From Thecamonas trahens ATCC 50062 (lineage: Eukaryota > Protista > Apusomonadida), in the NCBI RefSeq assembly GCF_000142905.1, contig NW_013657639.1, positions 35,469-99,468 on the forward strand: 64,000 bases of DNA, in the 5' to 3' direction. The notes under the pieces were generated by a model. That model ran no database searches. It had not been told where the DNA came from and saw only the letters and a program-made list of their open reading frames with translations. Within the stretch, counting starts at the first letter, position 1; each line of letters begins with the position of its first letter. Of this stretch, positions 1 through 64,000 are shown one piece after another. A program made the translations under genes and the position numbers.

Positions 1-300
1 GGGGCAGGGGGCAGGGGGCAGGGGGAGGGGGGGAAGAGAGGGCCAGGACTGGCATGGCATGCAAGCCATTCGCCACAGGTATGCCTACCATGGGTGTTCC
101 TTGTCCGGCTTTCAGCAGTGTCAGTGGGAACATGGTGCTCGCAGTGAAAGTGGGGTGTGTCCTCCGACCGCCACCTCCCCCCCTCTTCCCCCTCCCCCGC
201 CTCCCGCCTCCCGCCTCCCGCCTCCCGCCTCCACCCGCTCGATTAGCTCAGTATCTACAATCCCGGCAAAACGGTTTAATCGCTACGCAAGAGCACCAAG

Positions 301-1602
301 CTACAGACGCGAGTGCGAAGGCGCGGCCTTGAGGAGGGCGACAACGTCGTGCTTGGAGTACTCGACCGCGACCTGGAGCGGGGTGAGGCCGGCGGCGTTG
401 GTGACCGAGGTGGAGGCGCCAGCGGCGAGGAGGAGCTTGACGACATCGGCGTGGCCAAAGCGCGCGGCGTCGTGGAGCGCCGTGTCGCCATACACGTCCT
501 GCACGTCCGGGTTGATGCCGACCTCGTTGCAGAGGTAGTCGATGACCTGGACGTGGCCCCAGAAGGCCGCCTTGTGCAGCGCCGAGCGCGACGACGAGGC
601 CTCGAGCTGGTGGACGTCAGCGGCGGGCGTAGCCTTCTTGAGCGGGCCAACCGAGCCGTGCATGGCGAGCTCGCGGAACTTGGCCGAGCTGGCGTCGCTC
701 GACGCGCCGGCACCTGAGAACGGGCACTTGCCGCTGGGCGCGGCAGCGGCCGGCGCAACAGGGAACGGCGTGATTGGCGGCTCGACGCCGGGCACGTTGA
801 ACGGATTGCACGCCTCGGGGCAGCCGAGCGCGAGCAGCTTGGCGTACGCCTTGGCAAAGTCGGCAAAGAACAGGTCCTGGTCGTTGGCATACGCCCGCGC
901 CCACTTGGCATACTCGGCATCGGTCCGCATCGCCATGTCCGTCGGCAGCATCATCAGCTCGCCAGTCGCCACGTCCTCGTACTGCAGCGGGCCATCCCAC
1001 TCCTTGACCTGCCACTCCTCGAACATGAGGTTGCGGAAGTACTCGTTGTCGAACGAGAGGTTCTTGCGGGTCCACGGGCCGTCAAAGCCTGACCGCACAA
1101 TGTGCGCCCGCCCCACCGTGTGCCCACCCATCAGCGCCACCGTCTCGCGGTCAGAGAAGCCCATGCGGGTAAAGAACTCGCGGACGTGATCGGCACCCTT
1201 GGACGCGTCCGGAATCCGCCCGTTCTCCGGGCAGCTCGACCCGTCGTCGGCATCAGTCCGCCCAAACGCGTGCGGGACGACCGGGCCGCCCATAAACTCG
1301 GTCGCCACCGCTCCAGCGTAAGTCCACAAGTCCGCCTCGGACACCTCCGGGTGCGCCTTCTTCACCTCGTGCAGCATGTCACGCACAATCGAGAGGCCCT
1401 TGTTGGCATCGTCCGAGATCTCCGGCTCGAACCGCATCGTCGCCCCGTCCGACCCGCCGGTCCCGTCGTGTTTGTCAAACGTCCCGGACGCATGCCACGC
1501 CACCCGCAGCGCAATCGGGCACGAGAACGACTTGCGGTTGATCAGTGCCGCCCGCACCTCTGACTTGAGAGCTTCCATGTTGACCGGCTTGTCCACTGCC
1601 AT
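301..1602 (-). CDS. Class I heme peroxidase (ascorbate/cytochrome c peroxidase hybrid type) fused to C-terminal ankyrin repeats
   Basis: Distal LRVAWHASGTFD, proximal ALMGGHTVGRAH, GFDGPWT, FDNEYF and MMLPTD motifs. Ankyrin repeats SALHKAAFWGH, GDTALHDAARFGH, GLTPLQVA follow. Start uncertain (ATG 1602 MAVDK or 1578 MEALK); the ORF-track extension to 1716 is hexamer-repeat sequence. Confidence 0.9.
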   Translation of the reverse strand: MAVDKPVNMEALKSEVRAALINRKSFSCPIALRVAWHASGTFDKHDGTGGSDGATMRFEPEISDDANKGLSIVRDMLHEVKKAHPEVSEADLWTYAGAVATEFMGGPVVPHAFGRTDADDGSSCPENGRIPDASKGADHVREFFTRMGFSDRETVALMGGHTVGRAHIVRSGFDGPWTRKNLSFDNEYFRNLMFEEWQVKEWDGPLQYEDVATGELMMLPTDMAMRTDAEYAKWARAYANDQDLFFADFAKAYAKLLALGCPEACNPFNVPGVEPPITPFPVAPAAAAPSGKCPFSGAGASSDASSAKFRELAMHGSVGPLKKATPAADVHQLEASSSRSALHKAAFWGHVQVIDYLCNEVGINPDVQDVYGDTALHDAARFGHADVVKLLLAAGASTSVTNAAGLTPLQVAVEYSKHDVVALLKAAPSHSRL

Positions 1603-1869
1603 CCCCATCCCAGTCCCAGTCCCAGTCCAGTCCCAGTCCCAGTCCCCCCGCCCGCCCGATCCCCGGCCCCCGACCCCGACCCACACGCCACACAAGCCCA
1701 AGCCCAAGCCCACCATGAGTCACTCCCGTCCCCACCCCCGCCCCCACCCCCCACTCCCGCTTTCTCTCTCTCCTCTGCTCACATACTGCTGTTGTGTTGC
1801 CTCTGTTGTTCCGAGAGCTGTGTGGCTGCTCCCCCTCCTTGCTGACCTTGCGGCTGCATTTTCTTCGCC

Positions 1870-3577
1870 TCACCACACACGTGCATCGCTACCGGCGCAA
1901 TACGCTTCGACCAGCGCATCCCATGCCTCGCGCTCGTCGTGGGTCATGGCAGAAACCTGCGCTGGCGTGACTTGGTCCACCACCACTGCTTGCCCGCACA
2001 CGCTGACGGTGGCCGTCGACGGATCAAAGCCCTCGTTCTCGTCGTCCTCGCCCTCGCCGCCACCGTCGTACTCGTCGTCGTACTCGCCGGCCTCGTCCAT
2101 ATGCGCCACTCCGTCGGCTTGCCCGGCCCGCCGCCGCTTACGGCCATGGGCCTGGAAAATCGAGTCGAGCTCGCGCTCGAGCTCGAGGTCTTCGGTCGTC
2201 TGCTCGATGACCGGTGCGCCGTCGGGCGAGATCTCGACAAAGGTGACGACAGGGCCGCGGGCCCTCGGGCCGGCCCGCGGCTGTGGCCTGCTCGTGCTCT
2301 CGAGCTCCATCGGCGCGCACTGGGCCGCCGTGCCCGCCCGGCGTCGCTGCTGCTTGCGCCGCGAACACGGACCTCGTCGAGCTTGCGGACGAGCCGCTGC
2401 GAGCGGGCGAGCGCCGACTCGCGCCCACCGCCAAGCTCGAGCTGCGAGACGTCGACGGTGGTGCCCTGCGCCGCCGCCGTTCGCGCCCGCGCCTGAATCC
2501 GCGCCTCGCGGAGGACAAGGTCCTCGTTGGCAATGGCAAACCGCGAGACCTTGATCTGCGGATCGGTCTCGGACGGCGGCGGGACGGCCGGCGCCACCAT
2601 CCACGCCGGCAGCTCGGTCATGCCGCCGGCTTCGCGCGAGGCGTGTGCCGACGACGGCCGGATGTCGACCGTGATCCGCTGCGCGCCCATGCCGAGCTTG
2701 GCCTGCCGCACCTGCCGCAGCCGTGTCTCCTCCTCTTCGTTGAGCTTCCACTTGAGCTCCTCCTCGGTGAGGATGGCATTGTTGCCGTCGGCGTCGACGT
2801 GCCAGGTAAACTGCTGCGTTTGCTCAAGCAGCCGCCCGATGGGATCCAGCTGCTCGTTGAGCCGCTTCTCGCGCGCCAGCAGCGACGCGTGCTCGGTCTT
2901 GGCGTCAATCCGCTCGAGCCGAACCCCGCATCGTGCACACCGAAAGTGGCCCGTCGCCGCCTCCATGTCGCCAAACTTCTTGCCGCACGTCTTGCACTCA
3001 AAGGCAAACCGCGCCACCGCCGTGATCGCCTCTTCCATCTGCTTCTTCATCTTGACAAACCGGTACGTCACCGCGTCGACCACGCCCTTAAAGTTGATCC
3101 AATAGTAGTCGTTGGCTGTCCCCTTAAAGTCAGCAATCGTGTACTCGTGGCCCTCCTTGAACTCGAGCTCGGGCTCGGCTGTGATCCGCTTCTTGGTCAC
3201 CATCCGCTCCAGCTCCAGCGGCTTGAGATACATCGTCAGCTGCTTCTTCTGGAACTTCATCAGCTCTCTGAGGTCGTCGTCCTTGATCGGCGCCTTGGCC
3301 AGCAGCATGTCCATCAGCACAATCGACGGCCCGTCGTAGAACGCACGCATCACCTTGCGCGTCAGCTCCGCGAGCACCTCGTACCCGACCGTCGCATCGT
3401 TGACCGTCGGCGCCACTCCCATCTTCATCGCCGCCTGCGCGATCATCGAGTCATCGTACGCATCCTCGCGTCCAACCTCACCTCCCCTCCCCCACCTGCG
3501 CCCGTGCCTTTTCCTGCGCCCGCGCCCGCTCCGCTCCCAGCCTCGCCCGCAGCCCTGCTCGCCGTCCCCGACTCCAT
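1870..3577 (-). CDS. GTF2E1: General transcription factor TFIIE alpha subunit
   Basis: Winged helix (RKVMRAFY...YYWINFKGVVDAVTYRF), zinc ribbon CKTC...CARC, acidic C-terminus ending VSAMTHDEREAW. Model: exon 3577-3482, intron 3481-3435 (GTGAGG..CAG), then a -1 frameshift near 2365 (or a 92-nt GT-AG intron 2372-2281) joining ORFs 1944..3611 and 1870..2751. Confidence 0.85.
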
Positions 3578-3584
3578 CGGTCTG

Positions 3585-3636
3585 CCGCCTACAGCCACCG
3601 CCTACAGCCACCGCCTACAGCCACCGCCTACAGCCG
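3585..3636. repeat. 13-bp minisatellite (CCGCCTACAGCCA) x ~4, immediately upstream of the TFIIE start
   Basis: Read directly from the sequence. Confidence 0.85.
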
Positions 3637-3982
3637 CTTTCTGCAACCAAAGCCAGACGTCAAACGCCAAAGAGCTCGTTCCACACAACCTTGGAACACG
3701 CCGACTCGCTCCAACCCCACGAGCTCAACGCACCCGACCACCTTCAAGTCGAGTCTGCACCACTCCGCCTCCGCCACCACCGACGACCACCCCTCCCCCA
3801 TTCCCCCCCTCCCCACCCTCACCACCCAAGTCGCACTAACAATTTTTTCACACCACCCCCCACCCCCCACCCCCTCCCGTACAACCTCACAACCCAACCA
3901 ATTCCCCCCCCTTCTCCTCCCTCCCTTCCACCACCACCCCTCCCCCACCCCCCACCCCCACCCCCCACCACCCCCACCATTC

Positions 3983-6900
3983 ATGCCCCACTTTATCACT
4001 CTCACCGAAGTAGAGGACGCAGCAGCACGACGTATCCAATGGTTCTTCCACACAGCCCGCCTCCGACGGCAGGCCGTGTCGGCTGCCTCGGCGGCTGCCT
4101 GTGACACGCTCCACACCCGTGGTCTGGACAAGTTGGGCGAGATGACAAGGACTGCTGCTGCTGCCCACTGGTTGGCGGCGTCTCTCTCGCAGCACAGCTC
4201 TACCTCTGCCACATGTCCATCCATCTCACCGTCGCCATCGCCATCGCCATCGCCATCGCCATCGCCATCGCCATCGCCGCACTCGCGCCCTCCTCCTCGC
4301 GCTTCCCGCTCTACAAAGGCTCACGCCTCGTCATCATCGCCTGCATCGTCAGCTCCGCCCTCGCCGAGCGCACCTCGTCCTCAGCCACTAAGACCGCCCC
4401 AGGCCTGTGGCTTTCCTCGTGGTCTCTCCGATGGCGATCTGGTCTCCGCGCCCATGATGGGCACGCCGCCGCCCGCCTCCCCGTTGCCGGGCGCTCTGGG
4501 CGCGCTGGTGGCGTCGGTGACCAATGGCCCAGCTGCGCCTGCGGCCGTGGCCCATGCCACCGACAATCAAGAGGCTTGTCCCGACTCGGGAACCGGCATT
4601 GACGCGCTGATGCGTCGTTGCCTGGTCCAGCTGGTCGAGGATGCCGTGCCAGAAGGCGCAGACCCGGCCTCGGTCCTGCACGACGCCCGCCTCGCCACCA
4701 CAACCTCGCTTGTCCTCGCCGTCTATCCGCTGTGGATGTCTGCCGCCTGGCTTGCCCGTCTCCTTGTCCGCCGCATCGTCGCTCCGGCCACCCCGCCGTC
4801 GGTTGCGCAGGCGCTCCTCTACGTCCTCTCGGCGTGGTGGCGGCTCCTTTCGCGTCCGCGGCTCGGGCCGGGCGGATTAGTCGAACCGTCGGTCTCGGCC
4901 CTCGACGTCGCCGCCTTCATCACTGCCGGCCTCTCCTCGTGGGCGCCACGCCATCCCGACGTTGCCGCCGCCTCGGCTACCCTCCTTGTCCGCGTCTCTG
5001 CACCGCTCGCCCTCCCGCCGACCGACCTTCCACCGCCGACTCCTGTCGTGCCTTCAGCTTCGCTCCTCCGCAAGGCTGGTCCGCTCGCGACCATGCGCGC
5101 CGACGTCGCTGGGTTCAACGAGCGTCTTGCACTCGGGAGAGTCACCTCCTCCAAGTCGCTCCTCGCCAACGACGCGCTCCTCGTCGCCTCGCAGCTGACC
5201 CTCATTGAGTCAGCCTCGTTTGCTCGCATCGACCTTGTCGAGTGGCACGCCTACATCCGGCTCTATCCGCGCCTCGCCGCCGCCCGCCTCGCCCCGCACA
5301 CCGCCTGGCCGCTCGTTGCTGCTGCACCCAACCTCACCACCCTCCTGCTCCGTCAGGAGGCCGTCTCCGCCTGGGCTCGCTCGCTCGTCCTGCAGCCGCA
5401 GTTTCTCAACGCCCAGCTGGTCCGTGTCGTGTGGCTTGTCCAGGTTGCGCGCTTTGCCTTTGACCTCCGCAACCACGCCACCGCCGCCGCCATCGTCACC
5501 GGCCTCCTCTCGCTCCAGGTCCGCTCTGCCACCGCCCTCTGGCGCCACCTGCCAAAGGCCACTGGCATGCTCCTCGCCGAGCTCCATGCCGCCCTCCTCG
5601 CGCCGGCAGGCGACTCGCCGTTTGCCGCCACCTCGCGCTACCTCGACGAGACCAACGACTCATGGCTCGCCCTCGACGAGCTTGCGCCGCATCTCGCGTG
5701 TGTCGCGCCTCGCCTCGCCCATGCCCGTCGCGGCTTCCGCCTCCTCTCGCGGCTGTGGTCCAAGCGCGGCGGTGGCTCGCCGCTCATCCCGGTCGTCCCG
5801 CGCATCCTGCACGCCATGATCACCTCGGTCCCCTGCGGCGCGTGCATCGCCCACCTCCCGTCGCGCCCAGCCTTTATGGTCGCCTCGCTGGTCGCCTCTC
5901 TCGATGCCCTCGACCCGCTCGCCTCAGCCCTCTCCTCGCTCACCCGCCTCTCCGCCGCCCACGCCGGCTATGCCCTCCTCACCACCGCCCTCTCTACACA
6001 CCGCGTCTACGGCCAGTTCCCGATCGCTTCGCCCACCCTTCTCGCCCTCGTCGACCGCACCATCTGGCGCCCTCTGCTCGACGCCTACTCGCTCTCGCCG
6101 CACGACTCGACCGGCCCGCCCGAGGCCACCCTCCTCGCCGCCGCCCGCATCTCGCCGCTCCTCGACCCCATGCAGGGCCTGGTCCCGCACGCTTGCTCGC
6201 CGCTGCCGCTCTCGCTCGACGCATTTGCCGCAGAGCCTGGCGCTGCCACCCCCCACGTCTGGGAGGCTGCGCTCGTCGAGGCTCACCCGGCCCGGCCCTC
6301 GGGCCCTTCGGGCCTCTTCTCGCTTGGCCGTATGCTCCTTGGCGCCGTCTTTCCCGAGGCCGGCCTCCACTCGCCGTCGGCCTCGGTCGGCACCCGCCCA
6401 CACACCCGTCTCTGGGGCTACCTCGCCATCCACAACTCCAAGGGCCTCTACTTTGTCGCCACTCCGCGCCTCGGCCCGCGCACAGAGCGCATGGTCACCT
6501 GGGACGCCGTCGCCACCATGGCTCTCGGATCCTCCGGCTCTGCCCTGCTCATCCGCACCCGCCTCGGCGCTGTCTACACATTTACCCACATCACCCCGCT
6601 GTGGAGCCCGGACCCGTCGCCCCACCGCAACATCTCCCGCCCGCCGCCCGCCGACGTCCTCCTCAACACCCTCCACACCCAGATGGCCAAGTTCCGCGCA
6701 GACACCGACGCCTCGGCCCTCTCGCAGACCCTAGTCGCCCACAATGTCAACTCGCCAGGCTCGACCCCGCGCGGCGCGTCTGCCGCACGCCGGGTTCCGC
6801 CCCGCAAGCCACCGCTCCCGCCGTCAAACTCGACCGAGGCCGAGCTGTACGACGACGAGTCGACCGAGCTCAACGCTTCCTTTGCCGCCCCGGCCACCAC

Positions 6901-7912
6901 CACAGACTCGATCCTCATCTTTTCCGACGACTCGCTCACCACAGGCTGGGACGCTCTCTCGTTCTCCTCCTCCGGTCCTGACCCGTACTTCTCGTCGTCT
7001 TCCGGCGCTTCGGGCGGGCCCGGTACCCTCTCCGACTCGGCCTGCGCCGCCGACCGCTCGTCGCCCAACCCGCGCGCGCGTGCCCGTCGCTCGCCCATCC
7101 CCTTTGCCGACGATGCCGCCGCGCTCAAGCGCGCCCAGAAGAAGCGCGTGCCGCCGTGGAAGCGCGCTCGCCTCCGCCGCGCGCTCCCGGCCCCGCCGCG
7201 CGTCGCAAGACCGTCGCGTGTCTCTCAGGAGGCGCTCGCCAAAGAGTATCTCGAGGCCTCCGAGGGTGCCCCGCTCGAGTCGGGTATCGCGCTGCAGGAA
7301 GTCAACTCGAACCGCGGCATCGTGCTGTTTTCATTCGACACCCTCAAGCCCGGTCGCGCCTACACCTCGCTCACGTCGGGCCTCCGCATCTCGCGCTCCG
7401 GTGAAGGCTCGATCCGCATCGGCAACAAGCTCTTCTCCATCCCGGTCACCCAGTCGCTCTCACCAACTCTTGCTGTCTCGACTCCGTCGCTCCGCCAGAA
7501 GCGCTCGTCCGAGCTTGTCCGGCTCGCCCACATCAACTCGGCCCTCGCCGCCCAGCACGACCGCGAAGCCGCCCGCGCCGCAAAGGCCGTCATGCTTTAC
7601 GAGCGCGCACAGGCTCACATCCGCGCCAAAGAGGCCCGTGCAGAGGCCCGCGCCCGTGCAGACTTTGAGCGCGAGCGCCGTGCAGCATTCAAGTCCCGCA
7701 GGGACGCCGTCGCTGCTCAGCGGCGCCGCGTTGCCGCACGCCGTGCCGCACGTCCGACCTCGCCAAACGCATCGAACCCGACCTCGCCGACCTCGTCCTC
7801 GTCGGCTGCACGCAAATCGCGCACCCGGACAAAGTCGTCCACTAAGCGCGCCCGCCCGCAACCGCCACTACCGGTCCCGGTCGAGGCCGCGCCAACCGCA
7901 GTGACACCGTAG
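3983..7912 (+). CDS. RasGEF (CDC25-like) domain protein with REM region, possible GRAM/PH-like domain and basic coiled-coil tail
   Basis: DALLVASQLTLIESASFARID...APNL...VSAWARSLVL...VQVARFAFDLRNHATAAAIVTGL matches the RasGEF core. LAVYPLWMSAAWLARLL is REM-like. Single 1309-aa ORF. Confidence 0.7.
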   Translation: MPHFITLTEVEDAAARRIQWFFHTARLRRQAVSAASAAACDTLHTRGLDKLGEMTRTAAAAHWLAASLSQHSSTSATCPSISPSPSPSPSPSPSPSPSPHSRPPPRASRSTKAHASSSSPASSAPPSPSAPRPQPLRPPQACGFPRGLSDGDLVSAPMMGTPPPASPLPGALGALVASVTNGPAAPAAVAHATDNQEACPDSGTGIDALMRRCLVQLVEDAVPEGADPASVLHDARLATTTSLVLAVYPLWMSAAWLARLLVRRIVAPATPPSVAQALLYVLSAWWRLLSRPRLGPGGLVEPSVSALDVAAFITAGLSSWAPRHPDVAAASATLLVRVSAPLALPPTDLPPPTPVVPSASLLRKAGPLATMRADVAGFNERLALGRVTSSKSLLANDALLVASQLTLIESASFARIDLVEWHAYIRLYPRLAAARLAPHTAWPLVAAAPNLTTLLLRQEAVSAWARSLVLQPQFLNAQLVRVVWLVQVARFAFDLRNHATAAAIVTGLLSLQVRSATALWRHLPKATGMLLAELHAALLAPAGDSPFAATSRYLDETNDSWLALDELAPHLACVAPRLAHARRGFRLLSRLWSKRGGGSPLIPVVPRILHAMITSVPCGACIAHLPSRPAFMVASLVASLDALDPLASALSSLTRLSAAHAGYALLTTALSTHRVYGQFPIASPTLLALVDRTIWRPLLDAYSLSPHDSTGPPEATLLAAARISPLLDPMQGLVPHACSPLPLSLDAFAAEPGAATPHVWEAALVEAHPARPSGPSGLFSLGRMLLGAVFPEAGLHSPSASVGTRPHTRLWGYLAIHNSKGLYFVATPRLGPRTERMVTWDAVATMALGSSGSALLIRTRLGAVYTFTHITPLWSPDPSPHRNISRPPPADVLLNTLHTQMAKFRADTDASALSQTLVAHNVNSPGSTPRGASAARRVPPRKPPLPPSNSTEAELYDDESTELNASFAAPATTTDSILIFSDDSLTTGWDALSFSSSGPDPYFSSSSGASGGPGTLSDSACAADRSSPNPRARARRSPIPFADDAAALKRAQKKRVPPWKRARLRRALPAPPRVARPSRVSQEALAKEYLEASEGAPLESGIALQEVNSNRGIVLFSFDTLKPGRAYTSLTSGLRISRSGEGSIRIGNKLFSIPVTQSLSPTLAVSTPSLRQKRSSELVRLAHINSALAAQHDREAARAAKAVMLYERAQAHIRAKEARAEARARADFERERRAAFKSRRDAVAAQRRRVAARRAARPTSPNASNPTSPTSSSSAARKSRTRTKSSTKRARPQPPLPVPVEAAPTAVTP

Positions 7913-7916
7913 CAGC

Positions 7917-7973
7917 TCACGCAGACCCAGCCGCCGCGCCCGAGCCCGAGCTCGAACTCGAGTATGAGTAGCT

Positions 7974-8020
<47 letters not shown>

Positions 8021-10630
8021 AGCTGGCGCTTGTCAGCGCCGTGCCTCCGTTTTTGCCGGTAGACTCGGTCGCCGGCACCGAGCCCGACGTGGGCGAGTAG
8101 TTGTCCGAGTCAGTGCCCGAGAGCGAGTCGAAGGCGCCCGACCGCGACCGCGACCTCGCGCGGAGCACCGGGTGCAGGGTCGGCGTCAGTCGCCGCCCTC
8201 GCGAACCCTCACGCATATGCTCTACCGCCGAGTCGTCGTCCTCGTTGTCCGAGTCAATGGCCGAGTCGTCCGACGCCGAGCCGGCGTTCGACGAAAGCGA
8301 CGACTCGCGCGACTGGATGCTCGCTCGGGTAGTCGCCAGCCACCGCCGTCCGAGCATGACCGAGAGCGAGATAGCGGCCATTGACTTGACCTTGACCGCC
8401 GCCGCCATCACCTCCTGGGCCGGAATGACAATGTCTGGCTCCTCGACCGGCGACAGCGGCGCGGCGCCTCCGCAGGTCACCCACTCGTTGGCCATGATGT
8501 CAGCCATAGTGTACCGCGCGTCCGGATCCTTGGTCAGCAGGCCGTCGAGGAGCTCCCGGAGCGCCGGCGGCGTCGCCGGCGACGCCGGATACTCGACCGA
8601 GTTGTGGAGGATGGCGTCAAAAAGCTTCTTCTGCGTTGCAAACGGATTGCCTCCCGGCGGAGGCTCGAAAGGTAGCGCGCCAAAGACAAATGAGTAGAGC
8701 GTGACGCCGAGCGCCCAGAGGTCGACCGGCTTGCCCTTGACGTCGGACGACGCACAGAGCTCAGGCGCCATAAACGCGGGTGTGCCCTTGGATGCCGTCG
8801 TCATCACGTCAGTCGTCTCAAACACGAGCGCCACCCAAAGTCGGCAATCTTGACCGTCCCGTCTCGGCTCAACAACAGATTCTCCGGCTTGAGGTCGCGG
8901 TGGATTACGTGGTGCGAGTGGAGGTAGTCGAGGCCCTGCACCACGTCGCGAAAGTAGTTGCATGCCGTGCCTAGCGTCGGCAGCGACTTGTGCAACGAGA
9001 TGTCGAGCGAGAGCCCGCCAGGCAGGTACTCCATCACCAGGTACACCAGCGGGCCGGTTCCCTGCGACGCGTGGAGCGGCTTCTCGTACATGACCTCGAC
9101 GAGCTTGACCACGTTTGGATGCGTCAGCCGCTTCATAACCGCAATCTCGTGCCGCGCCCCGAGCTCGTCGTCAAGCAGCGCCTTGGCCTCGGGTCCCAGC
9201 TCGTACGAGTCTGACGTCACAGATCGTGACGATGGCCGCAAAGACGACGACGCCGCCGCCGCCTTTGTGCTGATCGTCGTCGGCGCTGCAGACACTGCTC
9301 GCCCACTGCTCCGCACCCGCCGCGCGTCCAGTGCCCGCACCCGCGCCTCGCTGTGTGACTTGGCATCGGTCCCTGACCGCCGGCCAGCCGCCCGTGCCAG
9401 CGACGCAAACCGCTTTGCAGGCGGCCCACGCACGAGCGGCCGCGACGGTAGCACCTTGCGCGAGATCGACGTGTTGGGTAGAACCTTCATCGCAAACGTA
9501 AACTGGTGCTCGTCGACAACAGCCTCGTCCAGCGGCCGCTCGGCACGCGCCTTGGCCGCCGCCTTGGCCGCCGCCTTGGCCTTGAGTGTATCGACTACCT
9601 TGTACACATCGCCAAATGAGCCCTTGCCGACCTTGCCTACAATTTTGAACTGGTTGACCATGATCGAGCCCGAGTCCTTTCGCTTGTGAACTCCATAAGT
9701 CTCGCCCACACCGAGGTGGCTCGAGTGTCGCACCAGCGGGTCGCCGCTCCGCTGCAGCAGAGGCGACGTCTTGTTCTTTGCTAGCGGGTTGACTCCGACG
9801 TCAGAGCTTCCAGTCTCGGACGCTGCCAAGCTCGAGTCGCTGTACTGCAGGTTGACGTCCGAGAGGGAGCCGCCGATTCCGAGCTGCAGCGAGCGTACAA
9901 GCACAGTGCCCGAGCCCGAGCCCGAGCCCGAGACTGATCCACTGCCGTCGTCCGAGCCCGAGCCGGGGCCCAAGCACGTTGCGTCACTCACTGCCGCCAG
10001 CTCGTGTGCAGTCACAGTCGCGTCGACTCCGTCGTCCTCAAACGCCGTCACTTGCAAGACTGGCATCGACTTGTCGAGCGCAAACGCCGCGTCCGGCGAG
10101 AGCATGCTGGTCACGTTCTTGCAGCCGTCGCCATCAGCCTCAGTCCGCACCACCGGAGTAGCTGGCTGGTGCACAATGTCCGGGACCACGCCGGTCGGGC
10201 CCAAGCCATGTGTGGCTACAGTCGGCGGCAGCCTGCTGCCGGTTGCTGCGGCATCTCCCTCTCTGTCATCGCCGTCCAACTCGTCAAAGAGGGAGAGGCG
10301 AGAGAAGGCACCCGGGCCGAGAGTGGTCGACTTTGACTTGCGTAAGCCCCTACCTGATGACGACGATGACGAGCCGTGTCCAGCCCCTGCTGCAGCAGCA
10401 GCAGCAGCTCTCCGAGCATCCACCGGAAGATGATGGCTCTCACCAGGAGCAACCAAACTCTGTCCGTGGCGCAAGCCGTCTCCGGCCTGTCCAGAGGAGG
10501 GACCACCCAGAGTAGCAATGGCATCAGCAGGATCAGCATGAACTGTGATATCGAATACCTTGCCCAGGTCCATGGTGGGTGTTGATGGTGTCGTCGGGGT
10601 GGCGGGGGTGGCTGGAGGGGGTGACGACAT
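7917..10630 (-). CDS. CaMKK/GRIK-family Ser/Thr protein kinase, with an apparent -1 frameshift at the DFG motif (~8834)
   Basis: [43 protein letters not shown] and KIADFG in ORF 8804..10630. [16 protein letters not shown] and [14 protein letters not shown] continue in ORF 7917..8963. One base is missing in GACTTTGG^GTGGCG. Confidence 0.88.
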
Positions 10631-10913
10631 GATCAGTGTGGGGACGGGGGGAGGGGGGAGGGGGAGGGGAGGGTGGTGGTGGGAGTGGTGGGAGTGGTGG
10701 CTGTGGGAGTGGTGGTGAGGGAAAGGAGGGTGGTGGTGGCTGTGGGAGTGGAGTGGTGGGGATGGTGGCTGTGTGTGGGGGGGTGGGGGGTGGCTCTGTG
10801 TTCGGTCCGTCGGAACCGCGTGCTGCGGCTGGGCGTCACTGATTTGTGCTGTGCACGAGTTGCGGGGGGAAAAGGGAAAGGAAGGGGGGGGGAGTGGGGG
10901 GGAGGAAAGGCTC

Positions 10914-11942
10914 CTACAACATGCCGCCCTTAATCAGCCGCAGAATGTCGTAGTAGTTGCCGTATGCGGTCTGAGCCACGCCCGGATCGGTCTCAAAGAC
11001 AGTGGTCGGGCCCATGGTGTCGGTGACTACCGTGAGCGCCGACGACGAGCCGACGACGTGGGCGAGCGGGTTGCTGAGCGGGAGACGGCGGAGGGCCACA
11101 GATCCGGTCCCGGTCGCGATGTCGCCCGAGCACACAACCTTGAGCACCTCGCCAGCCGCGGCCGCGTCGGCAATGTCGGCTGCAGTGACGCCGGCGACCG
11201 AGTCGCGGACAATGTCGGTCGGGCGGACCGAGTGTGGCGACCAGACGTTGAGGAGGGCGGCGACCTTGGCGGCGGCGTCCCAGCCGTCCATGTCGGTCGA
11301 CGGGTCGGCCTCGGCAATGCCGACGGCCTGGGCGCTGGCGATGGCATCGGCCATAGAGACGCCGTCGGCCATGGCGCAGAGCACAATGTTCGAGGTCGAG
11401 TTGAGGATGCCCTCGAAGGAGACGACCTTGGAGCCGGTCAGCGCCTCGTCGACAAGGCTGAACACCGGCGCGCCGTCCATGACCACCGACTCGAAGCGGA
11501 AGCCCACACCAGCCTGCTTAGCTGCCGCCGCAAGCTCTTTGTACTGCGTGGCCACGGGGCCCTTGTTCGAGGTCACCACGTGCTTGCCGGCGGCAAAAGC
11601 GGCACGGATGTACGACGCCGCAGGCTCGCCCGTCTCAAAGTCCAGCACTGAGTTCTCCACCACCACTGCGCCCGGTGAGACCGCCAGCATCTCCTCCACT
11701 GACTCGATCGTTGTCCACGCCTCGGGCCACTCGCTCCGCTCCGGAAGGCTCAGATCCCCCGGGCTGAGCTCGATCGGATGCTCCACGTCGCGGGTTGCCA
11801 CAGACAGGCCCGATCTCGTCCGGATGCCCGTCACTACAAGCTTGCGCCCGGTCGCCTCGACACAGCGATGGAGGAGCGGAAGAAGCGCCTTGCCCACAGA
11901 GCCAAAGCCAATCAGATCGAGGCCAACCGTCGTCTGCGCCAT
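10914..11942 (-). CDS. hom: Homoserine dehydrogenase (stand-alone, no ACT domain)
   Basis: GFGSVG Rossmann motif, [46 protein letters not shown]; intronless. Confidence 0.92.
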
Positions 11943-12303
11943 GGTGTTTGTCGCTCGTTGGGGACGGTGGAGGCGGTGGTGGAGCTGAGTGGAGTGTGGC
12001 CACGCCGTGCCTCGACCACGTGGAGACGGTACACGAATGGTCTAGTCTGATCACATGCCCGGCTCGATCGGCCTCCACGCACGACGATCTCTACTGTCTA
12101 CTGTCGTCAGGTACTTTCTGATCGACCGCCGCGGTCACTGGTAGCTGGCCTCAGCAGCGCAGTGCAAACAAAATCCGCTGGAAAACCACGAAAACGTCCC
12201 TCCCCTGCCGAGCATCAACGGCTGCACGTGGTCTTCACACCCTCCCGAGACACCGGGGCCAATACCAATATCGCACGCTTCTCTCCATCACCACAAGACG
12301 ACA

Positions 12304-13272
12304 ATGAAGACGACTACTTCTGCAATGGTACTCGCCATGGCGCTTCTCGCCAGCCTGGCGTCTGCGACCAACCTCTGGGTTGGGTATGGGAGCGCGAACG
12401 GGCGTGGAATTGCGCCGCTGAACATCACGGGTGGGACGGTTTTTATGGGCCCGACCTCGAGGGCCGAGGCGATCCGACAGCCTTGGATGGAGCCGATTGT
12501 GGGCAAGACTGATTGCGGTAAGGCGATCGGCTTTATGGACTCGCTGGAGTACAACCGGTACAACTACGTCGAGATCTGCGACGACGCCGCGACGTACTCC
12601 AAGCCATTCGTGCCGTCCATCGGCTACTCGCGCTCGTGGATCGCCGCCGGCGTGGCGCCCGTCTCGGGCAAGCCGATCGGCATCTCGATGTCCTACTCCA
12701 GCCAGGGCCCTGTTGTTGTGCTCTTTGATTCGCAGACGGCAAAGCCGGTGTCGGAGGTTGACTCGGACGTTGCCGCCGCCGGCCGCCCGTCGGCTATGAC
12801 CTGGATGACCGACTCGTTCGGCTCGATCGAAGGCGCCATTGTGCAGTACTCGACTGGCTCCAGCTGGCAGGCCGTCAACGTGCCGGTCGACGGCGGGCAG
12901 GCGTCAATTGTGGCCTCGGGCTCCGACGATCCCTACATTGCACTCGCGCAGGGCTTCTTCTTCTCCACTTCCAAGGAGCTGTACGGCCTCCGCGCCGGCT
13001 CGGCTGGCAACGTCACCTTTGTCACCTCCGACTCGTCCAACCCGCTTGACGCGCCCAAGGTTGTTGCCCAGCTCCCTCAGGAGATCTACTCGTGCGCGTC
13101 AACGATGGCTGTCTCGACGCGCACCGCCTACGTTCTCTGCTCGCAGCGCGGCCAGAACTCGGGCTCGCCCAACGTGCTTGTTGAGATCCACGCCGGCCTC
13201 GGCACCGTCAACACCTACCCGCTTGAGTTTGCCAGCACCTCGTACGCCTTTGGCTACCTTGTCAACATCTAG
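12304..13272 (+). CDS. Secreted hypothetical protein, beta-strand rich, possible beta-propeller
   Basis: N-terminal signal peptide (MVLAMALLASLASA), coding-like codon usage, 322 aa; no recognisable family. Confidence 0.7.
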   Translation: MKTTTSAMVLAMALLASLASATNLWVGYGSANGRGIAPLNITGGTVFMGPTSRAEAIRQPWMEPIVGKTDCGKAIGFMDSLEYNRYNYVEICDDAATYSKPFVPSIGYSRSWIAAGVAPVSGKPIGISMSYSSQGPVVVLFDSQTAKPVSEVDSDVAAAGRPSAMTWMTDSFGSIEGAIVQYSTGSSWQAVNVPVDGGQASIVASGSDDPYIALAQGFFFSTSKELYGLRAGSAGNVTFVTSDSSNPLDAPKVVAQLPQEIYSCASTMAVSTRTAYVLCSQRGQNSGSPNVLVEIHAGLGTVNTYPLEFASTSYAFGYLVNI

Positions 13273-13409
13273 TGGCATAAACGCAAGTCATTTTTTCGCT
13301 TGTCCTGCGCGCTCAACTGGCATGCGCAGCGGGACCGATGCATACACGCCGCCGCCGGCTGCGGGGCCTCAGCTTGCGTTGGCGAGCGATGATGTCCCGC
13401 TCATGGGCC

Positions 13410-14495
13410 TCACCACAGCCACGAGATCAGAGCGGCAGCAGAGGCGTAGCTGACGTACGCGGCGGGTAGAGCGTAAAGGACCGCCCACTGGGCAAGCCAC
13501 GAGTAAACCGACCAGGTGTACGCCGCAGGCTGCGCCGACGCGACCGGGTCCGGGAAGGCGCCGGTGGCGTAAAAGATGTCCAGCAGCCGGTCCTTCTCGA
13601 CAAAGAACTCGTAGAGCCACGCGGCAAAGGCGTCGTCATCGTTGATGATGGCGGCGGGCGGAACCGGGACCTTGCGGCAGTGGATGTGAATGGGCAGGCC
13701 GCCGTCGCGCGGCAGGGCGAGGTCGATCGGGCGCCACGGTCCGTAGTCACCGTCCTTGGCGTTGCGCGGATAGCCGAGGGTGACGTCGAAGATGTCGGTG
13801 ACGGCATCGCCGAGTGTGCGGAGGGCGACGGCAAAGGCCTTGGTCCGCGGCAGGAGGTGGTGCTTGAGCGGAACAAGGCCCTGCGCGCCCGCCCACTTGA
13901 TCGACTTGGCAAAGAGCTTCTTGGTCTGAACCGAGCCTTCAGGCGAGAAGAAGAGCCACTGCGCCATATGGTTAGGGTCGGCAATGTCCGAGACGCCGCG
14001 GACGAGCTCGGCCTCGTTCCGGGCCGCCGCTGCAGGGCTCGACTTGCCCGACGAGACAAAGATGTCGTCGCGCATCCAGTGCATCCATCCGTGCGGGAGG
14101 TTGAGCAGGTAGCGGATGGAGATCCAGCGGAAGCACTTGGACGACACGCCCTGGAGCGTGGCCATGAAGCAGCCGAGCATCATGGCGTCGGCAAAGGAAA
14201 GGTGATTAAAGGTCACGGCGCCACCACGCTTCCGTCCTTCGGTCAGCGTGTGATGCGGCGGAATGGCCACGCCATACCGATACACCCGCGTCCCCGCCCA
14301 CCACGTCGTCACGGCAACGACCCATATCGAGGTGAGGTTGAAGCAGTACGTGGCAATCTCCAAGTACGCCGACCGGAGGCCTGGCAGGTACTTGAGCGGC
14401 AGGGCGAGGCCAGCCAGGACCGCAAAGTACACATACTGCGTTACCGTCACAATGCCCACAAGCCCTGCGCATGCATACGTCACAAACTTGTGCAT
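13410..14495 (-). CDS. Lysophospholipid acyltransferase (AGPAT/LCLAT1-like PlsC family)
   Basis: NHLSFAD (HxxxxD), FSPEG, LLPRTKAF, IFDVTLGY, WLYEFFVEKDRLL; hydrophobic helices at both termini. Confidence 0.85.
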   Translation of the reverse strand: MHKFVTYACAGLVGIVTVTQYVYFAVLAGLALPLKYLPGLRSAYLEIATYCFNLTSIWVVAVTTWWAGTRVYRYGVAIPPHHTLTEGRKRGGAVTFNHLSFADAMMLGCFMATLQGVSSKCFRWISIRYLLNLPHGWMHWMRDDIFVSSGKSSPAAAARNEAELVRGVSDIADPNHMAQWLFFSPEGSVQTKKLFAKSIKWAGAQGLVPLKHHLLPRTKAFAVALRTLGDAVTDIFDVTLGYPRNAKDGDYGPWRPIDLALPRDGGLPIHIHCRKVPVPPAAIINDDDAFAAWLYEFFVEKDRLLDIFYATGAFPDPVASAQPAAYTWSVYSWLAQWAVLYALPAAYVSYASAAALISWLW

Positions 14496-14921
14496 ACGTG
14501 CTCCTCTGTCCCCGCCTTCTCTCTAGCAAGACGTGTGTCCGCCCCTCGCGCCAGCCCCTTTCCCCCCCCCCCCCCCCCCAGCGCCCGCCCCCCCTCCCCT
14601 CGCCTGCCACCGCCCTCCGCCCCGACATGCGCACGAGCCGACCAAGCCCCAGCCAAGGCCAAGCCGTCTGTCTCCATCCCCCCCCTCCCCTCCCTCCCTC
14701 CCTCCCTCCCTCCCTCCTCATCCCTCTATACCCTCTATATCCATACTCTCATACACTAAAACACTTCTGATCGTGATCGATAGCCATAGGCCATTCCCTG
14801 CCTTACCGCCTGGCTCGTCCTGCACCATACCTGATCGCGATCACGATCGCCACCTTCAGGAAAAAGTCACTTTTAGGCGCCATCCCACCACACACCACCA
14901 CTTCCACCCCCCCCCCCCCAC

Positions 14922-14963
<42 letters not shown>

Positions 14964-14976
14964 CAGTCACACATCT

Positions 14977-16298
14977 ATGTCGTACTCTGGACAGAAGCGT
15001 GAGGCTGAGGGCTCGTGGGGAGGCGAGCAGGCGTCCAAGTCGCGCAAGACGCTCTCCGGCTCGGCCATGCCGACGGCCAATTCGGCCGGCAACGGCGCAG
15101 GCGGCGCGGCCGGAGCTGGAGGCTACGGCTACGCTCAGTCTGGCTACGGCTATGCTGCGCCTGCTGCCGGTGGCTATGGGTATGCTGCTGCTGCGCCGAG
15201 CGCCGCCGGGTACGACCCGTCCGGAGCGTGGGCTGCGGCGGGGTACGCCGGCTACGGCTATGCCGCTGCGCCCGCTGCCGGCGGATATGGGATGGCGGCT
15301 GGCGGCGCGCCGGCGGGCTACGGCTACGGTGCAGGCGTGGGCGGAGCCCAGGCGCCTGGGATGGAGGAGAACCGGGTGTATGTTGGATCCATCTCGTACT
15401 CGGCCAACGAGGGTGACGTGCACGCCCTCTTCTCGCAGATTGGGCCCATCCAGTCCATTACCATGCCCCGCGACCGCGAGCTCGACCGCCACAAGGGCTT
15501 TGCCTTTGTCGCCTTCCACTACCCGCAGTCGGCGTACCAGGCCATTGCGTCGCTCGACGGCTACGAGTTTGCTGGCCGCAACCTCCGGGTCTCGCGCCCC
15601 CAGAACCCGGCGGTGACCCGCGGCGACAGCTCGGGCGGCCACGCTGGCGGCCACATGGGCGGCCACGGCGCGCCCTCGCACGTCATGGACCTGCGCCTCT
15701 CGGACCACAACCCGCCGCCGGGCGTCGACCCCTCGGCGTCAACCCGCCCCAACCGCATCTACGTCGGCGCCATCCAGTTTGCTGCCTCGGCCCACGACGT
15801 CAAGGCCGCCTTTGAGCTCGTCGGCCCCGTCCGCAATGTCCAGCTCATTGCCCACCCGGCCTCGGGCCGCCACCGCGGCTACGGCTTTGTCGAGTTCTGG
15901 CACCTCGAGTCAGCCGACCGCGCCGTCCAGACCATGAACGGCTACGACCTTCAGGGCCGCCCGCTCAAGGTCGACTGGGCCTCGCCGCCCAACGACCCGA
16001 AGCTCCGCAACGAGGTCGCCGCTGCTGTCCCCGCCCTTGCAGACACCGCCGTCCCGCTTGCCGAGCAGCCTGCCGCTGCCCCGGTCGCCGACGCCCCGAC
16101 CTTTGCCACCTACTCTTCCGAGTCGTTTGGCGCGTATGGCGCGGCAGCCGCCAACCCGGCTGCTGACCCGACCGCTGCCGCTGCCGCTGCCCCCGCTGCC
16201 GCTGCCGCTGCCGCTGTCCCCGCTGCCGAAGACCCCACCCCTTCCGCTGACCCGGCCCCTGCCGACGCCCCCCGCCCCCGCTTCCGATGCCGACGCCT
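14977..16298 (+). CDS. PUF60-like splicing factor (two RRMs) with Gly/Tyr/Ala-rich N-terminus; 3' end runs into an assembly gap
   Basis: RRM1 RVYVGSISY..HKGFAFV..GRNLRVSRPQN and RRM2 NRIYVG..HRGYGFVEF..MNGYDLQG resemble PUF60. ATG at 14977 follows a (CA)n tract. Confidence 0.8.
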
Positions 16299-16398
16299 NN
16301 NNNNNNNNNNNNNNNNNNNNNNNNNNNNNNNNNNNNNNNNNNNNNNNNNNNNNNNNNNNNNNNNNNNNNNNNNNNNNNNNNNNNNNNNNNNNNNNNNN
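16299..16398. other. Assembly gap (100 N) containing the 3' ends of two convergent genes
   Basis: N run. Confidence 0.98.
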
Positions 16399-19300
16399 CG
16401 ACGAGCCCGACGATGCAGTCGCGCCCGGAGGTCGCCGCCGACGCCGGCGTGCCGACTGCGTCAAATCTGCTGTCGAGCTCGACGGTGTCGACGGCGTGAG
16501 TGCGACGGCTGGTGCCCCGGAGCCCTCGCTCGTCGCACGAGCCACGACGTCCGCCAGCCCGGCGCTGCGGGCTGCATCGCCCTTGGTTGCTGCGGCTGAG
16601 AGCTCCGAGACCGAAACGTTGGCGGCGTGGAGCACGTCGTCGTTGTCGCGCGCCGCCATGGCCCGAAGCCGCGAGTTGATGGCATCGAGCTTGCGGTCGG
16701 CGACGGCGTCCTTGGTCTTGTTGTAGAACTTGCGCGCAAGGACCCTCTCCTCGGCCGTCCGCGCGGCAGCCAGCTCGGCAGCGAGCTTGGCGTCGAGGCC
16801 GGACTCGCGGCCGGTCGCAGACTTGGTCGACGACTCGGTCTCATACTCGCCAGACTCGTCGTAGGCATCGCTCGAGTCCTCGCCCGACACTGCCTCATCC
16901 TCGAACCGCAGCTTGCGGCCCTTGCGGTGAGCGCGGGCATCGGCAATCGCCTGCTTCTTGCGCGCCGACTTGAGTCGCCTCCGCCGCCTCGCGTCGAGCT
17001 TGGGCATGTCGTTGCGCTGGCGTGCAAGCGCAATCTCGTCCATGATACCCTGCAAAATGCGCCCAACCTGCTCGGCCTTGAGCTCCTCGCGGGTCCGGAT
17101 CAGCCGCTGAATCTCTGACTTTTGCGCGTCGAGCTCTGAAGTAATGACCTCGTTCTGCCGCGCGGCCTCGGCAGCCTCAGCCGCCGATGCCCCAAGCTCG
17201 GCCGCCCCAGGCAGTGCCGCGGCGTCATAGCCAAACAGCAGCAATGGCTGTGCGCCACCGTACGAGGCAAAGGCAAGGACGTGCGCAAACGGATGCCAGT
17301 CGAGCGAGTACACCGGCGCATCAAACGGGAGCCGGGCAAAGACCTGCCGGATCCGCCCGCCCTGCAGCACGTCCCACACATAGACCGAGCCGTCCTCCGA
17401 GCCCGAGACCACAAAGTTGCCGCACGGCGAAAAGTCCGACTTGATCTCAAACTCCTCGTTGAGGAAGCCCTCTTGCTTGTAGAGCACCTTGTACCACCGG
17501 AGATCAATCTCTACAATGGTGTTGGCCCGCCCATGGATAAGCAGCCGGTTCTGCGTCGGATGCATCCGCAGGACGTTGACCGCGCACCCGGCCGGCATGT
17601 CGGCCAGCTCCTTCATGTCGAGCGTCTTGAGCCGCGCCACATCGGCCAGCGCAGGTGCGCCCGATTTGGTCACCCGCGTCGTCCACACCCGCACGAGCCC
17701 GGCACCGTCGCCTGAAAACATGTGCGAGCCGTCGCGTGAGAACACAATCGAGTTGACCGTCGACGTGTGCCCAGCAATCTCGCGGAGCAACTCGCCGTTC
17801 GTCTGGTTGAACAGCCGCACAATCCAGTCAAACGCGCCCGTGGCTACCACTGGCGGTGCCACCGCTGTCGGATGGAACTGCGCCGTGTACACAAACGCTG
17901 TGTGCTGATAGTTGACCAGCAGGCCGGGTGCACTGCTGCCGCTCCCGCCGACCCGCCAAAGCTTGGCCGTTCCATCGGCCGACGCCGAGAGCAAGAGCGA
18001 GGCGCCAGTCCCCGGCTCGGACGCCGGGGACCATGCCAGCTCGTACACTAGCTTGGCGTGACCCACAAGATCGACAACGTGCTTCCGCTCGTACGAGTAG
18101 ATGCGGAGCGGAAAGTGACCGTCATTGCCCATCGCCGCGGCCAGGTACTCGCCCGACGGCGCCCACTTGACCACAAACGCGCCATCGTCGCCGCAGTCGA
18201 GCGCCCCGGTGAACTTGTTGGGCACCTTGCACTTTTGCCCCGGCAGCCGCGGCCAGTGCCGTGTCACCGACGCCAGCTCGTCGAGCTCGCCAGTAAGTGT
18301 CCGTGATCCGCCCTCGTCTGAGCCGTGGACGCCGAGAAGCAGGTCCTCGCCCGCTGCGCGATCGAGGCCCGACATCGAGCCCAGGCCTGACAGCGCCGCC
18401 GACCTCGAGATCATCGGCGTCAGGGCCGGAACCAACGAGACGTACAGCGTCGATGGGTACTGCTTGCGGCCCCACGCAGCACCCGTCGCGGCTTGCACGA
18501 CGCCAGATAGTAGCTGTACAGCGGTGGCGCTGAATCGGCGCTCCGCTCCGCCGCCGCAGGCTGCACATACTTGCTCACAAAGCTCTTCGGGTACTTGTAC
18601 AACTGCAGCCGCAGCGGCCGCCTAGAGTAGCTGCGATCCGGCGTCGGCGCAACCTTGAGAAAGCCCCATGCGATGCGGAACCACCCGTCGGCCTCCTTGT
18701 TGGACTTGCTCGCCTGGACGGCCTCATTGAGTCCGCCATAGTCAAGCAGCTCGAAAAGGAGCAACACGCCCGGCTTGACCACGTTGGCCCACGGGACGCC
18801 AAACTCGAGGCTCTCCTCCCACACTGGCTCGAACACGCCACGCGCCCGAAAGTTGCACGGCTTGGTCAGCAGCGGCTCAATGGCATCGAGGCTTGACGAG
18901 ACGGGCGGCGCGTTGACCGGTGCCGAGTCGGTGCCGCGCGGCAGCCGGCTTCCACTCTCCTCCCCGATCACATGCACCTGCACCAGCGGATGTGTCATCC
19001 GCACGTCTGGCACCAGCACATCTGCCCGATCGACTCGCACCGTAAACGTTTCGCAAACTCGGACCGCTTCGCCGCCTTTGCCCTCGCTCATTCCGCTCTC
19101 GCTCAGATTGTCGAGCCCGCCGCCGTCACCGGCGTGAACGCTCTCCGAGACCGGTGGCGGCGTGCCGGGCAGCGAGCCGAGAGAGGCTCGCTCCGCCTGC
19201 GAGAGGAGGCTCGGCGGACCATGGTCACTCGGCGGAGCATCCGCCGTGCCTGCGCCCGCATCCGCCGCGCCGGTGCTCACTCCATTACGCATTGCCGCCT

Positions 19301-19960
19301 GCTGCGCCTTTCCAGGCGTTGCGCCCCCGCCTTTCTTGCTGCCCGGATTGAGCTCTTGAGCTTTCGCGCCTCTTCTGCTGCGGATGTCGCCTGCCCATCT
19401 GCCTCTCCAGCACGATCCCCAGCTCCGGTCTCTGCTCCAGCACCGGCCTGGCTCCCGTCGCTTGCACTCGCGTTGGCATCCGCCGGCGCGCTGTTCTCAT
19501 CGACCCGAACCCGCGGGCCATCTCCGCCAGCCGCGGCTCTTCCTCCCTCAACCGGATCCGGATGCAGCCCTGGTGCCGGCGTCGGGTGGGCGAGCTTGCC
19601 CGGGTGCTCCAGCGAGGCGAGGACGGTAGCCGCCGCGCCAGCCGTGGGCAAGGGCGAGCCCATTTGGGAGTGAGAGGAGGCCCCGGCTCCAGGTCCGCTA
19701 TTTGTCGAGCGCTGGTCTCTGCGCTTGCGTCTGCGGCGGGAGCTGCGGTCGGACGTGTGTGGTGGTTGGCCTGGCTTGCTCTGTGTGTGGGCCGCGGACG
19801 GAGGAGCCGTTGCCCGTTTGGCGCGGTTCGGCGAGCCGCCACCAGCAGCTGCGGCTGTGGTATGGGCATGGGCTGTGGAGACGACTGCAAACGGGGTACC
19901 GGGTACCTTTTGCTGTGTCACGTTCATCGCCTCCTTCCCGGTCGTATCCGTTGATGCCAT
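16399..19960 (-). CDS. AHI1: Jouberin/AHI1 ciliary transition-zone protein (C2-like + WD40 + coiled coil); two apparent -1 frameshifts (~19332, ~18500); 3' end in gap
   Basis: PLLTKPCNF..PVWEE..LLFELLDY..RIAWGFLK..LRLQLY, YPSTLYV and WPRLPGQKCKVPNK match AHI1. WD40 repeats include GHAKLVYELAWS and HTAFVYTAQFHP. Confidence 0.85.
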
Positions 19961-19976
19961 CGGCGCCGGGGAGAGA

Positions 19977-20393
19977 TTCGCACAATCGTTCATTTAATCG
20001 TTCGCACAATCGTTCATTTAATCGTTCGCACAATCGTTCATTCAATCGTTCGCACAATCGTTCATGCAATCGTTCGCACAATCGTTCATTTAATCGTTCG
20101 CACAATCGTTCATTTAATCGTTCGCACAATCGTTCATGCAATCGTTCGCACAATCGTTCATTCAATCGTTCGCACAATCGTTCATTCAATCGTTCGCACA
20201 ATCGTTCATTCGTCCGTTCATTCAATCGTTCGTACCAACATCGTCCACCCGTTCGCACCAACATCGTCCATCCGCTCGCACCAACATCGTCCATCCATCG
20301 TACCAACATCGTCCATCCATTCGTACCAACATCGTCCATCCATTCTCACCAACATCGTCCATCCGTTCGCTCCAACATCGTCCATCCGTTCAC
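19977..20393. repeat. Composite AT-rich minisatellite: ~10 x 24-bp (TTCGCACAATCGTTCATTTAATCG) then ~7 x ~23-bp (ACCAACATCGTCCATCCGTTCGC)
   Basis: Read directly; lies between the divergent AHI1 and F-BAR genes. Confidence 0.95.
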
Positions 20394-20506
20394 ACAATCA
20401 TGCCCTCCTTCCTTCCCCCTCCACCGGTATTCGGTATTCTCCTGTTCACTTTCACCGGAACCTGGCGCTCTCCCGCTCGCGCCACCACCGCACTTCCTCA
20501 TCGGCC

Positions 20507-22273
20507 ATGGCTGCTGCTGCTATTGAGGCGAGGGCTACGGATGGCGTTACTCCGTTCCGCGACGTCTACTGGTCGCCCGATGGGGTGGAGACGCTTATTG
20601 AGCGCCGTGAGCTCGACGTCGAGTTTGCCGGCAAGCTCACGCTGCTGTTCAAGAAGCTCCGCGCGGCCGAGACGAGCTACGCCAAGACGCTCAAGACCAT
20701 CGCACAGAGTGCATCGTTGGAGATGCCGCTCTCTCTCAAGACGTCTGGCCTCGGCGCCGCCTACAAGCACATGCTCGCCTTTGTCGCCTCGCAGGCCGTC
20801 CGTCATCGCAAGCTCGGGGAGATGCTCGAGGTCACCTCGTCCGACATCTCCAAGGCCGACATGTTCCAGAAGAAGCGCAAGGGCGACAAGGCTGTCCGCT
20901 CTGCCTTTGCTGCCTACTCCAAGGCCGGCAAGGACGTCGAGTCGGCCCGCGATGACTACTACCAGCTCTGCGAGTACATTGCCATCGATCACCCCGAGGC
21001 CCGCCGCGATCGCTTCGACTCAAAGGTGGCCAAGGCCAAGTCCGCTTACAAGCGCGCCCTCGCCGCCTGCGAAGAGTGCCACGAGGAGGTTCAGTCCTCG
21101 CTCGGCTCTTTCATGGACGCCGAGCAGGCCGAGGCCGTCTCCCGCCGCCAGGTCCTCAAGGACCTCGCAGCCATGTACGGCTCGATGAACGTCGGCCTGC
21201 TCTCGGTCGGGACCAAGGCCGCCAACCACGTGGTCGACGCTGTCTCACGGGTCAACGTCCTCACAGACATCGAGGACTTTATCCACGTCACCCCCGAGTG
21301 CCGCGGGCCGGACTCGATCTCGCCGCCGTGCTTTGTCGACTACGACGACCGCGGCAAGGTCAAGGACACCGGCATCGGCCTTGACCGCTCGCCGTCTGAA
21401 GCCGCCATCGACTCGCCCGACTACTGCGGCGAGCTCGAGGTCTTCCACGACTCGTCGCTCAAGTTTAACAAGAAAAAGTACTGGAAAGACCGCTGGGTTG
21501 TCGTCGCCTCGCCCTGGCTCCAGGTCTACAAGTCGAACAAAGACGTCAAGGCTGGCAAGTCGCCGCTCCTGCAGATCCGCCTCTCGCAACTCGTCCGCGT
21601 CGATCCCGAACCCGAGGAGCTTGCTGGCGTCCGTGACCACCCCATCGCCCTCCGCATCTCGGGCCTCATCGAAATTGTACTTGCTGCTGCCTCCCAGGCC
21701 GACCACTTTAAGTGGTCCGGCGCCATCGAAAAGGCCACCCCGCACGCCACGCCCGGCTCTGCCAACCTCCGCTCGCCGCTCACTCCGGCGCCGGCCCCGC
21801 TCTCGGCCGCCTCGTCAAGCTCATCGGCCGCCTCGGCCACGGGCTCCGGCCCGCTCAGCGACGCCGAGCGACGCCGCCGCAACGCCGACCGCGTCTCGGT
21901 CCACGCCCCGCCACCGCTCGCCACCGCCGTCTCCGCCATTCCAATCAACTACGCCGCCACAGGCACCAGCCCGGCGTCGCCTCCCTCATCCGCCCTGGGC
22001 ATCGATGCCCAGGTCGGACCCGGCGGTGTCATCGGACCCGGCGGTGTCGCCTCCTCGCCACCGCCCGCCACACATGCTCCCACAACTGCCCACGCCCCCG
22101 ACGCCGCTGCGTCTTCCTCTGCCGCTGGCCCGCCGCGCCCAGCCGAGCGGACCCGCCCGCTCATGATGCCGGCCACCATCACCTCGATCTCATCGATGAG
22201 CGGCGTCCTCGACATCCACGCCGCCTTTGAAGACCTAGGCGTCGACGACCTCGACGAGCTCCTTCAACTTTAG
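20507..22273 (+). CDS. F-BAR (FCH) + PH domain protein
   Basis: FRDVYWSPDGVETLIER..FKKLRAAETSYAKTL is an FCH-type start with a helical BAR region. PH domain KKYWKDRWVVV..LAAASQADHFKWSGAI. Confidence 0.8.
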   Translation: MAAAAIEARATDGVTPFRDVYWSPDGVETLIERRELDVEFAGKLTLLFKKLRAAETSYAKTLKTIAQSASLEMPLSLKTSGLGAAYKHMLAFVASQAVRHRKLGEMLEVTSSDISKADMFQKKRKGDKAVRSAFAAYSKAGKDVESARDDYYQLCEYIAIDHPEARRDRFDSKVAKAKSAYKRALAACEECHEEVQSSLGSFMDAEQAEAVSRRQVLKDLAAMYGSMNVGLLSVGTKAANHVVDAVSRVNVLTDIEDFIHVTPECRGPDSISPPCFVDYDDRGKVKDTGIGLDRSPSEAAIDSPDYCGELEVFHDSSLKFNKKKYWKDRWVVVASPWLQVYKSNKDVKAGKSPLLQIRLSQLVRVDPEPEELAGVRDHPIALRISGLIEIVLAAASQADHFKWSGAIEKATPHATPGSANLRSPLTPAPAPLSAASSSSSAASATGSGPLSDAERRRRNADRVSVHAPPPLATAVSAIPINYAATGTSPASPPSSALGIDAQVGPGGVIGPGGVASSPPPATHAPTTAHAPDAAASSSAAGPPRPAERTRPLMMPATITSISSMSGVLDIHAAFEDLGVDDLDELLQL

Positions 22274-22318
22274 TCGCTCGCCGCAGGTAACGCTGCCTGG
22301 CTGTGATAAGCTCCACAG

Positions 22319-24900
22319 CTATGCCATCTGCCGGAGAAACGAGAGCACGTGAGACCAGTCCTCCGACGCCACGAGCCAGCCCGTCGCGCCCTCACGGCGG
22401 CGGAGATGGACTTTGCCGGAGAGGTACTCGTCGCCGATCTTTGTCCGCTTATCGTTAAACGTGAGTGTGGCAAGAACGTCGGAGGAGACGTACTGCGAGA
22501 CCGGAGGAGTGATGAGGTCGGCGAGCGAGGGCACGCCGCGCTCGCGGGCGACCGTAAACGGATACCCGCCGATGTACGAAGTGCCCTCGGTCTCCTTGTA
22601 CGCGCAAAAGGTGGCGAGGTCCGACGCCTCGTACGCCCGACGCCAGATGAGCCAGCACGAGAACGGATCGGCCGGAAACTCTGGCACCGTCACTGATGCC
22701 CGCAACGTCGAAACCCACTTGCCGTGGTCGAGTGCGTTAGACGCGAAAAAGTAGTACGTTCGCTCGGGTGTGACAATGTTGAACCCGAGGTCGTCGTCGC
22801 CGTCGGCGAGGTCGACCGCCATGATGTGCGAGACAGAGATCTTGCCGCGTGCCGGGTTTCCCTTTCGCGTTGCGTATGAGAGCTGCGACTCGGTGAGCGT
22901 GCACCACCTCGAGTTGAGCGACGAGCCCTCGCCCTCGCCGCGCTTACGGAGCGGGCCCTCCAGTAGCACCTCGGGGTTGGCAGCTGCAGCCGCCGCGTCG
23001 TCGCCCGAAAGCATTGCGTTGAGCGCCGCCACCCACTGGGTCATGTCCTCCTCGGTCGTGCATGCCACGTAGTACGTCCGTGCCGGGCACACAATCGCAA
23101 AGCAGTGCTCGGCAACCTCGGCCGGTGCCGCCACGTACGAGACAACAGATGCGATGCGGTCGAGGTCGATGACACCCTTGACTGCCCCATCCGGTGCCTT
23201 GGAGTACAACAGACACTTGTGTGTAAGCACAAACCACCGCCGCTGCCAGCCCTTGCCGCGCGACGAAATCGGGCCAGTTCCAGCCCGCTTGGTCAGATAG
23301 CCCTGAGTTACGATCGTGTGCGCCGGGGCCAGTGAGCCGACGCCTGGCACGCTTCGCACTTTGGCCTCAACCCGGAGTTCGGCGGTCCAAGTCAGGTCGT
23401 CAAACGCACCGCCGACAACCACTGGCTGCGTCTCGCTGCTCGCCGCCTCGTCTCCGTCCGCTCCCGACTCGTTGCCCGCCGCGCCGCGCAATGCGCTCCA
23501 GTACTCGTCGACGCTTGCAATCGCCGAGTACGAGCATGTTGACAGCCGCCCGGCCCGGCACGTCTCCGCCACTGCCAGCGGCGAGAGACGAACCTCGGGC
23601 GCAGTGTACGGAAGGCCCATGCCGGTACCCTGGTTGTGGAGCCCAACCGAGAGCGCCGAGAGCACCGCGGCGCGTTCCAGTGACATTGAGCTCGAGCGCG
23701 ACGTCCGTTTCGAGTGGACGCCTGACGGCGACATCTCGCCGCCGAGCACCGAGAGGCTCCCGGCGCCCGGTGTCGGTGCGCCAGGTACAGGCCCAGTGTG
23801 CGCCGGCGCAAACTTGATCGACACGTCTGGCTTGGGCCGCAGGTAGAGCGTCTTGCCGTCAAACAGCGATGTCGCAGCAAGGTTGTACGCCGAGTGCTCA
23901 ATCGGGACCAGGTGGTCATCAAGGAGCGTGTAGTGGATGAGCAGGCTCGAGTCGAGGCCGAGGCAGGCAAAGATAGCATGCTTGATCGAGGTCATGGGCG
24001 TGTCGAGCGCCACCGAGAGCAGCGCCGCCATCGGCTGGCACGCGTAGTTGACCACTACCCGGAGCAGCATGCGCGAGCTAGAGAGTAGCGCGTGCTGCGA
24101 CCGCGCCAGCACTGTGCTCTGAATGTCCTCGATCCACTCGTTGCGCTCCATCTCCGAGCCGGCAAAGGCCTCAAAGGTACGCGTTGGCGTCACAATCTCC
24201 AGCGCATGCGACTTGGAGCACGTGTCCGGGTTGGCCATCCCCACAGACTTGATGTTGGCGACCTGAATTGTGCCCTTGACTGGCTTGTCCGGCTTGGCCG
24301 CGTACGTCAGCTTCCAGTTGGTGAGCACAAACCATCGCTTGGCCCAGTTACTCGACCCGCCGCCCTTTTTGGTGAGGAACCCGGCCCGCAGCTGGGTCTC
24401 CGGCAGGATGTTGATCGTCGCTCCACTGGCTCGCCCGCTCTCGGTCAGCGACCGCGCTGCGCCGCGCCCGCCGCCGCTGGCCTCGCCGCCGTCGCCGCCG
24501 TCAAGCACGCCCGAGGCAGACGTCGGCGTAAAGTTGATGACCGACCGCAGCGAGTTCATCCACACCTCTTTGTACGCCTCGGACGAGCACGACATGTAGT
24601 ACCGCCGGTGCGAGGTGACGAGGCAAAAGCAGTTCTTGCGCTTCTTGATCTCGGCTGGATCGTGCTCGTCGTGGACCGCAATCATGTCGTTGGCGTCGAT
24701 GGTGCCCTTGAGCGGCTTGTTGCGGTTCGCCGCATACGTCAGCTTTTTGGTGGTGAGCACAAAAAATCGCTTCTGCCACTTGCGCCGGCTCCCGCCGCGC
24801 TTGGTCATGAAGCCCTCTTCCACAAGCTCTTCCTCCTGCGCGTCGCGAGCCCGCCGGCGCTCCTCGAGCGTCATCGGCTTGCGGTAGACCGAGCCCGACG

Positions 24901-24931
<31 letters not shown>

Positions 24932-25798
24932 CGCGCCGGCCCGGCCGCCAACCGTCCCGGCGCTTCCGCCCGACTCGTCGATGCCGCCTCCAGAGCCGCC
25001 GAAGCCGCCGCCTGAACCGCCGGCTCCTCCCTCGCCGCCGCCAGACGACTTTGACAAGTCAAGCTCGTCCGACGCCGTCATATCGCCAGACTCACGGACT
25101 GGCGTGGCTAGAAAAGCCGAGTTGCGCAGCGACGACGACAGTGTCTTGTGCTGCTTGATGACTCTTGCTGTGGCCGAGCCCGGTAAGGCGGTGGCCGACG
25201 GCGCTGCCGCCATGCCAACGTCGTCGTCCGATCCCGACAGCTGCGCCGTGTATGCCACCAGAGTTTTGAGCACATACACCGTGGTGAGCACGGCCTTGAG
25301 ATTGTTCTCCTCCAGATCGTCGAGGGTAAAGGCCTCGGCCTCGGCCACACCGATGAGCGTCACACCCTCTGCAAACCGCGCCATATTCCGCAACAGCTCT
25401 GGCGAACGAACCAGTCGCGAGCTCGAGCTCCCATCCACCGCGCCACTGGATGACAATGACGTTGCACCAGTAGAGGCCTCTGTCCGAGGCATGGCCGTCG
25501 CTGCTCCACTTGCTGTTGCCATGGCAGCGGGCAGCGAGGAAGAGTTGTCATCATCGTCCGACTCGTCCGAGTCCGAGTCTGAGCAGCATACGGACGGATC
25601 CAAGGCATTGAGGAGAGTACATGCCCAGAGACCATGCGAATGGAGAAAGAGTGAGACCAGAGGTGCCCTGTCTGCCCAGAGCTCCATAAGCTCGTCAGCG
25701 GTGGGAATGGGGTACTTTGAGAGGACACTCCGGACCCAGGTCTCGAGGACAGACGGACTCGCCCCCTCGGGGAGCACCCCGTTGGTCAGTGACGACAT
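22319..25798 (-). CDS. Multi-PH domain protein: N-terminal CH, four PH domains, ubiquitin-like insert, NTF2-like C-terminus
   Basis: Four PH repeats (EGFMTKRGG..WQKRFFVL; AGFLTKKGG..WAKRWFVL; QGYLTKR..WQRRWFVL; EGPLRKRG..SRWCTL). CH-like NMARFAEG..FTLDDLEENNLKAVLTTV. Confidence 0.85.
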
Positions 25799-25976
25799 GT
25801 CGTCAGGGAGAGGAGGAGGGGAGGGGGAGGAGGGGGGGGGAGGGGGGGAGGAGGGGGGGTCTCGTTAGAGAGGTGGTCCTGTTGACGGTGGGGGGGAGGG
25901 AGGGGGGGACGGTGGTGGTCGCCGCTATTCGTTGGAGTGGCGGTGCAGTTGGTTGGTTGGCCGGGGCTTTTCGCTT

Positions 25977-26168
25977 GGCCTGATGGCCTGATGGCCTGAT
26001 GGCCTGATGGCTTGATGGCTTGATGGCTTGATGGCTTGATGGCTTGATGACCTTTACCCTGATGGTTCTTGCCCTGACGGCCTTTGCCCTGATGGTTCTT
26101 GCCCTGACGGCCTTTGCCCTGACGGCCTTTGCCCTGACGGCATTTGCCCTGATGGCCTTTGGCCTGAC
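25977..26168. repeat. Graded tandem repeat: (GGCCTGAT)n to (GGCTTGAT)n to 15-bp (GCCCTGACGGCCTTT)n
   Basis: Read directly; upstream of the multi-PH gene. Confidence 0.9.
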
Positions 26169-26402
26169 CTGACGGCTTGGTCTGAACACGGTTTACGACT
26201 GGGCATGGGATGGGGATGCTGGAAGAGGGATCAGGGTGCAGAGATGGGGATCAGGTACTACGATGCGAGTCCATGTTTCCCCGGAGGCCTTGGACAGGTC
26301 ACGTACGTGTGCAATGATCGATCGGTGGGTCCACCTGGGACATCGCCCACAGGCAATGCCCCATCGTCCTGCCGTTCGGGCCATTGCAGTTCAGCTTGGC
26401 TC

Positions 26403-26681
26403 TCACTCGCGGCCGGCATCAGCAGCAGCGCGAGCCTCGATCTCGGCCTCCTTGGCGGCGCGAGCCGAGCCCAGCAGTGAGTCGAGCAAGACTCTGTTTG
26501 TCTCATGGCGAGCACGGATGCCCGCCACATCGACGTCCCTTCCGCCGCTCTGCATCTCCTTTAGCACCTCGTTGGTCGTCGGCGACGTGGCCGACATGAT
26601 GACCCACCCGGCGCCAGTCATGAAGCCCACCGCAGCCACAAGACTCGCGGCAATCCGTCCTGTACTCGGCGCCCCACTCAT
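26403..26681 (-). CDS. Small single-pass membrane protein, CBP4/UQCC3-like complex III assembly factor
   Basis: GFMTGAGWVIMSATSPTTNEVLKEM resembles the Cbp4 TM helix followed by TP-T-x-x-L; followed by a helical soluble tail; 92 aa. Confidence 0.5.
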   Translation of the reverse strand: MSGAPSTGRIAASLVAAVGFMTGAGWVIMSATSPTTNEVLKEMQSGGRDVDVAGIRARHETNRVLLDSLLGSARAAKEAEIEARAAADAGRE

Positions 26682-27127
26682 ACCTCGAGCTGTACCACCA
26701 ACAGAGTCAAGTAGCGCACAACCCTCCTCACCGTCTCCACTCCACCTGGTTCAATCCCTGCTTGACATCCTCCTCCTCGCACCCATCACCTCCCACTCCT
26801 CAGCCGGATCGACTCAATGCCACACGCCGCGTCATTCCCTCCCCGCCCGCCACCACGGCCACTACCTACAAGACAAGCACACCATCACACACAAGGAAAC
26901 ACATCATCACACACCAAAACACACCACCACCATCCCCGATCTGTCCCCATTTGCCCCATTCTGCCCCGATCACGTCCCTCATCACCCCCCCCCCCCCCTC
27001 CCGGCAATTCCTACCATTTCCGTCGTCTCGGTTCCCCCCCGCCAACGAACATCGACCACGACATTGACACCACCTCACACCCAAACGCACCCCCCCCCTC
27101 CCCCCCCCCACCACACACACGCTCAAT

Positions 27128-30100
27128 ATGCCATCCTTCCTTCTTGTTGCTGGTATCATGGCCATGATGTTCCTTCTCACCTCGGCACAGATTTCTCCGT
27201 CTCAATACCTATTCAAGGCCGCGGGTGAGGACACCTTCTCCACCTTTGCAGACTACGCCTCGTCGCCGCTCCTCTCGCCACATCGCATTCGTGCCACAGA
27301 TCCCACAGACTCGCCGCCGTCTGGCCCATATACCTCCACCATTTACCTCTCCTGCTCTCGAGTTATCTACGACTACTTTCATGTCGAAGTCCCCTTTGCT
27401 GCAGAGGGCCTCACCATCTCCATCAATCAGGAGCCCGAGTTTGCCTCCAACCCCAATATCACGCATCTGCCCTGGCGCGCCCTCTTCAGATGGGACGAGC
27501 CGGCAACATACTACGCCAACGACTTTGAGATGACAAACTCGTCTAGCTCTTGGGCTTCCGAGTCGCTCACCATCCCGGCTCCGCGTGGCGGCGTCCTCTT
27601 TGGCTTTATCACCCTCGACACAAACCCGGATCCGGCCGCAGATGACGCCTGCTCCTCTGCCTTTGTTCCCGATCTCTACACCCACCATCCGCCATCTGAC
27701 TCTTGGGCCGCAGGCCGTGTCCGCTTTGACATCGACGTCGAGATCGTCTCCTGCCACTTTGCCTCTGACCTCAACCGCTACACCCTCGACTATACCCAGC
27801 CGGCGTTCTCCGCGCGCGGCATGGGGTCGTCTGGCACTGCAACGGCGTGCGGCAACGGCTTTGTCAAGCTTGAAGATGGCAATACTCCGGTACCCAAGTC
27901 TGCAGTCTACGCCGGTGGCTCGCCCTCCTCTAGTTTTCTCGGGACCAGTTTAACCTGTGCCTACTTTGACCTCAACGGGCCGCACGCAGCAGTCGAGATT
28001 GGCGTCTCCACCTTTGGTGGCACCATGCACTCGAACGTCTTTGTCCGCTATAACGCACTCGCCGTCCCCACCTCTGTCTACGGTGCCTTCCCGGGTGGCG
28101 GCTCACACACGTCTGGCCTGCCTTTCGATGGCTACTTTTCCGCCCTCGACCCCGGTACCGACAAGCTCGTTGTCGAGAACCCGCCCGCTGGCTTTTACAC
28201 TGTCTGCATTGATCGCTCGTCACCTTTCACCTTCAACATTGATCTCACCCGCCACCCCATCACGAGCTCGTCGCCCGGCTCGGTCGGCGACGCCCCCATC
28301 TATGTTGGCTACCCCTACGATGACGGTAGCTACGAGACCAAGTATGTCATTCCCGATTTTGCCAACGGCATCCACTTTGGCGCCACACACACCCTAGACG
28401 GTGTTGAGCTTCGCGATGGGTCAGATGCCATGGACATCGCCGTCTTTGCTCTCCGTTTCCCAGGCCTCACCTCCTCGTTCACCCTCACCCTGAACGCCAC
28501 GCTCCCGGTCAACGTTTACTTTCGCAAGTTGGCCCCGCCAGCTTTTGACAGCTCGTACAACCCACATGCTCTCGCCGCGCCTCTCGCCCTCGGCGTCACA
28601 GACACCTTTTTCACAACCGACAACGTCGAACGTGGTACCTACTACGTCGCTGTCGTCCCTGTCTCCCAACCGGCGCTTACCTCTTGGTCCGTCGACGTTC
28701 GCGCCACCCGCGAGTGGCACTGCCACCAGAACTGCAAGGACCACGGGTACTGCTACATCGACGGCAGCGGCGGCGAGTGCGCGTGCTGGGAAGAGCGTTC
28801 GACAGACGGTTCGGTGACCATTGGCGCCTACAGTGGCGACTACTGCGAGCAACCTCGTTGCGACCACGGCTCGTGCTCAGAGTGCATTGCAGACCCGGCC
28901 TGCTCGTGGTGCCTCTCCACCGGCGTCTGCTTGTCGGGCGCCGGCATGTCGCTCACCGGCAACGCCGTCCACGCTCTCAATTGCCCGGCCACGCCGCACT
29001 TTCCCGGCACGGCCAAGTCGCGGCTTGTCTACGCGCCGGCAACGCTATGGGGCAACGAGGTGAACGAGTATGGCTCGTGCCCAGAGCTCGCACCATTCGG
29101 CACCTACACCCAGCCCAACGGGACCGCACACCTGCTGTCCCCCGTCCGCCGCCGCCGCCACCGCCGTTCTTCCCACATTCGACCGAGACGCCGCTCGGCA
29201 GCTACTTTGCCGCTTCCGTGTCAACTGCTCAGTGTGGCTCGCGTGTCTACCACTACGCACCGCCGTCGCAGAAAGCTGCATCCATCATTGTCGCTGATGG
29301 CATCTCCCCCGCCACCGTCATCTGCGAGTTCTGGTCGTTCGACACCACCACCCAAGAGTGGGAGGACCTCACCGCCTATATGGGCGACGGCGTCGCCACC
29401 GGCCCAGGCTGCCGTGCTGCCGCTAGCCTCGTCTGTTTTGCCGACGACAACGAGCTTGTCCTCTTTGGAGGCGCGCTTCCCGCGGATGGCTCCATTCCTG
29501 GCGAGCGCATCCGTCACAGCTCGGACGTATGGACCTTTGACCTCGCCTCAGCCACTTGGTCGCTCACCTTTCCCAACTGCTACGACCCACACAACACACT
29601 GGCGGCGTGGTCGACGACGCCTCATCCGTCGCCGGTTGTCCCAGCCGCATGTTCAACTCCCGGCCTGGAGCTACCTGGCACTGCACACGCGGCTATCCCG
29701 GGCGCTTGGCTTGCTGCCGTTGACGCCGTCCTTGCTTCCGACTCGGTCTTTGCCGCAAGAGGCATCCTCGTCTCGTCGACGTTCTCGCACTCGCTCCTCA
29801 TCGACGGTGTCGCCTCGGTCTCTGCCTTTGACAAGGGCTCGTACTTTTTCAACCTCTCGGCCTCTCCGCCGTCCTGGTCCCGCCTGCAGTCCGCCGACGG
29901 CAGCTTCTGCGATGTTGGATACTCCGCTGCATGGGCTTACTCGGCCCCGACCGCTCGCCAGGTCTTTGCCGCAGGCATCATCGTCTCGGCAGCGGGCTCC
30001 GAGGAAGGCATATATGGGTCCACCCGCTCCGCACCTTGCCAGCACTCCTTCTTTCGCGCTGATGACGGTAGCCTCCAGTTCCGGGCCGAGCGCTACGATG

Positions 30101-33100
30101 CTTGGCCGTCTCCGCAGCGTTTCATATGGTCTGCCATGCTCGCCCTCGACGACGGATCTCTGCTCTTTGTCCCGGGCACCCCACTCGGCACCTCCTTTCC
30201 GGAGCCGTTTGCTCCGGGCTCGGGCCGCCCCTCACCGACGCCTGCCCCTAGCTCATTCTCTGCGACTGCGCACGGCAACGACTTGATTCTCCTGCCAGGC
30301 TCACGCGGCCAGGTCGTCCTTCCGGCACGGCCGGTCAATCTGCAAGCTCGCATCTCCCCGATCCTTGTCCACGCACCTGGCGGCAGTGTGTACGAACTCG
30401 GCGGCACGATCCACGCGCCCAGCGAGGGTGAGTATGTTCTCGACAGCGCCACCTTTGACCAGCTCGTGTACGACCGCTCCAATCGCTGGTCGGTCGTCTC
30501 GCCCGACCTGTCGCCTGGGAATCCCGGCCCGCGCTCCCACGCCATCCTTGCCCACCTGCCGTCCTCGAACGAGCTGCTGGTTGTCGGCGGCTTGCCGACC
30601 CACGCCCGCATTCTCGACGAACACACCTTTGTCGGTGTCCCGAGTGCGACCATGGCTCCGCTCGCTATTCCGCGCTTGTTCGACCTCAACACACGCTTCT
30701 GGCGGTCGCTGCCAGCCTCGCCGCTGCCGGCCTCGCTGCCGTCGCTGCCGGTCGCCGCGGCATCGTGCGTGACCAAGACCCATCTGTACGTCTACGGCGG
30801 CCTAGCCGTGACCGAGACCTCTGAGCACGTTTCTGACACCCTGCTCCGGCTTGATCTCGCCACGGGCACCTGGTCTGACCTCACCACCTCGGGCACCCGC
30901 CCACCACCGCTCACACTCGCCACCGCCGTCTGCACCGACAACGGCAAACTTTTCCTCGTCGGTGGCGTCGAGTCGCGCCTCGCAATCCATGGCACCAACA
31001 GCGACATTAACTCGCTGCCGAAGCAGTTCTTTGTCTTGGACATTGCCTCGCGAGTCTGGTCGAGCCCGGCGGGCCCGGCCCACCTCTTCCCGATCCAGCC
31101 CGCCGCCCGGCTGTGGACCGCCATCGAGGCCTCCCGCATCGGCCTTAGCAACGGTGCGCCTCGCCTCGCCCTCGCCACCGCCACCACCTCGCCGTATGAT
31201 GGTACCATGCTCATCCTCACATACGACATTTTCCGTGAGGTGTGGGATACCCGCGAGCTTGTCACGGGGCTGCCGCCGTGCCAGCTGTGTGTCCTCTCGC
31301 CGGTCCGGCCCGACGCCACCTTTTCATCTCGCCCGGCCAGGTCTTTGCCAGCATCCGCTCGGCGGTGACCCAGATTCGGTTGACGGGAGGTGGGTTCTCG
31401 GTCACAAATCTCGCCGGCGGTGCTACCGGCAGCGCCAAGGGTGCCAGGTTTGTCTGGCTCGCCCCCGACGTGTCCGGGAGCGGACCGCAAGGGGCGCTCT
31501 ACCGCTACGGCGGCATGCGCGACCCCTCTCCGGGCACGTCGAGTAGGGCAGCGACTCCCGGCTACGCCACCGGCGAGCTGGTCAAGTACGAGCCGCATGC
31601 AACAGCTGTACTCGCCGCCAACGTGGCCACCACAGGCGTCTTTAACGTGGCCAATTCTCTCGAGTTCCGCGCCAGCTTGCCGGGATGGGAGCTTCACGAT
31701 GTGATGTGTGGCTTTGACGGTGTCTACGGTCCGCCCGCGAGCAAGATCGGCAGCGAGACGCTCACTTGCACCCTGCCAACCGGCCCGGCCTCGTCGACCG
31801 TCTCGGTCTCGTTGGCGGTCGGCGCCGCGCGGCAGTCTGTCCTCACCGACGTCAGCTACACCTTCACCGACTGTCTGCCTGGCAGCTACAAGCTCCTTGG
31901 CATGTGTGCCACTTGTGAACTCGGCCACTTCTCGGACACGTTTGGCGCTCTCGAGTGCGTGCCGTGCATCTCGGACACGTACACCTCGGCGCCCGGTGCC
32001 ACCTCGTGCGAGACCTGTCCGCCGGGCCAGGTCCTTGACTCGGCAAACTTTGATCGCAAGTGCGTTCTCTGTCCGCGCGGCAAGTTCCGCGCCGACAACG
32101 GAACGGTCAACGCCAAGATTTGCACCGAGTGCGCGGTGGACGAGTACGCGGACACCGAGGGCTCAACAGCATGCACCAAATGTCCTGCCGGCTCAATCGT
32201 CGGTACTCCTGGCGGAAATTCGCTCGCCAAGTGCACGTGTGACAACGGATACTGGGGCAACGCCACCGCCGCGCCCTGCACTGCGTGTCCTCCGGTTGGC
32301 GCTGTCTGCAAGTTTCTGGAGAACGAGCTCCCGGTCCCAACGGCCGGCTACTGGCGCGACCCACAGGATCCGACAAGAGTCCTCGCCTGTTCGCCAAGCG
32401 AGGCGTGTCCAGGGGGGCGACGAGCCCATGCGCTGCCGGATACACCGGCGACGCCTGCTCCGAATGCGCTCCGCAGTACTACCCGCTGTCCGGCCGGTGC
32501 GAGCCGTGCCCGGACAACGCGATCATCCCGGTCATTGTTGCCTTTCTTCTCCTCTTCGTCGTCATTGTTGTCATGTACAAGTTTGCCGGCCGCTCCAAGT
32601 CGGGTTCGCGGTCGGGCTCGTCGGGCGCTGCCTCGATCGCTCTCAATTTCATCCAGACCACCGCGCTCTTTGCGGCGTACAAGATGAACTGGCCCGACGA
32701 AATGCTCACCATCCTCAAATGGTTCTCCATCATGAACCTCAACATGGACATGGCCTCGCCCGAGTGCGCGCTTCCGATCTCGTACAAGATCAAGTGGTTC
32801 TCCACCATGCTCATTCCGATAGCCATTGCCCTGGTCTTTGGTTCGTACGTCGTCGTCCGCACCGCTCTGTCGTGGATCGTGGCCCAGGCAGTCGACCCCG
32901 CCCGCCTCACGGCAGCCGAGTCCGAGTCCGAGTCCGAAACCGAAGAGCAGGAGGACGACGGCGGGTCGGGGTCAACTGACGGCATCCAGGTTGCGCTCGT
33001 CGCCGAGCTTGGTGCAGACGAAGAGTCGGCCCGGCGGCCGGTCTGCGCGAGCTGCCTCGGCTGGCTGTACGTGTCCAAGGCGCAGCGCGGAGCGATGTAC

Positions 33101-34747
33101 AATCAGGCCATCCATGCCTACGTCATGTTTGTCCTCGTTGCCTACGTCTTTGTTGCCCACAAGGCGCTAGAAGTCTTTGCCTGCACCAAACAGACCGACG
33201 GCACGTACTTTCTCAACGCGCACCCGTCGATGAAATGCTACGTCGGCGAGTGGTGGGACTTGCTGCCGTGGACTATTCTGGCGGCGCTCTTGTACTGCGC
33301 AGGCATTCCGCTCGTCTTTGCGGCCGTCCTCGTCAAGAGCTTCAAGCCCGCGTTCTCGTCGGCCAACGAGCGGCTTTACGAGCTTCATGTGGCGCGGTTC
33401 GGCATTCTCACCTCGCGTTACTTGCTGCGGGCTTACATGTGGGAGCTGGTCGTCATGGGCCGCAAAATGGCGATTGTGGCTGGCACGCTCTTCTTCCAGG
33501 AGATGACTGTCCTGCAGAACCTTGTTGCACTCTTTGTTATGTTTGCTGCCGTCCTGGCGCAGTCGTTTGCGCGGCCGTACCGGAGCCCTGACGACAACAA
33601 GCTCGAGTTTATTCTCCTTTGCACCAGCTACTTTGTGCTCTTTCTGGGCATCATGTTCGCGTCGGATCTTGAGTCCACGTCATCAACCGTCCTCACCGTG
33701 GTCGGCGTCGCCGTCCTCGTTCTTTCGGTCCTCGCCATTGTGCTGTACCTCTTGCTCCTCGCCCGCCGCTTTTACTACATGCGCCGCTACGCCAAGGCTG
33801 CTGCCAAGCATCCGCGGCTGGTCAAGCGCGCCGAGTTTGTTCTCACCGAGCCAGCCTACTTTGAGCTCATGGACTTTGTCGACAACGTGGACGAGCCCGA
33901 GCGCGAAGCCATCACCACTGTTCTCGAAGACCTCCACGAGCGGACTGTCGACCACCGCCGCGAAGAGGAGGTGCCAATCTTTGTCCAAGAGGTCCAGACC
34001 ACCTTTGCTATTTACCGGCAGACCGCCACGCCGCACGAGCTCCAGGTCCTCGATCGGATGATCGCCCGCATCACCCGCGCCGCCAAGCTCAACCGCGAGC
34101 AGTCGCTCAAGTCGCGGGTCCTCCACCGCGCCACCACCCGTCGGCTCGATCTCCCGCCGCCGACCTCGAGCGACGTCGAGGCCGCAGGTGTCGAGCTCGC
34201 CACCGTCGCCAAGTTCGAGGCCAGCTCGTCAAGCCTCGGTTCGGCGTCGGTGGTCTCAGCCGAGTCCGCAGACGCGCAAGCCAACGCGCCGCCAGGTCCG
34301 CGCCTCGCCTCGCCGCCGCTCTTGCCGGATCTTGGCGTCCAGCCGCCGACGCCGGAGCAGGCCACCCGCGCCAGAGGTCCGCCGACCTCGCAGTCTGCAA
34401 AGACGCTGCAAGAGTCAACCAGCTCTCGGCGTAGGCTCAAGTCGTCGGGCGAGTCGAGCTTGGCCGCCATCGTCAACATCTCCAACACCGACGACGTTGC
34501 CTACAAGCACCAGAATCGGACCAGACTCAACTTGTCGCAGCAGAGCCTCGGCTCGGTCGCCTCGGTCGGGTCGGACATCTCGCTCGGCTCGGTCGGCGAT
34601 GGAAGCTCGAACAAGTCAGACCACCAGAACCAGCGCTCCAGCAACGGCTCAGTTGCGAGAGCCGGCTCGTTTACCAGCAAGTCCGGACCCCGTCGGAAGC
34701 GAAGCTCTCCACGGATGGGCGACGCCGCCCCGCATCCCCCACAGTAG
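27128..34747 (+). CDS. Giant (~2,540 aa) cell-surface receptor-like protein: signal peptide, PPC-like repeats, EGF, PSI, Kelch propeller, IPT/TIG, Cys-rich repeats, multi-pass TM region; three apparent -1 frameshifts (~29125, ~31322, ~32415)
   Basis: Four consecutive ORFs (27128, 28684, 31242, 32285) each shift -1. EGF CHQNCKDHGYC..CAC..YSGDYCE; PSI SCSECIADPACSWC; Kelch LVLFGG, LYVYGG, LFLVGG; CxxC repeats; TM region with YMWELVVMGRK and RPYRSPDDNKLE. Confidence 0.8.
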
Positions 34748-35005
34748 CGTAGCCAACCGCAGCCCCACGATGAAACAAGCCGTATGCTCGTGTTCCGCCG
34801 GCCGCATCGACTCCTCCCATCGATCACGCCGGTTCTCGGGGAAGCGCGCGCGGCGTGCGATGGCAGCCAGCCGAGTCAGCATGGCTGGGACCAGCCCAGC
34901 ACAGGCGTCAGCCCTGTCCGGACCACACCTCCCCACCCACGTCCACACTCACACTCATACTTGACTCCACACACGCATACACACACCACCACAGACACGC
35001 CAGGC

Positions 35006-37039
35006 ATGCTGCGCACAAGCTTGTCTGCGGGAGCGGCACGGGTGCGTGGGTTGCTACGTCCATGGGTGGCGGGGAGGAGGAGCTCGCGGCGCGTCACGGG
35101 CTGGCGGAGCGAGCAAGGGACAGGGCTGGGGATGGGGATGGGGATGGGGCCAGGCGTGGGAGCAGGCATGGGCATGGGGGAAGCCATGACTCCCGGCGGC
35201 ATGGGTGGTGGTATGCACCAGGTCAGGAACCGGAGCAGTGGCCCGGAAGAGGCCGAGGACGGTGGCGAGGGCCATGGAAGGTGGGCCAGTGGCGAGGGAT
35301 CGAGTCCGGGCTCGGCCGGTGACACTTTGGCGGCGAATGGCAAGGTCTCGCCGCTCAGTGACGAATGTGCGGTGACTGGGAAGGTTGTGCCCGATGATCA
35401 CAACCTCTCGCCCACCATGCTCTATCGTAGGCTCATCCGCCTCACCGGACAGCTCAACTTGCAACTGAAGAGAACCGGCTCGGCGTGGTCGGTCGACAAC
35501 GAGGTTGCCCTGTTCCTGGCCAAGTTTGAAGGCCCGCCCGACGCACCACGAGCGCCCGAGCCTGATCAAGAGGCCTCGCCACGGCCTGAAAGCGCTGCAG
35601 AGGCTGCAAGCGAGGGCGTCGAGACTGAGGCCGATGCCTCTGGTCTGCGGCACGCAGGGGTGGCTGAGCGCAAGGCGGTCGAGTCGCTCTTCCAGTCGTC
35701 GCTGGCGGCGATGGGCGAGTCACGCGAGGCCGAGGCGCCGCCAGGCGAGATGGCGCGATACGAGGCGTGGGCGCCGTCCGGGACGGCGGCCGCGATTGCC
35801 GGTGAAGCCACTCAGCTGGAGGAGGTGGCGGACGCCGAGGCCGAGGCCGAGGCACTGGCGCTTGCTGAGCGGCCGCGCTGGGTGCTGCCGGCCGACGGAG
35901 CGCGCGAGGTGGCGCGCGGCATTGTGCGGTCGGGCTTTCACAATCCACCGCTCGCGTCGTACGTCTCGTCGTACGGGCTCGGCCTCGCGGTGGCTAAGTA
36001 CCTGGAAAAGCGCGTCCGCGCGCTGCGGATGCTCAAGACCAACACCTCGCTGCTGCAGGTCCGCAACGGAGTGTGTGTGGCCATGCGTTCGGCGCATACC
36101 CCGTCGAACCACCCGGGTACCTTTGTGTGCTCAGTCGAGGTCTCGGTCGATCCTGAGGCGGGCGTCGGGCCAGTCACCGTGCTCGATGAGACGATCAACT
36201 TGCGCGAGGCAAACGGGCTTCACCACCGCAAGTCAACGGTAGGCATTGCCGGCCAGCAGCCGACGCTCTGTGCCGGCGAGTCGTTCTCGTACTCGATTGT
36301 GCTGCACCTCGACGCGCCGCCTGCCGTCCTCCGCGGCTACCTGCGAGTCATGCAGACGTCTGGGCCCGACTTTAAGCTCCCGCTGGGGCCCATCGGCCTC
36401 GTCCCGCTGGCGGACGACCTGTACGACGATCTCCTGCCGCCGGCACAGTGCGAGGACACCCACTCGGAGGCGCCGACCCACTGGGTCGGCCCGCACCTCT
36501 CGGACGAAGACGTCATCCCCATCCTCCGCGCCAATCACTCGGCGGCCGAGTATGCGTACGTCACGCCCATGGCCTCCCTCCTCACGCCGGGCGCGCTCGG
36601 CTCGATGGTCTCGGATCCCGAGACCGAGCTGTGGAACGAGCTCTCAGCGATGGAGGACGACGATGACGCCCGGCAGGAGCGCCGACTCTCGCGTGCCTTT
36701 GGCTACGGCATCGGTGACGACGATGCCGACGACGACGCCGTTGACGAACCGCGGTCGACGCTCCCGCACGGCCTCGACCTCGCCTTTGATGACTACACGC
36801 CCATGGACGACGATGACGACGACGACCACGATCCGGCCGAGCTTCAGCGCCTCATCTCGGTTCTCAAGGCTGCCAACAAGGTCGACAGCCACGATGACGA
36901 TGCCCGGTCCGGCGAATCGACTCCGCGCACCGTCATATACCCCTCGCCGGTCACCGAGCGTGCCCGCCGCGCCGCTGCCGCCGCCAAGGACGGCCGCAAG
37001 CGCCGTCTGGAGCTCGTCATGCCGCCGACTTTGTATTAA
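35006..37039 (+). CDS. ApaG/DUF525-domain protein, probably mitochondrial
   Basis: VGIAGQQPTLCAGESFSYS..LDAPPAVLRGYL is the ApaG signature. Arg-rich, acid-free N-terminus MLRTSLSAGAARVRGLLR resembles a presequence. Confidence 0.7.
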   Translation: MLRTSLSAGAARVRGLLRPWVAGRRSSRRVTGWRSEQGTGLGMGMGMGPGVGAGMGMGEAMTPGGMGGGMHQVRNRSSGPEEAEDGGEGHGRWASGEGSSPGSAGDTLAANGKVSPLSDECAVTGKVVPDDHNLSPTMLYRRLIRLTGQLNLQLKRTGSAWSVDNEVALFLAKFEGPPDAPRAPEPDQEASPRPESAAEAASEGVETEADASGLRHAGVAERKAVESLFQSSLAAMGESREAEAPPGEMARYEAWAPSGTAAAIAGEATQLEEVADAEAEAEALALAERPRWVLPADGAREVARGIVRSGFHNPPLASYVSSYGLGLAVAKYLEKRVRALRMLKTNTSLLQVRNGVCVAMRSAHTPSNHPGTFVCSVEVSVDPEAGVGPVTVLDETINLREANGLHHRKSTVGIAGQQPTLCAGESFSYSIVLHLDAPPAVLRGYLRVMQTSGPDFKLPLGPIGLVPLADDLYDDLLPPAQCEDTHSEAPTHWVGPHLSDEDVIPILRANHSAAEYAYVTPMASLLTPGALGSMVSDPETELWNELSAMEDDDDARQERRLSRAFGYGIGDDDADDDAVDEPRSTLPHGLDLAFDDYTPMDDDDDDDHDPAELQRLISVLKAANKVDSHDDDARSGESTPRTVIYPSPVTERARRAAAAAKDGRKRRLELVMPPTLY

Positions 37040-37474
37040 TCTCATAACCTTAACGCACCGAGCACTGGGCACCTTGTCGGGTGCCACACTGCGGACTCGA
37101 CGCGATGCAGACACATGCTGACCGTTCGCTGCGCGATGCGCGGCGCGGCGCGGTGCGGCGCGGCGCGGCACCGAAGATGCGGCTTTGAAGCGTGCGCAGC
37201 GCTTGCAGGTCACAACGCGCGAGACATAGACGCCGACCTGGGGGGCATGGGCAGGCGCGGGCGTCGTTGCACGGCTCGTCGATCGACGATGAGCGGCGCG
37301 AGCTCAGCTGGGTGAGCGTGCGGAGGAGGGAAAGCCAGAGAGATTGTGTTTACGAAAGTGAACCGTGTGCGTTCAAGGAATAGCCCTGATGGCCGGCTGC
37401 AGGAAGGAGCAAGGGGGGGGAGGAGGGCCAGCCGATGGCTGGCACAGCTCACTCGACAGCTATTGATCCACACC

Positions 37475-38371
37475 ATGTCGAGCACCACAGCGAGCAGGAG
37501 CCAGTACGGACGCATGCGAAATGGTATAGGGATGAGAAGAGGAGGGGTTAGGGTACATACACTCACGTGCTTGGGTACAGACTTTCGTCCATCTGCGTTT
37601 ACTGTGGCTCGTCTCCGGGCAAGTCGCCGGTCTTCATGGCCGCTGCCGCTGAGCTCGGCCGCGTCCTCGCCGGGCGCAACATCGGTCTGGTCTATGGCGG
37701 CGGATCGGTGGTACGGAAGGGGGTTGGGGGTTGGGATGGGGGTTGGGGGGGGGGGGCATGATGACCGATGGCGGCAACTCGGACTGGCCAGATTTCGTGA
37801 GGCGGTCTGCTTGCGATGAGCTTGGGCTTGCCTTGCCGATGACCCCTGATGTGCGACTCACTCGAGCTGACTGGCTGGCTGGCCGGCGTTGCAGGGACTG
37901 ATGGGCGAGCTGGCCAAGACCATCGACTCGGAGGGCGGCAAGGTGGTTGGCGTCATTCCGCGGGCGCTGGCTCCGCGTGAGGTCTCGGGCGCCACGATCG
38001 GCGAGTCGATCGTGGTCGACACCATGCACGAGCGGAAGACAACCATGGCGGCACGTGCAGACGGGTTCATCGCCCTGCCCGGCGGCTTTGGCACCCTCGA
38101 GGAGCTGCTGGAGATCTCAACCTGGGTCCAGCTCGGCATCCAGAAGAAGCCCATCGGCGTCCTCAACATTCCGCTCGACGACGGCTCGGGCGAGGGCTAC
38201 TACGACCCACTCAAGGCCATGATCGATCGGGCCATCACCCACGGCTTTATCTCGGAGGACTTTGCAGAGCTGGTCATCTTCCGCTCCGACCCCGCAGAGC
38301 TCGTCGACGCACTGCAGGCCCACGCCGTGCCCGACGGCCTCGACCTCAACTGGAGCCTCGCCGAGTCGTAG
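37475..38371 (+). CDS. LOG: LOG-family nucleotide phosphoribohydrolase (lysine-decarboxylase-like); 3 exons: 37475-37503, 37581-37710, 37895-38371 (211 aa)
   Basis: Spliced protein has ICVYCGSS, LVYGGGSVGLMG, MHERK and ALPGGFGTLEEL. Both introns are GTACGG..CAG with matching phases. Confidence 0.93.
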
Positions 38372-38376
38372 AGGGC

Positions 38377-40955
38377 TCAGTAAAACCGCGTCTGGCCATC
38401 GTCCAGGACTCGATCGACAACCGCTCGGCCGACCCCGCGCCGCACACGCTGCAGCTCCTTGGCCTCGCGCGAGCCTTTGAACGGCGACTCTGTCTGCATC
38501 ATTGCCGTCAGGTGGTGCCGATCGTGGAGCTTGCGGAGGTTGCGCGAGACACGCATGTACGCCTCCTTGGTCATCGAGTCGGCCACGGCCTCCAGCAGCG
38601 CCTCGTACACCGGGCCGCCCGAGACCTCGCATAGCCGCGCGTAGTGTGCATCGGCCGCCGCCGACGAGCCCATCTGCTGAGCCACCACCGCAGACCAGAA
38701 CGAAGCCTTTGCGTGTCGCGGAGCCTTGCTCAGGATGGTGCCGAATGCCTGTAGCGCCTCCTCGAACTTGCCGTCCATGTACGCGTCCTGCCCGCTCGCC
38801 AGCCCAATGCCAATCGTCACGCCCTCTACCAGCCGCGCCCACTCTTCGAGCTCGGTCTTGAGCGCCCGCTTCGCCAGCCGCTCCAGCGCCGCAGCCGCTC
38901 GCGCCGCCACAAACGCCCACTCGCCGGTCTGGGCCACGACGAGGACCGAGTCTGTGCCACTCAGCTTCCGCGCGTGTGCCACTATTACCTCCACCGCTTC
39001 TGTCTCGGGATGCAGCGGCAGCTCTGCATCAACGACGTCGCCGTGGACCCGTGCCAGCCACACCGTCTCCAGCACGTCGAGGAGCGCGATGACGGGCTCG
39101 GGCTCAAACGGTGCTGCTGCGTGCGCCTGTGCCGCCGCTACGTGCGCCTCCACGGTGGCATCAATGCTCAGAGCGGTCTGCGAGAGAGGACGAGGATGCC
39201 CACGTCGTCGCCGCCGATCTCCAGTCCGCGCCGCAGGTGGCCGAGTGCGGCCTGCGGCTTGCCGGCAGTACGTGCAGCGTGCGCCGCCGCCACCTCGCGT
39301 CCCACATGCGCCGCCACCACCCGTTCACGGAGCAGCTCCAGATCAGCGCTCCCAACTACAGTCTCGACCTCCAGCGCACCATCGACCACCGCTAGAGCGG
39401 ATTCGGCGTTCACCGTCGGGGCAACCAACGCAGGCTCGTCGTCAAGCACAAACCGCGCCAGCGATCCCGCATGCGGCGTCATTCGCCGATTCAGAACCTC
39501 GCGTCGCAGTAGGGCGACGACACGCGGCGCTGCGTCGGCCGCCGAAGATGCCCGCAGATTCACCAGCAGCTCGTTGACAACCTTTCCGTCGGTGCCCCGA
39601 GCGAGCTTGTCTGCGTATTCGAGTCGCTCGCGCCCAGCCTCCACATCACCCATCTCGGTGTACGCAGTGCCCAGCAGCCGATACAGGCCGGCAGATCGTG
39701 GATACGCCGCCGCCAACCGACCTAGTGGCGCCAAAGCATCGGCAGGAGCATGCGCAGCCAGCGCGCCAAGCGCCTCAGATGCCTCGATCTCCTCCTCGGC
39801 GCTCAGCCCGTCGTCGCCAAGGCCCTCGGCCTCGATGAGCGCATGGATGCTCCGCGCCTTGTCCAGCGCGTCGGCTTCCGCCTCGGCATTGGCCGCTGCG
39901 GCCGCCACGGCTGCATCGCCGGCCGCCACGGCTGCCTCTTCGACCGCACGTGCTGCTGCCGCCTCAGCTGACGGCCCCGCGCTCCTCGCCGACTGCTGCG
40001 GTGAGTGCCGCGACGCAGACTCGCTGCCGGCATCAGACGAGCAATCGTCGTGAGCCTGTTTTTCCTGCATGTCGATGTGCATGAGCGAGACCTGATACTT
40101 GCTGGCCTCGTCCGGATAGAGCTCGACCGCAACCTCGATGAGCGCGCGAGCATCTGTAAACCGCCCCATCTCCACATACGCCCACAGCGCCCGCTTGATG
40201 CCTTTGAGCGGCGAGAACTTGTACTGCATCGCTGCACGCAGCAGCGCCTCCGCCAGCGGCGGCACGGCCTCGGGCGATGCCTTGGACTTGGCGTGGACTG
40301 CTAGCGCGAGCAGGTACGGCGCCGGGTGCGACGGATCGCAGCGTATGCTCGCCTCTAAGCCCTCGAGCACCACGCGCTCGTCCTCTCCGGCCATCCAGTT
40401 GAAGACGGCCAAGACAAAGGTGGCTTCAAACTCGCGGTCTGGCGCGAGGTAGTCGACCAGCGCATCGTACGCTTGCTGCGCGACGGCCACATCGCCCTGA
40501 GCGTAGGCCCGGCGACCCGCCATCCGCAGCTCTCGTGTGCGCGCATCCTCATCCATCACAGCATCCCGGAACTGGATCTGGACCTCGCCCATGGCTGTCT
40601 CCCGCACCGCAATGCCGTGCGATCCGCCCGGCAGCGACTTGACCGATCGCTCCGACGGCGTGGGTGCCAGCCACCTCGACTCATCCTCGTCGCCATCGCC
40701 GTCGCCGTCATCGCCAGCGTCTCCGCTGCTGCCACTTCTGCCAGCCCTCTCCTCTGACTGCCGCATTCCGTCATCCGCCGCCCCGGCTGACGAGCACAGC
40801 TCATCGTCGTCGTCTCCCGCCAGACTGCCTCGCCCCTCACCTGAGTCGCCGCCTCCACCTCGGCCTCGGCCTCTGACTCCTTCCTCGCTCGACCTGGCCG
40901 AGCGGGGCGTGGGAGGAAGTGGGCCCGGTGGTGGCTTGGAAGACCCGCATCCCAT
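38377..40955 (-). CDS. N-myristoylated/palmitoylated TPR-repeat protein; apparent -1 frameshift at ~39185
   Basis: Starts MGCGSSK. TPR-like helices (LLGTAYTEMGDVEAGRERLEYA; GQDAYMDGKFEEALQAFGTIL). ORFs 39168..41198 and 38377..39153 join by -1 (ILVL/SQTALSIDATVEAH). Confidence 0.7.
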
Positions 40956-41244
40956 GTGTCGGTGGCCGGTGGGGGTGAGGTGGGTGGGGGTAGATAGGAG
41001 GGGGGGGGGGGGGGAACTGTGGAAGTCGAGGTGAAGTCGCAGCGGGTGGAGCCATACACACACGCAACAGCACTCGCTTGCACACACACACACACACTCG
41101 CACACACACTCGTACACACACAGACACACACACACGTCTTCAGTCCTCACTATCCCATCGCACACGATGATACGACACACCACACTGTTATCAGGCAAAC
41201 CATGGTCGTGGCAAGCGGGATCATCATCAGCAGCATCACCATCA

Positions 41245-44200
41245 TCATGTCCAGTCGCGAGTTGGGACGTGATGGCGAGGCTGCGGCGTGACGTGGGCTT
41301 GAGTGACGTGCACGGAGCGCTGGCGGCTCATGTGGAGCTGGAGCTGGGAGAGCTGCTCCTCGGCCATGGTGGCGCGGGCGAGGAGGCGCGAGCGCTCGGT
41401 CTCGAGGCGCGACTGCGTCTTGAGGATAAAGTCCTTGAGAGCACGGCGGAGCTCTTCAAAGTCTCCACCGGTAGACTGCTGGATGACGGTCATGTGCTCG
41501 GTGGCGCGGGCCGAGGCGAGCCGCGCGGCGGAGCGGAGCTCCTCGACCTCGCGGCGAAGAGCGACAAGCTCCTCCTTCTCCGACGCGGTCACTGTGGTTT
41601 GCAGCGACTCAATTTGGGAGCGTAGCGCGTCGTGGACGTCTTCAAGGGCCAGGCCCGAGCCACCCGAGGCCTCGACGGTCGACTTGAAGATGCGGAGCGC
41701 CTCAAGCTCGTTAGCAACGGCAGCGTTGCGGGCCTGCAGCTCGAGCACGGTCTGCTGGTGCTTCTCGAGCGCGCTGAGGTTCGACTCGGCCTGGCGAGCA
41801 AGCGCGTCCTCGGCGTTGGCGGCCTTGGCCTCGGCGGCGGCGAGCGCGATCTCCAGATCACGCTCGACTTCAGTCTTAAGGTCGGTTGCGCCAACCGAGT
41901 CCTCGAGCTCCGTGATTGACGGCGCTGCGACGGCCTTGACACCCTCATCTTCGAGCTGGCCACGGAGCTTGGCGTACGCCGAGAGGACAAGTGACTGGCG
42001 GGCAACAAGCTCGCGGTTGCGCGAGCGAAGGCGATCGACGGCGGCCCTGAGCTCGGCCTCTTTCTCGGCGTACGACTCAGTGAGCTCGCGGACGAGCGCG
42101 TCGAGGTTTTGCTGGGCGTGGAGATTGGCGTTGGCGAGGGCGGCGGCGCGATCCGAGTTGACGTCGTCGCCCGAGTCAGAGTCCGAGTCGCGCGAGCGCG
42201 AGCGGCGGTGGCGAGACTTGCGGTCGTGGCGCGACTTGTGCGAGCGTGACTTGTGCGAGCGGTGCGAGGTCTTCGCCGCCGCAAGATCATCGGCCTTTCC
42301 CATGGTCCGCGAGAGGCTGGAAATTTCCGACATGTACGCGCGGAGCTTGTTGCGGTACTTGTCCTGGGCCTTGGCAAGCTCGGCCTCCTTTGCGTTGAGC
42401 TCGTACTCGACCTTTTTGGTCTCGTGCTTGGCGCGCGCGAGCTGCTCCTCGGCGTCGCGGGCGGCACGATTGGCGCGGTTGAGGTCACGGTTGAGCAAAT
42501 GGTTCTGCTCCTCCAGCCGGGCCACGTCTGCGGCATGCTTCTTCTTGGACGCCTCGAACTGGCGCTTGAGCGAGGCCACGTCGTCAGCCTTGGACTTTTC
42601 CACCTCGACCATCTTGCGCTGGACGCCGACCTTTTGCGACTCGAGATCGAGAACCTCTTGCTCGAGCGCAACCTGCTGCTTGAGGAGCTCGGCCTTGAGG
42701 ACGGCCGACTGCTCGCGGAGGTCGCGGACCTCGGCCTCGATCCGGTTGCGCTCGTCTTTTTGCGCCTGGAGCATGGCGTCAGCGTCGCCCTGCATGTTGA
42801 GGAGCTCGGCGACTCGCTTCTCGAGGCTCGTCTTGTCCGACTCGAGCGATCTCTTGGCATTGACCAGGTTGAGCAGCTCGAGGCCGAGCTCCTGGTTCTT
42901 GGCGGTCTCGGCGGCGTGGGCTGCCTTGGCGTTCATAAAGTTGGTCTTGAGCGCCACGTACTCGACCTGCAGCTCGCGAGCCTCGTCGCCGGCCGACTCG
43001 AGCGCGTCGCGCATGTCCGCGATGAGCTGCTCCTGTGTCTGGTGGCGCATCTCGGCCTCCATGAGGTCGTTCTCGAGCGAAAGCACCTTGTTGACCAGCT
43101 CAAAGTTCTTGGTCTCACCGTCCTCCTCCAGTGAGTTGTTCTCGATCTGCAAGTCGATGAGCGCTTTGGCCACACGCAGCCGCTCCTCCTCGGACGAAAT
43201 GAGCTCGGCCTGGATCGAGGCCTTGGACTCAACGAGTTTCTCGTACTGGCCCTTAAGTTCAGTGAGCTTGGTCAGGATCTTGTCCTTGTCCTCACGCAGC
43301 TTGATCTTCTCGAGATTGTCCTTGATGATTCGGCCTTCCAGCTGATGGATCTTCATAAGGTGCTTCTCGGTCACCGAGCCCGAGTCGCCGTCGCCGCCGC
43401 TACTGGGCATGGCGCCGGGCGCGCCACCGCCACCGCTCACGCCGTCGCGCGCACGCAGGTACTCAAGCCGCGCCCGCCGGAGGAGGGTACGGACGCGGGC
43501 GTCGTTAACAACCGGATAGTTTTCAACCGATGAGAGCGTGTCGGCCCACGAAAGCGTCGTCGCCGCCCGGGTGTAGTCTGTCGTCGCCAGAGTGGCGATA
43601 ACAAGCGTGAGGCAGTTGCCGCCGAGCACGTCGTACATCAGCTGCGTCGCCTTGGACTCGGAGTAGTTGGCAAAGTCGCGGGTGCCCTCATCAGCAAGCG
43701 AGGTGGCGAGCCGCGCAAACGAGAGCAGCGCCCGGTTGAGCGTCGGGCCCTCGCGGACACGCAGCGCTGCAGGATCCTCACTCAGCTTCTCGGCCGCCGG
43801 AAGCTCGACCACGTGGAACGTTGACAGCAGTTCCACCGCCTCGCCATCAAGAACTAGGCTTTGAGTCAGCTCGATGGTGAAGATGCCTGTGGCGCGGAGC
43901 GCTGCCGGCCCCACATCGGTCTCCATGTTGACTCGTGACGCCCGACCCTCATCGTAGAGGTCTGCCAGGTCATCAGGCCCATCCACCCACCTCCCAGAGA
44001 GGCCCGACACGTGCCAACCACGCTCCTCGGACAGCGCAATCTCCAGCGACGCGTTGCCCGGGTCAAGCAGATCGTTGACCTCTTCGTTGTACACCTCGAG
44101 ATACCGCCCGCGGACCCGGTACCGGTACGGCCGCGCTGATGCGCTCTTCTTCGAGCCTTTGTTCACCTTGCGCTCCTTCTCGCGGAGCAAGTCAAAGGCG

Positions 44201-45239
44201 GCGTCGATGACCAGCGCCACGGCACCCTTCTCCGACCCATCACGCGGGCCGGCAAGGGTGTGCGAGCGGCCCGATCCCGACGCGCCGAGCGCCAGGATGG
44301 CCACGTTGACGCCCTCAACAAAGTTGGCCACTGTCGGATAAAGCGATCGCTCAAACACGTCACGCGTCGTCGCATCCGGGCCGTAGACATAGTCCAATGT
44401 GTGCTGCGAGCTGAGAGTGAAGCACCGTTGAACAGGAAAGGGAAGGGTGAGTGACGCCGACCGGCAGAGAAGATGGGGAGCAAAAGGGGAAGGGGAAGGA
44501 GAAGAGTAAGGCGGGAGGGGAGGGGGGAGGGGAGGGGAGGGGAGGGGGGAGGGGAGGGGAGGGGGAGAACGAGGAGGAAGGGCGGACAATGGGCGAGGTC
44601 CAGAAGAAGGCCGTGCCGATCAGGCCTGGTAGCGGTGATCGGGGGCGAATGATCAAGCCGGCAACGGGGAGAAGGGCGGGGGGCCGAGGAATTAANNNNN
44701 NNNNNNNNNNNNNNNNNNNNNNNNNNNNNNNNNNNNNNNNNNNNNNNNNNNNNNNNNNNNNNNNNNNNNNNNNNNNNNNNNNNNNNNNNNNNNNNNNNNN
44801 NNNNNNNNNNNNNNNNNNNNNNNNNNNNNNNNNNNNNNNNNNNNNNNNNNNNNNNNNNNNNNNNNNNNNNNNNNNNNNNNNNNNNNNNNNNNNNNNNNNN
44901 NNNNNNNNNNNNNNNNNNNNNNNNNNNNNNNNNNNNNNNNNNNNNNNNNNNNNNNNNNNNNNNNNNNNNNNNNNNNNNNNNNNNNNNNNNNNNNNNNNNN
45001 NNNNNNNNNNNNNNNNNNNNNNNNNNNNNNNNNNNNNNNNNNNNNNNNNNNNNNNNNNNNNNNNNNNNNNNNNNNNNNNNNNNNNNNNTTGGTGTATTCA
45101 ACGAGGGGCGGGAGTCATGCTCGAGGGTCACCTTGTTGTTGTTAATGAGCACACCAAAGGTGGTATTGAGCTCGCCCGGGGGTGTCGGCTGGATGCGGGC
45201 TACCACATTGAGTGGCACGCCGCGGTGGGTCGACGACAT
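41245..45239 (-). CDS. Kinesin-like protein with degenerate motor fused to a CCDC78/DUF4472-like coiled coil; 5' part spans a gap and an intron
   Basis: NVVARIQP (45239 exon), main exon from 44403 with HTLDYVYGP, YLEVYNEEVNDLL, LNRALLSF, SKATQLMYDVLGGNC. Tail SEEERLRVAKALIDLQIENN..FELVNKVLSLEN and ERSRLLARATMAEEQLSQLQ matches CCDC78. Confidence 0.82.
44696..45088. other. Assembly gap (393 N)
   Basis: N run. Confidence 0.98.
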
Positions 45240-45307
45240 GGGCCCAAGAGAGGTTGCTTTCGTTTCAGACGTTCGGTCGTTTGGTTGTTCGCCTGGGCCG
45301 AACGGCG

Positions 45308-46567
45308 TCACGAGATGCAGCAGGCCTTGCGATGGCGAGGGCTGCGGTTTGGCGGCGAACGATCGAGATGGCAGCAGGCAGCGCGGAGGAGATCAACGGT
45401 CTCGGTGTGGCCGCCTTCAATGGCCGAGGCGAGTGCTTCGTTGGAGTCGGCGGTGGGGTCGACGGCTGGGTGGGCGAGGAGTGAACGGACGACGTCGGCG
45501 CAGCCATAGCGGGCGGCCCAGCGAATGGGATAGTTAGAGTCGACGGCCGGATCGACTGCAGGATGAGCGAGGAGCAAGTCGACGACTGCGGCAAAGCCAC
45601 GCCCAGCCGCCTGGCGGATCGGCTCGTTGTTGCGCGCCGAAGGATCGACTCGGGCATCGGCCAGCAGCGCCTGGACGACTTGCGGATGATCGTTGCTCGC
45701 CGCCCAGCAGATGGCGCGCTGGTTGTTGTCACCCGGTTCAACGCTGGGATGAGCAAGGAGGAGTGCCACCACGTCGGCGTGCCCGTTGGCGGAGCTCATA
45801 GCAATGGCATCGTTGCCGCACGCGCCAGCATCGACAGCCCCGGTGGCGAGCAGCGCAGCCACGACTGCGGTCGATCCACCAGCGGAGGCCTTGCGAAGCG
45901 CCTCGCTCTCGGCGGCGGCTGGATCAATGTCAGGATGGCCAAGAAGAGCGGCGACCACATCGGCATGGCCAGCGCGACATGCAGCCCGGAGAGCAAGGCT
46001 GTTGTCGGTGGCGACGGCGACGCCGTCGTTCATCAGCACCGCAACTAGACGAGCGAGACCCTCGCACGCGCCCATCAAGAGCATGGTTGTCTTCTCCTCC
46101 TCACTTGCAAGCTCCACCAGCTCAATCGCGAGCTCCTCCAGACCTAATGCAGCGGATACGGAGGCGATGCCAGCCAGTCGAGGCGAGCCGATCCACGCCA
46201 GACCGCCGACTCGCTCGCCGGTTTGTACCTCCACCACAGCAGGCAGCGAGGCAAGGACGTCGACAAGACGGCGCCAAGACGGATTGATACACTCTGCCGC
46301 CGACGCTACCTGGACCAAGTCTGCAAGCGTGAGCGCGGCGACAACGCGAGCATCCAGCGCCCGTGCCGCCGCCGCCCACAGGCCACGTGTGCAGCATGCG
46401 GCAAAGCCCAACAGAGCCTGGGCCCGCAACTTGCCGTACTCGCTGCCAAGGAGCGCAGCGTGGACGTACTGGCACGACAGTGAGAGCGCAAGAACGTCGC
46501 GGGCGTCCAGGGCCGTGCACTCGAACACAATGAGGTGAAGGAGCTCGGGGGCGAGCGCGTCAAGCAT
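45308..46567 (-). CDS. F-box-like + ankyrin-repeat protein with C-terminal CaaX
   Basis: MLDALAPELLHLIV..DVLALSLSC is F-box-like. About 8 ankyrin repeats of the VDPxxDxNxAIRWAAxxG type. Ends RHRKACCIS*. Confidence 0.8.
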   Translation of the reverse strand: MLDALAPELLHLIVFECTALDARDVLALSLSCQYVHAALLGSEYGKLRAQALLGFAACCTRGLWAAAARALDARVVAALTLADLVQVASAAECINPSWRRLVDVLASLPAVVEVQTGERVGGLAWIGSPRLAGIASVSAALGLEELAIELVELASEEEKTTMLLMGACEGLARLVAVLMNDGVAVATDNSLALRAACRAGHADVVAALLGHPDIDPAAAESEALRKASAGGSTAVVAALLATGAVDAGACGNDAIAMSSANGHADVVALLLAHPSVEPGDNNQRAICWAASNDHPQVVQALLADARVDPSARNNEPIRQAAGRGFAAVVDLLLAHPAVDPAVDSNYPIRWAARYGCADVVRSLLAHPAVDPTADSNEALASAIEGGHTETVDLLRAACCHLDRSPPNRSPRHRKACCIS

Positions 46568-46915
46568 GGCTCGAGTTGGCGATGAGATGAGTGTGTCCCG
46601 GTGCCGGTGTTGACGATCGCGAGAAGTTGCGATAGGGAAGGGATGGAAGGGGATTGAGGGAGGGGGAGGCAATAGGAAGACGTAGTGGGAAGGGGATGGG
46701 GGGGCGAGGGGGGGATGGGGGAGATGAGGGGAGGGAAGGGCAAGGGTTCTGAACGGGAGAAGGGTTGAGGTAAGGGGGCTGGGTGAGGGACACAAAAATT
46801 TGTCAGCATGACCACGTGCTAGCAACAAGGCCTTCAGGGGAACGGCCACAACAAAGCCGAAGCTGGCAGGACGGGAGGACGGGGGGGAGCGGGCGGTGAG
46901 GCGGTGGAAGCAGGC

Positions 46916-49630
46916 GCAGAGAGCATTCTCCTCTCTCTCAGCAAGTCACGCCAAGGGAGCACAACATGCACTTGCTTGCTGCTTGTCTCCTGGCGGCGGC
47001 TGTCATGGCTATGGTCGTTCGGGTGGATGGCCATTCTGCCTGGCTCTGTCCCAAGCCGCGCTCGCCCTCGACTGGGCTCAAGGTAAGGGCAGGGGGGGGG
47101 GGGAGGGGGGGGGGGGGGCTCGATGGTAGTCGATATCACTCACTCACATGGCGTGTACGGACGGACGGGGTGCCCATGACATGCTGCTGATGTTGATGGG
47201 GACAGGACTATCCGTGCGGACGTAGCGTCTTCAACAAGTGGGACGGGCCATGGACCTCGGTGGCGCCCGGCAAGCTCACTGTGTCCTGGCATGAGACCAT
47301 CAACCGTACGTCTACATCCTCCTTGGCACCCCATGATCCGTCCGTCATCGCATTCATCGCTTTACTCACCCTCATCCCCCTCCCTCCCGGCCTCGCCTCC
47401 CCCACAGACAACGGCGCGCCGTATCGCATCGCACTCTCACTCGGATCCGGCCCCGACGGGCTGGTGGGTGATTGCACCTTTGAGGACGTGGTCCTTGCTG
47501 ATCACATTCCGCACTGGGACATGGCATCGTCGGACAAGACATACTACTTTACGGTCGACATTCCGAACGTGGACGCGCCGTTTGCCACGCTCCAGCTCCT
47601 CAATCCGATGACTGACAAGCTAATGGGCACCTCGTGCTCGACGATCGGCAACGTGGATGATCCCGAGTGCTTCTCGGTCTACCACTCGTGCGCGTCGATC
47701 AGCATCACTGGCACCACGCCAGTCGCCGACTTTCTGGCCTCGTACACGTACACCACGCCGCCTGGCCTGCCGGCGCCGCCGACGCCAAATGCATGGAGCA
47801 AGGGAGAGAGCGGGACGTGGACCAACGGCTGGCTCCAGGGCCAGAGTACGACGGTCCACGGCGACGCATGCACCGAGTCGACGGCGCCGGCCAACTGGCG
47901 GACGTTCCATGGAACGTGCGCAGACTGCGGATACCCGAGCACATGTGGCGTTGATCGGCCGCCGTCGCCGCCCGCGCCGCCGCCGCCACCTGGCTCGACG
48001 TCCTCTTCAGGTTCAACCTCATCGGGCTCCAGCACGGCGTCTGGCAATCCAGCACAGACCCAGTCTCCGTCGAGTACTGATGACGACAAGGTCCTGGGCA
48101 TGTCCAGGACAGCATTTGGCGGCGTCCTTGCAGGCATCGTCATCGTCATTGTTGTCATCGGCGGCGCGGTTGCATTCATCGTCCACCGCGCCCGATCGTC
48201 TGCTTCATCGCTCGCGATGCCTGCCTACCAAGCAGCAGACACAGATGCCGTCGCTCTCAACAACCGTTTTTAACTCGCCCCCGCCGCCGTCTGCCTCGGG
48301 CGGACCCACTCAAGCCATTTCTTCCCAGCCTCCCCCTCCCTTCTCCTAACTAGCTCTGCCTCTTCCACTAGCGAGGCATGCTCCCAAGCTCAATCTCAAC
48401 CTCTTGCTGCATCTACAGCGCCCGCAAGTCGAACTCAGTGCCTCTGCAACAAACCGTCGCGTATTTTTCTTTCTCTGTGGTCTCTTTCACGTGAATCCCT
48501 GCCTTTTCCAGCAGCAACCAGACCACAGGTGAGAGAGTGAACAGCAGAGACGGGGAGGGGCAGAGAGCATTCTCCTCTCTCAGCAAGTCACGCCAAGGGA
48601 GCACAACATGCGCTTGCTTGCTGCTTGTCTCCTGGCGGCGGCTGTCATGGCTATGGTCGTTCGGGTGGATGGCCATTCTGCCTGGCTCTGTCCCAAGCCG
48701 CGCTCGCCCTCGACTGGGCTCAAGGTAAGGGCAGGGGGGGAGGGGAGGGGGGGGGGGGGGGCTCGATGGTAGTCGATATCACTCACTCACATGGCGTGTA
48801 CGGACGGACGGGGTGCCCATGACATGCTGCTGATGTTGATGGGGACAGGACTATCCGTGCGGACGTAGCGTCTTCAACAAGTGGGACGGGCCATGGACCT
48901 CGGTGGCGCCCGGCAAGCTCACTGTGTCCTGGCATGAGACCATCAACCGTACGTCTACATCCTCCTTGGCACCCCATGATCCGTCCGTCATCGCATTCAT
49001 CGCTTTACTCACCCTCATCCCCCTCCCTCCCGGCCTCGCCTCCCCCACAGACAACGGCGCGCCGTATCGCATCGCACTCTCACTCGGATCCGGCCCCGAC
49101 GGGCTGGTGGGTGATTGCACCTTTGAGGACGTGGTCCTTGCTGATCACATTCCGCACTGGGACATGGCATCGTCGGACAAGACATACTACTTTACGGTCG
49201 ACATTCCGAACGTGGACGCGCCGTTTGCCACGCTCCAGCTCCTCAATCCGATGACTGACAAGCTAATGGGCACCTCGTGCTCGACGATCGGCAACGTGGA
49301 TGATCCCGAGTGCTTCTCGGTCTACCACTCGTGCGCGTCGATCAGCATCACTGGCACCACGCCAGTCGCCGACTTTCTGGCCTCGTACACGTACACCACG
49401 CCGCCTGGCCTGCCGGCGCCGCCGACGCCAAATGCATGGAGCAAGGGAGAGAGCGGGACGTGGACCAACGGCTGGCTCCAGGGCCAGAGTACGACGGTCC
49501 ACGGCGACGCATGCACCGAGTCGACGGCGCCGGCCAACTGGCGGACGTTCCATGGGACGTGCGCAGACTGCGGATACCCGAGCACATGTGGCGTTGATCG
49601 GCCGCCGTCGCCGCCCGCGCCGCCGCCGCC
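46916..49630 (+). repeat. Direct segmental duplication: ~46916-47987 nearly identical to ~48560-49630 (offset ~1643 bp)
   Basis: Side-by-side reading. Differences are limited to CT-tract length, codon 2, the poly-G tract and a synonymous GGA/GGG change. Confidence 0.95.
46966..48273 (+). CDS. Histidine-brace (LPMO-like) type I membrane protein, copy A; exons 46966-47082, 47206-47305, 47408-48273 (360 aa)
   Basis: Signal peptide ending VDG|H; mature HSAWLCPKPR..GLKDYPCG..PGKLTVSWHETINHNGAPYRIAL..VDIPNV..ATLQLLNPM..YHSCA; Pro/Ser stalk, TM helix, short tail. Introns GTAAGG..CAG and GTACGT..CAG. Confidence 0.8.
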
Positions 49631-49862
49631 GGCCACCGACGCCGGCCAGACTGTGTCGGGGAACAAGAACGAGGATGTGATGGGCATGTCAAAGGCCGCG
49701 TTTGGCCTCGTCATGGTCGTCATTGTGGTGGCCGTCTTTGTCATCGGCGCCGCTGTTGGGTTCATCGTTTATCGGGCCAAGACCGCATCGCCGGCGTTCG
49801 CGCCCAGGCCCGCCGGCGAGGCCGGCACAGCAGGCGCGGTCTCGATGCCTGACCGGTTCTAA
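48608..49862 (+). CDS. Histidine-brace (LPMO-like) type I membrane protein, copy B; exons 48608-48724, 48849-48948, 49051-49862 (342 aa)
   Basis: Mature ectodomain identical to copy A; shorter stalk, diverged TM and tail. Confidence 0.8.
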
Positions 49863-50027
49863 GCCTGCTGCTGTGACACGCCTGCCACGGCAAGCTAAAC
49901 ACCTTTCACGCCGATCGTGGCTACCATTGCATGGTTGCTATGCGGGTCAGAGGCAGAGCGGCGTGCGTGTGCTGCTGATGCACGGGTGTGGCAGTGAGTG
50001 CGGCAACTTGCTCGCTTTTACTACGGC

Positions 50028-50679
50028 TTAGTTGATCTTCTTGCGGAAGCTGGCGCCCTCCTGGAGCGAGACGGCACCGCCAGTCGGCTGGCAGAGGACC
50101 TGGTTGCACGAAGCGCAGTAGATGACCGACTGGGCGTGCGAGAAGACGGTAGTGATGGCGATGCAGCCAGGGCACTTGACATCCATGAAGAACGAGTTCG
50201 GCGAGGCCACAAGACGCTTCATCTTGTGCTTGCGGGCCTCATCGGCGGGCGCCGGGTTGGTCATGTCGAGCGACGAGAACTGTGGGTGTGACGAGGGAGA
50301 GAGGCAGAGGGTGAGCGGAGGGGTGAGGGGACTGGCAGCGGAACGGTTGGTTGGAGGCTTAAGGACGCCAGGCCCTGGGGAGGACAGAAAAGGGACAAAG
50401 ACAGCCTGGTCGACCACGAGTGGGGCAGGGAATAGACAGCGGACAATTAGCGGGCATGCCTCTTATGTCAGCGGTCTGCCAGCAAGCCCAGTGCGTTGGG
50501 AGAGGCGGTGCGCGGGCATGGGGGGTGTGCGGCAGGGGGGACGGGGAGGCCGCGAGTCATACAAAACAAATGCCAGGCGAGGGGAGGACGGGTGGGGGGC
50601 TACGGGAGGGAAGGGGGGAGAAAGAGTTGGTGGAAGGGGACAAGGAGGTGGAAGGGGGTAAGACGCGGCGTACGGGCAT
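50028..50679 (-). CDS. RPS27: 40S ribosomal protein S27 (eS27); micro-exon ATGCCC 50679-50674, intron 50673-50280, exon 50279-50028 (85 aa)
   Basis: [45 protein letters not shown]; GTACGC..CAG phase-0 intron gives [11 protein letters not shown]. Confidence 0.93.
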
Positions 50680-51195
50680 GATGTCTGTGGTGGGGTGGGT
50701 TGGGTAGTGAGTATGGGGCCAGGGAGGGTGGGCTGGAGACGGCAGGATCGGGTCGGCGGTCATCCAAAAATAAGACCAAAGGCAGGCGGGGGTGGACAGA
50801 GGCAAGGGGGGTATGCAGTGTGTGTATGCAAGGAGGGTCAGGGGGGGGTGAAGGAGGTGGAGGGGGTGTATGACATGAATTCTTGGTGGGTGGGTCGGTG
50901 GTGGGAGTCGGTGTCTGGTGACGACGTGGGTACATACATGAGCAAAGAGGTGTGGTGGTCGCTGTGTGTGATGGCTGCTCCGAGCAACGAGTGCGAATGA
51001 TTGAAGGAATCATCGATGGAAACAATGGTCTCATCCAATGAATGCCTCTGCGAACGGATTGGCCGACGCCGATCCGAATCGAACAATGACCACTCAGCAC
51101 AGACAACGAGTCACTATCGTAGGTGTGACGACGGAGAGACAAGCCACGACTAGCTTACGCGCACCACACCCAATGGTAGGGCAGGATCTTTTCTT

Positions 51196-53160
51196 TCATT
51201 CGCTGGTCATCTTCTCCACCCACGCCCACCGGTACTGTCGCGAGTCGACGGGACGGACGAGGAGGCGGACGCGGGACGAGCCAGAGGCAAAGATCGAGGC
51301 TGCGACGGCGCCGATGCCGGCGGGCGCGCCCGCGGCCCGCGAGTAGGCGGCCGAGGTGAGGTAGCCGACGATTGCGCGAGACGAGCGCGANNNNNNNNNN
51401 NNNNNNNNNNNNNNNNNNNNNNNNNNNNNNNNNNNNNNNNNNNNNNNNNNNNNNNNNNNNNNNNNNNNNNNNNNNNNNNNNNNNNNNNNNCGGGCGAACG
51501 AGCCGCGCGAGACAAGGCTGACTCTGACGCGGACGGTCTCGCCGGCGACAAGGGCCCAGTCGGGTGCAAACGGGGCCGGCGAGCCGATGAGCCCAAAGTT
51601 GACCCGCTTGGACGGCGGCCGGGCGCGCCAGTGCGCCTCGGCCGCCGCAGCCTGCGAAGCGCAGAGCGCGGCGTACGCCCGGCTGCCGACGTAGTCAAAC
51701 GGAAAGGCGGCGGCACCGGCCTCGGTAGCCACCGCTGCGGCGTCGTCATGCCCGATGGCTCGTGCGCCGGCATACACCATCGCGAGCATAAAGGCCTTGC
51801 CGTAGCCGCGCGGGACGACAAGGTCAAACCCCGCGCCGTAGCCGTGCGGTCCGAGCGCCGGCCGCTGGACGACCATGACCGGGACGGGCGCAGCGAGGGG
51901 CGAGCCCGACTGCGCGGCAGCGGCCACAAACTCGGGCGTGCCCCCCCCGAGTACCGAGCCGCGCAGCGCGTTGACGTCGGCAGTCGACGGAACGGCGGCG
52001 GCGAGGGCTGCTCGTTCGGCGCTCGAGACGAGCGTGCGGCGGACGCTGGCGTCGCTGGCGGTGCCCGGCCAGTTGCTGACAAGCTGGCTGTTTGCATGCG
52101 AGACGCCCATGGCCGGCCGCGGCGGAAGCCCACTTTTGGCCGATGCCCACTGCCCACGGCGCGCCGGCGAGATGCTTGGCGGCGGCTTGCGGAAGACCAG
52201 CAGCCGCGGGTCGGTGATGCCGGCGGTGAGCACAGCCCGCGCAGGAAGCGAGTCTGGCGAGTGCAGCTGCGCGAGGACCGTACCGGCGCCGCTGGCCTCG
52301 CCGAGAAGCAGCGCCAGAATCCGGTTACTCCGCGGGCCGAAGAGGGTGAACCGGCAGAGCTCGCCGGGCAGGAGGTGCTCGACGGTGGTGCCAGGCACCG
52401 AGGCTGCGGCGGATGCGAGTACGTCGGTAGCGTCGGCAGCAAGCGCGGGATGGAGGGTGAGCCACAGGCAGTTGTCGGCCATCCACACGCCGGTTGTTGG
52501 GCCGAGGCACCCGCCACCGGGCGCGGCAAGGCCAAAGTCGACGCCGCGCTCGCCAGACATGGCAGCGAGGACGCGGGCAGCTCCATCTGGCGTGGCAGCC
52601 AAGAGCGGGAGAACGGCGGCGGCAGCGGCGGCCGACGCAAACGAGATGGCGGCGGTGCGGACAAACGAAATGTCACGGACAAGCGCCTCGGTGGCGGCAG
52701 CCTTGACCACATACCGCGCGCCCTTGTCGGTAGAGGTAAGCGCCATGCGAACGCCCCAAATAGTGGCCATGTGCATGCGCTTGGCGTGCCACACGTGAGT
52801 CTCCAGCCAGAACGCCTTGCCCGCCCGGCGTGTATAGTCAACGATCGAGTTGGGCCGCCGCCGCCTCTTGCGCGACGGCTTGTCGGCCGCCGCCGCCGGC
52901 TTGACCTCGAGTTGGGCCGCAAACCTCAGCCGCTTGGGCAGCCGCTTGACGTTGTGCGAGGCGGTGCGGCGGCGGAGGTAGCGCGGCAGCTTCTGGAACG
53001 CACGCTGGCCATCCGTGGTGATGGTATTGGCCTCGAGCATGGCGTTGATCTCCGCCAGGCGCACCGCAGCAAACTGGATGGGCTGGAGAATGGTCGGGTC
53101 CGACAACATACTCAGCGAGCCGGTCATCTTCACGCTCGAGTTTTTCTCTGTCCGATCCAT
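51196..53160 (-). CDS. POP1: RNase P/MRP protein subunit POP1 (spans gap 51391-51490)
   Basis: FQKLPRYLRRRTASHNVKRLP, WLETHVWHAKRMHM, FPFDY, RPPSKRVNF..GSPAPFAPDW, IVGYLTS; start uncertain (53160 or 53127). Confidence 0.92.
   Translation of the reverse strand: MDRTEKNSSVKMTGSLSMLSDPTILQPIQFAAVRLAEINAMLEANTITTDGQRAFQKLPRYLRRRTASHNVKRLPKRLRFAAQLEVKPAAAADKPSRKRRRRPNSIVDYTRRAGKAFWLETHVWHAKRMHMATIWGVRMALTSTDKGARYVVKAAATEALVRDISFVRTAAISFASAAAAAAVLPLLAATPDGAARVLAAMSGERGVDFGLAAPGGGCLGPTTGVWMADNCLWLTLHPALAADATDVLASAAASVPGTTVEHLLPGELCRFTLFGPRSNRILALLLGEASGAGTVLAQLHSPDSLPARAVLTAGITDPRLLVFRKPPPSISPARRGQWASAKSGLPPRPAMGVSHANSQLVSNWPGTASDASVRRTLVSSAERAALAAAVPSTADVNALRGSVLGGGTPEFVAAAAQSGSPLAAPVPVMVVQRPALGPHGYGAGFDLVVPRGYGKAFMLAMVYAGARAIGHDDAAAVATEAGAAAFPFDYVGSRAYAALCASQAAAAEAHWRARPPSKRVNFGLIGSPAPFAPDWALVAGETVRVRVSLVSRGSFAXXXXXXXXXXXXXXXXXXXXXXXXXXXXXXXXXXSRSSRAIVGYLTSAAYSRAAGAPAGIGAVAASIFASGSSRVRLLVRPVDSRQYRWAWVEKMTSE
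51391..51490. other. Assembly gap (100 N)
   Basis: N run. Confidence 0.98.
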
Positions 53161-53621
53161 GCTGTGTGAGTGTGCATGCCGTGGCAACTCATGCCGAGGG
53201 CATCGGCCACGGGACGGCCGGCGGGCACATCCGGTCCGGTCCGTCCATCCATAAAGGACGTGCCAGGCCATCTCTTTCAGGCTGCATGGCACCACCACCA
53301 TGGCTGCAGCTCCATGAAGACATCATCAAAGGACATCATGACAACGACATCATTATAGAGGTATCATGCGAGTGGTCATCATTGTCCATATGCCCGCCCA
53401 TCACCACCACCACCACCACCACCACCACCACCACCACAGACGGTGCACAACACGCCACCAGCCCCCCATTCCCCCCCACACACACACAAACATATACACA
53501 CACACAATCATCATCATCATGGGCACGTACGCCTCTTGGCATGCCTCCGTGACTTGGCGTTCATGCCTACACACTGCGTCCAAACCACGGGCACTCCCCC
53601 AAAGACGAGTGACCACACAGC

Positions 53622-53795
53622 TGACCACCGACCACCGACCACCGACCACCGACCCACCGACCTCCGACCGACCAACCACAACCCACCGACCACCGACCAC
53701 CGACCACCGACCACCGTCCCACCGACCACCGACCACAACCCACCGACCACCGACCACCGACCGACCGACCACAACCCACCGACCACTGACCGACC
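53622..53795. repeat. Degenerate 7-bp microsatellite (ACCGACC)n
   Basis: Read directly. Confidence 0.85.
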
Positions 53796-53893
53796 TCCGC
53801 TTGCCGCCCGCACACCCCCCCACACACTCTCTCTTCATCAACTGACTTCTGGAGATCCCATCGATAACGCCATCCAGTGCAGATCCCGATCCT

Positions 53894-53952
53894 CCCCAAC
53901 CCCAACCCCAACCCCAACCCCAACCCCAACCCCAACCCCAACCCCAACCCCA
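53894..53952. repeat. (CCCCAA)9 telomere-like / G-quadruplex-forming repeat
   Basis: Nine perfect units, ~70 bp upstream of the PLAA ATG. Confidence 0.92.
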
Positions 53953-54023
53953 CAGTGCGACCCGGCGACAAGTCGCCAACCTTCCACCAACCACCACCAC
54001 CACCCCACTCACCCCCGCTCAGC

Positions 54024-56306
54024 ATGGCTGCTGCAGGATACCGTTTGTCTGCACAGGTGGGCGGGCACTCCAAGGACGTGCGGTGCGTGGCGGCGCTCTC
54101 GTCGTCGACCATTGCCACCGGCTCGCGCGACGCCACCATCATCATCTGGCACAACGTACCTGAGACCACCACATGGGAGCCCATGCGGACGCTCTACGGT
54201 CACGAGCACTTTGTAGCTGCACTGGCTGTCCTTGGCCCGCCTAGCCTGGTTGCTGCCTCTGGATCGGATGAGCCGGCTCCGCTGGACGAGGCGGACTCAG
54301 TCCTGCCGCTCCTCGCCTCGGCTGCCTACGACAACACGGTTATGATCTGGGACTCGGCTGCGGGCGTGCCGCTCGCTCGGCTGGAGGGCCACACGGGCAA
54401 CGTATGCTCGCTGGTGGTGGCCCCTGGCGGCGAGCTGATCTCCGGCTCGTGGGACGCCACTGCCCGCGTCTGGGCTCCGTCCGACGGCCACTCGGCCCAC
54501 GGCCCGGCCTCACGCTGCGTCTCGGTCCTCGAGGGCCACGAAGGCTCAGTCCTGGCCCTTCTAGCTGATTCTCGCCGCGGGCTGCCGCTGGTTGTCTCGG
54601 CCGGCTCGGACAAGACGCTGCGGGTGTGGAACGCAGCGACCTGGGCCTGCTCCGCCGTCCTCCGCGGGCACGACGACGTGGTCCGCGGCCTGGCGCTCGC
54701 TGGTGGCCCAGACTCGGACCTGGTTGCCTCGGTTGCCAACGATGGCATGGTCAAGATGTGGTCGATGACCTCGGGTGCATGTGTCCGCACTCTTGGTGGC
54801 GCCCACTCAAACCTGGTGTTTGCACTGGCTGCCCTACCGTGGTCCTCGGCGGCAGCACCGTCGCTGGTCACCGGTTCGGAGGACAAGTCGGTGGTGGTCT
54901 GGTCCGAGGCCGAGCCGCTGCAGACCATTGCCTTCCCCACCACGGTGTGGGCGGTGGCGGCACTGCCGAACGGCGACTTTGTCGCAGGCTGCGCTGACGG
55001 CATCGCACGCATCTTCACGGCCTCGGACGCGCGCATCGCCTCCGACGATGAGCTCGCCGCCTTTGAGGACTACGCCTCGGCGGCTGCGCTTGTCTCGGGC
55101 GGACAGCAGGTCAAGCTCGACGAGCTCGACGACATTTCGCAGCTGACGGTTGTCGAGGGCGCCCGTGACGGCGAGACCAAGCTCTTCCGCGACGGCTCCA
55201 AGGCTGTCGCCTACTCGTGGTCCGCCGCATCCGGCGCATGGGTTCTCATCGGCGACGTTGTGTCGGGGCCCGGCGGCAAGGAAATGCTCAACGGCAAGTA
55301 CTACGACTGTGTGTTCGAGGTCGACGCCGGCGACGGCAACGGCAACTACAAGCTTGGCTACAACCACGGTGAGAACGAGTACGACGTCGCCACCCGTTTT
55401 TGCGCCGAAAACGGTCTCCACCCGCAGTTTATCGAGCAGGTTGCGCAGTTTATCCGCACCAACGCCGCGCCGCAGACGCTCGCCATGGGCGCAACTGAGC
55501 CGGCGTGGACCCGTCTGGGCCTCTCCTCGGCCCATTTTCCGGTCACTGCCCCGGCGTTCTTCATGGCCGCCAAGGGCCTCTCCCGCGCCGCAGACAAGCT
55601 CGCCGCAGACACCGACGCCGACGCCGACGCTCTCTCTGACCTTGCCGCTGTCCTCGCTGACGTCGGCCGCTACCACTCGTCGGTTCTTCCCACGGCGTGG
55701 ATCGAGGCCCTGCTTGCCGCTCTCGCCGCTGCACCCAACGGCTCCAAGTTTGCCGCCTACGACCTCCTCCGCATGCTTGTCCTCCACCCGAGCGGCGCCA
55801 CCTACTTTGCCGCCGCCCCAGGCGAGCTGGTCGGCATTGTCGCCGATGGTGTCGCCTCGGGCTCAGGCCCGCGCCGCATGCTTGCCCTCCGCCTCGCTGT
55901 CAACGCCTTCAAAGCCCTGGTCCTCCGTCCCGACATGCTTGCCAGCGCCGATCAGCTGCTGGCTCTCGTCGCCGGCCTCGTCGACCCGGCCGCCATCGCC
56001 TCGCCCAAAGAGCTCACCGCTGCGCTCGGCGTCGTCGTCGGCTACGCTGGCCTTGCCACCGACCTGGCCGCCGACCGCATCCGCGACCTGGCCGCCATCG
56101 TCAAAACCGTCCTCGAACGCAACGACGACGGCCTCGCCTTCCGCGCCCTCACCGCCTGGGGCACCTGCCTCGTCAAGGCGCCGTCGCACGCAGTCGACAT
56201 TGCCGTCTCTGCGGGCCTCCTCACCGCCGTCTCCAGCTACGTCTCGGACCACGCCCAGATGCAGAGCATCCTTGCCGACATCAAGGCCTTTTCTGGCTCT
56301 GGATAA
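54024..56306 (+). CDS. PLAA: Phospholipase A2-activating protein / Doa1/Ufd3 (WD40 + PFU + PUL)
   Basis: YRLSAQVGGHSKDVR, WD40 repeats, PFU NGKYYDCVFEVD..KLGYN..ENEYDVATRF..IEQVAQFIRTN, PUL helical C-terminus. Confidence 0.93.
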   Translation: MAAAGYRLSAQVGGHSKDVRCVAALSSSTIATGSRDATIIIWHNVPETTTWEPMRTLYGHEHFVAALAVLGPPSLVAASGSDEPAPLDEADSVLPLLASAAYDNTVMIWDSAAGVPLARLEGHTGNVCSLVVAPGGELISGSWDATARVWAPSDGHSAHGPASRCVSVLEGHEGSVLALLADSRRGLPLVVSAGSDKTLRVWNAATWACSAVLRGHDDVVRGLALAGGPDSDLVASVANDGMVKMWSMTSGACVRTLGGAHSNLVFALAALPWSSAAAPSLVTGSEDKSVVVWSEAEPLQTIAFPTTVWAVAALPNGDFVAGCADGIARIFTASDARIASDDELAAFEDYASAAALVSGGQQVKLDELDDISQLTVVEGARDGETKLFRDGSKAVAYSWSAASGAWVLIGDVVSGPGGKEMLNGKYYDCVFEVDAGDGNGNYKLGYNHGENEYDVATRFCAENGLHPQFIEQVAQFIRTNAAPQTLAMGATEPAWTRLGLSSAHFPVTAPAFFMAAKGLSRAADKLAADTDADADALSDLAAVLADVGRYHSSVLPTAWIEALLAALAAAPNGSKFAAYDLLRMLVLHPSGATYFAAAPGELVGIVADGVASGSGPRRMLALRLAVNAFKALVLRPDMLASADQLLALVAGLVDPAAIASPKELTAALGVVVGYAGLATDLAADRIRDLAAIVKTVLERNDDGLAFRALTAWGTCLVKAPSHAVDIAVSAGLLTAVSSYVSDHAQMQSILADIKAFSGSG

Positions 56307-56471
56307 TACATCGCCCCCCCCCCCTCCCCCCCTCGGGTACCGTGTCGTCACTCTCGCCCAAAACCAAAACTGCATCAATCTCCCCAATTAGCCAAAACAA
56401 CACACAACGCCGCTGACCAACCTCACTTCCCCTTTACCCCACACCCACACACCCCACACACACACCCCACA

Positions 56472-56473
<2 letters not shown>

Positions 56474-56518
<45 letters not shown>

Positions 56519-56530
56519 GCACACACACAC
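56474..56530. repeat. (CA)n microsatellite directly upstream of ATG 56539
   Basis: Read directly. Confidence 0.9.
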
Positions 56531-56538
56531 GCCACCCC

Positions 56539-59500
56539 ATGGCGTCCACACACCCGACGGGGACGGGCGGGCAGTCGCTGGACATCCGGGCGCAGAAGAA
56601 GAAGGTCTTCCTCCGCTGGGTCGTCCATTATGTGGCGCCGTATGGCATCACCGTCACTGATCTGGTGGAGGACATGCGGGATGGCACTGTGCTGCTGCTG
56701 CTGCTCAAGGTGTTGACCGGAAAGGACCCCACCCCAAATTGGAAGGCTCCCACAACACCAAAGGCTCCCAGACCGCCCGGCGAGGACGAGCCGCAGCTCG
56801 AGATGCAGAAGACCTCGTCGGGCGCTGCGCTGGCCATCAAGCGAGCTGATCGCATCACCAACGTCCACAACGGCCTACTCTTCCTCTCCCGGAACGCCAA
56901 GGGCGTCTCGCTCTCGCATCTCTCGGCGGAAGACATTGTCAACGGCAAGATGAAGAGCATCTTTGATCTCGTCTACGAGCTTGTTCGCGAGTTTGAGCTG
57001 CGCAAGCTCCTCGGCGCCCGTCTTGCCGTCGGCGCCGACCTCGGCTCGCTCGAACACCAGTGCCAGGCCCTCATCCGTCTTGTGAGCGACACCCTCGCCC
57101 ACTATGTCCACGTTGACCTCAACGCGTTTCCGCACGACTTTGCCGACGGCCTCTGCCTCGCCGCCCTCCTCCACGCCACCGAGTACACCCTGATTGACTT
57201 GTACTCGATTGTCGTAGCCGCGCCGGGCGCTCCGCGTCGCGGCGAGGCCCTTCTCGACCACGCCATGGGCATCGCACACACCCTCGGTGTCCCGCGCCTC
57301 ATCGACGCCTCGGACGCGACCTCGCTCTCGTCCGAGTGCTTCATCACCTACTTTGCCACCGCCCTCAACATCATGAACGACCGCGCGCCGTCACCCGACG
57401 ACCGTCCGCTCGCCCTCGCCCAGGTCCGCGAGCTTGTTGCAGAGAACTCCCGCCTCAAGGCCGCCGCCAAGGTCATCCAGGCCAAACTTGCCTCCGTCGA
57501 CGACCACAAGCGCGAGCTCGCCGCAGAGTTTGATGAGGCCTCGGCTGAGAAAGACGCCACCGTTCGCGCCGCGCGCGCAGAGGTTGATGACCTCTCCACT
57601 CGCCTCAACGAGCTTCGCTCTCAGCTCGCTACCGCCGTCGCCGCCAACGCCCGCCTCCAGGCCTCGCTCGACACCCTGGTCCAGGACTCGTCCGCCGCCG
57701 CCGTTGCCTCGTCCGGCACCGCTGTCTCACCGCCCGAGGGCGTCGTTGCCCTTGTCGCCACCCGCATCTACGGCGCCTCGGCCCTCTGGGACGCTTCGCC
57801 CGAAGTCATGGTCGCCGCAGAGTCGCTCCTCCTGCGCTTGGTTCGCACCCTCCTCGTCGAGCGCTCGGGCTATGAAGTCTCGTGCTCCGACGGCTCGCTC
57901 CTTATCGCCTTTTCCTCTGCGCTCTCCGCCGTCGCCTTTTGCATGCGCGTCCAGATTGAGGCCATTGACCTGCCCTGGCCCGAGCGCCTCGCCTCGCTCC
58001 ATCCCGACTTTGTCGCCACCGAGCAGTCGATGGACCGCTCCACTATTTTCCGCGGCCTCCGCCTCGGCATCGGCGTCCACGTCGGCCGCCCGACCCTCAA
58101 GTCGACCGCCGTCACCTCCTCAGGCGTCACCCGCGCCGTTTACGTCGGCGGTGATGTTACACTCACAAAGTGGCTCGCCCAGGCCGCTGCAGGCGGCCAA
58201 ACTGTCCTCACCCACAAGGCATACGGCGCCGTCGCAAAATCACTTCACACTCTTGACCTCCGCGTCCACGAAGAGTCGCTCGGCAAGTTTGAGGTCTCGG
58301 GCGAGATCCAGGCCACCGGCCAGCTCTTCTCGCTCCTCCCTGAGTTCCTGGTCCACCGTCGCTTCCCCCAGCTCCGCCTCAAAGGTTCCGCCTCTGACGC
58401 CGCAGACGCGGCCAAGAACGCCCTCTCTGCCACAGAGCGCAAGTACCGCCTCCTGCAGGAACGCAACGCCGCGCTCAACAACTCCCTCAAGACCCTCTCG
58501 GCGCAGGTCGGGTCGGCCAACGAGTATGCGCTCCGCCTCGCCTCCAAGCTCCGCTCCATCAACTCCAACTCGGGAACCGACAAGGAGCTTGCCTCGCTCG
58601 TTGCAGAGCTCGACTCGGTCATGTCGCGCCAGGACAAGCTCTCGTCGCAGCTTGCCATGGCCTCGGCCGAGCGCGATGTCCTCAACTACGAGCTGACCGA
58701 GGTCAAGGACACCCTCGTCTCGGAGCGTAACTCTATCGCCGCAGACATGGCCGCTCACGCCCGCAGTGACTTGGAGACCGAGGCCGCCAGAGACGCAGAC
58801 CCTGGAAGCGGCGGCTCGCACATGATGTACAACCACAACCCCAAGCTAGTCCAGCAAATCGAAGAGCTGCAGCTCTCGCTGCGCAAGGCCACCCGCGCCG
58901 CCGCCGCCAAGGAGATCGGCCTCAAAGAGCAGCTTCGCACCACCCGCAAGCAGCTCGAAGCAGCTCAAGAGTCCATCAGAGTCCTCGACTTTAAGCTCCA
59001 ACACAACATCTACACAGATCCGGAAGAGGCTGTCCCGCTCGACGACGTGCTGAATGATTCCAATCTGCCCGAAAACTTTCCCCACCTGCCTGGCTCGGCA
59101 GCCTCGGGCGGCGGTGGGCCGGCCGGTACCTCGCTCTCGCCCCACGCCTCACGACACACCCGCCGCCACTCGGTCTCGCACGGCTCACAGTCAAGCATCG
59201 ATTCGCCCACACATCGCTCAGAAACAGGCATTGCTGGCCTGCCCACCCTCCCGCGCATCGCCACAGAGTCGGACAACGAACCAGCCGCCGTCCAGGTTGG
59301 CACCCGCCGTGCACACTCTGAAATCGAGTGGTCCAAGGAGCGCCTTGTCGAGCTCGCCCAGCAGAAAAAGGCCCGTGCCCACTCGCGCTCGCGCTCGCGA
59401 TCGCGATCGCGATCGCCCACACGCTCCCCGCCAGGCTCGCTCGACAACTCGGCCGCTTCAGTCCGCCTCAACAAGTCGGCCGCTGGCGCCCTCGACGCGT

Positions 59501-60087
59501 CGCTCAGCAACGCCCGCGGCCTCGCCGGGCCGCCCAAGATCAACAAGCGCGTCCAGACCAAGCACCACGCCCGCGTCGCCGTCGCCAAAGTCCTCAACGT
59601 CATCTACACCCGCCCGCTGCAGGAGATGTACTCGACAAAGACCGAGCTCGCCCAGGGCCACGCCCTCGCTCTCCTCTACGACACGCTCACCTCGGCGCTC
59701 TCCACCCTTTTGGCTCTCTTCCCTGGCACCATCGACTTTCTCTACTCGCTCAAGCTCTTTGTCGCCGCCCTCGACGAACGCTACAAGTGGCTCCATACCG
59801 CACGCTCCGACGTCAAGTACGACGACATTGTCGACATTGTCCACGGCTTTTGTGAAGACATCGGTGTCCTCGCCGACCCGGCCGTCGCCTCCAAGTTTAA
59901 CTCATTCTTCCGCCCGCCTGAAGACCGCGACGCCACCGATCCAGTCACGCCAAAGTCGCCGCTCTCGCCGCTCTCGCCGCTCTCACCGCGGCTCGCTTCC
60001 ACTCACCGCAAGTCGCTTGCTCCGCGCTCGCCAAACTCGCCCAACGCGCCACTCATTCCTCGCCGCCGCCGCTCGTCGCGCGCCTAG
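56539..60087 (+). CDS. Tandem calponin-homology (actinin-type actin-binding) + coiled coil + degenerate class III nucleotide cyclase domain protein
   Basis: QKKKVFLRWV..DLVEDMRDGTVLLLLLKVL..SAEDIVNG (CH1); DFADGLCLAALL..LGVPRLID (CH2); PPEGVVALVAT..LWD..GYEV..FRGLRLGIGVHVG..AAAGGQ (cyclase fold). Confidence 0.82.
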   Translation: MASTHPTGTGGQSLDIRAQKKKVFLRWVVHYVAPYGITVTDLVEDMRDGTVLLLLLKVLTGKDPTPNWKAPTTPKAPRPPGEDEPQLEMQKTSSGAALAIKRADRITNVHNGLLFLSRNAKGVSLSHLSAEDIVNGKMKSIFDLVYELVREFELRKLLGARLAVGADLGSLEHQCQALIRLVSDTLAHYVHVDLNAFPHDFADGLCLAALLHATEYTLIDLYSIVVAAPGAPRRGEALLDHAMGIAHTLGVPRLIDASDATSLSSECFITYFATALNIMNDRAPSPDDRPLALAQVRELVAENSRLKAAAKVIQAKLASVDDHKRELAAEFDEASAEKDATVRAARAEVDDLSTRLNELRSQLATAVAANARLQASLDTLVQDSSAAAVASSGTAVSPPEGVVALVATRIYGASALWDASPEVMVAAESLLLRLVRTLLVERSGYEVSCSDGSLLIAFSSALSAVAFCMRVQIEAIDLPWPERLASLHPDFVATEQSMDRSTIFRGLRLGIGVHVGRPTLKSTAVTSSGVTRAVYVGGDVTLTKWLAQAAAGGQTVLTHKAYGAVAKSLHTLDLRVHEESLGKFEVSGEIQATGQLFSLLPEFLVHRRFPQLRLKGSASDAADAAKNALSATERKYRLLQERNAALNNSLKTLSAQVGSANEYALRLASKLRSINSNSGTDKELASLVAELDSVMSRQDKLSSQLAMASAERDVLNYELTEVKDTLVSERNSIAADMAAHARSDLETEAARDADPGSGGSHMMYNHNPKLVQQIEELQLSLRKATRAAAAKEIGLKEQLRTTRKQLEAAQESIRVLDFKLQHNIYTDPEEAVPLDDVLNDSNLPENFPHLPGSAASGGGGPAGTSLSPHASRHTRRHSVSHGSQSSIDSPTHRSETGIAGLPTLPRIATESDNEPAAVQVGTRRAHSEIEWSKERLVELAQQKKARAHSRSRSRSRSRSPTRSPPGSLDNSAASVRLNKSAAGALDASLSNARGLAGPPKINKRVQTKHHARVAVAKVLNVIYTRPLQEMYSTKTELAQGHALALLYDTLTSALSTLLALFPGTIDFLYSLKLFVAALDERYKWLHTARSDVKYDDIVDIVHGFCEDIGVLADPAVASKFNSFFRPPEDRDATDPVTPKSPLSPLSPLSPRLASTHRKSLAPRSPNSPNAPLIPRRRRSSRA

Positions 60088-63000
60088 CCTGCCGCCACGC
60101 ACGCCACCGACTAAACGCCTTGCTGTCGAAGACCGCATCATCGCCGTCACTCACGATGCCTAGCTGCGTCAGTGCTTGCCATGACCCACACCTGGCTGCG
60201 CTCTCCGCCTCGTTGGCATCGGATGGCAGCTGCCGCGCAAACGCGCTCAGGCGTACATCCGCCTTCACCCGCTCCCACCACGCCGCGTGATCGAGCTCGT
60301 CTGCGCCAAGCCATTCGCCAATCGACGCAAACGCCACTTGCTGTCGGCCTTCGACCTCGAGTGGATCCGGCCCGCCGCTAGCTGCCACAGCTGTCAGTGG
60401 TGTCTGTGCCCATGCCAGTCCCGCCAGCACGCGGCCCACCACCTTGGCATCAACAAGCCGGATGCTGGCATCCGACACCGGCACTGCTCCCTGATCCTCC
60501 ATCCCGTCCACAAGAGCCGAGAACCAGTCGCGCGCGTTGCCGCGCCCGCTGGCATAGTCCGGGCCGACCATTCCGAGTCGGACAATCGGGATCGTGAGCC
60601 GAAGCTCAGCCCGCGCCGCCACGCAAACCCGCTCTGCCGCCCACTTGGAGAGTGCGTAGCCGCCCTCGTCGCCACGTGGCCCGTCGGCAGGCACCGCGCT
60701 TGCCGAAGCCGTCGAAACGTGCACGACGTAGCTTGCCCCGATGGCTCGCGCCATCTCCAACACACGGCGCGTCCCATGGACGTTGGCTTCGGCCAGCGCC
60801 GCGTAGGGATGGACGTGCGAGACCCATGCGCCGGCATGAATAACCGCCCTAATCCCGGCTCTGGTCATCACATCGACGTCGACGCCGAGGCCTGCAAGCG
60901 TGAGATCGCCCATCACCATCTCGACGCCAGCAGGAAGTGCCTCGGTGGCAGCACTTGATTCTCGCACTATGGCAAACACTCGCACTTGCGAGCCGGTCGC
61001 GATGAGCGCGTCAATCACCGCACGCCCAACATGTCCGGTCGCGCCAGTCACCAGCACGCCGTCGCGATTGTCGCGGCTCGGACCTGGTTCACAATCAAGG
61101 GTGGCAAATGGGGTCGCTACGTCAGCAAGGACGGCAGTCGCCGTGTGAGCGGCACCGTTCGACACGCTGGGCGCGCCGCCACTTGCGAGCGAGTCGGCAA
61201 CCTCCTGCAGCGACATGTCGCCCGCCAAAAAGCCCAGATCCTCCGCTGGCAGCTCGATACCCGCAGCTTTGAGCTTGGATGCCAGGCGGAGACCAGTGAG
61301 CGAGTCACCGCCCGCGCCCACAAACGAGTCGGTGAGTGCCACGCCCGAGAGCCCAAGCACGTCGGCGACCATGGCTCCAAGTGATGCCCGCGAGCACGCA
61401 GCGTCAATCGCGCCCTGGTACGCAGCTTGTAACGCCACGCGCGCCGGCTTGTGCGACGAGGTGAGGAGACCGTTGGCGACCGAAAACGGCTCCGTCTCGA
61501 TGACAACCGCAAATGGGATCTCCTGTGGCGAGATGTTGCTGTTGTCCATGGCTGCAGCTCCAGCCAGAGCGGCGATGAGCGCATCGCACGCCGCAGCTTG
61601 CACACTCGCATCGGCTGCGCGGAAGTCGGCTGCACTCGTCAACTCGCTTCCATCGGGGAGGCGAAGCGGAAAGTGTGGGACGATGACCGCTGCCACCGAA
61701 TCCTGCTGGGTACCAAACGAGCCCGAGGTGATGAAAACCTGGCGGAGTACGGCCGGAAGCGCCGAGAGGTAGGTGGCCTCGAGAGCGGCGGCGGCAACGA
61801 GGACGCCCGAGGTGAGCTTGAAGACCGACTTGATGCGATCAATGATGCGGATCTTGCGCGAGCCGCGCAGCTCGACAATGTCGCCAGTGTGAAAGTAGCC
61901 ATCGGCGTCCCAGGCATCGGCGTGCACCATGCCAGCGTCGCCGTAGTACGAGGTAATCATGAACCGTGGATCGCGGCTCTTGGCGAGGAACTCACCACGC
62001 GGGTACGGCACATCGTCGAGCGTGTACCCAAGCTCCGGCAGTGGACGGAGCTTATACATGATGTGCGAGTAGACAATGCCGGCGTCGTTGGCGATGTTGC
62101 CGAGCTCGGTCGAGCCGTAGCCGTCGCTCACGATCGGCCCAAAGACAGCGCGTAGAAAGCCGAGGACTGCGTTGTCTGACTTGGCCCCACCACATCCAAT
62201 CGACGTAAGCCGCGGGCCCAGCAGCGAGCCGTATGCCTCGATCATTTCCAATGCTATCCTCCACGCTTCGGCCTCGGCTGGAGGCATGTCATCCAGCGGG
62301 AGGGCGGCGACGGCCGAGGAGCGAAGCTCGGCCACTGCCGCTTCAGTGGCCGGAGGGGCGTAGCGCCACTCGGAGCGCGAATGCGACCACGCGGCGTCGA
62401 TCGAGATCCGCGGGAGGCCTGCAGCGTCGAGTCGCGCAAACAGCTCGCGATGAAAGTCCGAGAAGATGGCGTTCCAGAACCGCGGCGTTGCCGAGATGGT
62501 CGACGGGCCGTAGGCGAGGATGTTCTCAAACAGCGTCTCTTTTGACGAGATGACGCCGACACGGCCGCCTGAGACTAGCGCGCAGTGAACGGCTTCGCGG
62601 TCCGAGATGTGTGCCAGTGGGTCCTTGGAGAGGACAACAAACGGATCATGTCGGGCGTGCATCGAGTCGAGCAGGAGCCGCGCCCAGAGTGTCTGTGAGA
62701 AAGGCGCGCCCTTGGGCACGCCTGTCGAGCCCGAGGTGTGGACGACAGTAACAAGCGAAGACTCCAGCTCGCCAGCCGCCACCTGCCGTGGCATCAGACG
62801 GACGTCGCTCTTGCCGTGGCCCGGGTGGTAGACCGCCGACATTGGGAGAAGAACCGGCGAGGCGTCGAGGCTGGTAATGACAGCTGCAAGCCGTGGCAGC
62901 CGGGCATCGTCGACCACAAGCGCGTCAAACGCAATGGAGCCAAGAAGCGCAGCGAGAACTGCATCACGGGCATCGGTGTGGATGGGAAAGACGGTATGGG

Positions 63001-63757
63001 CTCGGAGGAGGCAGCCGAGATCCGCAATGAACCATGGGATCGAGTTGGCGCCGCAGATGCCGATCCGGAGCTGAGCTGTGGCGCGAGGCGCGAGACGCTC
63101 CTCAAGCGCGGCAGCAAAGTTAAGGGCCGCAGCGTAGACCTCAGCGTAAGTGAGAACCGAGCCCGGCGGGAGATAGAGTGGGTCACGATGGGCCATGAGA
63201 CACGGCCGCGGGCCATAGCCGGCAAAGGCCAGGGCGAGGATGGCGGGAACACTCCGCTGCGCCTCGTCGGCCGTAGCCGTGCGGATGATAGCCTGGACCG
63301 AGATGCGTGAGAGAGTCACCTCAATGTACGCCGGTAGATCGAGGCCGGCGACAGGCAGATGGGCCGTGAGTGGCGTGACCGCGGCGCACGCGGCGCACAG
63401 ATCGTAGTCGGAGACGCAAGTGGCGTGGAAGCGAGCGGTGGGCTCGATGATGTCACAGCGGCAGCCATCGCATCGGAAGACCCTCAACTGTAGATCGTCA
63501 ACCGAAGCTGTCGCCACCGGCAGCGGATGGGCGGCATCCTCCTCCTTGAGCGCGTCTAGCTTGGCCTGCAGCGCCTCCGCCCGTTTGAGCAGAACTGCCT
63601 GAGTTGGGCCGGGTCGGCTGCCTGCTGCGGAGCAGGCGTCATCCACAGGGCCATCGCCTTCATCGAGCTTTGCCAGTGTCCGCTTCAGCTGCTCTTGTAG
63701 CAGTGCCATGCGCATGGCGGCATGGGAGGTCCATGCGCTGGCTACTGTGTCGTGCAT
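60053..63757 (-). CDS. Carboxylic acid reductase-like NRPS-like enzyme (adenylation - carrier - thioester reductase) with N-terminal ZZ-type zinc finger; 5' end uncertain
   Basis: A domain HTSGSTGVPKG, GYGSTE, FHTGD, IIDRIKSVFKL, NGLLTSSHK; carrier GGDSL; R domain VTGATGHVG and YALSKWAAE; ZZ-like CDGC..RFHATCVSDYDLCAAC. Confidence 0.88.
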   Translation of the reverse strand: MHDTVASAWTSHAAMRMALLQEQLKRTLAKLDEGDGPVDDACSAAGSRPGPTQAVLLKRAEALQAKLDALKEEDAAHPLPVATASVDDLQLRVFRCDGCRCDIIEPTARFHATCVSDYDLCAACAAVTPLTAHLPVAGLDLPAYIEVTLSRISVQAIIRTATADEAQRSVPAILALAFAGYGPRPCLMAHRDPLYLPPGSVLTYAEVYAAALNFAAALEERLAPRATAQLRIGICGANSIPWFIADLGCLLRAHTVFPIHTDARDAVLAALLGSIAFDALVVDDARLPRLAAVITSLDASPVLLPMSAVYHPGHGKSDVRLMPRQVAAGELESSLVTVVHTSGSTGVPKGAPFSQTLWARLLLDSMHARHDPFVVLSKDPLAHISDREAVHCALVSGGRVGVISSKETLFENILAYGPSTISATPRFWNAIFSDFHRELFARLDAAGLPRISIDAAWSHSRSEWRYAPPATEAAVAELRSSAVAALPLDDMPPAEAEAWRIALEMIEAYGSLLGPRLTSIGCGGAKSDNAVLGFLRAVFGPIVSDGYGSTELGNIANDAGIVYSHIMYKLRPLPELGYTLDDVPYPRGEFLAKSRDPRFMITSYYGDAGMVHADAWDADGYFHTGDIVELRGSRKIRIIDRIKSVFKLTSGVLVAAAALEATYLSALPAVLRQVFITSGSFGTQQDSVAAVIVPHFPLRLPDGSELTSAADFRAADASVQAAACDALIAALAGAAAMDNSNISPQEIPFAVVIETEPFSVANGLLTSSHKPARVALQAAYQGAIDAACSRASLGAMVADVLGLSGVALTDSFVGAGGDSLTGLRLASKLKAAGIELPAEDLGFLAGDMSLQEVADSLASGGAPSVSNGAAHTATAVLADVATPFATLDCEPGPSRDNRDGVLVTGATGHVGRAVIDALIATGSQVRVFAIVRESSAATEALPAGVEMVMGDLTLAGLGVDVDVMTRAGIRAVIHAGAWVSHVHPYAALAEANVHGTRRVLEMARAIGASYVVHVSTASASAVPADGPRGDEGGYALSKWAAERVCVAARAELRLTIPIVRLGMVGPDYASGRGNARDWFSALVDGMEDQGAVPVSDASIRLVDAKVVGRVLAGLAWAQTPLTAVAASGGPDPLEVEGRQQVAFASIGEWLGADELDHAAWWERVKADVRLSAFARQLPSDANEAESAARCGSWQALTQLGIVSDGDDAVFDSKAFSRWRAWRQARRATSGGGEE

Positions 63758-64000
63758 GGGGGGGGGGAGAGAGAGGAGGGGTGTGAGACACGAGGCACGA
63801 GGGGCGGGGGGGGAGGGGGGGGGGGGGGGGCAAGAGGGAAGGATTGGCCGATGGAAGTGGCGATGGGAATGGGAATGGGAATAGGCGTACATCCATGATG
63901 AGCTCGGCAGGGAGGGCAAGGAGAGAGGATGTGTGGGTGGTCATTGATGAGTACGTCGTGGTGAGTGGGGTCGGAGGGAGTGGAGGGTCAATGCTTGGTG

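What the first reader, a model, noticed from the sequence alone, without database searches (positions are those of the whole stretch)
46966..49862. Hidden tandem pair of membrane-anchored histidine-brace (LPMO-like) copper proteins
Seen in the sequence: the ORF track misses these genes. Splicing three exons gives a signal peptide ending V-D-G|H, so the mature protein begins with His. It continues HSAWLCPKPR..LKDYPCG..PGKLTVSWHETINHNGAPYRIAL..VDIP..TLQLLNPM..VYHSCA, then a Cys-rich module, a poly-Pro stalk, a TM helix and a short tail. Established: His1, a second His and a late aromatic before xxC form the copper brace of LPMOs and LPMO-like proteins. The H..P.PR..LK..PCG / WxETIxH.G..RIA / TLQ..M / YHxCA pattern recalls, from memory, the myxobacterial SCE4755-type LPMO-like family rather than fungal AA9. 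Inference: a cell-surface oxidative polysaccharide-attacking or copper-scavenging system in a probably bacterivorous protist, possibly a new LPMO subfamily.
Basis: partly seen in the sequence, partly recalled or inferred. Interest (0 to 1): 0.9.

Follow-up and report, generated by a model that had tools for sequence, protein, structure and literature searches.

The report
Membrane-tethered histidine-brace copper protein pair
Two neighbouring genes of the protist Thecamonas trahens encode cell-surface proteins with the fold and key residues of copper enzymes that oxidatively cut tough sugars (LPMOs), and they belong to a large, unstudied eukaryotic family whose real job (sugar attack or copper capture) is still open.

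Summary
Window 46966-48273 and 48608-49862 hold two tandem three-exon genes of Thecamonas trahens. Gene 2 is public only as a truncated model, AMSG_12127 (272 aa), which lacks the signal peptide and His1.

Each gene encodes a signal peptide ending just before His23, an LPMO-fold ectodomain, a Pro/Ser/Thr stalk, one TM helix and a short tail.

- The NCBIfam SCE4755 model hits at E 3e-14 over the whole domain. That is 53 bits, below the 75-bit cut-off.
- All 68 relatives tested also hit it.
- Pfam LPMO_10 and BIM1-like do not reach threshold.
- The AlphaFold model's 22 best matches among 48,161 PDB chains are all LPMO or LPMO-like. The best is AA15 at Z 11.7, and the alignments start at His23.

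The family has at least 1,797 cluster representatives, from protists, a sponge, diatoms and a giant-virus MAG. It has no solved structure, and I found no paper on it. It also carries extra conserved motifs (DHIPH, NPMTDK).

Function is unresolved. I put LPMO-type redox catalysis at about 0.45 and Bim1-like copper capture at about 0.35. RNA-seq and brace geometry could not be tested. Other first-reader notes of this scan cover this same stretch, not other DNA.

The parts
46916..47987 (+). Near-identical duplicated tract, copy 1. It runs from 50 nt of 5' leader to codon ~266 and includes both introns.
   Evidence: first and last shared 20-mers. About 5 differences in 1,072 nt.
46966..47082 (+). 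Gene 1 exon 1. Signal peptide is codons 1-22 (46966-47031). The His23 codon is at 47032-47034. The PxPR and GLK motifs follow.
47083..47205 (+). Gene 1 intron 1 (123 nt, GT..AG), with a long G-run.
47206..47305 (+). Gene 1 exon 2. It ends with the first base of the His73 codon.
   Evidence: NF043005 matches profile positions 28-60.
47306..47407 (+). Gene 1 intron 2 (102 nt, in frame, no stop codon). It splits the His73 codon.
47408..48273 (+). Gene 1 exon 3. Features: rest of the LPMO-like core (to residue 175, 47715); DHIPH at 47500-47514; NPMTDK at 47602-47619; Tyr164-His165 at 47680-47685; Cys-containing extension, residues 176-255 (47716-47955); Pro/Ser/Thr stalk at 47956-48114; TM at 48115-48183; tail and TAA at 48184-48273.
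48560..49630 (+). Near-identical duplicated tract, copy 2.
48608..48724 (+). Gene 2 exon 1. It differs from gene 1 only by H2R in the signal peptide. It is absent from the public model AMSG_12127.
48725..48848 (+). Gene 2 intron 1 (124 nt).
48849..48948 (+). Gene 2 exon 2, with a translation identical to gene 1. It is absent from the public model.
48949..49050 (+). Gene 2 intron 2 (102 nt, in frame). The public model seems to start at an ATG inside it.
   Evidence: the model begins M-I-H-N-G. The placement of the start codon is inferred from the sequence.
49051..49862 (+). Gene 2 exon 3. The ectodomain is identical to gene 1 up to residue 266. It then has its own shorter stalk, a TM at 49701-49769, and a tail with TAA.
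   Evidence: An independent ENA contig, L007, covers 48734-50139 at 99.4% identity.

Best explanation
**Anatomy (about 0.85 confident).** Each gene makes a type I membrane protein.
- Signal peptidase cuts after Gly22, so His23 becomes the free N-terminus.
- Residues 23-175 form an LPMO-type beta-sandwich, and residues 176-255 pack on as an extension.
- The amino group and imidazole of His23, together with the imidazole of His73, would hold one copper ion as a histidine brace. Tyr164 sits on the following strand as the axial residue.
- A Pro/Ser/Thr-rich stalk, probably O-glycosylated, holds this domain above the plasma membrane. The stalk is about 53 aa in gene 1 and about 34 aa in gene 2.
- The two genes share one ectodomain and differ only in stalk, TM helix and tail.

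**Mechanism I commit to (about 0.45; inferred, not shown).** The copper is redox-active.
- It is reduced at the cell surface by a small reductant or by a membrane electron chain.
- It then uses O2 or H2O2 to oxidise an extracellular glycan, for example prey or biofilm polysaccharide.
- This would make it an LPMO-type enzyme of a so far unclassified family that is sister to the bacterial SCE4755 family.

The confidence value given for this explanation (0.45) is for the committed mechanism, not for the anatomy.
For: - **Exon model.** It equals the public protein P0001.
- **Signal peptide.** In 102 full-length relatives the conserved His sits at median position 22. Position -1 is A/G/S/C in 101 of 102, and position -3 is small or aliphatic in all. 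In T. trahens the cleavage site reads V-D-G|H.
- **Family model.** NF043005 gives E 3.2e-14 across the whole domain, and 68 of 68 relatives hit it.
- **Fold.** The AF2 model has high pLDDT (about 85-96) over most of the strands of the domain. In the exhaustive VIA-align search the top 22 of 48,161 chains are all LPMO or LPMO-like: AA15 5msz at Z 11.7, rmsd 2.5, 140 aligned, model 23-175 to chain 1-195; then AA11 10.3, AA10 10.2, X325 9.8. Unrelated folds start at Z 6.4.
- **Conserved residues.** His23 91%, His73 97%, Tyr164 98%.
- **Evidence for redox activity.**
  - Two relatives, P0088 and P0193, fuse this domain to DOMON plus cytochrome b561, a transmembrane electron chain.
  - The copper-handling brace proteins CopC and Bim1 are reported not to be redox-active with ascorbate (PMC7529816 abstract).
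  - A giant-virus MAG encodes an anchor-less copy.
  - The best structural match is the active enzyme AA15, about 2 Z units above X325.
Against: - No copper binding, redox activity or substrate has been shown for any member.
- The distance between the two histidines could not be measured, because the tools return no model coordinates.
- None of the 68 + 34 relatives scanned carries a carbohydrate-binding module. Many are tethered by a TM helix or a GPI-like end. The core is compact at about 153 aa. All three traits resemble the non-enzymatic X325/Bim1 family.
- Extra near-invariant residues could saturate the copper site or pass Cu(I) on: His105, His108, Met140, Asp142 and His165. By strand order they probably lie at the copper pole (inference).
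- No Glu or Gln sits two residues before Tyr164; that position is Ser162.
- The family occurs in phototrophs as well as phagotrophs, which fits a universal need such as copper uptake.
Confidence: 0.45

Rival explanations
1. Copper capture for import, working like Bim1/X325. The tethered brace binds scarce Cu(II) at the cell surface. The copper is then reduced and handed, perhaps via Met140 and nearby His residues, to a Ctr-type transporter. No polysaccharide is cleaved.
For: - Anchors are common: 42 relatives have a TM helix plus tail and 25 have a GPI-like end, out of 166.
- No CBM was found in any relative scanned.
- The core is compact and matches LaX325 at Z 9.8, covering 131 of 150 residues.
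- 4 of 68 relatives give weak BIM1-like_dom hits, against 1 of 68 for LPMO_10 (also P0117 and P0195).
- Met140 (96%), Asp142 (99%), His105 (97%) and His108 (89%) are conserved.
- T. trahens has three Ctr genes.
- A b561-DOMON fusion could equally act as a cupric reductase (inference).
- The family occurs in wall-less phagotrophs and in phototrophs.
- The X325/Bim1 role is described in PMC7924993.
Against: - No BIM1-like hit reaches Pfam's cut-off, and P0001 has none at all.
- AA15 is the better structural match, Z 11.7 against 9.8.
- Bim1 is reported as not redox-active (PMC7529816), which makes a hard-wired electron chain less expected.
- A giant-virus copy without an anchor fits an enzyme better.
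- Whether an Asp occupies the fourth equatorial position is unknown.
Confidence: 0.35
2. A non-catalytic surface domain. It would be an LPMO-fold module used for adhesion, glycan binding or signalling, with the histidines serving structure or another metal.
For: - Fold alone shows no function (note).
- Relatives are fused to many unrelated ecto-domains: Hint, trypsin/PAN, M28/TFR, NPP phosphodiesterase and CHRD.
- T. trahens has lost a Cys pair (positions 129 and 132) that is 99% conserved in the family.
Against: The three brace residues and a ring of polar residues are conserved at 90-99% across very distant eukaryotes. The His is always placed exactly at the predicted signal-peptide cleavage site. 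That placement only makes sense if the free amino terminus is used.
Confidence: 0.12
3. An artefact: a pseudogene pair, an assembly duplication or chance ORFs.
For: - The two copies are almost identical over 1,072 nt.
- The public model of gene 2 is truncated.
- No read evidence was obtained.
Against: - Both copies have intact frames and splice sites.
- The 3' ends are distinct, and each encodes its own stalk, TM helix and tail.
- The independent ENA contigs L007 and P0214 carry the gene 2 form.
- The spliced product aligns without gaps at the junctions to intron-less Naegleria and transcriptome homologues.
Confidence: 0.03

Closest known systems
NCBIfam NF043005, 'SCE4755 family polysaccharide monooxygenase-like protein' (bacterial; uncharacterised 'hypothetical equivalog')
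   Same: It is homologous over the whole core domain: P0001 residues 23-169 match profile positions 9-144 of 146 at E 3.2e-14. 68 of 68 eukaryotic relatives hit it, the best at 1.5e-22. It shares the N-terminal His, the second His and the late Tyr-x-x-Cys.
   Different: - The score is 53 bits, below the 75-bit cut-off.
- The host is a eukaryote.
- The protein carries an 80-aa extension, a stalk and a TM anchor.
- The eukaryotic hallmark motif DHIPH found no bacterial relative in 185,579 GTDB species genomes.
- No paper mentions SCE4755 in the library searched.
AA15 LPMO (Thermobia domestica TdAA15A, PDB 5msz), and AA10/AA11 LPMOs
   Same: This is the best structural match: Z 11.7, rmsd 2.4-2.5, 140 residues aligned, His23 on mature residue 1, and the domain end on the chain end. 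By motif comparison from memory, it has the same strand-then-His placement of the second histidine and the same Tyr/Phe position about 10 residues before the end of the domain.
   Different: - No sequence-level match: P0001 has no Pfam LPMO_10 hit at E<=1, and profile and single-sequence searches of the PDB found nothing.
- The region after strand 1 is much shorter (about 26 aa).
- There is no CBM.
- It has extra conserved His, Asp and Met residues.
- It is membrane-tethered.
X325 / Bim1 LPMO-like copper-acquisition proteins (LaX325, PDB 6ibh; Pfam PF20238)
   Same: It is a compact LPMO-fold domain with a His brace, tethered to the cell surface through a disordered linker and lacking a CBM. 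The structural match is Z 9.8, covering 131 of 150 residues. A few relatives give weak PF20238 hits.
   Different: - The PF20238 cut-off is never reached, and P0001 has no hit.
- The T. trahens proteins use a TM helix with a cytosolic tail, not a GPI signal.
- Some relatives are fused to an electron-transfer chain, whereas Bim1 is reported as not redox-active (PMC7529816).
- Whether an Asp ligand is present is unknown.

Membership tests
LPMO superfamily (histidine-brace copper beta-sandwich) | The mature protein starts with His, directly after the signal-peptide cleavage site. | tested here: met
   This is rule-based, not SignalP. P0001 has a hydrophobic core at residues 3-18, then V(-3) and G(-1) before His23. 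The same holds in 101-102 of 102 full-length relatives.
LPMO superfamily (histidine-brace copper beta-sandwich) | A second conserved His, and a Tyr/Phe on a late strand. | tested here: met
   His73 is 97% and Tyr164 is 98% conserved in 210 sequences.
LPMO superfamily (histidine-brace copper beta-sandwich) | An LPMO-type beta-sandwich fold. | tested here: met
   AF2 model. The top 22 of 48,161 PDB representatives are all LPMO or LPMO-like, with Z from 11.7 down to 6.9.
LPMO superfamily (histidine-brace copper beta-sandwich) | The two His nitrogens and the amino terminus are placed to bind one Cu; copper is actually bound. | not testable with these tools
   The tools return no model coordinates and offer no Cu ligand. 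This needs AF3 with Cu, a crystal structure, EPR or ITC.
LPMO superfamily (histidine-brace copper beta-sandwich) | Oxidative cleavage of a polysaccharide. | not testable with these tools
   This needs a biochemical assay. No member of this clade has been characterised in the literature searched.
NCBIfam NF043005 (SCE4755 family) | Whole-protein score at or above the curated 75-bit cut-off. | tested here: not met
   The score is 53.2 bits at E 3.2e-14, collinear over the full length. The scores seen for individual relatives were 35.7-68.2 bits. All 68 relatives hit at E<=1e-3.
Pfam PF03067 LPMO_10 (CAZy AA10/AA15) | HMM score at or above the 23-bit gathering cut-off. | tested here: not met
   P0001 has no hit at E<=1. 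1 of 68 relatives hits at E 1.5e-4. No LPMO_10 match was found anywhere in the T. trahens genome. UniRef nevertheless names P0001 'Chitin-binding type-4 domain-containing protein'.
Pfam PF20238 BIM1-like_dom (X325) | HMM score at or above the 27-bit cut-off. | tested here: not met
   P0001 has no hit. 4 of 68 relatives give hits, the best at E 3e-4. The scores seen, for P0195 and P0117, were 21.2 and 20.2 bits, below 27.
Pfam PF20238 BIM1-like_dom (X325) | An additional equatorial Asp ligand on the copper. | tested here: inconclusive
   Asp142 (99%) and Asp104 (83%) are conserved. By strand order they probably lie at the copper pole, but no distances could be measured.

The most novel reading that the evidence does not exclude
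This clade is a new, pan-eukaryotic and giant-virus LPMO family. Its copper centre would be held on the cell surface and, in some lineages, wired in one polypeptide to a DOMON-cytochrome b561 chain. The cell's own cytosolic reductant would then drive oxidative attack on extracellular glycans: a 'cell-powered' LPMO. The T. trahens pair would be the free-standing, membrane-tethered form.
Probability: 0.3. Interest if true: 0.85.

Novelty: new variant of a known kind. Interest (0 to 1): 0.6.

Why it matters
- **Scope of the family.** LPMO-fold histidine-brace proteins are known either as secreted polysaccharide-cleaving enzymes or, in fungi, as copper-uptake factors. This pair belongs to a large clade of at least 1,797 clusters at 50% identity. 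The clade has no Pfam model, no structure and no paper that I could find. It spans apusomonads, heteroloboseans, CRuMs, a sponge, diatoms, green algae and a giant-virus MAG.
- **If it is an enzyme.** It would be a new auxiliary-activity family. It would also show that wall-less phagotrophs carry oxidative glycan chemistry on their surface. The b561-DOMON fusions would give a natural built-in electron supply for an LPMO.
- **If it is a copper-capture device.** The Bim1 principle would extend far beyond fungi, including to marine phototrophs living at low copper.
- **A small practical point.** The public model of gene 2 (AMSG_12127) lacks the very residues that define the protein.

Tried and rejected
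- **Joined protein of gene 2.** Its exons were searched by reference. Whole-protein work used the database's own P0001.
- **Sequence searches of the PDB.** P0001, the family profile, P0027 and P0009 gave no relevant hit.
- **Bacterial relatives.** A genome-contig scan with the DHIPH pattern found none. A second word-indexed search with P0027 found only eukaryote-type proteins. I therefore did not build a tree or test for gene transfer between the SCE4755 bacteria and eukaryotes.
- **NF043005 over the six-frame genome.** Nothing reached threshold exon by exon. This is uninformative.
- **Literature.** 'SCE4755', LPMO with Naegleria, LPMO with b561/DOMON, and CYBDOM with LPMO returned nothing relevant.
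- **Gene conversion versus recent duplication.** The ENA contig differs from gene 2 by 0.6%, and the paralogues differ by about 0.5%. This does not separate the two scenarios.
- **Fungal AA9 membership.** Rejected. AA9 structures score only Z 7-8 with rmsd above 4 Å.
Full report
**What is there**

The window is from Thecamonas trahens ATCC 50062. The exon 3 translation of the first gene is 100% identical to NCBI 'uncharacterized protein AMSG_12126'. The window has 64.6% G+C.

Reading the DNA gives two head-to-tail genes on the + strand, each with three exons and GT..AG introns.
- Gene 1 exons: 46966-47082, 47206-47305, 47408-48273.
- Gene 2 exons: 48608-48724, 48849-48948, 49051-49862.

I searched the models exon by exon, by reference. 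The three exon translations of gene 1 lie at residues 1, 40 and 74 of the database protein P0001 (360 aa). The split codon CAC gives its His73. I never joined the gene 2 exons. Their translations are identical to gene 1 except for H2R in the signal peptide, up to residue 266.

The public model of gene 2, AMSG_12127, has only 272 aa. It starts M-I-H-N-G, so it lacks the signal peptide, His1 and the first 72 residues. 'Hidden' therefore applies to gene 2's N-terminus, not to gene 1. The prokaryote-style ORF list does show most of exon 3, because intron 2 (102 nt) is in frame and free of stop codons.

**Is it real?**

- Both frames and all splice sites are intact.
- No third copy was found in the 28.7-Mb genome.
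- An independent ENA contig, L007, covers 48734-50139 at 99.4% identity. It links the shared ectodomain to gene 2's own 3' end. A second ENA ORF, P0214, carries the same form.
- The spliced protein aligns without gaps across both junctions to Naegleria proteins and to transcriptome-derived proteins such as that of Diphylleia rotans.

**Anatomy**

- **Signal peptide.** P0001 has a hydrophobic N-terminus and then V-D-G|H.
- **Family-wide cleavage logic.** In 102 full-length relatives the conserved His is at median position 22. Position -1 is A/G/S/C in 101 and position -3 is small or aliphatic in all 102. Placing the His exactly at the cleavage site is the hallmark of proteins that use the free amino terminus as a metal ligand.
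- **Fold.** The AF2 model (mean pLDDT 76, with about 85-96 over most strands of the domain) shows a beta-sandwich for residues 23-175, a packed extension to about residue 255, a disordered stalk, and a helix at 311-341.
- **TM segments.** The hydrophobic TM segment is residues 309-331 in gene 1 and 290-312 in gene 2. Each is followed by basic residues and a tail of about 29-30 aa ending in R-F.

**Family**

- NCBIfam NF043005 (SCE4755 family polysaccharide monooxygenase-like) matches residues 23-169 to profile positions 9-144 of 146. The E-value is 3.2e-14 and the score 53 bits, against a cut-off of 75.
- Exons 2 and 3 alone already gave weak collinear hits to this model.
- All 68 relatives hit it, the best at 1.5e-22.
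- P0001 has no Pfam hit to LPMO_10 or BIM1-like. Among the 68 relatives, one weakly hits LPMO_10 and four weakly hit BIM1-like.
- No PDB sequence is within reach.
- Foldseek's best matches are LPMOs. In the exhaustive VIA-align search of 48,161 chains the first 22 are all LPMO or LPMO-like. The order is AA15 5msz (Z 11.7, rmsd 2.5, 140 aligned), AA11 10.3, AA10 10.2, X325 9.8, and then AA13, AA16, AA9 and fusolin. Unrelated sandwiches begin at Z 6.4.
- Nearly every alignment starts at model residue 23 and mature residue 1 of the target.

Strict membership is not met.

**The clade**

- **Size.** A profile search of 1.84 billion representatives finds 1,797 proteins at E<=1e-3 and 1,068 at E<=1e-10.
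- **Named sources.** These are Naegleria, the sponge Oscarella, the diatom Thalassiosira and Diphylleia.
- **Giant virus.** A giant-virus MAG carries an anchor-less copy beside a helicase-like ORF.
- **Atlas neighbours (leads only).** These include Nucleocytoviricota, Chlorophyta and bacterial SCE4755 clusters.
- **Conserved residues in 210 sequences.** The brace residues are His23, His73 and Tyr164. Also conserved are Glu69, Arg79, Asp104, His105, Pro107, His108, Met140, Asp142, Lys143, His165 and several Cys.
- **Where they sit.** By the alternation of strands in the model, the DHIPH and NPMTDK motifs probably lie at the same pole as the brace (inference).
- **A loss in T. trahens.** Both paralogues have lost a Cys pair (positions 129 and 132, now Ala) that is 99% conserved elsewhere.

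**Function**

Two readings fit.

*Evidence for a redox enzyme:*
- Two relatives are fused to DOMON plus cytochrome b561.
- CopC and Bim1 are reported not to be redox-active (PMC7529816).
- A giant-virus copy exists.
- AA15 is the best structural match.

*Evidence for copper capture, as in Bim1/X325 (PMC7924993):*
- No CBM was found in any of the relatives scanned.
- Membrane or GPI-like tethers are frequent.
- The core is compact.
- Met, His and Asp residues are conserved near the site.
- The family occurs in phototrophs.
- T. trahens has Ctr transporters.

T. trahens also has many DOMON genes, so either kind of partner is available. I put about 0.45 on the enzyme reading and about 0.35 on copper capture.

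**The pair**

The copies are 99.5% identical from 46916 to 47987 versus 48560 to 49630, introns and leader included. After that they share only about half their bases. This fits gene conversion or a recent partial duplication that keeps one ectodomain on two different anchors. My data do not separate these two scenarios.

**Verdict**

This is a real and correctly read pair of membrane-tethered LPMO-superfamily proteins. They belong to an uncharacterised eukaryotic sister clade of SCE4755. The pair is interesting as a candidate new LPMO or LPMO-like family, but its function is unproven.

Noticed in passing
window 48608-49052; protein P0213: The public model AMSG_12127 (272 aa) of gene 2 begins M-I-H-N-G. 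It seems to start at an ATG inside intron 2, so it lacks the signal peptide, His1 and 72 residues that are present and intact in the DNA.
   Followed up: yes
window 46916-47987 versus 48560-49630: The paralogues are 99.5% identical over 1,072 nt, including 50 nt of leader and both introns. They then diverge sharply in stalk, TM and tail. This points to a gene-conversion tract or a partial recent duplication.
   Followed up: partly
window 47306-47407 and 48949-49050: Intron 2 is 102 nt, in frame and free of stop codons, and it splits the codon of the second brace His. Retaining the intron would replace His73 by Arg and insert 34 residues, as seen in the ORF-style ENA proteins P0002 and P0214.
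   Followed up: partly
window 47090-47122 and 48732-48765: Intron 1 has a G-run of about 30 nt. Two of the few differences between the paralogues lie in it (one substitution and one indel).
   Followed up: no
L008:2929-3780 (IMG/VR GVMAG-M-3300013014-33): A giant-virus MAG contig encodes a 283-aa member of the same family. It has a signal peptide, His1, DHIPH and the MTDK core of the NPMTDK motif (IMTDK), but no anchor. It lies next to a 647-aa helicase-like ORF.
   Followed up: partly
proteins P0088, P0193 (Logan contigs): These relatives are fused to DOMON (one or two copies) plus cytochrome b561, a transmembrane electron chain in the same polypeptide as the brace domain.
   Followed up: partly
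proteins P0076, P0078, P0082, P0143, P0195, P0168, P0198: Other relatives are fused to a Hint module (three cases), trypsin plus PAN, PA-M28-TFR, an NPP-type phosphodiesterase, and CHRD. Two carry WW domains and one a GYF domain in the cytosolic tail.
   Followed up: partly
window 47584-47595 (residues 129 and 132): Both T. trahens paralogues have Ala at two positions where 99% of the family has Cys (a CxxC pair). The coupled loss is consistent with a disulfide.
   Followed up: no
G000 contigs C13, C41, C62, C4, C103 and others (L009-L012): T. trahens has at least 25 DOMON matches. L009 is a DOMON plus Cu2-monooxygenase (DBH-like) gene. L010, about 90 kb from this pair on the same contig, has a Reeler domain next to DOMON.
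   Followed up: partly
window 50028-50417 (-) and 45308-46849 (-): Flanking ORFs. Downstream is a ribosomal protein S27-like zinc-ribbon ORF (identified by eye only). Upstream is a long ankyrin-repeat-like ORF, which another note of the scan flags as F-box plus ankyrin.
   Followed up: no
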